The notes under the pieces are model-generated. The model worked only from the letters and a program-made list of their open reading frames with translations, was not told the origin of the DNA and ran no database searches. Below are positions 1 to 45,822 of a stretch of 45,822 nt of DNA, piece by piece. This DNA is from Bacillota bacterium. GTDB lineage: Bacteria; Bacillota; Bacilli; Alicyclobacillales; Alicyclobacillaceae. Each line of letters opens with the position of its first letter. Positions within the stretch are counted from its first letter, which is position 1. The translations under genes and the position numbers were made by a program. Location: positions 1 to 45,822 of the forward strand of contig JAJZAV010000001.1 of assembly GCA_021799255.1 (NCBI GenBank). The letters are read 5' to 3'.

Positions 1-407
1 AGCCGGGCATGCGAATCAAAACTGAGTCCGTTACCTCTCGAACGGCCGATGCGACCCTTGCGCCACTGCCTCGTGGAACAAAGTGGGCGCGGATGGATCC
101 AGAACTTCCTCGCAGGTCTATGGGGGTGGTCTTATGGAACCAGGTCCGGATGGAGGTGGGAGCGGATCGAGCGGAGGAGCCGTGGCACCCGATGAAAAAT
201 AGCGCTGGCAGACCGCGCTAATGGGGATCCGCCGGCAGGAACCACGCAGATAGCGCTGCCAAACCGTCTTATGTGGGACGCCGCAGGAGTCGCCAACCAC
301 CATACCCGCGAATAAGGCGGATTGGCAGCGTTATACCGTCACCACCTAAGGTCCATACTCAAATAAGGCGGCCAAACCGCGCTAACTTGCCCCATCCGCA
401 ACGCGAA
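1..407. repeat. Tandem repeat copy A (unit ~406-418 bp, left end cut by window edge), non-coding
   Basis: Aligns end to end with 408-825 (ATCAAAACTGAGTCCGTTACCTC at 15 and 421; identical 75-nt block 212-286 = 629-703). No SD-preceded ORF. Confidence 0.9.
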
Positions 408-825
408 CCCGGGCGTACGAATCAAAACTGAGTCCGTTACCTCCAGCCCCATCCATCGAACGGCCAGTGCGACCCTTGCGCCACTGCGTCGTGGAACAAA
501 TCGGATGCGAATGGGCCCAGACCTTCTTCGCTACCTATGGGGGTGGTCTTATGCAACCAGGCCCGCACGGGGATGGGAGCGGAGCGAGCGGCACAGCCGT
601 GGCACCCGATGAGAAATAGCACGGGCAAACCGCGCTAATGGGGATCCGCCGGCAGGAACCACGCAGATAGCGCTGCCAAACCGTCTTATGTGGGACGCCG
701 CAGAAGTCGCCAACCACCATACGCGCGAATAAGGCGGTTTAGCGGCGTTATACCGTCACCACCTAAGGTCCACACTCAAATAAGACGGCCAAACCGCGCT
801 AAACGAACCAAGACAGCAACGCGAA
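408..825. repeat. Tandem repeat copy B (418 bp), non-coding
   Basis: Starts CCCGGGCGTACGA (408-420), the same junction motif that starts copy C at 826. Its hairpin loop is 12 nt longer than in copy A. Confidence 0.9.
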
Positions 826-960
826 CCCGGGCGTGCGACCCTTGCGCCACTGTTGGGCCCAGACCTCCTTCGCGGCCTATGGGTGTGGTCTTATGAGACC
901 AGGCCCGCATGGGGGTGGGAGCGGGTCGAGGGTAGAAGCGGAAGGAAGCCGCGCCGTTAA
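826..960. repeat. Tandem repeat copy C, truncated and diverged
   Basis: CCCGGGCGTGCGACCCTTGCGCCACTG..GGCCCAGACC..CCTATGGGTGTGGTCTTATGAGACCAGGCCCGCATGGGGGTGGGAGCGG parallels copies A/B. It lacks ~52-nt and ~25-nt internal segments. Similarity fades after ~960. Confidence 0.75.
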
Positions 961-1480
961 CGCCCCTATGGGGAGTAAAGTGGGCATGATGCAGGGCCGT
1001 CATCACAATAGCAGTGCGGCGGGGAGTTAATGGACACCGTTTGGCGGGAGGCCGCATCGTGGGGGCAGAATAACGGTTGAAAAGGGAGTAAACGGCGTGG
1101 GGGTCGATGGACGGAGAGCCGATAACGCCCCAGGGGGGAGCTACCTGGGGGGCCAAGATTTCCGAAGGAAGTCCCACAAGCCTTTGCACCTCAAAACCGA
1201 ACCTGTTACGGTCAACGGCTAATCCGTGATGCAAGGACGGGGCGGGATTGAGTAAAGGGGGGTGAGCCGTGAGCTTGGCAAACGGCCTAACCGAAGGCCC
1301 AGGTGCTGCGCGCGCAACCGTACGCGCAAACGAATTCCCAACCTAAACGATGATACCTCCTCCTCTAGCGCGAAAGCATGTGTTCGCCTGTTGGGATGGG
1401 GAGCGTGTCCGGCGCAGGTTCGCGGGCCGTGATACCACCCGCCAGGTGCAAATACGACGGAGTCAAACGTCAAGGCTGAA
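961..1480 (+). other. Unique GC- and purine-rich non-coding tract continuing from copy C; candidate large structured RNA (class unknown)
   Basis: No credible ORF and no T-runs. Several perfect hairpins (e.g. CCCCAGG 1128-1134 / CCTGGGG 1144-1150) and many GNRA-like loops. G+A excess on the + strand by eye. Confidence 0.35.
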
Positions 1481-1482
1481 GG

Positions 1483-1511
1483 TTGCAAATCACGGTTTCC
1501 AGGTATATTAT
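1483..1511 (+). promoter_or_regulatory. Sigma-A type promoter of the ctsR-clpC operon
   Basis: TTGCAA (1483-1488), 17-nt spacer, TATTAT (1506-1511). It directly abuts the CtsR operator. Confidence 0.7.
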
Positions 1512-1534
1512 AGTCAATGATAGTCAAGGTCAAA
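1512..1534 (+). promoter_or_regulatory. CtsR operator (heptad direct repeats)
   Basis: AGTCAAT-GAT-AGTCAAG plus an overlapping GGTCAAA. This matches the known CtsR box (A/G)GTCAAA-NAN-(A/G)GTCAAA and lies just downstream of the -10. Confidence 0.8.
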
Positions 1535-1690
1535 AACTGTGTATAAGGCACCCTGATAGCCAGACGCGGGTTGCGTGTAGGAGATCGGTGATCTTACCGC
1601 ACGAGACGTGTTATCGAAGCAGAATCCCACTAATGAATCAAGCATCGCGGGAACAGAATGAAGAGGGTCCCATGAGGAATCCGCTGTCGC

Positions 1691-1726
1691 CAAAAGGACC
1701 AAACGTGGCAAAAGGACCAAACGTGC
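1691..1726 (+). repeat. Perfect 17-nt direct repeat at 18-nt period (CAAAAGGACCAAACGTG x2) in the ctsR leader
   Basis: 1691-1707 is identical to 1709-1725. A degenerate third unit (CAAACGGCCCAACCGAACC) follows. Confidence 0.9.
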
Positions 1727-1817
1727 CAAACGGCCCAACCGAACCAAGCAATACGGACCAAGCAGGCCAGTGGGTAGAGCATTCAAACGGAAATCGGTGC
1801 ATTGTGGGGGTGAAGAA

Positions 1818-2291
1818 TTGGCCCGAAGCATCTCCGACATCATTGAGCAATATATCAAGGAAGTGATTCACGGGAGCCGTGCGGGAATGGTGGAAGTGCA
1901 GCGCAGCGAACTGGCTGAGCAGTTTCAGTGTGTTCCGTCCCAGATCAACTACGTGATTGCCACCCGTTTTTCTCCCGAGCATGGATACATCGTCGAGTCA
2001 AAACGTGGTGGCGGAGGCTACATCCGGATTCGTCAGATCCAGTTTGATGAGTCTGAGTCGGTCCTTTCGGTACTGAGGAATCTCGGGTCCAGCATGTCGG
2101 AGCGCGAGGCTGACGGGGTCATCGAGCGGCTTCTGCGCGAGTCCATCATCTCCAATCGAGAGGCGGCCATGTTGCACTCCGCAGTGAAGCGCGAAACGTT
2201 GCAGATTGACCTACCGATGCGTGACGAACTGAGGGCGCGGATCTTGATTGCCGCCATGGTCGCGTTGTTGTCCGAGGATGACGATGATTAA
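1818..2291 (+). CDS. ctsR: CtsR, class III stress gene repressor
   Basis: SISDIIEQYIK...CVPSQINYVIATRF...YIVESKRGGGGYIRI matches the CtsR family. I prefer the TTG at 1818, 5 nt after GGGGGTGA, over the track start at 1770 (GTG, no SD). Confidence 0.9.
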   Translation: MARSISDIIEQYIKEVIHGSRAGMVEVQRSELAEQFQCVPSQINYVIATRFSPEHGYIVESKRGGGGYIRIRQIQFDESESVLSVLRNLGSSMSEREADGVIERLLRESIISNREAAMLHSAVKRETLQIDLPMRDELRARILIAAMVALLSEDDDD

Positions 2292-2340
2292 CATCACGGA
2301 ATGAAATTGACTTTTCGTGATAGCGACCGAGCGAGGTGGC

Positions 2341-2399
2341 GTGACCGCTGTGGCGGACAGCGCCGGATAGCGCCTGACAGCGCCCGTCGCAGCGGTCAC
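2341..2399 (+). promoter_or_regulatory. Intercistronic stem-loop between ctsR and mcsA
   Basis: GTGACCGCTG (2341-2350) pairs with CAGCGGTCAC (2390-2399), extended by GGCGG/CCGTC. The loop carries ACAGCGCC, ATAGCGCC, ACAGCGCC at 2357, 2367, 2377. Confidence 0.6.
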
Positions 2400-2439
2400 A
2401 GAATTGTCGCATTCAGCAAACCCAGAGGAGGGATGGCCC

Positions 2440-2952
2440 GTGATGTGCCAGCGGTGCAATGAGCGTCCCGCAACCGTGCATTTTACGAAGATCGTGAACG
2501 GAGAGCAGAGTGGCTACCATCTGTGTGAGCAGTGTGCAAAGGAACACGGGGGCTTCTTTGCCAAGGCAGCGCAGGCGTTTGACTTCAATCAGCTTCTGAG
2601 TGGGCTACTTAATATGGAGTCGTCTCCAGGTTTTTCAGCGCCCCCAGCCACGTCGTTGCGCTGTTCCTCCTGCGGGATGAGCTACTCGCAGTTTACCGAG
2701 ATTGGACGTCTTGGGTGTCCGAAATGCTACGAAAGCTTTTCCGTCCGGCTCGATCCGCTGCTGCGGCGTATTCAAAACGGCACAGCACATTCTGGCAAGG
2801 TACCCGTAAGATCCGGCGAACAAGTAAAAGTAAGAAAAAACCTGGACACTTTGCGCAAGGAACTTCAAAGTGCCATCGCATCCGAACAATTTGAGCGCGC
2901 CGCCCAACTGCGAGACCAGATTCGCGATCTCGAACAGCGGATGAACCATTGA
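2440..2952 (+). CDS. mcsA: McsA, zinc-finger activator of the McsB arginine kinase
   Basis: MCQRCNERPATVHFTKIVNGE...HLCEQCA plus a second CxxC..CPxC and a C-terminal UVR-like motif (FERAAQLRDQI). Start is GTG 2440 or ATG 2443, after GGAGG at 2427-2431. Confidence 0.88.
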   Translation: MMCQRCNERPATVHFTKIVNGEQSGYHLCEQCAKEHGGFFAKAAQAFDFNQLLSGLLNMESSPGFSAPPATSLRCSSCGMSYSQFTEIGRLGCPKCYESFSVRLDPLLRRIQNGTAHSGKVPVRSGEQVKVRKNLDTLRKELQSAIASEQFERAAQLRDQIRDLEQRMNH

Positions 2953-2968
2953 GAAGGGAGGCTTGGCC

Positions 2969-4045
2969 ATGTCCCTGAGCGACTTCCTACAAACTGCGAT
3001 GAGCCAATGGATGAAAAATGGTGGACCTGAGGACGACATCGTGCTTTCCAGTCGGATACGCGTGGCGCGAAACATCCATGACACGCCGTTTCCGACCCTG
3101 CAGACGGACACCCACGCGAATTATGTGATTGACCAGGTAACGAGCGCTATCGCGACGCCAGAGATGCAGCACCTCGGTACATTCGAACTTCTGCGTTGCG
3201 TCGAGATGTCTCCCCTCGACAGGCAAGTGCTTGTGGAGAAGCATCTCATCAGCCGAGATCTCGCTGAAGGTGGTAAGCACGGAGCCGTGATCCTGCGATC
3301 CGATGAGGTGGCGAGCATCCTCGTGAACGAGGAGGACCACCTACGCATCCAATGCATTATGCCGGGACTTCGACTGAACGAGGCCTGGACGCTGGCAAGC
3401 CAAATTGACGATGCCTTCGAGATGACCTTGGCATACGCCTTTCACGAGCAATACGGATACTTAACCGCGTGCCCGACCAACGTCGGCACGGGCATTCGGG
3501 CATCGGTGATGATGCACCTGCCCGGACTGGTCCTGACAGGGCAGATCAGCCGGATGTTGGCCGCCATATCGCAGGTGGGCCTGACCGTGCGAGGAATTTA
3601 CGGAGAAGGCAGCGAGGCATTAGGAAACATATTTCAGGTATCAAATCAGATGACGCTTGGCGAAACCGAGGAAGAGATTATTGGCAACTTAAGCAGCGTA
3701 GTGAGTCAGTTGATCGATCACGAACGCAACGCCCGTCGTGCTCTCGCCGAAGAGAATCGGGAGGCCCTGGAGGATAGGGTGTGCAGATCGTTCGGGATAC
3801 TGGCGTACGCTAGACGGATGGATTCGAAGGAAACGCTGCAGCGGCTATCCGATGTTCGCCTCGGAATCGACATGGGGATCATCAAGGGAGTTTCGGCTGG
3901 CATCCTAAAGGAACTGATGGTGATGACGCAGCCCGCATTTTTGCAGAAGTATTATCGTCAAGAACTCCACCCGGCAGAACGAGACATTCGGCGGGCGGCA
4001 CTGATTCGAGAACGGCTGAGGATGGACGATACGGAGGTGCGGTAG
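2969..4045 (+). CDS. mcsB: McsB, protein arginine kinase
   Basis: Phosphagen-kinase-like motifs ([30 protein letters not shown]). ATG 2969 lies 7 nt after GGGAGG. Confidence 0.9.
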
Positions 4046-4047
4046 CC

Positions 4048-6495
<2,448 letters not shown>

Positions 6496-6525
6496 CGCGA
6501 GGCAAGGCTACTCGTCTCTTGCTAC

Positions 6526-6579
6526 GGAGGACCGCTCTTACCCACCCTATGCGGTAGGGAGAGTGGTTCTCCTTTTTTT
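6526..6579 (+). terminator. Rho-independent terminator after clpC
   Basis: GGAGGACCGCTCT...AGAGTGGTTCTCC stem (with G-U pairs) followed by TTTTTTT (6573-6579). Confidence 0.7.
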
Positions 6580-6638
6580 GATTTCCCCTCTTCTTCGTCA
6601 TTCTGTAATATGGAAGCGAGTGAAAGGATGGTGAGCTC

Positions 6639-8015
6639 GTGCCATCGAAAACGCGTACGAAGTATGTCTGCCAAGCCTGCGGTCACGAATCGGTTAAATG
6701 GTTGGGAAAGTGTCCGGGGTGTGGCGAGTGGAACACCATGGTGGAAGAAGTGGACGCCTCGCGCTCACGACCGGGGCCAAAAGCCACGTCTTCGCCCCTT
6801 TCTAACGCCGTATCCATCAAAGATGTGCCCACCGCGGTTGACGTGAGGTTCTCCTCCAGAATTCCCGAATTCGACAGGCTGCTAGGCGGTGGCATCGTCC
6901 CTGGATCCTTGCTGCTGATTGGCGGGGATCCGGGTATTGGAAAATCGACGCTATTGCTGCAGATATCCACTGAACTAGCGGACGCGGACGACAAGAGGAC
7001 GGTGCTATACGTGTCTGGCGAGGAGTCGGTCCGCCAGATACGCCTTCGGGCAGAACGACTCGGAGCCCTGGCCGATTCGATGCTCGTGCTGGCCGAGACG
7101 GACTTGGAAAGAGTGGAAGAGGTGGTTGCCCGGATAGAGCCGGGCTTCATCATCATCGATTCCATTCAAACGATGTTTCTCCAGGAGATTTCATCGGCCC
7201 CGGGAAGCGTCTCTCAGATTCGGGAGTGCACCGCACGATTGCTGCGGATTGCCAAGGGCCTTGGCATCGCCACTTGCATCGTCGGGCATGTCACGAAGGA
7301 GGGGAACTTGGCGGGACCACGTCTTCTTGAACACATGGTCGACGCGGTACTATACTTTGAGGGAGATCGCCATCATACTTATAGAATATTACGGGCCGTG
7401 AAAAATCGGTTTGGCTCGACCAATGAACTCGCCATCTTTGAGATGAGAAACGAGGGGCTCCTGCCTGTCGCGAATCCGTCGGAGATGTTTCTCTCGGAAC
7501 GACACGAGGCTGTGCCAGGATCCGCGGTGGTTGCCACACTGGAGGGAACACGCCCGCTTTTGCTGGAAGTGCAAGCGCTCGTGGCCCCCACATCCTTCGG
7601 AACTCCCCGGAGAATGGCGTCCGGTGCCGACTACAACCGCATGAGCCTTCTGTTGGCGGTGCTTGAGCGACGTCTCGGGATGCACGTTCAGAACTTTGAC
7701 GCCTACGTGAACGTTGCAGGCGGCGTCCGCGTCGACGAACCTGCCATTGACTTAGGAATGGCGCTGTCGCTTGCCTCTAGTTTCCGAGACGTCTCGCTGA
7801 GGCCGGGCGACGTGTATATCGGGGAGGTCGGACTTACGGGTGAGGTCAGGTCCGTACCTCGGACGGAGCAGCGGATTCGGGAAGCGGCAAAGCTCGGATT
7901 CTCTCGCTGCGTGGTCCCGTCTCACGGCGCAAAAGGTATTCGGGATCAGCTTGGCATCGAAGTTATTGGAGTGCACTCTCTGGCAGAAGCTGTTGACGTG
8001 GCTCTTGCGCGCTAG
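6639..8015 (+). CDS. radA: RadA/Sms DNA repair protein
   Basis: N-terminal zinc finger CQACGHES..CPGCGEW, Walker A GDPGIGKST, KNRFG motif and a Lon-like C-terminal domain. Confidence 0.95.
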   Translation: MPSKTRTKYVCQACGHESVKWLGKCPGCGEWNTMVEEVDASRSRPGPKATSSPLSNAVSIKDVPTAVDVRFSSRIPEFDRLLGGGIVPGSLLLIGGDPGIGKSTLLLQISTELADADDKRTVLYVSGEESVRQIRLRAERLGALADSMLVLAETDLERVEEVVARIEPGFIIIDSIQTMFLQEISSAPGSVSQIRECTARLLRIAKGLGIATCIVGHVTKEGNLAGPRLLEHMVDAVLYFEGDRHHTYRILRAVKNRFGSTNELAIFEMRNEGLLPVANPSEMFLSERHEAVPGSAVVATLEGTRPLLLEVQALVAPTSFGTPRRMASGADYNRMSLLLAVLERRLGMHVQNFDAYVNVAGGVRVDEPAIDLGMALSLASSFRDVSLRPGDVYIGEVGLTGEVRSVPRTEQRIREAAKLGFSRCVVPSHGAKGIRDQLGIEVIGVHSLAEAVDVALAR

Positions 8016-8109
8016 ACAACAAATGCGGCTGTCGCGCTATGAAGGGTGCGTGGTGACCCTCGTCGGGACCCTGTGACCGTGATGAGCTGTGGGATGTTGA
8101 GGTGGACGA

Positions 8110-9189
8110 ATGCGAGAAGATGTGAAACGTGAGACGGCCATAAACAAAATCTTGAGAATGGTTGCGCCGGGAACCATGTTGCGAGAAGGAATTGAAAACA
8201 TCCTAGCCGCCAAAACGGGAGGTCTCATTGTTGTCGGAGCCACCGATTTAGTCCTGACCTTGATAGATGGTGGTTTTCCCATTCAGTGCGATTTGACTCC
8301 ATCCCACTTGTACGAGCTCGCCAAGATGGACGGAGCCATCGTCATCAGCGAGGATGCCAAACGGGTGCTCTATGCAAACACGAACCTCAACCCGGATCAT
8401 ACGATCCCGACGTCGGAGACGGGAACCCGTCACAGAACCGCGGAGAGAATGGCTAAACAGACGGGGCAACTCGTCGTCTGCATCTCCCAGCGCAGAAACG
8501 TCATTACGTTGTATCAGGGGAATTTTCGGTATTCTCTAAAGGACATTGGCGTCATACTCACGAAGGCCAACCAAGCGATGCAGACGCTTGAGAAATACAA
8601 GTCGGTTTTGGACCAAGCGTTGACGAACCTGAGCGCGCTGGAGTTTGAGGAATTGGTTACGCTGCAGGAAGTCCTTCTCGTGTTGCAAAGGGTTGAGATG
8701 GTCTTACGCATCAAATCGGAGATCAAACGGTATATTACTGAACTTGGGACAGAAGGTCGACTCATCAGCATGCAACTGGACGAACTCGTATCCCGAGTCG
8801 ATGAGGAAGCCTATTTGCTCGTCAAGGACTATGCAACGATGGGAACAGAGGATACTCCTCATCACATTTTAATGAGGATTCACGATCTGTCGTCCGAGGA
8901 GTTGCTCGATGGACACATTCTCGCGCACATCCTCGGCTACCCCAACATAGTAACTCCCAGCGACGAGCCGGTTTCATCCAAGGGATACCGTATACTTAAC
9001 AAGATTACGCGGTTGCCTCAGCCCATCATTGAGAATTTGGTGGAACACTTCTCGTCGTTGAACAACGTTCTCGTGGCGACTACAGACGATCTCGATGCCG
9101 TCGAAGGCGTCGGTACTGTGCGAGCAAGAATGATACGCGATGGCCTAAAATGGATACAGGAACAGGTGTTCATAGATAGGCACATCTGA
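8110..9189 (+). CDS. disA: DisA, DNA integrity scanning protein / diadenylate cyclase
   Basis: DAC-domain motifs (DGAIVIS, RHRTAER) and a C-terminal HhH region. Conserved position after radA. Confidence 0.92.
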   Translation: MREDVKRETAINKILRMVAPGTMLREGIENILAAKTGGLIVVGATDLVLTLIDGGFPIQCDLTPSHLYELAKMDGAIVISEDAKRVLYANTNLNPDHTIPTSETGTRHRTAERMAKQTGQLVVCISQRRNVITLYQGNFRYSLKDIGVILTKANQAMQTLEKYKSVLDQALTNLSALEFEELVTLQEVLLVLQRVEMVLRIKSEIKRYITELGTEGRLISMQLDELVSRVDEEAYLLVKDYATMGTEDTPHHILMRIHDLSSEELLDGHILAHILGYPNIVTPSDEPVSSKGYRILNKITRLPQPIIENLVEHFSSLNNVLVATTDDLDAVEGVGTVRARMIRDGLKWIQEQVFIDRHI

Positions 9190-9219
9190 CCTTTCGGGTT
9201 GACTTGGAGGAACCACCGA

Positions 9220-9954
9220 ATGCATATAAGAGAGGCACTCTCATACATCCCTAGTCTGATGACCTTGGGGAACCTGGTGCTCGGGTTTTCTGCTTTGATG
9301 TTGGTTTACCATGGATACCTTGGGACTTCCGCAATGCTGGTGGTCTTAGGAGCCGTTATCGATGCGTTCGATGGGCGAGTCGCTCGAGCGCTAGGATGCG
9401 TCAGCCTGTTTGGCAAGGAACTCGACTCGTTGTCTGACATTGTGGCGTTTGGTGCTGCTCCGGCGTTTATCATGTACGCGGGGGTCCTCCAATACGACGG
9501 CTGGCTCGGCATCGTGATTGCCATTCTCTTTCCGCTGTGCGGAGCCGTTCGTCTGGCAAGATTCAACGTGCAGTCGTCCTCTTCCCGCTACTTCGTTGGC
9601 TTGCCCATCACGGCCGCAGGGGCGATTTTGGCGACCCTTGTGTTGTATCAAAACGACGTGGGGCCGTCTACCATCGTTATGCCCTTATGCATGTTGATCC
9701 TCTCTTTCCTTATGGTCTCACGCGCGAAGTATCCGAACTTCAAGAGAATCGGTTTTCCAAGATCGGCGACGGTTATGGTACCGTCCTCCATCGTATTTAT
9801 TTATATCGCGTTTCGGTTTGACCGTGCCATTGCCAATCGTCTGGCATTCGTGCCTCTTGCCGTTTACGCCCTCTATGGGATTGTGCGTGCGTTTCGGAAG
9901 CGACCATTGCATGCACCAACGGCGGATCCGGAGGAAGGAACCAAATCAGTTTGA
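9220..9954 (+). CDS. pssA: CDP-diacylglycerol--serine O-phosphatidyltransferase (CDP-alcohol phosphatidyltransferase family)
   Basis: DAFDGRVARALGCVSLFGKELDSLSD fits D-x2-DG-x2-AR-x8-G-x3-D-x3-D. Multi-pass membrane protein. ATG 9220 lies 7 nt after TGGAGGAA. Confidence 0.8.
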   Translation: MHIREALSYIPSLMTLGNLVLGFSALMLVYHGYLGTSAMLVVLGAVIDAFDGRVARALGCVSLFGKELDSLSDIVAFGAAPAFIMYAGVLQYDGWLGIVIAILFPLCGAVRLARFNVQSSSSRYFVGLPITAAGAILATLVLYQNDVGPSTIVMPLCMLILSFLMVSRAKYPNFKRIGFPRSATVMVPSSIVFIYIAFRFDRAIANRLAFVPLAVYALYGIVRAFRKRPLHAPTADPEEGTKSV

Positions 9955-10064
9955 CGTTGGACCGTATAATTTCGAATTAGAGATTTTGATACCGATTTTG
10001 ATGCGGATAAGTAATGGCAATCCAGCGCTTCATTTTGAGGCGCTGTTGAAGTTTTTGACGCAAG

Positions 10065-10093
10065 CTAGACACGGTGTTACACTAGCATCAGAA
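10065..10093 (+). promoter_or_regulatory. Candidate sigma-A promoter (extended -10) in the pssA-yacL spacer
   Basis: TTGACG (10065-10070), 17-nt spacer ending in TGT, then TACACT (10088-10093). Confidence 0.45.
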
Positions 10094-10397
10094 CACCATT
10101 ATTTACTATACCCGCGTTGGGTCGTCGTGCCGTAGGACGGACATCCACACCGTCCGTCAACCATTGTGACAGAGTTCGCTGATTGCAGAACTCGGCCGCG
10201 ATGGTTTGGCTTACCTTCAACGCCGATGGGGAACTTTGGGTGAAGATTGACGGCCTGGTAGATAGAAGCAGCGGGGCGAGAACCGCCGCATCGCGATAGG
10301 GTAGTTGGCTAATCTGCAAATTTTCTGTTATTTTAATGATCCTAGTTTGTTCTTCGCATTTTGTGTCCATAATGAAGCCAAGGAGGTGACTTGCAAC

Positions 10398-11480
10398 ATG
10401 GTGAAACGGCTCACTCACTTGTTTTTCGCTGCCATTGGTGTTGTCCTTGGTTATCAATACGCACCGTACTTATTTCAGACTACATTCCATCTTCCCTATC
10501 AACCGTTCAACAACCCTTGGTTTGGCGCGGCTCTCGGTGGCAGTTTGGTTCTTCTCGCGACCATGTCGCTCGTCAACTACGTGACAACGTTGATACGTTG
10601 GATGGAGGAAAGGCTGCAGAGGACACCGCTTCTCGACATTCTTGGCGGCACGGTTGGCATGGTTGTCGGTTTGCTCATCGTCTACTTGTTCACTCCTGAA
10701 TTTCGATCCATTCCTAAAGTGGGATTCTTGGTTCAGTTTTTCGTTGGAATTTTGTTGGCATACATTGGAGTGCGCATCGGTTTGACGAAGAGGGAAGACT
10801 TGATGTCCCTTTTTGCCGGACGATTGGGAACTCGTGAGAAGGAAAAGGAAAAGAAGCAGGCGTATAAGCTTGGGGAAGCAAAGTTGCTGGATACCAGCGT
10901 AATCATTGACGGGCGTATTGCAGATCTTGTTCAAACGGGTTTCCTTGACGGCATCTTGTTGATTCCGTCGTTCGTTCTTGGAGAACTTCAGCACATTGCC
11001 GACTCGTCCGACGTCTTGAAGCGCAATCGCGGACGACGAGGGTTAGACGTGCTAAATCGCATTCAGAAGGACTCCAAGGTGAAAGTTCACATCATCGAGA
11101 CGGACTACGATGATCTGACCGAAGTTGACAGCAAACTGGTTCGTTTGGCCAAAGAGACCTCAGGCAAGGTGGTCACCAACGACTTCAATTTGAACAAGGT
11201 ATGCGAACTGCAAGGCGTTGCCGTGCTTAATATCAACGATCTGGCCAATGCGCTTAAACCGGTCGTGTTGCCTGGTGAAGAATTGCAGGTTCAGGTAATC
11301 AAGGATGGCAAGGAGTACAATCAGGGCGTTGCGTACCTGGACGACGGTACCATGATTGTGATTGAAGGGGGACGGGAATACATCGGCGGGAAACTGGACG
11401 TCTTGGTTACCAGCGTTCTACAAACGTCGGCTGGCCGCATGATATTTGCGAAACCAAAGCTGCTCGAAAGAGCTCTGTAA
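10398..11480 (+). CDS. yacL: PIN/TRAM-domain membrane protein (YacL family)
   Basis: N-terminal TM helices, a PIN-like [15 protein letters not shown]...[10 protein letters not shown] region and a C-terminal TRAM-like region. ATG 10398 lies 9 nt after AAGGAGGTGA. The track start at 10305 has no SD. Confidence 0.8.
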
Positions 11481-11497
11481 GTAACGTTGCGGTTCCA

Positions 11498-11540
11498 ATC
11501 GACCCCCACGCAAGGTAGGGGTCGATTTCGCTGTATTTCC
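11498..11540 (+). terminator. Probable terminator after yacL
   Basis: ATCGACCCC (11498-11506) pairs with GGGGTCGAT (11517-11525), then a T-rich TTCGCTGTATTT tail. Confidence 0.5.
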
Positions 11541-11640
11541 CCCCCCGTGTCGGCTCCAAATTACACCAGGGCGCGTGAGGCCCAAGACCGCCCCAGAGAA
11601 GTTTCGAGGGGGAGCATGCGTAGAGGACGGGGGACAACAC

Positions 11641-12465
11641 TTGCAGTCGGATGGTAGTGTGAAAGCTGGAATCGTCGTCGCTGGCGGACAGGGCGTGCGC
11701 ATGGGCTTTAAGAAGCAGCATGCTCTGTTGGCGGGAGTCCCAATGTGGCTTAGGTCCACCGAAGTTCTGTTCGCGGGCGCAATGGATTTTGTCTACGTCG
11801 TTGTGCCAAGCGACGACCTGGAGACGGTAGATTCCCAGATTCGTGAGGCGAAGCTCCAACAGCGATGTTTTGCAGTGTCCGGTGGCGCGTCTAGATCTGA
11901 ATCCGTGTGGAACGGCTTGCAGGCCCTCGTCCGCCATCTCGACGCACGCAGTGGACAAGCGGCGGTAGGGTTCTCGAACCCTGGTCCAATCGCAGTGCCC
12001 ATGGAAAGTCTTCCTCGAATGGAGGAAGTCACGGTACTTGTGCATGATGCCGCACGACCGTTTGTCTCCCTCGGGGACGTTTGTTCTGTGGCGCGAAAAG
12101 CGGAGGTAACGGGGGCCGCGATACTGGCCCATCCGTGTAAGGACACGGTGAAACTCGTCGGATCCGATGTAATACAAGAAACCATCTCTAGGGACCGCCT
12201 GTGGCTTGCAGAAACTCCCCAGGCATTCCGGCTTTCTTTGCTATACGAGGCCTATCAACGTTTGGACAATCTCGAGTCGCCTACCGACGACGCAGCCGTC
12301 ATGGAATCCGCAGGGTATTTTGTATCCGTGGTGCCTTCTACATCGACGAACATGAAGATCACGACTCCAATGGATATGGAGTTCGCGTTGTGGTATGCGG
12401 AGAAGCTGTGGGGAAATGGTAATGGAAGGGGCAATCCAGTTGATTCGGGTGGGAATGGGATTTGA
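11641..12465 (+). CDS. ispD: IspD, 2-C-methyl-D-erythritol 4-phosphate cytidylyltransferase
   Basis: GIVVAGGQGVRMG, VLVHDAARPF and ETPQAFR motifs. The start is uncertain: TTG 11641 (6 nt after GGACGGGGGA) or GTG 11659. The track start at 11575 is too long. Confidence 0.85.
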   Translation: MQSDGSVKAGIVVAGGQGVRMGFKKQHALLAGVPMWLRSTEVLFAGAMDFVYVVVPSDDLETVDSQIREAKLQQRCFAVSGGASRSESVWNGLQALVRHLDARSGQAAVGFSNPGPIAVPMESLPRMEEVTVLVHDAARPFVSLGDVCSVARKAEVTGAAILAHPCKDTVKLVGSDVIQETISRDRLWLAETPQAFRLSLLYEAYQRLDNLESPTDDAAVMESAGYFVSVVPSTSTNMKITTPMDMEFALWYAEKLWGNGNGRGNPVDSGGNGI

Positions 12466-12922
12466 TGTACACGAGTTTGCAGAAGGGCGAAGGTTGGTGC
12501 TTGGAGGCATTGAGATACCTCACCACGCGGGGCTTATGGGCCACTCGGACGCCGACGTCGTTCTCCATGCCTTGATGGATGCCCTCTTGGGTGCCCTCGC
12601 GCTTGGCGATATTGGAGTTCATTTTCCCAACACGGATGATGGGTATCGGGACGCCGACAGCACCGAGTTAACCGGACGTGTGATGGAACTCGTCCAATCG
12701 CGAGGCTATGTCGTAAACAACATCGATATCACGGTTCTCGCGGAAGCGCCCAAGTTGATGCCTTACAGGGAGGCTATGTCGAAAAGAATCGCACACCTCG
12801 TGGGATGCGAGGTTGGGCAGGTTAGCTTGAAGGCCACGACCATGGAAGGCATGGGCTTTGTGGGGCGGCGTGAGGGAATGGCGGCCATGGCCGTCGCCAC
12901 GCTGCGCGTGCGTGAGGGTTGA
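12422..12922 (+). CDS. ispF: IspF, 2-C-methyl-D-erythritol 2,4-cyclodiphosphate synthase
   Basis: IRVGMGFDVHEF...GHSDADVVLHALMDALLGA motifs. Start is ATG 12422 or 12416. It overlaps the ispD 3' end. Confidence 0.9.
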   Translation: MEGAIQLIRVGMGFDVHEFAEGRRLVLGGIEIPHHAGLMGHSDADVVLHALMDALLGALALGDIGVHFPNTDDGYRDADSTELTGRVMELVQSRGYVVNNIDITVLAEAPKLMPYREAMSKRIAHLVGCEVGQVSLKATTMEGMGFVGRREGMAAMAVATLRVREG

Positions 12923-12937
12923 ATGTCTGGTGCCGAA

Positions 12938-12966
12938 TTGACATGGAACTCGGTGTCAAGCACAAT
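12938..12966 (+). promoter_or_regulatory. Candidate promoter for the cysS T-box leader
   Basis: TTGACA (12938-12943), 17-nt spacer, CACAAT (12961-12966). Confidence 0.45.
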
Positions 12967-13006
12967 GATATTATTGATTGTCTGAAGGACTACGGAAATG
13001 CATAGA

Positions 13007-13308
13007 GCATGATGATTAAGATGGGAAATAGTACCTGCGGCCGTGCTGGAACAGAGAGCGGACATCGTCGAAATGTTGCTTCGTGATATCTTCATGAACG
13101 TCGATGGGTGGAAATGTCCGTGTTAGGCGAGAGGGAAGTGCCCCCATCGACATCAGGAGGAACGGCTATCCGCGGCAGGAGATTGCCTAGTAAAACCTGA
13201 CGGACCCCTCCGTTATACGGGCAAAGGTGGGCGCAAGGCCGATGGCGGACGCGTCAACCAGAGTGGAACCGCGGAATACCCGTCTCTGGATGTTAGAGGC
13301 GGTTTTTT
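13007..13308 (+). promoter_or_regulatory. T-box riboswitch leader (tRNA-Cys by context) controlling cysS
   Basis: Stem I base has a GA/K-turn-like CATGATGATTAAGAT paired to ATCTTCATG. AGUA (13033-13036) faces GAAAUGUUGCU, which holds the Cys codons UGU/UGC (13074-13079). T-box core AGAGTGGAACCGCGG lies at 13260-13274 and a terminator follows. UGGA fits a U73 discriminator. Confidence 0.85.
13280..13308 (+). terminator. T-box expression-platform terminator
   Basis: CCGTCTCT pairs with AGAGGCGG (one G-U) around a 7-nt loop, then TTTTTT (13303-13308). Confidence 0.8.
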
Positions 13309-13322
13309 AGTGAGGAAGGACT

Positions 13323-14753
13323 GTGATTCGATTGGGTATCGTGCTATATAACACCTTGACTGGGCGCAAGGAACCGTTCGACACCATCGAGCCCGGGAAG
13401 GTTCGATTCTACGCTTGCGGCCCCACCGTGTACGACTTGTTTCACCTGGGAAACGCCCGCATGTTTGTCGTGTTCGATACCGTGCGCAGATACCTCGAGT
13501 ATCGAGGTTATGAGGTGCGTTACGTTCAGAATTTTACGGACGTCGATGACAAGATCATCGCGAGGGCAATTTCATCGGGAAAGGACGTACGCACGGTTGC
13601 GAATGAGAATATCCAAGCCTACTTCCATGACGCGAAGCAACTGGGCGTCGAAGAGGCCGACGTTCATCCTCGCGTGACTGAAAGCATGTCTGACATTATC
13701 CGATTTATCGATGACCTTGTTCGTCAAGGCCATGCGTATGAACAAAACGGCGACGTGTACTTTGACACATCGACGTTTCCGACATACGGGAAGCTCTCGC
13801 ATCAATCCGTTGAAGATCTGCGGGCGGGGTTTCGTATCGAGGTCAATACCGAGAAGAGGGATCCCACGGATTTTGCCCTGTGGAAGTCAGTTAAACCGGG
13901 CGAGGAGTACTGGGAAAGTCCTTGGGGTCCGGGCCGTCCGGGGTGGCATATCGAATGCTCTGTAATGAACCTGAAGTATCTCGGTGAGCAAATTGACATC
14001 CACGCGGGTGGACGAGACTTGGTGTTTCCGCACCATGAGAACGAGATCGCCCAAAGCGAGGCTCACTCCGGCAAACAGTTTGCTCGTTACTGGCTCCACA
14101 ACGGGACGTTGAACATCAACGGTGAGAAGATGTCCAAGTCCCTTGGGAATTTCATCACCGCGCGCGAGGTGTTGGACAAAAGGCCAGGCCGAGCCGTGCG
14201 GTACTATCTGCTAAGCGCTCAGTACCGACATCCGTTGAATTACACGGAGGAGGGGATGGAACAGGCGGTTCAAGCCATGGAACGCTTCGATGCGTGCCTG
14301 CGCAATCTTGCTCATCGATCGAATGCGTTGGACGAACTCCCTGACTTTGCAAAATCCCCAGGCGTTGACGAGGGGAAAACGTTCAAGACCGTCGAGTCGA
14401 TTCGCGATGACTTCGTCAGAGCCATGGACGACGACTTTAATACCGCGGATGGGATTACCGCGATTCATGAAGCCGTCCGCGAAGCCAACGCGTATCTGCT
14501 GCAAACCCAAGTAACGAAGAAGGGGCTCACAGCCTTTTCGTCTCTGATTCGTGAGCTCATGAATGCTTTAGGGTTGGTGGAAAAAGAGGATGTAAGTAGG
14601 GCGGATGAGGAAATTCTAAAACTCGTAGAGGAGAGGGAACTCGCTCGGAAGAATCGGAATTTCGCCAGGGCTGACGCGATACGAGACGAACTGCTGACGC
14701 GTGACATCGTCATTGAGGATACGGCACACGGTAGCCGGTGGTATCGGAAGTGA
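13323..14753 (+). CDS. cysS: Cysteinyl-tRNA synthetase
   Basis: Class I motifs HLGNAR (HIGH) and KMSKS, plus the WHIECS zinc-site region. GTG 13323 lies 6 nt after GAGGA. Confidence 0.95.
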   Translation: MIRLGIVLYNTLTGRKEPFDTIEPGKVRFYACGPTVYDLFHLGNARMFVVFDTVRRYLEYRGYEVRYVQNFTDVDDKIIARAISSGKDVRTVANENIQAYFHDAKQLGVEEADVHPRVTESMSDIIRFIDDLVRQGHAYEQNGDVYFDTSTFPTYGKLSHQSVEDLRAGFRIEVNTEKRDPTDFALWKSVKPGEEYWESPWGPGRPGWHIECSVMNLKYLGEQIDIHAGGRDLVFPHHENEIAQSEAHSGKQFARYWLHNGTLNINGEKMSKSLGNFITAREVLDKRPGRAVRYYLLSAQYRHPLNYTEEGMEQAVQAMERFDACLRNLAHRSNALDELPDFAKSPGVDEGKTFKTVESIRDDFVRAMDDDFNTADGITAIHEAVREANAYLLQTQVTKKGLTAFSSLIRELMNALGLVEKEDVSRADEEILKLVEERELARKNRNFARADAIRDELLTRDIVIEDTAHGSRWYRK

Positions 14754-15169
14754 AGGACGGTTGGAACCCCTCGGAAGTGCCCATACTGGCACTCGCGTTC
14801 ATGGGCGACGCCGTATGGCATGTCTACGTTCGGAATCACGTGCTGAAGAACGGAATCAGGCGGCCAGATCTGTTGCACAAGGCCGCCATTGGATACGCGA
14901 AGGCGGGCGCTCAGGCTAAGGCCATTTTGACGATGATGGGCGAACTGACGGAAGAAGAGCAAGCCGTCGTTCGGAGGGGAAGGAATGCCAAAAGCTCCCG
15001 CATGGCCAAGAACGCGGACGTAGTCGAATACCGATACAGCACGGGGTTTGAGGCCCTGATTGGTTTTCTCTACGGCGCTGGAGAGGCGAAGAGGTTAGAG
15101 GAAGTGTGTATGAGAGCTCTTACACTATTGGACAACGAAAGTGGGGTCAATCATGCAACGAACAAGTAG
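14738..15169 (+). CDS. mrnC: Mini-ribonuclease III
   Basis: LALAFMGDAVWHVYVR...NAKS..YRYSTGFEALIGFLY matches the RNase III-like Mini-III family. 143 aa. GTG start overlaps the cysS end (alternative GTG at 14750). Confidence 0.85.
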   Translation: MVSEVKDGWNPSEVPILALAFMGDAVWHVYVRNHVLKNGIRRPDLLHKAAIGYAKAGAQAKAILTMMGELTEEEQAVVRRGRNAKSSRMAKNADVVEYRYSTGFEALIGFLYGAGEAKRLEEVCMRALTLLDNESGVNHATNK

Positions 15170-16142
15170 AACCACGAACCGACGAGGCGATACGCCGTCA
15201 AGGCGACAGTCTGAGGGGCCAAGCCCAAGTGGGGGTAGATGGAAAAAGGACCGTGATGGGGACAAATTGACTCGGTCGGGAGCCGGGATGGGTAGGCGGG
15301 GCAGGAATTTTTCGCACGGTCGCCCTGGCAAAGAGATGGCCGGAGAGGCGCGCGATTCGAATAGGCGCAAACCGATAAGACGGGACGTCGCGGCACAACC
15401 CCTCGCTGCTGAGGCGACGGTCGAGGATTTCATCGTCGGAAGGCATCCGGTCCTAGAGGCGTTGAAATCAGGGAGGGCGGTAAATAAGCTTCTCGTTGCC
15501 GAGGGGTCAGAAGGGGGAAGCCTGACCGAAATCCTCGGCAAGGCCAAGGCGCAAGGAATCATTGTGCAACGAGTACCCCGATCCAAGCTGGATCATGTTG
15601 CTGGAGAGCACCATCAAGGGGTTCTGCTGTACGTGGCTCCTCACGATTACGCGTCGCTCGAGGACATCATTGCGGCGACAGCCAAGGGTCGCCCTTTGGT
15701 GGTTTTGCTGGACGAGGTGGAAGATCCGTACAATCTTGGTGCCATCCTCAGGACTGCGGAAGCGACGGGGGTGACAGGGGTGGTCATACCAAAGCGCAGA
15801 TCTGTTCCGCTTACCGGCGTTGTCGCGAAGACTGCTGCGGGGGCCGTCGAACACGTTCCCGTCGCCAGAGTGACCAATCTAGTTCAAGCCATCGAGCGCC
15901 TCCAGAAGGAAGGCTATTGGGTGGTAGGAGCGGATGCATCGGCGACCACGATGTACACCGAGACTACCTATACGGATTCCATCGCACTGGTCATTGGCGC
16001 GGAGGGCAAGGGCTTAAGCCGACTGGTAAAAGAACGCTGCGACTTCCTTGTCAAGCTGCCGATGTTGGGGCAACTGCAGAGTCTGAACGCTTCCGTGGCG
16101 ACAGGGGTACTCTTGTATGAAGTCGTCAGGCAAAGGAGTTAG
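15153..16142 (+). CDS. rlmB: 23S rRNA (Gm2251) 2'-O-methyltransferase RlmB (SpoU/TrmH family) with an Arg/Gly-rich N-terminal extension
   Basis: SpoU substrate-binding region (GRHPVLEALKSGRAVNKLLV) and SpoU motifs (LLDEVEDPYNLGAILRTAEA, IGAEGKGLS, LNASVA). The start (ATG 15153 or GTG 15141) is inferred from coupling to the mrnC stop at 15169. An internal start cannot be excluded. Confidence 0.8.
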   Translation: MQRTSRTTNRRGDTPSRRQSEGPSPSGGRWKKDRDGDKLTRSGAGMGRRGRNFSHGRPGKEMAGEARDSNRRKPIRRDVAAQPLAAEATVEDFIVGRHPVLEALKSGRAVNKLLVAEGSEGGSLTEILGKAKAQGIIVQRVPRSKLDHVAGEHHQGVLLYVAPHDYASLEDIIAATAKGRPLVVLLDEVEDPYNLGAILRTAEATGVTGVVIPKRRSVPLTGVVAKTAAGAVEHVPVARVTNLVQAIERLQKEGYWVVGADASATTMYTETTYTDSIALVIGAEGKGLSRLVKERCDFLVKLPMLGQLQSLNASVATGVLLYEVVRQRS

Positions 16143-16662
16143 TCCTCGAAGTGGCACGAGGCACTGTCTCGTGGTGGATGGGTACAACGTCTTGGCGGCC
16201 GGGAATCCACAGGGACTCCGTGGGATTGAGGATCTTGAGGCAGCTCGAGATCAATTGTGTGACAGGCTAGCTGGGTATCGCGCGTACTATGGAGAGGACG
16301 TGGCCGTGGTGTTTGATGCGTATCGAACGCCGAATCCGGCCACGGATTTTGAGAAATCTGGAATACGCGTGGTTTTCACAGATACGGGAGAGACGGCCGA
16401 CCACCGTATTGAGCGGCTTGTGTATGAACTCAGAGATACGTACAAGGAGATCACGGTTGCCACTTCGGACTCGGCGGAGCAGCAGACCGCATTTGGCGGG
16501 GGAGCCTTGCGCATCTCCGCCAGCGAGTTGATTCGAAGACTTGGGCTAGCAGAAAGGCGAATCCACAACGAGACGGAGAAATTAGGAAAACAAGGGAATC
16601 GTGTAATCGATTCCATTCGCCAAGATGTCGCTACTATACTGGAAAAATGGCGTAGACAGTGA
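16117..16662 (+). CDS. rae1: NYN-domain ribonuclease YacP/Rae1
   Basis: LVVDGYNVL...VVFDAY...TSD motifs and the conserved position between rlmB and sigH. Confidence 0.8.
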   Translation: MKSSGKGVSPRSGTRHCLVVDGYNVLAAGNPQGLRGIEDLEAARDQLCDRLAGYRAYYGEDVAVVFDAYRTPNPATDFEKSGIRVVFTDTGETADHRIERLVYELRDTYKEITVATSDSAEQQTAFGGGALRISASELIRRLGLAERRIHNETEKLGKQGNRVIDSIRQDVATILEKWRRQ

Positions 16663-16671
16663 TATGGATCA

Positions 16672-16701
16672 TTGATTCTAGTAGATTACATAATGTATAA
16701 T
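16672..16701 (+). promoter_or_regulatory. Sigma-A promoter upstream of sigH
   Basis: TTGATT (16672-16677), 18-nt spacer, consensus TATAAT (16696-16701). Confidence 0.6.
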
Positions 16702-16732
16702 GCACTCAATGTGATTAGCAATGCTGGGGTGA

Positions 16733-17389
16733 TTGACGTTGACAGCGCGGACGGAAGACAACGCCGTACTCCCTGTGGATGATAGGCCCGACGAAGATTT
16801 GGTAGAAGCGGTGCGAAACGGGGATAGTTCCGCGTTAGAGTACCTAATTCAGAAATATCGGAACTTTGTTCGCGCAAAGGCGCGCTCCTATTTTTTGATA
16901 GGGGCAGACAGGGAAGACATCGTTCAAGAAGGCATGATTGGTCTCTACAAGTCCATTCGTGATTTCCGAGAGGATAAGTTGGCATCTTTCAAAGCGTTTG
17001 CGGAATTGTGCATCACTCGCCAGATTATTACCGCCATTAAGACGGCCACCCGTCAAAAGCATATCCCTCTAAATTCATATGTGTCTTTGGACAAGCCCAT
17101 TTATGAAGAGGACTCGGACAGAACCCTGCTGGACATTATTCAGACGGCTCGGGTGTCGGATCCCGAGGAAATGATTATTCATCAGGAAGAATTCGACGAC
17201 ATCGAGCTTACGATGTCGGAACTTCTTAGTGATTTGGAGCGCAAGGTTCTCATGCTCTACCTGGATGGGCGCTCCTACCAGGAAATTGCGGTCGATCTCG
17301 ATAGGCACGTAAAGTCCATCGACAACGCGCTGCAAAGAGTAAAGCGCAAGCTTGAGAAGTATCTCACCGTGCGTAACATTCTTGCGTAG
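16733..17389 (+). CDS. sigH: RNA polymerase sigma factor SigH
   Basis: YRNFVRAKARSYFLIGADREDIVQEGMIGLYKSIRDF...FAELCITRQIITAIK is typical SigH region 2. There is also a region 4 HTH. TTG start at 16733 or 16739, after GGGGTGA. Confidence 0.9.
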   Translation: MTLTARTEDNAVLPVDDRPDEDLVEAVRNGDSSALEYLIQKYRNFVRAKARSYFLIGADREDIVQEGMIGLYKSIRDFREDKLASFKAFAELCITRQIITAIKTATRQKHIPLNSYVSLDKPIYEEDSDRTLLDIIQTARVSDPEEMIIHQEEFDDIELTMSELLSDLERKVLMLYLDGRSYQEIAVDLDRHVKSIDNALQRVKRKLEKYLTVRNILA

Positions 17390-17526
17390 CTTTGGCGAGA
17401 AAAACGGTGCCTGCATGGCCCGATGCTTTGCGTCGGCCACCGTCATCGTGCGGTCATATCTCCCCCCTATGCGTTGCGCCGTGTCGCTAGACGTAGCGTT
17501 GCACCTACCTGCATCACCCGGCCCGG

Positions 17527-17555
17527 TTGACACGAACTAGGTTTTGTGGTATCGT
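17527..17555 (+). promoter_or_regulatory. Promoter-like element (extended -10) between sigH and rpmG
   Basis: Consensus TTGACA (17527-17532), 17-nt spacer ending in TGG, then TATCGT (17550-17555). A terminator hairpin starts only 13 nt downstream, so its function is doubtful. Confidence 0.4.
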
Positions 17556-17567
17556 AGCTCAGTATCT

Positions 17568-17595
17568 AACCCCCGGAATCCGGGGTTGTATTTTT
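17568..17595 (+). terminator. Rho-independent terminator-like hairpin (sigH terminator or rpmG leader attenuator)
   Basis: AACCCCCGG-AAT-CCGGGGTT stem followed by GTATTTTT. Confidence 0.6.
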
Positions 17596-17673
17596 GTCTC
17601 GTAGGAAAGTGGCTTTGAACGGGTTTGGTCGTCCTGACTCGTTTGATGCTTGGCTGGAACAGGGGGTGCCACG

Positions 17674-17823
17674 ATGCGCGTCATCATTACGATGGCCTGT
17701 ACCGATTGCAAACAGCGGAATTACACGTCGGTTAAGAACAAGAAGAACGACCCGGACAGGCTGGAACTGAAGAAGTACTGCCCTCACTGCAACGGAAATC
17801 GCGTTCATCGCGAAACCCGATAA
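17674..17823 (+). CDS. rpmG: 50S ribosomal protein L33 (zinc-ribbon form)
   Basis: My own translation gives [49 protein letters not shown] (49 aa). SD is AGGGGGTG. Absent from the ORF track because it is under 60 aa. Confidence 0.9.
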
Positions 17824-17945
17824 ACGTCTGTCAAAGGTGCTGCACGAAGAAGCCTAGGCGGCGCTGCTGTTGGTGTCGCGTGGGCCTTTAAGGCATCGGG
17901 CCAACGCTCCATGCTGAACTTAAGTAAAAGATGGAGTTGTTTGAG

Positions 17946-18218
17946 ATGGCGAAGTCAAAACAAACCGTGACCCCGATTTCGCCTGGGGGCGAGGGGAACG
18001 ACAGGGAGAAAACGGATCGGGAGAACGTCGTCCGTCGGAGTGTACGATTCTTCGGCGAAACTGTGCATGAACTCAGGCGCGTCACATGGCCTACGCGCAA
18101 AGAAGTCGTCCAGTACACGGCCGCGGCTCTCATCACGTGCCTTGTCATGGGCCTTCTCGTTTTCGCCTTCGACGAGGGTGTCGCGAAGATCTTCGCACTG
18201 CTCGGTATCGGCGTTTAA
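17946..18218 (+). CDS. secE: Preprotein translocase subunit SecE
   Basis: FFGETVHELRRVTWPTRKEVVQYT followed by a TM helix. ATG 17946 lies 8 nt after GGAG. Confidence 0.88.
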   Translation: MAKSKQTVTPISPGGEGNDREKTDRENVVRRSVRFFGETVHELRRVTWPTRKEVVQYTAAALITCLVMGLLVFAFDEGVAKIFALLGIGV

Positions 18219-18268
18219 ACGATGAATAAATCGTGGTTACAGGGGGTGGAGGGCTATTGGCCCTCACC

Positions 18269-18814
18269 ATGGAGAATTTGGAGAAGCAGTGGTTCGTAAT
18301 CCATACGTATTCGGGTTACGAAAACAAAGTGAAAAACAACCTGGAAAGCCGTGTGCAGACCATGGGGATGGAGGACAAGATTTTTCGCGTTCTTGTGCCG
18401 ACGGAAGAAGAGCTTGAGGTCAAGAATGGGAAGAAAAAGATTGTCCAACGTAAAGTATACCCTGGGTACGTCATGGTGGAGATGATCATGACCGACGACT
18501 CGTGGTACGTGGTCAGAAACACGCCAGGTGTAACGGGCTTTGTGGGATCCACTGGGGGCGGCTCGAAGCCGATTCCGCTCCTCCCTGACGAAGTGCAATC
18601 CATATTGCGCACCATGGGAGTCGACGAGGTAAAGACGGCCGTGGAGTATGAAGTTGGGGAAGCCGTGCGGTTGATTGATGGGCCGTTTTCGGACATGATT
18701 GGTACCGTAGAGGAGATACACCCGGAACATCAGAAACTGCGTGTGCTGGTTTCGATGTTCGGCAGGGACACTCCGTTGGAACTTGACTTTGGTCAGGTGG
18801 AACGCCTGTCGTAA
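18269..18814 (+). CDS. nusG: Transcription termination/antitermination factor NusG
   Basis: WFVIHTYSGYENKV...VFPGYV..DSWYVVRNTPGVTGFVG plus a KOW motif. Start is ATG 18269 (alternative TTG 18257). Confidence 0.93.
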   Translation: MENLEKQWFVIHTYSGYENKVKNNLESRVQTMGMEDKIFRVLVPTEEELEVKNGKKKIVQRKVYPGYVMVEMIMTDDSWYVVRNTPGVTGFVGSTGGGSKPIPLLPDEVQSILRTMGVDEVKTAVEYEVGEAVRLIDGPFSDMIGTVEEIHPEHQKLRVLVSMFGRDTPLELDFGQVERLS

Positions 18815-18984
18815 TTGAACGGTGGGCGCGAAATATGGACAGTCTCCGGATTCTGCAGCGATGCAAGAATCCGTTGCTGTGGTGCGCTTTTCTACTCGTT
18901 CCATTTTGAGCGGGGAATGTGCGCCGATAGAGTGGGAGGGCGTAAGCCCGCTGACCACATTTTCTGGTGAAGGAGGTGGACGTT

Positions 18985-19413
18985 TTGCCGAAAAAAATCG
19001 TGAAGGTTGTGAAACTGCAGATTCCTGCAGGGAAGGCCACTCCTGCGCCCCCGGTTGGACCGGCTCTTGGCCAGGCCCAGGTGGGTAACATCATGGGGTT
19101 TTGTAAGGAATTCAATGCTCGTACGGCAGACCAGGTTGGTTTGGTGATTCCGGTCGTTTTGTACGTCTACGAGGATCGTTCCTATACATTTGACTTGAAG
19201 ACACCTCCCGCTGCGGTTCTTTTGAAGAAAGCTGCAGGCGTGGAGTCGGGATCGGCGGAGCCGAACAAGAAAAAGGTTGCCACGCTCAAGAGGGCCAAAG
19301 TTCGCGAAATCGCGGAGCAGAAAATGGTCGACTTGAATGCGGCGTCCGTGGAAGCGGCGATGCGCATGGTGGAAGGAACGGCCCGCAGTATGGGCATCAC
19401 CATTGAAGACTAG
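18985..19413 (+). CDS. rplK: 50S ribosomal protein L11
   Basis: [32 protein letters not shown] 18985 lies 6 nt after GAAGGAGGTG. Confidence 0.95.
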
Positions 19414-19458
19414 TCGGCAAAAGCCGAGTGGTCACCTGACTACGAGGAGGTGTACGAA

Positions 19459-20163
19459 ATGGCAAAGGTAACGAAACGCTTGGCCGATGCGTCCAAGCTT
19501 GTCGATAAGTCTAAGGTCTACGATCCCGCTGAAGCCCTCTCTCTCGTGAAACAACTGGCTACGGCCAAGTTTGATGAAACGATTGAGGTTGCGGTGCGAT
19601 TGGGCCTCGACCCCAAGAAGCAAGATCAGCAGGTTCGCGGGGCGGTCGTGCTCCCGCACGGCACCGGCAAAACGGCGCGCGTTCTGGTATTTGCGAAGGG
19701 CGAAAAGGCCAAGGAAGCAGAAGCCGCTGGAGCCGACTTTGTTGGAGATGACGACCTCATCCAGAGGGTGTCGCAGGGATGGTTCGATTACGATGTCGTC
19801 GTTGCGACTCCGGATATGATGGGTTCGGTGGGCCGTTTGGGCCGAATTCTCGGGCCGAAGGGACTCATGCCTAATCCGAAAACCGGAACGGTGACGTTTG
19901 ACCTAACTCGAGCGCTTGGCGAGATTAAGGCCGGTAAGATTGAGTATCGTGTGGATAGGCAAGGCAATGTCCATGCTCCGATTGGAAAGGCCTCTTTCGA
20001 ACTGGAGAACCTAGTGGGCAACTTCAATACCCTGATGGATGCTCTCACCAAGGCAAAGCCGTCGGGTGCGAAGGGCCAGTATTTCCGCAACGTCTCGGTT
20101 GCGTCGACGATGGGGCCGGGTGTTAAAGTAAACGTCTTACGTTTGACCGCCGTGGCTCAATAA
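19459..20163 (+). CDS. rplA: 50S ribosomal protein L1
   Basis: MAKVTKRL...[24 protein letters not shown] 19459 lies 6 nt after GAGGAGGTG. Confidence 0.95.
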
Positions 20164-20172
20164 GCCCTGCGG

Positions 20173-20199
20173 TTGCCGACTAAGCGAAATTGATATACT
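20173..20199 (+). promoter_or_regulatory. Candidate extended -10 promoter for the rplJL leader
   Basis: TTGCCG (20173-20178), a short 15-nt spacer, TGA then TATACT (20194-20199). Confidence 0.4.
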
Positions 20200-20442
20200 T
20201 GCATCGGACTGCGGCGGACGGCGTCGCAGTCCGATGGAACCGCAGACAGCAGGTCCGCAAGGACAATGGCCACAAGCGCCGCCTGCCGAGGTTCGCGACA
20301 CCTGAGTATGGTGATGTCGCGTCTTCGTGTCTGCGAAGGCGCTTTTTGCGTTTAGGCCGACTTGACACGATGGCCTGAACCTTGGGCGCGAGCCGCTCGT
20401 GGCATGACGCGGGCCCAACAAACTCGAAATGGAGGTGGAGAA
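20200..20442 (+). promoter_or_regulatory. L10 (rplJ) leader region with attenuator
   Basis: ~240-nt structured untranslated leader before rplJ containing an intrinsic terminator. This position and architecture match the L10 leader known in Firmicutes. The class assignment was not checked against a covariance model. Confidence 0.55.
20319..20347 (+). terminator. Attenuator terminator inside the rplJ leader
   Basis: GCGTCTTCG (20319-20327) pairs with CGAAGGCGC (20334-20342), then TTTTT. Confidence 0.7.
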
Positions 20443-20937
20443 ATGAGCGTTTCTGCACATGAGGAGAAAGCGAAATTGGTGCAAGGCATTGCGGATAAAT
20501 TTTCCGCCAGCAAGAGTACCATCGCGACGGACTATCGCGGTCTCAATGTCGCGGAGTTGACGGAACTGCGCAAGCAGTTGCGTGAGGCTGGAATCGAGTA
20601 TCGCGTGTTGAAGAACACGATGAGCCGCAGGGCACTGGAACAGTTGGGGATATCGGGTTTCGACGAATATCTTACCGGCCCCACCGCGTTGGCCTTCGGG
20701 CAGGAGGATCCGGTTGCTCCGGCAAAGATCTTGAACGACTTCTCGAAACGCCACAAGGCTTTGGAGCTGAAGGGCGGCATCGTGGAAGGTCGAGTGGTGG
20801 ATGGAGCTGAAGTCGTTAACCTCGCTGGGCTGCCATCACGCGAAGGTCTCCTGTCTATGTTGCTGAGCGTCTTGCAGGCGCCGATGCGCAACTTGGCCTA
20901 CGCTGTAAAGCAGGTCTCTGAGCAAAAGTCGGAATGA
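20443..20937 (+). CDS. rplJ: 50S ribosomal protein L10
   Basis: The sequence starting at [20 protein letters not shown] matches the L10 family. ATG 20443 follows GGAGGTGGAG. The track start at 20362 is an upstream extension without an SD. Confidence 0.93.
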
Positions 20938-21001
20938 AGGCAGACCCGTTGGTCTGTGAACGTAATTTAATCCATTACAATTCGCTAAGGAGGCGTAACG
21001 C

Positions 21002-21373
21002 ATGACCAAGGAGAGCATTATTGAGGCCATCAAGGGCATGTCCGTGTTGGAACTGAACGACCTGGTTAAAGCCATCGAAGAAGAGTTTGGTGTCACCGCA
21101 GCTGCACCGGTTGCGATGATTGGTGGAGTTGGCGCAGGAGCTGCTGAAGAGGTTGCTGAGCAGACTGAATTTGACGTCATTTTGACCGCTCCTGGTGGTT
21201 CGAAGATCAACGTCATCAAGGTTGTCCGCGAAATCACGGGCCTTGGTTTGAAGGAAGCGAAAGACTTGGTTGACAATGCTCCGAAGCCCGTCAAGGAGAA
21301 GGTTGCCAAGGAAGAGGCCGAGACCATCAAAGGCAAGCTCGAAGAGGCCGGTGCTACTGTCGAGGTAAAGTAA
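21002..21373 (+). CDS. rplL: 50S ribosomal protein L7/L12
   Basis: [26 protein letters not shown], an Ala/Gly hinge, then [19 protein letters not shown]. Confidence 0.97.
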
Positions 21374-21399
21374 CCTCGATTGCGATTTCGGTCAGTGAA

Positions 21400-21438
21400 G
21401 AAGGCTCGTTGCGGCGCATGCTACCGTAGCGAGCCTTC
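21400..21438 (+). terminator. Hairpin after rplL (weak terminator candidate, poor U-tract)
   Basis: GAAGGCTCG (21400-21408) pairs with CGAGCCTTC (21430-21438) around a 21-nt loop. There is no clear T-run. Confidence 0.3.
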
Positions 21439-21499
21439 GGCATTCGGCTTAGTGATTACCCACGTGTAGGCGTGTCGCAGGGGCGGTGGCGATTCATCC

Positions 21500-22111
21500 G
21501 TGAACCACTACTTTTCGAAAAATCCCGATGTTGAAAGCAATCGGAAACATGTGACCTTTACGGTGCGGGGAATCTCTCTCACCCTTATGGTCGATGCGGG
21601 AGTCTTCTCGAAGTCGGGCCTTGACTACGGTACGAGAACTCTTATTGAAGCCGTCGACCTCCCGGCTGACGCAATGGTCGTTGATCTAGGGTGCGGTTAT
21701 GGACCCGTGACGGCCGTTTTGGGGAGGATTTACCCTCAAACTCGATGGTGGCTCGTCGATGTGAATGAGCGCGCATGCCAACTGGCCGCGCTGAACGTGG
21801 CCGAATTTGGCGATAAGGCTAAGGTCTATGAGAGCGACGGTTTCGAGTCGCTACCTGCTGGGCTCGTCGATGTCATCGTGCTGAATCCGCCGATTCGGGC
21901 CGGCAAGGCCGTAATCTACAAGCTCTTTGAAGAATCTTCTGCCAGGCTAACGCGAAGCGGAAGCCTTTGGGTGGTAATGCAAAAGAAGCACGGTGCACCA
22001 AGTGCGAAGGTGAGGCTCGAGGAACTTTTCTCGGATGTAGAGTTGCGGCATCGCAGTTCTGGGTACCACGTTTTCAAGTGTACGGGACCGACCCGCGACG
22101 GTGAGGACTAA
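21500..22111 (+). CDS. ybxB: Class I SAM-dependent methyltransferase (RsmC/YbxB-like small-domain MTase)
   Basis: VVDLGCGYGPV (motif I) and VLNPPIRAGK (NPPxH-like motif IV). Conserved position between rplL and rpoB, as in B. subtilis ybxB. Confidence 0.8.
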   Translation: MNHYFSKNPDVESNRKHVTFTVRGISLTLMVDAGVFSKSGLDYGTRTLIEAVDLPADAMVVDLGCGYGPVTAVLGRIYPQTRWWLVDVNERACQLAALNVAEFGDKAKVYESDGFESLPAGLVDVIVLNPPIRAGKAVIYKLFEESSARLTRSGSLWVVMQKKHGAPSAKVRLEELFSDVELRHRSSGYHVFKCTGPTRDGED

Positions 22112-22147
22112 CAAGATGCTTGGATTCAGGAAATTCGGAAATGAAAT

Positions 22148-22176
22148 TTGACTTTATAGAGCATCCATGTTAAAGT
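22148..22176 (+). promoter_or_regulatory. Candidate extended -10 promoter in the ybxB-rpoB spacer
   Basis: TTGACT (22148-22153), 17-nt spacer ending in TGT, then TAAAGT (22171-22176). Confidence 0.4.
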
Positions 22177-22359
22177 TTTATATTGCATACTCTCTAGAAA
22201 TGGACGGGTGCCCAACTTGCCAATGAATAAAACGCGCAAAGGTTGGTTATAGGTGAATACTATGCTAACGTTTTGCGCTTCAGTTCTCTGTCCTTCTTCT
22301 TGTCTTGCGATGGATCACAGAGCCTAGCAAATCGTTCGCTACCTCTTTCGACATCTGAA

Positions 22360-22395
22360 ATGTGGTTCCCTGCAACCCCATTTTCTTTTTTATTT
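22360..22395 (+). terminator. Candidate attenuator/terminator upstream of rpoB
   Basis: Short imperfect stem TGTGGTT/AACCCCA (22361-22380) followed by a long T-tract, TTTTCTTTTTTATTT. Confidence 0.35.
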
Positions 22396-22684
22396 GTTCG
22401 GATGAGGTGCGGGGGATACGGTTAGTTTGTTTTATGAGCTGCGGATTCCTGCATCGGCGAGGCGGAATCTGGGGCATCTCTATGGATTCGCCCCGTTTAT
22501 AAGACATGCATGGGTTGGGTGCATCGATGCGACCTTGTTCGCTATGGCCTAACGGGTTGTTTCTTTTGTCCTCGCGAGAGGCTCATTGTCCCGGAACCAC
22601 CCTTGTAGTGCTTGTGAGCTAGGCCTGCAGGGTGCAAGTATAGTTTCTTGCCTTGAATTGAATATGGCATGAGGGGTGACAGAC

Positions 22685-25600
22685 TTGCAAGGACACATGG
22701 TCAAGTATGGGTGGCGTGAGCGTCGTTCCTACGCGCGCATCCATGAGGTGCTGGATTTGCCGAATCTCATCGAGATCCAGCAAAAGTCCTACGAGTGGTT
22801 TTTACGTGAGGGCCTGCGAGAAATGTTTGAAGACATCTCGCCGATTCAGGACTTCACCGGCAACCTTGTGCTCGAATTCATTGATTATAGCTTGGGTGAG
22901 CCGAAGTACGACGTTGACGAATCCAAGGAACGCGACGTTACTTATGCCGCTCCGCTTCGGGTGAAGGTACGCCTTTTAAACAAGGAGACGGGGGAAGTAA
23001 AAGAGCAGGAAGTGTTCATGGGGGACTTCCCGCTCATGACCGAAACCGGCACGTTTATCATCAATGGTGCCGAACGCGTTATCGTGAGTCAACTTGTTCG
23101 TTCGCCCAGTGTCTACTTTAACAGCAAGATTGATAAAAACGGGAAGCGGACGTTCGCAGCCACGGTTATCCCTAACCGCGGGGCTTGGTTGGAGTTTGAG
23201 ACGGACGCGAAGGACATTGTGTACGTACGGATAGACCGTACCCGCAAGCTTCCTATCACTGTCCTGCTCCGCGCTCTAGGACTCTCCTCTGACGCCGAGA
23301 TCATCAGTTTGCTCGGGGAGGACGAATATCTTCAGAACACTCTCGACAAGGATACCACGGACTCAACCGAGCGAGCGCTGGTTGAGATTTACGAGCGGTT
23401 GCGGCCAGGCGAACCACCGACGGTGGAGAACGCCCGAGCGCTGTTGGCATCTCGCTTTTTCGATCCGAAGCGCTACGATCTGGCGAATGTAGGTCGCTAC
23501 AAGATTAACAAGAAGCTCCATTTGAAGAATCGACTGCTGAATCAACGTCTTGCTGAGACTCTCGTCGACGCCGATACTGGAGAGATTATCGCGGAGGCGG
23601 GCTCCATCATCGATAGGCGCCTGCTTGACAAGATCATTCCTCTTCTCGAAGGCAACGTGGGTCGGATAGAATTGAAGGCGGCCCCTGAGCTTCTGGAGGA
23701 CGATCTCATCGCGATGCAGGTCGTGAAGATTTTCAGTCCCTCCGAGGATGGAAAGGTCCTTCATGTGATTGGAAACGGCCAAGTACCCCGAAGCGTCAAA
23801 CACATTCTGCCGGCTGACATTCTGTCCGCCGTCAGCTATTTCTTCAACTTGCTTCGCGGAGTTGGCATCACCGATGACATTGATCACCTCGGGAATCGTC
23901 GTCTTCGGTCTGTTGGCGAACTGCTGCAGAACCAATTCCGGATTGGCCTGTCCCGAATGGAGCGCGTCGTTCGAGAACGCATGTCCATCCAAGACGCCAA
24001 CGCCATTACGCCGCAGGCGCTCATCAACATTCGTCCGGTCATTGCGGCCATTAAAGAGTTCTTTGGTTCCAGCCAGTTGTCCCAATTCATGGACCAGACG
24101 AATCCTCTCGCGGAATTGACTCATAAGCGTCGCCTCTCTGCCCTTGGGCCCGGGGGATTGACCCGTGAGCGCGCCGGCTTCGAAGTCCGTGACGTTCACT
24201 ACTCTCACTACGGTCGGATGTGTCCGATTGAAACGCCAGAAGGTCCGAATATCGGGCTCATCAACTCCCTGTCGACCTACGCGCGAATTAACGAGTACGG
24301 GTTTATCGAAACGCCCTATCGGCGCGTGGATCCTGAGACCGGATTTGTTACCGATAAGATTGATTACCTGACGGCCGATGAGGAAGAAAACTACGTCATC
24401 GCCCAGGCCAACGCGGTTCTCGACGAAGAAGGCCATTTTGTCAATGAAGAAGTCGTTGCGAGGTACCGCGGTGACACCCAGCCGGTTCCGCGTGAGCGCA
24501 TCGATTACATGGATGTATCCCCAAAACAGGTTGTGTCGGTCGCTACGGCGTTGATTCCGTTTTTGGAAAATGACGACGCGAACCGAGCCCTCATGGGGTC
24601 CAACATGCAGCGTCAGGCGGTACCCCTGTTGGTGACGGAGGCTCCTTACGTCGGTACGGGGATGGAGCACCAGTCCGCGAAGGACTCCGGCGTGTGTGTT
24701 GTCTGTCGGCGGGCAGGCACCGTGGAAACCGTAACAGCTCGGGAGATCCGCGTTCGCATTGAACAGCTCGTTGACGGCCGGCCCGTTCGCGGAGACGTGG
24801 ATAGGTACAAATTGCAGAAGTTCACCAGATCGAACCAGAATACGTGCATCAATCAACGCCCCATCGTTCGCGAAGGGCAAAGGGTCGAGGTGGGAGATAT
24901 CCTTGCCGACGGACCCGCGACGGAGAATGGCGAACTTGCTCTTGGGCGCAACGTCCTTGTCGCTTTCATGACGTGGGAAGGTTACAACTATGAGGACGCC
25001 ATTTTGCTGTCCGAGAAAGTGGTCAAAGAGGACATCTACACCTCAATTCATATTGAAGAATATGAGCACGAGGCGCGTGATACCAAGCTCGGACCCGAAG
25101 AGATTACTCGCGATATCCCGAACGTTGGGGAGGACGCCCTGCGCAACCTCGACGAGAGAGGCATCATTCGCATCGGAGCCGAGATTCATGCGGGTGACAT
25201 CCTTGTCGGTAAGGTGACTCCGAAAGGTGTGACTGAGCTCACGGCCGAAGAACGCCTGCTTCACGCCATCTTCGGGGAGAAGGCCCGCGAGGTGCGCGAC
25301 ACGTCGCTCCGAGTCCCTCACGGTGGCGCCGGTATAGTGGTGGATGTGAAAGTGTTCACTCGCGAAAATGGAGACGAACTCCCAGCTGGCGTGAACCAAC
25401 TGGTGCGGGTTTACATTGCTCAGAAACGGAAGATTTCCGAAGGCGACAAGATGGCAGGGCGCCACGGCAACAAGGGCGTTGTCGCTCGCATCATGCCTGA
25501 GGAAGATATGCCATTCCTCGAGGATGGAACGCCGGTTGAAATTGTGTTGAATCCTCTCGGTGTACCGTCTCGCATGAATATTGGGCAAGTCCTGGAGACC

Positions 25601-26215
25601 CACCTTGGCATGGCAGCAAAGGCCTTGGGCCTTCACATCGCGACGCCAGTCTTTGACGGGGCTCACGTCGAAGACGTGTTCGGCACGCTAGAAGAGGCCG
25701 GGTTTGACCGCGATGGAAAGCACGTCCTATTTGATGGGAGAACGGGCGAAAAGTTTGACAACCGCGTGACGGTCGGTTACGTGTACATGTTGAAACTTGC
25801 TCACCTTGTCGACGACAAGATTCACGCGCGAAGCACGGGCCCGTACTCTCTTGTCACGCAGCAGCCTCTTGGTGGAAAGGCCCAGTTCGGGGGTCAGCGC
25901 TTCGGGGAGATGGAAGTCTGGGCGCTCGAAGCATACGGCGCCGCGTATACGTTGCAAGAGATCCTTACGGTCAAGTCCGACGATGTCGTGGGCCGTGTGA
26001 AGACATATGAAGCCATCGTCAAGGGAGAGAACGTTCCTGAGCCGGGTGTGCCGGAATCGTTTAAGGTCCTTATCAAGGAGCTGCAAAGCCTTGGAATGGA
26101 CGTGAAGATCCTGAGCGAAGACGAGCAGGAGATAGTCATGCGTGATACCGAGGAAGATGAGGATACCGGAGAAAGGTTGAATCTGAACCTGGAACTGCAT
26201 GAAGTAGGAGATTGA
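22685..26215 (+). CDS. rpoB: DNA-directed RNA polymerase subunit beta
   Basis: 1176 aa, recognisably RpoB throughout ([15 protein letters not shown]..., [13 protein letters not shown]). TTG 22685 lies 5 nt after GAGGGGTGA. Confidence 0.98.
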
Positions 26216-26400
26216 CGAGCGCTGTATCCCGCGTGCCAAGTTGGGTGATGACGGATTGACCGTTCAAGGAACATCCTTGTGCGACCATCATGTCGTCAAC
26301 CCGACGGGGCGGCGGGTTCGCTCGTGAGCGGCAGGCGCATGCGAGCGGGTACGTGCGCCTTTGCGCGCAGTTTTCGAACGAAGAAGGGAGACGGTACTCC

Positions 26401-29400
26401 TTGTTGGACGTCAACAACTTTGAGTTCATGAAGATTGGCTTGGCCTCACCCGAAAAAATTCGTTCCTGGTCTCATGGAGAAGTAAAGAAACCCGAGACCA
26501 TCAATTACCGTACGCTCCGCCCAGAGAAAGAAGGACTGTTCTGCGAACGGATCTTTGGCCCCCAGAGAGACTGGGAATGTCATTGTGGTAAATACAAACG
26601 CGTCCGATACAAAGGCGTCGTCTGCGATAGATGCGGCGTCGAAGTTACCCGCTCGAAGGTCCGCCGTGAGCGGATGGGGCACATTGAGTTGGCTGCACCC
26701 GTATCGCACATCTGGTATTTTAAAGGCATCCCGAGCCGGATGGGCCTAGTGCTTGACATGTCACCGAGAGCGCTTGAGGAGGTTATCTACTTCGCCTCCT
26801 ACGTGGTCACTGACCCTGGGGATACTCCGCTTGAGAAGAAACAACTGTTGAGTGAAAAAGAGTATCGTTCTTACCGGGAAAAGTATGGCTACGCCTTTGA
26901 GGCGGGCATGGGCGCAGAGGCGATTCGCAAGCTTCTTAACGACATCAACCTCGACAGGGAGGTTGACACGCTGAAGGAAGAGTTGCGCACGGCACAGGGA
27001 CAACGTCGCAATCGCGCTATTAAGCGCCTTGAGGTGCTTGAGGCATTCCGGAATTCACGCAATCACCCGAGTTGGATGATTCTCGAAGCTCTTCCTGTCA
27101 TTCCGCCGGATCTTCGCCCAATGGTTCAGCTCGACGGCGGCCGGTTTGCCACGTCGGACCTGAACGATCTCTATCGTCGTGTCATCAACCGCAACAACCG
27201 CCTAAAGAGGTTGCTGGATCTCGGGGCTCCCGACATCATTGTGCAAAACGAGAAGCGGATGCTCCAGGAAGCCGTCGACGCGCTCATCGACAACGGCCGG
27301 CGTGGTCGTCCCGTTACGGGTCCCGGCAATCGCCCGTTGAAGTCGTTGTCGCATATGTTGAAGGGTAAGCAGGGGCGCTTCCGCCAGAACCTCCTCGGGA
27401 AACGCGTAGACTATTCTGGTCGATCCGTTATCGTCGTCGGTCCTGAACTACGCATGTTTCAATGTGGCTTGCCGAAGGAGATGGCCCTCGAGCTGTTCAA
27501 GCCCTTCGTTATGAAGGAACTGGTAGCGCGAGGGTTGGCGCACAACATCAAAAGCGCGAAACGCAAGGTGGAACGGGTGTCCCCGGAGGTGTGGGACGTC
27601 GTTGAAGATGTCATTAAGGAACATCCGGTGCTGCTGAACCGTGCACCTACCTTGCACCGACTTGGAATTCAGGCCTTCGAACCCGTCCTCGTTGAAGGGC
27701 GCGCCATCAAGTTGCATCCACTTGTGTGTACGGCATATAACGCGGACTTCGACGGTGACCAAATGGCCGTGCACGTGCCGTTGTCAGCCGAAGCCCAGGC
27801 TGAGGCACGGCTGTTGATGCTGGCTGCGCACAACATCCTGAACCCCAAGGATGGGAAACCGGTGGTAACGCCGACGCAGGATATGGTCCTTGGACCGTAT
27901 TATCTGACCATCGAGAAAGAGGGGGCAATCGGGGAAGGGCGTGTGTTTGCGGATCCGGACGAAGTTCGCATGGCATACCAGGATGGGACCGTGGAATTGC
28001 ACTCGCGCATCGCCATACCGACGCGGGCGCTTAACAAGCGGTCGTTCAGCGAAAAGCAGCAAAACGCGATGCTCATCACGACACCTGGGAAGCTCATCTT
28101 CAACGAGGTTTTCCCGACAGACTTCCCGTACCTGCACTCTGCCGCCAAGAGCAATCTCTTAGATGGGACCCCGGACGAGACGTTTGTCTTTGAAAAGGGA
28201 GTCAACCTGAAGGAACGCGTCCTGGCTCGCTCCATACCAAAGGCCATTATCAAAAAGGACCTCGGGAACATTTTGGGTGAGTGCTTCCGGAGATATGGGA
28301 CGACGCAGACGGCGGAGATTCTGGATCGGGTAAAGAAACTTGGATTCCATTACTCCACGCGAGCCGGGATCACGATTTCGGTGGCCGACATCGTAGTTCC
28401 TAAGAAAAAGTCCGACATCATCGCCGAAGCTGAGACGAAACAGCATAAGCTCGACATGCAGTATCGCCGCGGTTTGATTACGGAGGACGAGAAGTACATG
28501 TCCTTCAGCCAAATCTGGACGGAAGCCAAGGAGAAAGTTTCCGATATCCTGATGGATAGCATGGATAAGTTTAATCCGATTTACATGATGGCGACTTCCG
28601 GTGCCCGCGGCAGCAACTCGCAGATTACGCAGCTCGCTGGAATGCGCGGCCTCATGGCGAACCCGGCAGGCCGCATCATCGAGCTGCCGATTAAGTCAAA
28701 CTTCCGTGAGGGTCTGTCCGTGTCCGAGTACTTCATCTCGACTCACGGAGCCCGTAAAGGACTGGCTGACACCGCCCTGAGAACGGCAGATTCGGGATAC
28801 TTGACACGTCGCCTGGTTGATGTCGCGCAAGACACGATTGTTCGACAGGTAGACTGTGGGACTGACAAAGGATTGCGCGTCCAAGAGATTCGTGATGGCA
28901 AGGAAGTCATTGAGGACCTGTACGATAGGCTCGAGGGTCGCGTATCCTTCCAGGATGTCAATCATCCTGAAACCGGCGAGCTCATCGTTGGTAAGAACCA
29001 GTTGATCAACGAAGAGATGGCTAGCGCCATCGTCGAAGCCGGCATCAAAGAAGTTTATATTCGCTCTGTGCTTACGTGTCGGACCAGGCATGGGGTGTGC
29101 GTGAACTGCTACGGGAGAAACCTCGCGACGGGCAAAATGGTGGAAATCGGGGAAGCCGTGGGCATCATCTCTGCGCAGTCCATCGGCGAGCCTGGCACGC
29201 AGTTAACGATGCGTACGTTCCACACGGGCGGCGTTGCTGGTGACGATATCACCCAAGGTCTACCCCGTATTCAGGAGTTGTTTGAGGCTCGAAACCCGAA
29301 AGGTCAAGCGGTCATCACCGAATTCGACGGCGTAATCACGGATATCCGCGAGGTCAAGGACAAGCGGGAAATTGAAGTGACCGGTGAGAGCGAGACGAAG

Positions 29401-30024
29401 GTCTATGCGATTCCGTACGGATCTCGGATTCGAATGACCATGAACCAGAAGGTTGAGGCTGGCGACGAACTCACTGAAGGCTCCGTTGACCCGAAAGAGA
29501 TGTTGCGGGTTAAGGGACTTCAGGGAGTCCAAAACTACCTGCTCAGGGAAGTTCAGCGTGTTTATAGGAACCAGGGCGTGGACATCAACGACAAGCACGT
29601 CGAAGTCATGATTCGCCAGATGCTGCGTAAGGTTCGTGTTCTCGATGCGGGTGATACGGATCTTCTTCCGGGCACGTATACGGATCTGTTCGACTATGAA
29701 GAAGCCAATCGGGTTGCGCTCCTAGCGGGTGGCGAACCGGCCGTAGCCCGTCCGGCCCTACTGGGGATCACGAAGGCGTCGCTCGAAACCGACTCGTTCC
29801 TGTCCGCAGCTTCGTTCCAGGAGACGACGCGGGTTCTTACCGAAGCGGCCATCAAGGGCAAGGTCGACCGTCTGCTCGGTTTGAAAGAGAACGTGATCAT
29901 CGGTAAGTTGATCCCTGCAGGAAGTGGCATGGGACGGTACAGGCATGTAGACTTGGTTGGGGATGAACCCCAAGATGGCGTGACTGAGCCTTCTGAAGAA
30001 ACCGCCGTAACGGTCTCGGAGTAA
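26401..30024 (+). CDS. rpoC: DNA-directed RNA polymerase subunit beta'
   Basis: [24 protein letters not shown]..., the zinc motif [15 protein letters not shown], and [12 protein letters not shown] 26401 follows GGGAG. The 37 extra codons from the track start at 26290 have no homologue N-terminus. Confidence 0.98.
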
Positions 30025-30033
30025 CGTGGGCAA

Positions 30034-30068
30034 GGGCGACGGATTTGCCTTGTGGGCAACCGTCGCCC
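30034..30068 (+). other. Long GC hairpin after rpoC without a U-tract
   Basis: GGGCGACGG (30034-30042) pairs with CCGTCGCCC (30060-30068), with inner TTGCC/GGCAA pairing. It is followed by ATCATCC, not T-rich. Confidence 0.5.
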
Positions 30069-30121
30069 ATCATCCTCCCTACCCGCCCTTGCGGCTCCTC
30101 CTCGCTTCGCCAAGCTCGCTG

Positions 30122-30151
30122 TTGACATGTTGCTTGCGAGGGTGATAGAAT
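30122..30151 (+). promoter_or_regulatory. Sigma-A promoter of the ybxF-rpsL-rpsG-fusA-tuf (str) operon
   Basis: Consensus TTGACA (30122-30127), 18-nt spacer ending in TGA, then TAGAAT (30146-30151). Confidence 0.6.
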
Positions 30152-30203
30152 CTTCTAGTGTGCCTTGAGCATGGTGTGTTTTTAATTTGGGGAGGCTCGT
30201 GCG

Positions 30204-30455
30204 ATGTCTCTCGACCGCATACGCCTTGCAAGGAAGCGAACGATTGGAACTAACCAGACTGCAAAGGCATTACAAGCGAACTTGGCGCGAGAAGTGTTTG
30301 TTGCAAGAGACGCAGATACCCATGTTGTGCGTCCGGTAATCGCCATGGCGAAGGACAAGGGTGTTCCTTTACAGTGGGTGGATTCCATGAAGCTTCTCGG
30401 GAAAGCATGCGGTATTGAAGTTGGCGCCGCAACAGCTGCAATTCTCGATGAGTAA
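30204..30455 (+). CDS. ybxF: L7Ae-family K-turn-binding protein (YbxF-like)
   Basis: IGTNQTAKAL...ARDAD...SMKLLGKACGIEVGAATAAIL resembles B. subtilis YbxF, and the position before rpsL is the same. Confidence 0.85.
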   Translation: MSLDRIRLARKRTIGTNQTAKALQANLAREVFVARDADTHVVRPVIAMAKDKGVPLQWVDSMKLLGKACGIEVGAATAAILDE

Positions 30456-30738
30456 CGTCTTGGGGATTGCATGGGTGTGAGTTGGCGGCCGCGCGCGAGA
30501 TGAGATATGACCTTCTCTGTCCTATGAGACGGACGCCAGGTGCATAATGATTCCGGTAGGCTCCCAGAGTTTTCGTGCTCTACGGTGCTACGGGCGACCA
30601 TTAGTGTGCCTGAATTTATTGTGCTCGTCCATGAACCACCAGGCACTGTGGACATGGCGAGATGCGGCGGGTCGTAAAATGACGGCCGGGCTCGGGAACT
30701 CCAATGCCGCCCGAGCGAATTTGGAAGGAGGTGCAGTG

Positions 30739-31155
30739 ATGCCGACCATTAATCAGTTAGTTCGCAAGGGGAGAAAACCTCTTGAACAGAAGTCTACCGC
30801 GCCGGCCCTGCAGAAAGGTTACAACAGTTTTGAAAAGGAGCAGACCTCTCTCGCTTCGCCGCAGAAGCGTGGTGTTTGCACCCGTGTGGGCACGATGACG
30901 CCGAAGAAGCCAAATTCGGCGCTGCGCAAATATGCTCGTGTGCGTTTGACGAACCAAATTGAAGTAACAGCCTACATTCCTGGCATCGGCCACAACCTGC
31001 AAGAGCACTCCGTCGTGCTGGTCCGCGGCGGGCGCGTTAAGGACCTGCCTGGTGTGCGTTACCACATCGTTCGCGGAGCTCTGGACACCGCGGGCGTTAA
31101 AGACAGAATGCAGGCTCGGAGCAAGTATGGCGCGAAGCGCCCGAAGAAAAAGTAA
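30739..31155 (+). CDS. rpsL: 30S ribosomal protein S12
   Basis: [13 protein letters not shown]...[13 protein letters not shown] 30739 lies 5 nt after GGAAGGAGGTG. The track start at 30547 is a spurious extension. Confidence 0.97.
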
Positions 31156-31219
31156 GGACGCTACTCATTTGAGCATCGAGAAAACTGACTCGTTGGAAAT
31201 CTGAAAGGAGGTTTTTCCA

Positions 31220-31690
31220 TTGCCTCGCAAAGGCCCTGTTCCAAAACGGGATATTATGCCGGACCCCATCTATGGCAACAAGATGGTGACTCGGCTCATT
31301 AACAAGGTAATGATTGACGGAAAGCGCGGGATCGCCCAGGGGATTGTATACCAAGCGTTCGATACGGTCCGGGAGAGGTCTGGAAAGGATCCGATGGAAG
31401 TATTCGAGGCGGCCATGCGCAACGTCATGCCGGTTCTCGAAGTCAAGGCGCGCCGTGTGGGTGGCTCTAACTATCAAGTTCCGATTGAGGTCCGCAACGA
31501 GCGGCGCATTACGTTGGGGATTCGTTGGCTAGTGAACTATTCTCGTCTTCGCGGTGAGAAGACCATGGATATGAAGCTGGCTAATGAGCTGATGGACGCC
31601 GCTAACAACACGGGCGGAGCAGTGAAGAAGAAAGAAGACACGCACAGAATGGCCGAGGCCAACAAGGCGTTCGCCCATTATCGGTGGTAG
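31220..31690 (+). CDS. rpsG: 30S ribosomal protein S7
   Basis: [38 protein letters not shown] start after AAAGGAGGT. Confidence 0.96.
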
Positions 31691-31776
31691 AGGGCGATTG
31701 AGTCCTCGAAGTCATTCGCTTTGAGGGGCTCTGGCCCTACAAACTAAAGTGCATCTAGGTGGAAGGAGGGTGTTCA

Positions 31777-33852
31777 TTGCCACGCCAGTTCACTCTGGAG
31801 AACACGCGCAATATCGGCATCATTGCACATATTGACGCTGGCAAGACCACCACGACCGAGCGCGTCTTGTTTTACACTGGGCGCGTTCATAAAATCGGCG
31901 AGGTTCACGACGGGGCTGCAACGATGGACTGGATGGTCCAAGAGCAGGAGCGCGGAATCACCATTACGTCCGCTGCAACCACCGCTCAATGGAAGGGTCA
32001 TCGGATCAACATCATTGACACTCCGGGCCATGTCGACTTCACGGTAGAGGTTGAGCGTTCTCTGCGCGTCCTTGACGGCGCGTGCGGTGTTTTTGATGCT
32101 AAGGGCGGCGTTGAACCGCAATCGGAGACGGTATGGCGCCAAGCGGACAAGTACAGGGTCCCTCGGATTGCCTACGTCAACAAGATGGATATCATCGGCG
32201 CGGACTTTCTCATGTGTGTTGAGCAGATGAGAACGCGTCTCGGTGCGAAGGCTGTTCCGATTCAATTGCCTATCGGTGCCGAAGATAAGTTCGTTGGGAT
32301 GATTGATCTGGTCGAGAACCATGCCATCATTTACACCGACGATCTTGGCGCTACGTCCGAGTCGCGCGATATCCCCGATGACATGAAGGAACTCGCGGTG
32401 AAATATCGCACAGAGTTGATTGAGGCGGCTGCCGAGGTCGACGAGGAATTGATGATGAAGTACCTCGAAGGCGAAGAAATCACCATTGCGGAACTGAAGG
32501 CGGCGTTGCGGAGGGGAACCGTAAACTGCGAATTGTTCCCGGTGCTCTGCGGCTCTTCGTATCGTAACAAGGGTGTTCAACCGATGCTGGATGCGGTTGT
32601 GGATTATCTCCCGTCGCCGCTCGATGTTCCTTCCATTAAAGGCGTCACCGCCGAGGGTGAGAACGTTGAACGTCATTCGAGCGATGAGGAACCGTTCTCG
32701 GCGCTGGCGTTCAAGATTATGACCGATCCGTTCGTCGGTAAGCTGGCCTTCTTCCGAGTCTACTCGGGCACTCTGTCCAGCGGATCGTACGTGCTCAACT
32801 CGACCAAGGGGAGACGCGAACGCATTGGGCGCATCATGCAGATGCACGCGAATCACCGCGAGGAACTTGAAACGGTTTACGCCGGGGACATTGCAGCCGC
32901 CGTCGGTTTGAAAGAAACGACGACCGGTGATACCCTCTGTGACGAAAAGAGCGTCGTGATTCTTGAGTCCATGGAGTTCCCGGATCCGGTGATTTCGCAG
33001 TCAATTGAACCGAAGACGAAGGCGGACCAAGACAAACTTGGTATCGCGTTGTCGAAGTTGGCCGAGGAAGACCCGACGTTCAAGACGCACACGGACATCG
33101 AGACGGGTCAGACCATCATCTCCGGGATGGGAGAGCTCCATCTGGAGATCATCGTCGACAGACTCCGTCGAGAGTTTAAGGTCGAGTGCAATACGGGTGC
33201 TCCGCAGGTTGCGTACAAGGAAACCATTACGCAACGGGTGGAGCAGGAAGGCAAGTTCGTGCGCCAGTCTGGCGGACGCGGTCAGTACGGCCACGTCAAG
33301 ATTATCCTCGAACCCCTCGAGCGCGGTGCCGGCTATGTCTTTGAGAACAAGATTGTCGGCGGCGTGATTCCGAAAGAATACATTCCGGCTGTTGATGAGG
33401 GAATCCATGAGGCGTTGCAAAACGGCGTGCTTGCTGGATATCCGGTGTTGGACGTGAAGGCTACCCTATACGACGGTTCCTATCACGATGTCGACTCCTC
33501 CGAGATGGCGTTTAAGATTGCTGGATCCATGGCCTTCAAAGCAGGCGCCCAGAAGGCTGGACCGGTAATTCTTGAGCCCATCATGCGGGTGGAAATCACG
33601 GTTCCGGAAGAATACATGGGCGACGTCATGGGCGACGTGAACTCCCGCCGGGGACGCATCGAGGGAATGGATAGCCGTGGCAACGCCAAGGTTGTTCGGG
33701 GCTTTGTCCCACTTTCCGAAATGTTTGGGTACTCCACCAGTTTGCGTTCGCGCACACAAGGGCGCGGCACGTTCTCCATGGAGTTCAACTCATATGAAGA
33801 AGTACCCAAGAGCATTGCTCAAGAAATTATCGCCAAGAGCAAGGGCGAATAA
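31777..33852 (+). CDS. fusA: Elongation factor G
   Basis: [30 protein letters not shown]..., [15 protein letters not shown] 31777 lies 4 nt after GGAAGGAGGGTG. Confidence 0.98.
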
Positions 33853-33873
33853 GGACGAAGGAGTGACTTTGGC

Positions 33874-35061
33874 ATGGGAAAGGCAAAGTTTGACAGAAAC
33901 AAACCGCACGTAAACGTGGGGACCATCGGGCATGTTGACCATGGTAAGACCACGTTGACGGCTGCCATCACCTCGGTGCAGGCCTCTAAGGGTAAGGCAC
34001 AGTTGCAGAAGTATGACGACATCGACAAGGCGCCGGAAGAGCGCGAGCGCGGCATTACCATCAACACCGCGCACGTCGAGTACGAGACGGACGCCCGCCA
34101 CTATGCCCACGTGGACTGCCCGGGTCACGCTGACTACGTGAAGAACATGATCACCGGAGCTGCACAGATGGACGGCGCCATTCTTGTGGTGTCCGCCGCT
34201 GACGGCCCGATGCCTCAGACCCGCGAGCACATCCTTCTGTCCCGCCAGGTAGGCGTACCGCACTTGGTCGTCTTTTTGAACAAGTGCGACATGGTGGACG
34301 ACGAAGAGCTGCTTGAACTCGTCGAGATGGAAGTCCGCGAGCTGTTGAGCGAGTACGAATTCCCTGGCGATGATATTCCGGTGATTCGCGGATCCGCACT
34401 TAGAGCCCTTGAGGGAGACCCGCAGTACGTAAAGAGTATCGAAGAGTTGATGGACGCGGTCGACAGCTACATCCCGACTCCGACTCGCGATACGGATAAG
34501 CCGTTCCTTATGCCAGTTGAGGACGTGTTCACCATCACCGGACGCGGTACCGTTGCGACCGGTCGTGTGGAGCGTGGTGTCCTCAAGGTCGGCGACGAAG
34601 TCGAAATTGTTGGCCTCGCTGAGGAAAGCCGCAAGTCTGTTGCGACAGGCATCGAGATGTTCCGCAAGTTGTTGGATCAAGCTCAAGCTGGTGACAACAT
34701 TGGCGCATTGCTTCGCGGCATTGAGCGCAAGGATGTAGAACGCGGCCAAGTGTTGGTTAAGCCGGGTTCCATTAAGCCCCACACGAACTTCAAAGCTGAG
34801 GTTTACGTGTTGACGAAGGAAGAAGGCGGCCGTCATACTCCGTTCTTCAATGGCTATCGTCCGCAGTTCTACTTCCGGACCACGGATGTGACCGGCGTCG
34901 TGAAACTGCCGGAGGGCGTGGAGATGGTGATGCCTGGCGATAACGTCACCATGGAAGTCGAGCTGATCTCGAAGATTGCTCTGGAAGAGGGAACCCGCTT
35001 CGCTATTCGTGAGGGTGGCCGCACCGTCGGTGCCGGCGTTGTGGCTGGCATTTCCAAGTAA
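33874..35061 (+). CDS. tuf: Elongation factor Tu
   Basis: [45 protein letters not shown]. Confidence 0.99.
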
Positions 35062-35087
35062 GTTCCCGATAACGTACACAGTCACAG

Positions 35088-35129
35088 TACCCGCTGACGC
35101 ATCAACGTGCGTCAGCGGGTATTTTTATT
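35088..35129 (+). terminator. Strong rho-independent terminator after tuf
   Basis: 14-bp perfect stem TACCCGCTGACGCA/TGCGTCAGCGGGTA around a 6-nt loop, then TTTTTATT. Confidence 0.9.
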
Positions 35130-35140
35130 CAAATCGTTGC

Positions 35141-35169
35141 TTGTGTTCCGGCTCTTGTTCTAGTATAAT
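35141..35169 (+). promoter_or_regulatory. Promoter of the S10 operon
   Basis: TTGTGT (35141-35146), 17-nt spacer, consensus TATAAT (35164-35169). A ~165-nt leader precedes rpsJ. Confidence 0.55.
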
Positions 35170-35324
35170 TTCGAATGTTGGTCTCTGACAGCGATGAGGC
35201 GTGAGGTTGCACATGTGCCGTTGCCATATGGGGCACCGATGTGGGAATTCACGTGGAGAAGTCCAGCCGATTGGGCGATGGAGGTCCGGGTACCATCAAT
35301 ATACGGCGAAGGCCCGTGACGTAA

Positions 35325-35645
<321 letters not shown>

Positions 35646-35752
35646 GCTGGTTCGGAATACCCTCACGATATGCGTGGGGCTGTTGTCATGAAATGAGCCC
35701 TTGATTCCAATCTGGACAAGGGAAGACCCTGTGGTACCTGGGAGGTGCATGT

Positions 35753-36385
35753 ATGAAAGGCATCTTAGGCCGAAAGATAGGCATGACCCAAGTGTTTGGC
35801 GAAGATGGCACCGTTATTCCCGTGACCGTCATTCAAGCTGGCCCTTGTGTCGTGCTTCAAAAGAAAGCAGTTGAAACCGACGGGTATGCCGCGGTGCAGG
35901 TGGGGTACGGAGATCAGAAGCAAAGCCGTGCCACCAAGGCGGAACAAGGACATGCCGCGAAGGCGAACACCGCCGCGAAGAGATACGTGCGGGAATTTAG
36001 GGGTGTGTCACTTGACGACTATGAAGTCGGTCAGGAGATTGGCGCGGACGTGTTTTCGGCGGGTGATGTTGTGGATGTCATCGGTAAGTCCAAGGGCAAG
36101 GGATATTCCGGGCCTGTTAAGAAACACAACCAGTCCCGTGGCCCGATGGCTCACGGCTCAAAATATCATCGAGGTGTCGGTTCTTTGGGTTCCATCGCAG
36201 CCAACCGTGTCTTCAAAGGGCAGGGAATGGCTGGGCGTATGGGCGGCGAAAGGCGCACGGTGCAAAATCTTGAGGTCGTTCGCGTAGATGCGGAGAAGAA
36301 TCTCCTGTTGATCAAGGGGTCTGTACCGGGACCTAAAAACTCATTCGTCACGGTTCGCTCGGCCGTCAAGGTTCAGCCATCGTAA
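35753..36385 (+). CDS. rplC: 50S ribosomal protein L3
   Basis: [27 protein letters not shown] is GGGAGGTG. Confidence 0.97.
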
Positions 36386-36410
36386 CGAATCGGAAAGGAG
36401 GCGTTCGTGA

Positions 36411-37031
36411 ATGCCGAAAGTACCTGTGTATAACGTAGGCGGTGAACAAGTGGGCGAAATTGAGCTTGAGGATCGTATTTTCGCCGCGCCGGTTCGCGCA
36501 GATTTGATGCATCAAGTGGTGCTGATGTTTCTGGCTGGTCAGCGACAGGGCACCCACAAGGTAAAGAGTAGATCCGAAGTGCGCGGTGGTGGCCGCAAGC
36601 CGTGGAGACAGAAGGGCACTGGCCGTGCTCGCCAAGGAAGCATTCGGTCTCCGCAGTGGAAGGGCGGCGGTGTCGTATTTGGCCCAACACCCCGTGATTA
36701 CAAGTATACTTTGCCAAAAAAGATTCGGCGTCAGGCCCTTTATAGCGCGCTGTCTTCCAAGCTTGATGAAGGAAAGCTGATTGTTATTGAGGGAATCACG
36801 CTTCCGGAAAACAAGACGAAACACATGGCTCAGTTGCTTGGTCGTTTCGACTTGACGAAGGCGCTCATCGTCGACTCGGCGAAGCAGGAGGGTGCGTTGT
36901 TGGCGTCCCGCAACATTCGGGGAATCAAGTATGTTGATGCAAATGGGATGAATGTCTACGACCTCCTCCGTCATGATCATCTTGTGCTCACGCGCGACGC
37001 CGTCGCCAAAGTGCAGGAGGTGTTTGCGTAA
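36411..37031 (+). CDS. rplD: 50S ribosomal protein L4
   Basis: [19 protein letters not shown]...[20 protein letters not shown]. Confidence 0.97.
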
Positions 37032-37318
37032 TGGATCCACGTGATGTCATAAGGAGACCGGTTATTACCGAACGTGCGACCGAACTCATGGAGAGCAACA
37101 AATATGTGTTTGAGGTCGACCGACGTGCAAATAAGACCGAGATCCGCCAGGCTATTGAGAAAATCTTCGGCGTATCCGTGCTGAAGGTGAATACGGTTCG
37201 TGTACCAAGGAAGCCCAAACGCGTTGGCCGCAGCTCCGGCTACACGTCGGAACGGAAAAAAGCCATCGTGACACTGACGGCTGATTCGAAGGCCATTGAG
37301 CTCTTCGGTGAGGCGTGA
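37031..37318 (+). CDS. rplW: 50S ribosomal protein L23
   Basis: [15 protein letters not shown].....[27 protein letters not shown] overlap with rplD. Confidence 0.96.
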
Positions 37319-37366
37319 GTGTTAGGCTCCTAGCAGACGAGTACAGGGAAGAAGGAGGCTCTAAGG

Positions 37367-38197
37367 ATGGCCATCAAGAAATACCGCCCAACTTCTCCGG
37401 GTCGCCGTTTCATGTCCGTCTCGGCATTCGATGAACTGACGACCGATACGCCTGAGAAATCTCTTCTAGCACCGCTGTCGAAGCGGGCAGGGCGTAACCA
37501 TCAGGGGAAGATCACGGTCCGCCACCAAGGTGGAGGCCATAAACGGCAATACCGCATTATTGACTTCAAGCGCGACAAGGATGGGATTCCCGCTCGCGTA
37601 GCGACGATTGAGTACGATCCGAATCGATCCGCCCGCATCGCTCTCCTCAACTATGCCGACGGCGAGAAACGGTACATCATCGCCGTTAACGGGATGAAAG
37701 TAGGAGACAGAGTCGTTTCCGGGCCACAGGCAGACATCCGCCCTGGGAACGCGTTGCCGCTCGCTAACATTCCGGTCGGTACCGTCGTTCACAACCTTGA
37801 ACTTCAACCGGGCAAAGGTGCCCAACTGGCTAGATCCGCCGGTGCTTCCGCTCAGGTAATGGCCAAAGAGGGAGACTACGCGCAGGTGCGTCTCGGCTCC
37901 GGTGAGGTTCGCCTGATTCGGCTGGAATGCCGCGCCACCATTGGTCAGGTCGGCAATCTGGATCATGAGAACATCAACATCGGCAAGGCGGGGCGCTCTC
38001 GCCATATGAATCGCCGCCCGACCGTTCGCGGTGTCGTGATGAACCCGGTAGACCACCCACATGGTGGTGGTGAAGGTCGAGCCCCGGTTGGGCGGAAGTC
38101 GCCTATGTCCCCGTGGGGCAAGCCCACGCTTGGGAAGAAGACCCGTAAAAAGAACCATCCGACGGATAAGTACATTGTGCGTCGTCGGAAGAAGTGA
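37367..38197 (+). CDS. rplB: 50S ribosomal protein L2
   Basis: [15 protein letters not shown]...GGGHKR.YR.IDF...HPHGGGEG. Confidence 0.98.
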
Positions 38198-38248
38198 AGT
38201 GGAGCTTCATAGCGCCGCAACCTGCACAAGGAAGGAGGGTGCTTGAGA

Positions 38249-38530
38249 TTGGGACGTTCTTTAAAGAAAGGCCCGTTCTGTGATGACCACCTGATGAAAA
38301 AGGTGGAAACCATGAACGCTTCCGGAGAGAAACGCGTTATCAAGACTTGGTCTCGTCGGTCGACGATTTTTCCGCAGTTTGTCGGGCACACGTTCGCGGT
38401 GCATGACGGCCGCAAACATGTGCCAGTGTACGTGTCCGAGGACATGGTTGGTCACAAGCTCGGAGAATTCGTTCCGACTCGTACTTTTAAGGGACACGCA
38501 GGAGACGAAAGAGCATCTCGGTCCCGTTAA
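38249..38530 (+). CDS. rpsS: 30S ribosomal protein S19
   Basis: [18 protein letters not shown]...[12 protein letters not shown] 38249 lies 9 nt after GGAGGG (the track start at 38243 sits too close to the SD). Confidence 0.95.
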
Positions 38531-38556
38531 TCGGTGGGCAAGGAGGGGAACATGTT

Positions 38557-38898
38557 ATGGAAGCGACTCAAACGCGCGCTGTCGCGAAGTACATCCGAAT
38601 TGCTCCCCGCAAAGTGCGCCTCGTTGTCGACTTGATCCGCGGCAAGGGTGCCAAGGAAGCCTTGGCTATCCTGAAGTTTACGCCTCGTGGGGCGTCGCCT
38701 GTGGTTGAGAAAGTCGTGAAATCGGCGCTGGCTAATGCGGAGAACAATCACAATTTGGATGCGGATAAGCTGTACATTAAGGAGATCTTCGTGGACCAGG
38801 GTCCGACGCTGAAGAGGTTTCACCCAAGGGCGCAAGGGCGGGCCTACACCATCTTTAAGCGGACCAGCCACATCACGGTGGTTGTCGCGGAGAAGTAG
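38557..38898 (+). CDS. rplV: 50S ribosomal protein L22
   Basis: [22 protein letters not shown]... Confidence 0.96.
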
Positions 38899-38914
38899 GG
38901 AGGGATAACGGCGA

Positions 38915-39580
38915 ATGGGTCAAAAAGTTAATCCTGTTGGGCTTCGAATTGGGATTATCCGAGATTGGGAGTCCAAGTGGTTTGCCAACAAGAAGGACTA
39001 CTCCGACCTGCTAAATGAAGACCTGCGGATTCGGAACTATATCTTCAAACGGTTGAAGGATGCTGCGGTCGCTTCGGTTGACATCGAGAGGGCTGCGAAT
39101 CGCATCAACGTCACCATTAACACGGCGAAACCCGGCATGGTCATCGGCAAGGGTGGAACCGAGGTCGACGGGTTGCGCAACCGTCTGAACGCCTTGACGG
39201 GCAAACGGGTGCATATCTCGATTTCCGAAATCAAGACGCCCGATTTGATGGCGCAGTTGGTGGCGGAGAATATCGCGCTTCAGTTGTCGCGTCGCGTGTC
39301 TTTCCGTCGAGCGATGAAGCAGGGCATTCAGCGCACGATGCGCGCAGGAGCGAAGGGGATTCGTGTGCAGGTGTCGGGGCGTTTGGGCGGAGCCGAAATC
39401 GCTCGCACCGAGGGATATTCAGAAGGAACCGTGCCGCTACACACCCTTCGAGCCGATATCGACTATGCTTTGGCCGAAGCGCACACGACGTATGGTCGAA
39501 TTGGAGTTAAGGTGTGGATTTACCGCGGTGAGATTTTACAGCAGAAGCCTCGGAGAGGTGTACAAGAGGAGGCGAAGTAA
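38915..39580 (+). CDS. rpsC: 30S ribosomal protein S3
   Basis: [24 protein letters not shown]... Confidence 0.98.
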
Positions 39581-39582
39581 TC

Positions 39583-40017
39583 ATGTTGATGCCAAAGCGT
39601 GTCAAACACCGCAAGGAACATCGCGGTCGTATGACTGGAATGACCAAAGGCGGCAGCGAGATTACATTCGGCGAGTACGGCCTGCAGGCCTTGGAACCGG
39701 CTTGGGTCACAAACCGGCAGATAGAGGCGGCTCGTATCGCGATGACTCGCTACATTCGCCGTGGCGGTAAAGTGTGGATCAAGATTTTTCCGAGTAAACC
39801 GGTGACGCAAAAGCCGGCTGAGACTCGCATGGGTAGCGGTAAAGGATCTCCTGAGAAGTGGGTGGCCGTGGTGAAGCCCGGGCGCGTGCTGTTTGAGCTG
39901 GCGGGAGTCCCTGAGGAAATTGCCAGAGAGGCCATGAGGCTTGCTGCGCACAAACTGCCCATCAAGACGAAGTTCATAGTTCGAGACGAAGTGGGTGGTG
40001 AAGCCGATGAAAGTTAA
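39583..40017 (+). CDS. rplP: 50S ribosomal protein L16
   Basis: [18 protein letters not shown]....G....FGEYGLQA. Confidence 0.98.
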
Positions 40018-40204
40018 CGAGCTTCGCAACTTGTCGAGCGAAGAAATCACGACTCAGATTGATCAACTGAAAGACGAATTGTTTAACCTTCGCTTTCAAT
40101 TGGCCACTGGTCAATTAGAGAACCCGATGCGAATTCGGCAAGTGCGCAAGGACATCGCCCGCGCTAAGACGATTCTGCGGCAAAGAGAGCTTGGCATTAG
40201 CTGA
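40007..40204 (+). CDS. rpmC: 50S ribosomal protein L29
   Basis: [43 protein letters not shown] 40007 overlaps the rplP end. Confidence 0.95.
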
Positions 40205-40226
40205 ATCGGAAGGGAGGGAACCGACT

Positions 40227-40487
40227 TTGGAGCGCAACTATAGGAAAGTTCGACTTGGAAGAGTCGTTAGCGACAAGATGGATAAAACCATCGTAGTGGC
40301 TGTTGAAGACAATGTGAAAGATCCTTTGTACGGAAAGACAGTGCGTCGCACGACGAAGTTCAAGGTTCACGACGAGGCAAATGAAGCCAAGACGGGCGAT
40401 ACCGTGAGGATCATGGAGACCCGTCCGCTCAGCAAGGAAAAGCGTTGGCGGCTGGTGGAGATTGTGAAAAAGGCCGTAATCATCTGA
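40227..40487 (+). CDS. rpsQ: 30S ribosomal protein S17
   Basis: [29 protein letters not shown] 40227 lies 7 nt after GGAAGGGAGGGA. Confidence 0.95.
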
Positions 40488-40515
40488 CATTGCAAGGCGG
40501 GAAGGAGGTACTACC

Positions 40516-40884
40516 ATGATTCAGCCACAAACTCGGCTTGTGGTGGCCGATAACACTGGGGCGAAAGAGATCATGTGTTTCCGGGTCTTGGGTGGATCCA
40601 ACCGGAAGAGCGCGAACATCGGTGACATTATTGTGGCTTCTGTCAAGAGCGCAACACCCGGTGGCGTTGTCAAGAAAGGCGACGTAATTAAAGCCGTCGT
40701 CGTTAGAACCCGCCGCGGCGTTCGCAGAAAAGACGGCACGTATATCCGGTTTGATGAGAATGCTGCGGTTATCATTCGTGAAGACAAGAGCCCGCGCGGG
40801 ACCCGCATCTTTGGCCCAGTGGCACGTGAGTTGCGCGATAGGGACTTTATGAAGATCATCTCGCTAGCGCCGGAAGTGCTTTGA
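40516..40884 (+). CDS. rplN: 50S ribosomal protein L14
   Basis: [28 protein letters not shown]. Confidence 0.98.
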
Positions 40885-40930
40885 GGATGTTTCGTTTGTA
40901 GGGCACGGTTTTCGTGAGGAGGTGCGAAGT

Positions 40931-41245
40931 GTGAATCGAGTTCGCAAAGGCGATAAAGTCGTGGTTGTTGGCGGCAAAGACAAGTCGAAGACAGGCACGG
41001 TGCTTGTGGTGTACCCGAAAGAAAACAAGGTCCTCGTAGAGGGCGTCAACCTGATAAAACGGCACACGAAGCCGAATGCAGCAAATCCCGAGGGAGGCAT
41101 CCTGGAGCGGGAGGCCCCATTGCATGTTTCCAACGTGCAACTGGTGGATCCGAAGACCGGAGCGCCGACGAGGGTAGGCTATAAGACGCTCGAGGATGGA
41201 AAGAAAGTCAGATATGCGAAAAAGTCTGGCGAAGTAATTGACTGA
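40931..41245 (+). CDS. rplX: 50S ribosomal protein L24
   Basis: [24 protein letters not shown] (KOW motif). GTG 40931 lies 8 nt after GGAGG. Confidence 0.94.
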
Positions 41246-41286
41246 CACCCAGGTGGGTGAGTAGCCAGGTGAATGGAGGTACCACA

Positions 41287-41829
41287 TTGACTCGCTTGCA
41301 AGACCATTACAAAAGTCAGGTCGTCAATGAGCTGATGAAGAAGTTTTCTTACACCAGCGTCATGCAGGCACCTCGAATTGAGAAAGTCGTCATCAACATG
41401 GGGCTCGGAGAGGCAACACAGAATCCAAAGGTGATTGACTCTGCGGTTGCTGATTTGATCTTGATAGCTGGGCAAAAGCCCGTTGTTACACGGGCGAAGA
41501 AGTCCATCGCGCAATTTCGGGTGCGCCAAGGGATGCCCATTGGAGCCAAGGTGACGTTGCGCGGAGAGCGGATGTTCCATTTTCTCGATAAGCTGATGAA
41601 CGTGGCCCTGCCGCGCGTCAGAGACTTTCGCGGTGTCTCTCCTCGAGCGTTTGATGGTCGCGGCAACTATACTTTGGGGCTGCGCGAGCAACTGATCTTC
41701 CCGGAGATTGAGTACGACAAGGTCGACAAAGTTCGCGGTATGGAAGTCGTCGTTGTGACGACGGCGAAGACCGATGAAGAGGCAAGAGCGCTTCTCACTT
41801 TGATGGGAATGCCGTTCCGTCAGTCGTAA
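41287..41829 (+). CDS. rplE: 50S ribosomal protein L5
   Basis: [41 protein letters not shown] 41287 lies 6 nt after TGGAGGT. Confidence 0.96.
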
Positions 41830-41860
41830 GCCTGCGGGACGAACGTAAGGAGGAACGGAC

Positions 41861-42046
41861 TTGGCGAAGAAATCGATGATTATCAAAGCCACTCGTCCAC
41901 AGAAGTTTAGCACGCGCGCCTATACGCGTTGTCGGATCTGTGGTCGTCCACATTCGGTGCTAAGGAAGTTCGGCATTTGCCGCATCTGTTTCCGCAATCT
42001 GGCGTACAAGGGCCAACTGCCTGGTGTCAAAAAGGCTAGTTGGTAA
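41861..42046 (+). CDS. rpsN: 30S ribosomal protein S14 type Z (zinc-binding, 61 aa)
   Basis: [45 protein letters not shown] with CxxC..CxxC. TTG start. Confidence 0.95.
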
Positions 42047-42075
42047 GCTTCGTGCCGTGGAAGGAGGTTTAAATC

Positions 42076-42474
42076 ATGACGATGACGGATCCCATCGCCG
42101 ACATGCTCACCCGCATTCGTAATGCGAATTTGGTCGGCCACGATAAGGTAGAGATTCCAGCGTCCAATATTAAGCGTGCCATTGCAGAAATCCTAAAGCG
42201 TGAGGGTTTCATCCGAGATGCTGAGTTCATTTCCGACGACAAGCAAGGGATGATTCGCCTGTTTCTCAAGTATGGCAAGAACCAGGAGAGAGTCATTACC
42301 GGCCTCAAGCGGATTAGTAAGCCCGGGTTGCGCGTTTACGCGAAGCACGACGGTCTGCCGAGAGTGCTCGGTGGGCTGGGGACGGCAGTGATTTCCACGT
42401 CTCGCGGAATCATGACCGACAAAGAGGCTCGCAAAGAACAAATAGGTGGAGAAGTTCTCTGCTACATTTGGTAA
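42076..42474 (+). CDS. rpsH: 30S ribosomal protein S8
   Basis: [18 protein letters not shown]... Confidence 0.98.
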
Positions 42475-42499
42475 GTCCTTTAAGAACGGAGGTGGAACG

Positions 42500-43039
42500 A
42501 TGTCTCGCATAGGTAGAAAGCCCATCAGCATTCCTGCTGGCGTGAAGGTGTTGGTGGAACAGAACGTGATTACGGTAGAGGGACCGAAGGGTCGTCTCTC
42601 GAGAGCCATTCATCCGGACATGAAACTTGTGGTTGGCGGCGACGTATTGGCTGTAGAGCGCCCGTCGGACGGGAAACTGCATCGAAGTCTCCACGGAACC
42701 ACTCGAAGCGTCATTGCGAACATGGTCGAAGGAGTCACGCAAGGGTTCTCGAAGAATTTGGACCTCGTGGGTGTTGGATACCGTGCAAATAAGTCGGGTT
42801 CCACGGTGACACTGTCCCTCGGTTATTCGCACCCAGTTATTCTTCCGACTGAGGACGGGATTGAGGTTGAGGTTCCTGCCGCCAATAAGCTTGTGATTCG
42901 CGGAATCGACAAGGAACAAGTTGGGGAGTACGCGGCCAAGGTGCGGAGTCTGCGTAAGCCGGAACCGTACAAGGGTAAAGGTATTAAGTACGAAAATGAG
43001 GTCATTCGCCGCAAGGTCGGTAAGACTGGTAAGAAGTAA
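42500..43039 (+). CDS. rplF: 50S ribosomal protein L6
   Basis: [17 protein letters not shown]... ATG 42500 follows ACGGAGGTGGA. Confidence 0.97.
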
Positions 43040-43069
43040 GCGCGCGTGGCCGGGAAGGAGTGAACTAGC

Positions 43070-43438
43070 GTGATCACGAAGCAAGACAAGGAGAAGTCAA
43101 GGGCGCGTCGTCATCGCAGAATTCGCGCTCGCGTGTCTGGGAGCGCGCAGCGTCCTCGACTTAACATATTTCGCTCCAACAAGCACATTTACGCTCAAGT
43201 GATTGACGACACGACTGGGCGCACACTCGTCGAGGCCTCGACCTTGGATAAGGAGTTCAAAGACCTGTCCGAATCGGGATCGACAGTGGCGGCAGCGGAA
43301 AAAATCGGTAGCATGGTAGCGCGCCGTGCCATTGAAAAGGGCGTTAGCGCTGTGGTGTTTGATAGAGGTGGATATCTGTATCACGGGCGCGTTCAGGCGC
43401 TGGCAGATGCCGCGCGCGAAGCGGGTCTGGAATTCTAG
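43070..43438 (+). CDS. rplR: 50S ribosomal protein L18
   Basis: [13 protein letters not shown]...[23 protein letters not shown] start. Confidence 0.96.
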
Positions 43439-43454
43439 AGAGGAAGGTGTCTTT

Positions 43455-43952
43455 GTGCGCATTGATCCCAATCAATTGGAGCTCACGGAGAAGCTCGTCA
43501 CGGTCAATCGCGTTGCCAAGGTCGTGAAGGGCGGACGCCGCTTTTCGTTCTCGGCTCTGGTAGTCGTCGGCGATGGAAATGGGCACGTTGGGGCTGGCCT
43601 GGGCAAGGCTCAGGAGGTTCCAGATGCCATCCGTAAGGGCGTTGAAGACGCGAAGAAGAACTTGATCCACGTACCGATGAAGAGAACTTCGATTCCGCAC
43701 GAGTCTCTCGGGCGCTTCGGGGCGGGAAGCGTGTTGCTAAAACCAGCTCCGGAAGGCTCCGGTGTTATCGCGGGTGGGCCGGTTCGTGCTGTGCTTGAGT
43801 CGGCTGGAATTAAAGATATCGCGACGAAGTCGCTTGGCTCCAACAACCCAATTAACATGGTGCATGCAACGCTGGCTGCCCTGTCTCAATTGAAGCGGGC
43901 GGAAGAAGTTGCGCGCTTGCGGGGAAAGACGGTCGAGGAGATTCTCGGCTGA
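43455..43952 (+). CDS. rpsE: 30S ribosomal protein S5
   Basis: [40 protein letters not shown] 43455 lies 5 nt after AGGAAGGTG. Confidence 0.96.
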
Positions 43953-43970
43953 CACTAGGAGGGATGAAAA

Positions 43971-44162
43971 ATGGGCAAGAAACTGTCCATTACGCTCGTA
44001 CACAGTCCCGTTGGTCGGCCGGAACCACAGCGCAAGACGGTAGAGGCACTCGGACTACGCAGAATGCACCACGAGGTGCTGTGTGACGATACGCCGACGA
44101 TTCGTGGCATGGTAAAGAAGATTCAACATCTCGTTAGCGTTCAAGAGGTTGTGACTGAGTAA
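43971..44162 (+). CDS. rpmD: 50S ribosomal protein L30
   Basis: KLSITLVHSPVGRPEPQRKTVEALGLRR. Confidence 0.93.
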   Translation: MGKKLSITLVHSPVGRPEPQRKTVEALGLRRMHHEVLCDDTPTIRGMVKKIQHLVSVQEVVTE

Positions 44163-44183
44163 CTAAGTAGGGAGGTGACCGAA

Positions 44184-44627
44184 ATGCAGTTGCACGAGCT
44201 GAGCTCTCCCCAAGGAGCGCGCCATTCCAAGAAGCGTGTTGGCAGAGGAACGAGTTCCGGTATGGGCAAGACGTCAACGCGTGGTCACAAGGGCCAGTGG
44301 GCCAGATCTGGCGGTGGTGTCCGACCTGGATTTGAAGGTGGGCAGACCCCGTTGTTCCGACGGTTGCCAAAGCGTGGGTTCACGAATGCTAGGTTTCGTC
44401 AGACTTACGCCGTCGTGAATCTGGAGCAACTAAATGAGTTGCCTGAGAACACCGTTGTGACGCCGGATTTGCTGCTTGAGAAGCGGATCGTTCGTTCTTT
44501 ACAGGACGGCGTGAAGATCCTTGGCAAGGGTGAACTGACCGTGAAGTTGTCCGTGCAGGCGCACGCCTTCTCGGCGTCGGCGAAAGAGAAAATTGAAGCC
44601 GTAGGTGGAAACGCCGAGGTGATATAA
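44184..44627 (+). CDS. rplO: 50S ribosomal protein L15
   Basis: [38 protein letters not shown] 44184 lies 5 nt after GGGAGGTGA. Confidence 0.96.
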
Positions 44628-45822
44628 ATGCTGACGACCATCGCGAACCTGTGGCGGTTAAAGCATGTGCGCAACCGAATCTTGTTTACGTTGTTCGTGA
44701 TAGCGATCTATCGTATCGGTACGTACATCCAGGTTCCGGGCCTCAACGTGGCCGCCTTGAATCAAAACCAGAGCAACCAGTTGTTCAACTTGTTGGACAT
44801 TTTCTCTGGCGGAGCTTTCTACCGCTTTTCAATCTTTGCGATGAGTGTGATGCCGTATATCACGGCATCCATTATCGTGCAACTGCTCCAGTCCGGGGTG
44901 GTGCCGCGGTTTGAGGAGTGGCAGAAGGAAGGCGAGTCCGGCCGGCAGCGGTTAACGCAAATTACGCGTTACATCGCCGTAGGTATGGGTCTCCTTCAGG
45001 CATCAGCTCTCACGTTCATGTTTGCGCGCAGCGGATATCTGTTGTTCCACGACTGGTGGTCGTACATCGTCATCGTGATAACTCTGACCGCCGGCGACGT
45101 CCTGCTGATGTGGTTCGGTGAAATGATTACGGAGAAAGGCATCGGCAATGGCATCTCCATCATTATCTTCATCAGCATCATTTCGCGGTTCGGTCAGATA
45201 GGCCAAGAAATTGCCCAGACATGGTTTGTTTCGAAGCCTGGGGAACTGCTGACGGGGGTATTGCGGGTTGGAATTCTAGCCGTGGGCGTCATCGCCCTGT
45301 TTGCCTTGATTGTCTGGGTACAGCAAGCAGAGCGCCGCATCCCGATTCAGTATGCCAAGCGTGTCGTGGGACGGACGGTGTACTCTGGTCAGCAGACGCA
45401 CATCCCGCTTAAAGTGAACGCGGCAGGCGTCATCCCAGTCATTTTTGCGGCGTCCCTGCTCATTCTCCCGTATACAGTGGCGTCGTACTTCTCGTCGCAC
45501 CATTGGGCTATCGTTGTTCAGCAGTGGTTAAATCCGAGTTCTCGCTTGTACTATGGTTTAGAGGTTGTGCTGATCATTTTGTTCACCTTCTTCTACACTC
45601 ACGTTCAGGTGAATCCGGAACAGCTGGCTGAGCAACTCCAAAAGCATGCGGGTTACATCCCAGGAGTTCGCCCGGGTTATGACACCGAACAGTACATTAT
45701 TCGGGTGCTCAATCGCATTACCGTATTTGGATCGATTTTCTTGGGGCTCATCTCCATCCTGCCGTACCTTGCTCTTCAAGGCATGAGCATGACAGCGGTG
45801 TATTTGGGCGGTACGTCGTTGC
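44628..45822 (+). CDS. secY: Preprotein translocase subunit SecY (3'-truncated by the window edge)
   Basis: My own translation from ATG 44628 is open to the window end: MLTTIANLWRLKHVRNRILFTLFVIAIYRIGTYIQVPGLN...FAMSVMPYITASIIVQLL...GEMITEKGIGNGISIIIF...IPLKVNAAGVIPVIFA. Not in the ORF track, presumably because the window holds no stop codon for it. Confidence 0.95.
   Translation, partial: MLTTIANLWRLKHVRNRILFTLFVIAIYRIGTYIQVPGLNVAALNQNQSNQLFNLLDIFSGGAFYRFSIFAMSVMPYITASIIVQLLQSGVVPRFEEWQKEGESGRQRLTQITRYIAVGMGLLQASALTFMFARSGYLLFHDWWSYIVIVITLTAGDVLLMWFGEMITEKGIGNGISIIIFISIISRFGQIGQEIAQTWFVSKPGELLTGVLRVGILAVGVIALFALIVWVQQAERRIPIQYAKRVVGRTVYSGQQTHIPLKVNAAGVIPVIFAASLLILPYTVASYFSSHHWAIVVQQWLNPSSRLYYGLEVVLIILFTFFYTHVQVNPEQLAEQLQKHAGYIPGVRPGYDTEQYIIRVLNRITVFGSIFLGLISILPYLALQGMSMTAVYLGGTSL

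Follow-up and report, generated by a model that had tools for sequence, protein, structure and literature searches.

What fills the space in front of ctsR in this member of the Alicyclobacillaceae? The window, by which we mean the whole stretch of DNA that was analysed (45,822 nucleotides), carries the operon ctsR-mcsA-mcsB-clpC, headed by ctsR at 1818-2291 on the plus strand, a gene of 157 aa with a TTG start. Upstream of it lies a repeated tract which the original prediction took to be a duplicated structured-RNA or protein-binding module outside any known class. The tandem repeat is genuine: it does not code for protein, is confined to one lineage, and has a small palindromic DNA element as its building block. 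The duplicated, non-coding module of that prediction stands and it matches no Rfam class, but its structured RNA is left without support: nothing that we found speaks for a structured RNA gene, and the tract is best regarded as an ordinary curiosity and not as a new RNA class. A search of the literature retrieved no paper linking ctsR, rRNA operons and tandem repeats, nor one on intergenic tandem repeats of Alicyclobacillus.

The repeat array and its surroundings

Two full copies lie head to tail, unit A at 1-407 and unit B at 408-825, neither assigned to a strand, and the window begins inside the array. End-to-end alignment placed the copies at offsets of 406, 417 and 418 nt. They share 85.8% identity over 431 columns in blastn (E 3e-144), and in the MAFFT alignment 358 of 420 columns are identical, with 28 transitions, 19 transversions and 15 gap columns. 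The 410-nt period was seen by pairwise tools and is absent from the output of Tandem Repeats Finder. Conservation is patchy, as had been described: the 5′ half of the unit is about 84% identical between the copies (38-113 against 456-531), which bears out an earlier estimate of one difference in six or seven positions, and the longest identical run, exactly 75 nt as reported (212-286 = 629-703), stands against an average A/B divergence of 14%. A hairpin with a CCGTT/AACGG stem is present in both copies (28-45 in A and 434-463 in B), and a 12-nt insertion makes its loop 12 bases longer in B. The shortened unit C (826-940, again without strand) restarts at CCCGGGCG (826) and holds only the 5′ half of the unit, lacking two segments of about 52 and 25 nt. 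The larger deletion is bounded by the short direct repeats GTACGA/GTGCGA, in agreement with the T(A/G)CGA boundary noted before. A profile of the unit matched C over 833-940 (E 3.5e-19), and the homology of C stops just short of the first 23-nt palindrome described below. No further copy of the repeat was found by blastn elsewhere in the 45.8-kb window. Among the observations listed in the original prediction the only one that we could not reproduce is the strand scope of its statement on T runs and terminators, to which we return with the RNA evidence.

Between the array and the ctsR promoter lies a unique spacer (941-1482, no strand), G-rich, T-poor and non-coding, which neither resembles the unit nor contains any trace of a Pfam domain or of TetR. 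Its downstream limit is set by the ctsR promoter, TTGCAA-17-TATTAT, which together with a CtsR operator beginning with AGTCAATGATAGTCAAG occupies 1483-1538 on the plus strand and is kept in relatives. The gene order in relatives is 16S-23S-5S, terminator, (TetR), ctsR: their rRNA operon ends in a strong intrinsic terminator, a TetR-family gene occurs at the position of the array, and the spacer that runs from the 5S end to ctsR can be very short, one relative having only about 230 nt from 5S to the ctsR promoter and no repeat. From this synteny we infer that an rRNA operon probably lies upstream of the array in the present genome as well. Every one of the related assemblies breaks in or beside the array, and among the contigs encoding the ClpC of the window or a related CtsR, none from close relatives (CtsR at least 72% identical) continues beyond the array or further upstream than the ctsR region. 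Over 735-1818, a metagenome contig of independent origin agrees with the window except at 3 positions.

Tests for genes, mobile elements and known RNAs

The tract is not coding, and it is not an insertion sequence or a tRNA or rRNA remnant. Six-frame ORF pieces of 1-960, joined as one query, found no match among 5.8 billion proteins, and Pfam searches with six frames of 1-1500 gave two sub-threshold noise matches only. Between the minus-strand ORFs shared by both units (118-303 and 535-720), 8 codon differences are non-synonymous and 4 synonymous, 12 in all, so that the preponderance of non-synonymous changes noticed earlier holds, and the A/B substitutions fall on the three codon phases as 14/15/18, without periodicity. 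Rfam yielded no match at gathering score over the whole window and only three noise matches, to eukaryotic lncRNA/snoRNA models, at E<=10 over 1-1800; no family fits, including OLE, ROOL, GOLLD, HEARO, raiA, 5S, RNase P and tmRNA, which had been named as candidates. ARAGORN detected neither tRNA nor tmRNA. Plasmid and phage collections contained no blastn match to 1-1480, three motif scans of viral contigs were blank, and two palindrome patterns had 0 matches in JGI metagenomes. An exact 19-mer kept in all three copies had 4 hits in 185,579 species-representative genomes (Acidovorax, Nocardioides, Pantoea), all in unrelated taxa and about the number estimated from the size of the database.

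The TetR-family gene that relatives carry here, the rRNA operon just upstream in those relatives and the breaking of assemblies at this very place would all suit a decayed gene, an insertion sequence, a tRNA/rRNA-operon remnant or an assembly artefact. This origin is nevertheless largely refuted and we regard it as very improbable. The original prediction had itself set decayed rRNA-operon or IS sequence against its own reading, and no sign of either appeared: there is no rRNA or tRNA model match, the unit profile has no match in the rRNA operons of relatives, no frame gives a Pfam match or a homologue, and no terminal inverted repeats were found. Likewise tblastn with four TetR orthologues found no trace of that gene in 1-1800. 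The units cannot be a collapsed or duplicated read artefact because they differ by 14%, and the independent metagenome contig also speaks against an artefact.

Two further candidates were rejected. In a CRISPR array, short direct repeats that are all identical alternate with unique spacers of about equal length, and cas genes lie near. Here the sub-repeats differ and one is inverted, the “spacers” recur between units, and the neighbours are ctsR-clpC and ribosomal genes. Decoy sites for CtsR were dismissed after scanning for its operator pattern, the tandem heptads RGTCAAA-NAN-RGTCAAA, with up to 3 mismatches: the array has no match, the only plausible site is at 1512-1528, and another at 30506-30522 is at chance level.

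A 23-nt palindrome inside the units

An imperfect palindrome of 23 nt, ATAnCGC-GCCAAACC-GCGnTAT, occurs four times in each unit, giving 8 in the array where 0 are expected by chance. This four-palindrome anatomy had been overlooked in the original prediction. The copies, s1 to s4, are spaced at 51/62/51 nt, and s3 is inverted. In unit A, s1 lies at 199-221 on the plus strand (ATAGCGCTGGCAGACCGCGCTAA; its minus strand reads as a hairpin and then UAUUUUUC), followed by s2 at 250-272 (plus), s3 at 312-334 (minus) and s4 at 363-385 (plus). The corresponding sites of unit B are 616-638 (s1, plus, with a minus strand flagged as terminator-like), 667-689 (s2, plus), 729-751 (s3, inverted, minus) and 780-802 (s4, plus). 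Because one copy is inverted, copies 2 and 3 can pair into a long hairpin, with 250-272 as its left and 312-334 as its right arm in unit A; the arms are 87% complementary and 39 nt apart. The flanks of s1 and s2 are mutually alignable on inspection of the sequence, and a half of about 195 bp in each 410-bp unit is free of palindromes. Outside the array, no copy of the element was found in the 45.8-kb window, and none outside the rrn-ctsR spacer in about 180 kb of relatives' loci. Beyond the instances it was built from, a covariance model made for the palindrome with its flanks (36 nt) matched nothing.

The symmetry of the palindrome is pronounced, 70% of cells pairing against 18-46% when the partners are slid. 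It is held at the level of the consensus without covariation: the covariation score is 0.101, below the shuffle mean of 0.126. The best-conserved bases are those of the centre (the “loop”) and the outer ATA/TAT, not those of the stem. A repeated palindrome that is symmetric at consensus without covariation also makes the protein-binding half of the earlier reading more concrete.

The 23-nt palindrome with its immediate flank is the only part of the unit common to relatives. It was found in two close metagenomic relatives, and Alicyclobacillus macrosporangiidus, where CtsR identity is down to about 60%, still has one copy in this spacer. Local Smith-Waterman scores were 54 for relative L008, in which s4 of unit B is the best-kept piece, and 37 for L009, values reached by 0 of 200 shuffles. 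PWM matches amounted to 27.7 bits in L008, 19.5 in L009 and 21.5 in L016, the last reached by 0 of 5000 shuffles of distant relatives' spacers. Elsewhere in 225 kb the best PWM score was 15.1 bits, a diverged s1-like piece of L008, and the best unrelated one 12.9 bits. By nhmmer and by Smith-Waterman with shuffles, L016, L017, L012, L021 and window 961-1480 have no significant similarity to the unit, and the 23-nt element itself is absent from L012, L017 and L021. Most of the unit is not kept even in relatives with CtsR 92-94% identical; in L008 and L009 the promoter-proximal end of the array is built differently, copies being counted in the array of the window alone. That the 23-nt element is kept better than the unit around it hints that it was selected or mobile and not simply neutral, a point against the reading favoured below.

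Origin of the array and competing readings

The reading that we favour, though tentatively, is that of a nested tandem amplification, non-coding and specific to this lineage, which, by synteny with relatives, would fill the spacer from the 3′ end of the rRNA operon to the ctsR promoter. The seed may have been the 23-bp imperfect palindrome, already present in the spacer of the family. Together with its flank it would have been duplicated with a period of about 51-62 nt into four copies, one of them inverted, copies 2 and 3 making a hairpin of about 85 nt, and the whole block of about 410 bp may then have been tandemly duplicated by unequal recombination or replication slippage. Since then the array would have changed fast, through deletions between short direct repeats, the 12-nt insertion and patchy gene conversion, which could have left the 75-nt identical block. 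On this best reading no role is conserved in the 410-bp unit itself, which is no RNA gene; the whole array would be without selected function, and any activity would sit in the palindromes at the level of DNA, where they would be prone to form hairpins or cruciforms or would be bound by a dimeric protein. The array resembles bacterial VNTRs and minisatellites in its head-to-tail non-coding copies, its indels between short direct repeats and its patchy homogenisation, as well as in a promoter-proximal end that varies in close relatives and a locus at which assemblies break. It differs from them in its long unit with a nested 51-62-nt sub-period and inversion, in copies already 14% diverged and so not those of a rapidly slipping simple VNTR, and in one sub-element kept over a genus-level distance.

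A non-coding RNA, which we consider quite improbable, might be made in two ways. On the plus strand, read-through from the rRNA operon or a promoter that escaped recognition would give a transcript with one s2-s3 hairpin per unit; on the minus strand, either sibling sRNAs or a single long divergent transcript under CtsR control would end at the s1/s4 hairpins with U-rich tails. The local s2-s3 hairpin is the only significant structure in the unit, with z-scores against shuffles of -5.2 and -3.5 as plus-strand RNA and of -3.0 and -1.1 on the minus strand; G-U pairs aid the former and are mismatches in the latter. As plus-strand RNA this hairpin exceeds its shuffled controls in stability by a wide margin, so that a transcribed hairpin keeps some standing. 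The plus strand is unusually T-poor (15% against 23% in the other intergenic DNA of the window), a composition resembling that of transcribed intra-operon spacers. The earlier statement that no T run or terminator occurs anywhere is correct for this strand, on which T runs in 1-1480 reach at most 3 nt and no terminator was found, but not for the minus strand, where weak terminator-like hairpins with T-rich tails accompany the 23-nt sub-repeats: five weak candidates against 2.7 expected, the s1 hairpins having -11.9 and -13.6 kcal/mol (z -1.5 and -2.2) before the tails UAUUUUUC and UAUUUCUC. Promoter-like hexamers on the minus strand overlap the CtsR operator. Against an RNA stand whole-unit minimum-free-energy z-scores around zero (-0.43, -0.62, +0.98 and +0.10, shuffled controls, both strands), an A/B consensus fold with one compensatory pair on each strand, a comparison of low power with two full copies only, the lack of covariation in the 23-nt hairpin and of any promoter-like site within the array, whichever strand is read, the absence of an Rfam match, and the strong intrinsic terminator that closes the rRNA operon of relatives. 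The strand signals also conflict, s1 pointing to minus and s2-s3 to plus, and most of the unit is not kept even where CtsR is 92-94% identical. Tandem sibling sRNA arrays such as Listeria LhrC1-5 and Pseudomonas PrrF1/2 share with the tract intergenic repeats of a few hundred nt, and minus-strand hairpins with U-rich tails occur here once or twice per unit, but the array has no promoter per unit, weak terminators and no conserved seed region, and its units match nothing in Rfam and are not kept in close relatives. OLE, ROOL, GOLLD, HEARO and raiA are alike in being several hundred nt long, non-coding and hosted by Firmicutes; the array differs from them in giving no covariance-model match at E<10, no thermodynamic excess and no covariation, and its unit is not conserved beyond the species.

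In form the array appears closest to REP/REPIN/BIME clusters, to which the BIMEs of E. coli belong as similar elements, and REPIN-RAYT systems have, to our knowledge, been described mainly in Proteobacteria, whereas the host here is a Firmicute. By analogy, the 23-nt palindrome would be one member of a REP family spread over the genome, the s2-s3 doublet would be a REPIN and the array a tandem REPIN cluster. The movement or upkeep of such elements depends on a RAYT, an IS200/IS605-like Y1 transposase whose gene lies elsewhere; we hold this reading to be unlikely. The element is, like a REP, a short (20-40 nt) imperfect palindrome in extragenic DNA, found in both orientations downstream of an operon and kept or spread better than its surroundings, and s2-s3 is an inverted doublet with a spacer, as a REPIN is defined (PMC3116915), and is predicted to form a long, strong hairpin. 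The ordered clusters of Pseudomonas fluorescens SBW25 are likewise tandem repeats of near-identical REPINs with their flanks, up to >700 bp (PMC3116915). What tells against a REP family is that no copy lies outside the one spacer, either in the window or in about 180 kb of relatives' loci, that the single match in A. macrosporangiidus is syntenic and not dispersed, that no RAYT gene was seen within the 45.8 kb, that the conserved bases are central and outermost, and that the unit, with its palindrome-free half, is much longer at 410 bp. A selected protein-binding array, rather unlikely in our estimate, would make the at least 8 palindromes of 23 bp putative operators for a dimeric DNA-binding protein: a regulator of ctsR-clpC, a nucleoid protein or segregation protein acting in this region, or one that the sites would titrate, with amplification raising local occupancy. 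Its outer half-sites ATAnCGC/GCGnTAT are two-fold symmetric and kept at consensus without covariation, as for a DNA site and not an RNA stem, although missing covariation is equally expected of decaying duplicates of one ancestral palindrome. The regular spacing, the presence of the element in the syntenic spacer of a distant relative, and the array's lack of a promoter-like site and of a plus-strand terminator would also agree with binding. There is, however, no candidate protein, the CtsR operator has no match, a distance of about 16 bp between half-site centres is unusual for helix-turn-helix dimers, and the element is dispensable because several relatives (L012, L017, L021) do without it. 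Compared by eye with the consensus sequences of parS, Noc, RacA, LexA, DnaA, cre and Spo0A, the palindrome gave no convincing match.

If the lineage-specific tandem amplification is the right reading, its practical value is small: one candidate for a new large RNA is struck off, the assembly breaks upstream of ctsR in this lineage are accounted for, and a presumably hypervariable locus with a possible use in strain typing is flagged. The wider interest is the 23-nt palindrome, which recurs in the same spacer across Alicyclobacillaceae lineages with CtsR only about 60% identical. It is a candidate conserved cis-element specific to the rRNA-operon/ctsR spacer of this family, doubtful as that may be, either a putative dimeric-protein site or a founder REPIN-like element in a Firmicute, that would here have been multiplied to at least 8 copies, forming a platform for binding or a row of hairpins with a possible effect on ctsR-mcsA-mcsB-clpC expression or local chromosome organisation. 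Should it prove to be a true protein site or a REPIN-type element, it would provide a Firmicute example for a class known mostly from Proteobacteria and might point to an input to the CtsR/ClpC stress operon not seen before.

Anatomy of the repeat array upstream of ctsR

The two full units of the array, A (1-407) and B (408-825), lie head to tail as originally predicted, with start-to-start offsets of 406, 417 or 418 nt depending on the segment. They align by blastn with 85.8% identity over 431 columns (E = 3e-144), and by MAFFT with 358 of 420 columns identical, 28 transitions, 19 transversions and 15 gap columns. Their longest identical run is exactly the 75-nt block that had been claimed (212-286 = 629-703), and the CCGTT/AACGG hairpin recurs at 28-45 in A and at 434-463 in B, where its loop is 12 bases longer. 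The truncated copy C begins anew at CCCGGGCG (826), lacks ~52 nt between GTACGA and GTGCGA plus 25 nt more, and matches the unit profile up to 940 (E = 3.5e-19), with no homology beyond. No further copy was found by blastn elsewhere in the 45.8-kb window. The 410-nt period was detected by pairwise tools and missed by Tandem Repeats Finder. Against an assembly artefact, the copies are 14% different and an independent contig matches 735-1818 with three differences.

Each unit consists of a 5′ half of ~195 nt without internal repeat and a 3′ half of ~200 nt carrying four 23-nt imperfect palindromes, termed s1 (199-221 in A, 616-638 in B), s2 (250-272, 667-689), s3 (312-334, 729-751) and s4 (363-385, 780-802), all in direct orientation except s3, which is inverted. 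Their consensus is ATA-(A/G)CGC-nGCCAAACC-GCGn-TA(A/T) and their start-to-start spacing 51, 62 and 51 nt; a degenerate-pattern scan of the window returned eight sites, all of them s1-s4 of A and B, against 0.00 expected. Since s1 and s2 have flanks that align with one another, the 3′ half is in turn the product of an earlier, small-scale tandem duplication. The 23-nt element is truly palindromic, with pairing in 70% of cells across ten instances and 18-46% in slid-partner controls. Its covariation score (0.101) lies below the column-shuffle mean (0.126), 388 of 500 shuffles being equally good, so that the symmetry is a property of the consensus and not of co-varying pairs. Such a pattern is more in keeping with a DNA site, or with the decay of copies from a single ancestral palindrome, than with an RNA stem under selection.

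The spacer and its counterparts in relatives

Some 540 nt separate the array from the ctsR promoter further downstream (TTGCAA-17-TATTAT, 1483-1511), which is followed by the CtsR operator (from 1512); both are kept in all relatives compared. The ctsR gene starts at 1818 as the first of ctsR-mcsA-mcsB-clpC-radA-disA. The source is a lineage of Alicyclobacillaceae whose CtsR has best named matches of just 64-65% identity. A. macrosporangiidus and A. contaminans share the arrangement lysS, 16S-23S-5S, intrinsic terminator, opposite-strand TetR-family gene and ctsR, while in L021, a metagenome-assembled Alicyclobacillaceae, the 5S gene, terminator and ctsR promoter fit inside ~230 nt with neither TetR gene nor repeat. 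The window starts within the array, and this synteny suggests that the array fills the spacer between an rRNA operon and ctsR. No close-relative assembly spans it: one contig (L001) starts at window position 735, another (L002) inside ctsR, and six (L003, L008, L009, L010, L019, L020) 0.1-0.7 kb upstream of ctsR.

Apart from the palindrome and the sequence immediately flanking it, no part of the unit is common to relatives. L008, whose CtsR is 94% identical, has at its start an s4 copy of 27.7 bits, with a local alignment score of 54 that 0 of 200 shuffles reach, and also carries a diverged s1-like piece. L009, whose CtsR is 92% identical, carries a copy resembling s1 directly upstream of the promoter; this copy has 19.5 bits and a local score of 37, likewise reached by 0 of 200 shuffles. 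The remaining unit is unalignable in both, whereas promoter and leader parts align at 74-89%. In A. macrosporangiidus (L016, CtsR ~60% identical) the 5S-TetR spacer has a single palindrome, ATAACGCGACGAAACCACCTTAT, at 8704-8726. Its score of 21.5 bits is reached by 0 of 5000 shuffles of all distant relatives' spacers, and the best unrelated match in 225 kb of loci has 12.9 bits. Pairwise local alignment shows no significant similarity between this spacer and the unit, so the match there is one of motif alone. The 23-nt element is absent from A. contaminans, A. pomorum and L021, and exact-pattern scans of JGI metagenomes gave no match. A 19-mer of the 5′ half had four matches among species-representative genomes, about the number estimated from database size; these fall in unrelated taxa only, so the source species is not in that collection.

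Several side observations concern this region. The 780-nt 5S rRNA-TetR spacer of A. macrosporangiidus (L016 8249-9028) is repeat-rich, with seven copies of the G-quadruplex-prone GGGGGTGAATG at 8454-8529 and further repeats of 16/34 nt at 8959-9024. In Alicyclobacillaceae, repeats seem to accumulate in the rRNA-ctsR spacer. The ctsR leader (1512-1817, ~300 nt) is A-rich and T-poor with an 18/9-nt tandem repeat, GCCAAAAGGACCAAACGT (1689-1747); its block CTAATGAATCAAGCATCGCGGGAACAGAATGAAGAGGG (~1631-1668), kept in L003, L008 and L009 while the remaining leader differs, may be a regulatory element. A 127-aa ORF overlapping the leader (1483-1866) is not conserved, with an immediate stop in L008. 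The ctsR-mcsA spacer (2292-2442) holds three copies of the 10-nt CGGACAGCGC (2354-2384) within a 16-nt inverted repeat (arms 2341-2356 and 2384-2399, 88% complementary), and this gap is also length-variable, ~290 nt in L009 (1162-1450) against ~150 nt in the window. L003 encodes a ClpC identical to the window's and its DNA is ~98% identical over ctsR-clpC, but its positions 1-93, directly upstream of the ctsR -35 box, are wholly unlike window 1386-1478 and common to L009 80-120, a pattern that points to recombination or replacement at the promoter boundary.

Coding and RNA signals

The tract is non-coding. Six-frame pieces of 1-960 matched none of 5.8 billion proteins, 1-1500 holds no Pfam family in six frames, no remnant of the relatives' TetR gene is detectable at the locus, and the A/B substitutions are without codon phase (14/15/18). 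The minus-strand ORFs shared by both units do differ mostly non-synonymously, as had been noted (8 non-synonymous versus 4 synonymous codons). A tRNA, tmRNA or rRNA remnant was ruled out by the lack of any model or profile match, and plasmid, phage or viral DNA by the lack of a match in those collections. A 152-aa minus-strand ORF with a TTG start (776-1234) runs through copy C into the unique spacer. Since it lacks a Pfam match and is not called as a gene in the metagenome contig L001, it is probably spurious, a by-product of G+C-rich sequence.

The original prediction had proposed a duplicated structured RNA or protein-binding module of no known RNA class. No Rfam family was indeed matched, and for the unit as a whole the evidence is against a structured RNA, since neither A nor B, on either strand, has a fold energy distinguishable from that of dinucleotide shuffles (z = -0.43, -0.62, +0.98 and +0.10). 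Consensus folds of A and B contain one compensatory pair per strand and give no positive signal, two sequences having little power. The sole locally significant structure is formed by s2 and s3, which are 87% complementary and separated by 39 nt; as plus-strand RNA this hairpin reaches -41.8 kcal/mol in A (z = -5.2) and -39.0 kcal/mol in B (z = -3.5), and as minus-strand RNA z-scores of -3.0 and -1.1. The strand signals are at odds, G-U pairing pointing to the plus strand in s2-s3 but to the minus strand in s1. Within the array, neither strand yielded a sigma-70-like promoter. The predicted absence of T-runs and terminators holds on the plus strand (longest T run in 1-1480, three) but needs a proviso on the minus strand, which has weak terminator-like hairpins with T-rich tails. 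The plus strand is T-poor (15% versus 23% in the window's other intergenic DNA), like the window's transcribed intra-operon spacers, a weak hint of plus-strand transcription.

Origin and meaning of the array

Our tentative best explanation is that a palindromic element of the spacer underwent nested amplification specific to this lineage. The 23-bp palindrome, originally resident between the rRNA operon and ctsR, would have been duplicated at a period of ~51-62 nt with one copy inverted, and the palindrome block with ~195 nt of flank would then have been duplicated in tandem. Divergence would have followed through point changes, deletions at short direct repeats (copy C), an insertion (the B hairpin loop) and a conversion patch (the 75-nt block). 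Anatomy, non-coding character, missing RNA signal and narrow distribution are results of the analysis, whereas we infer this order and mechanism, and likewise a lack of function: since the spacer in relatives ranges from ~230 nt to one holding a TetR gene or other simple repeats, such as those of A. macrosporangiidus, the array as a whole looks like dispensable filler.

A REP/REPIN/BIME-type element, of a class marked by dispersal and a RAYT gene, would fit well in form, with its palindrome, inverted doublet as hairpin and tandem cluster with flanks, but is unlikely, no palindrome copy lying beyond this spacer in any sequence covered. Regular spacing, consensus-level symmetry and syntenic conservation of the palindrome are what a selected array of candidate protein-binding sites would show; this is quite unlikely, however, as there is no candidate protein, the palindrome is unlike the CtsR operator and the site is missing in several relatives. 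An RNA on either strand, for which the s2-s3 hairpin and T-poor plus strand speak, is decidedly unlikely given shuffle-like whole-unit folding, absent covariation and promoter, and conflicting strand signals. A decayed gene, an IS or rRNA remnant, or an artefact is largely refuted and scarcely credible.

Tandem REPIN clusters including their flanks have been described in Pseudomonas fluorescens SBW25 (PMC3116915), and such clusters, with BIMEs, are the nearest known systems in form, as VNTRs are in behaviour. We do not class the array in a REP family, because that class is defined by genome-wide dispersal and, in the sequence covered, the copies come from this one spacer. We regard the array as a tandem repeat of intergenic DNA with a palindromic element as its building block, and not as a new RNA class. 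The only point of further interest is the 23-nt palindrome, kept across the family in the equivalent spacer.
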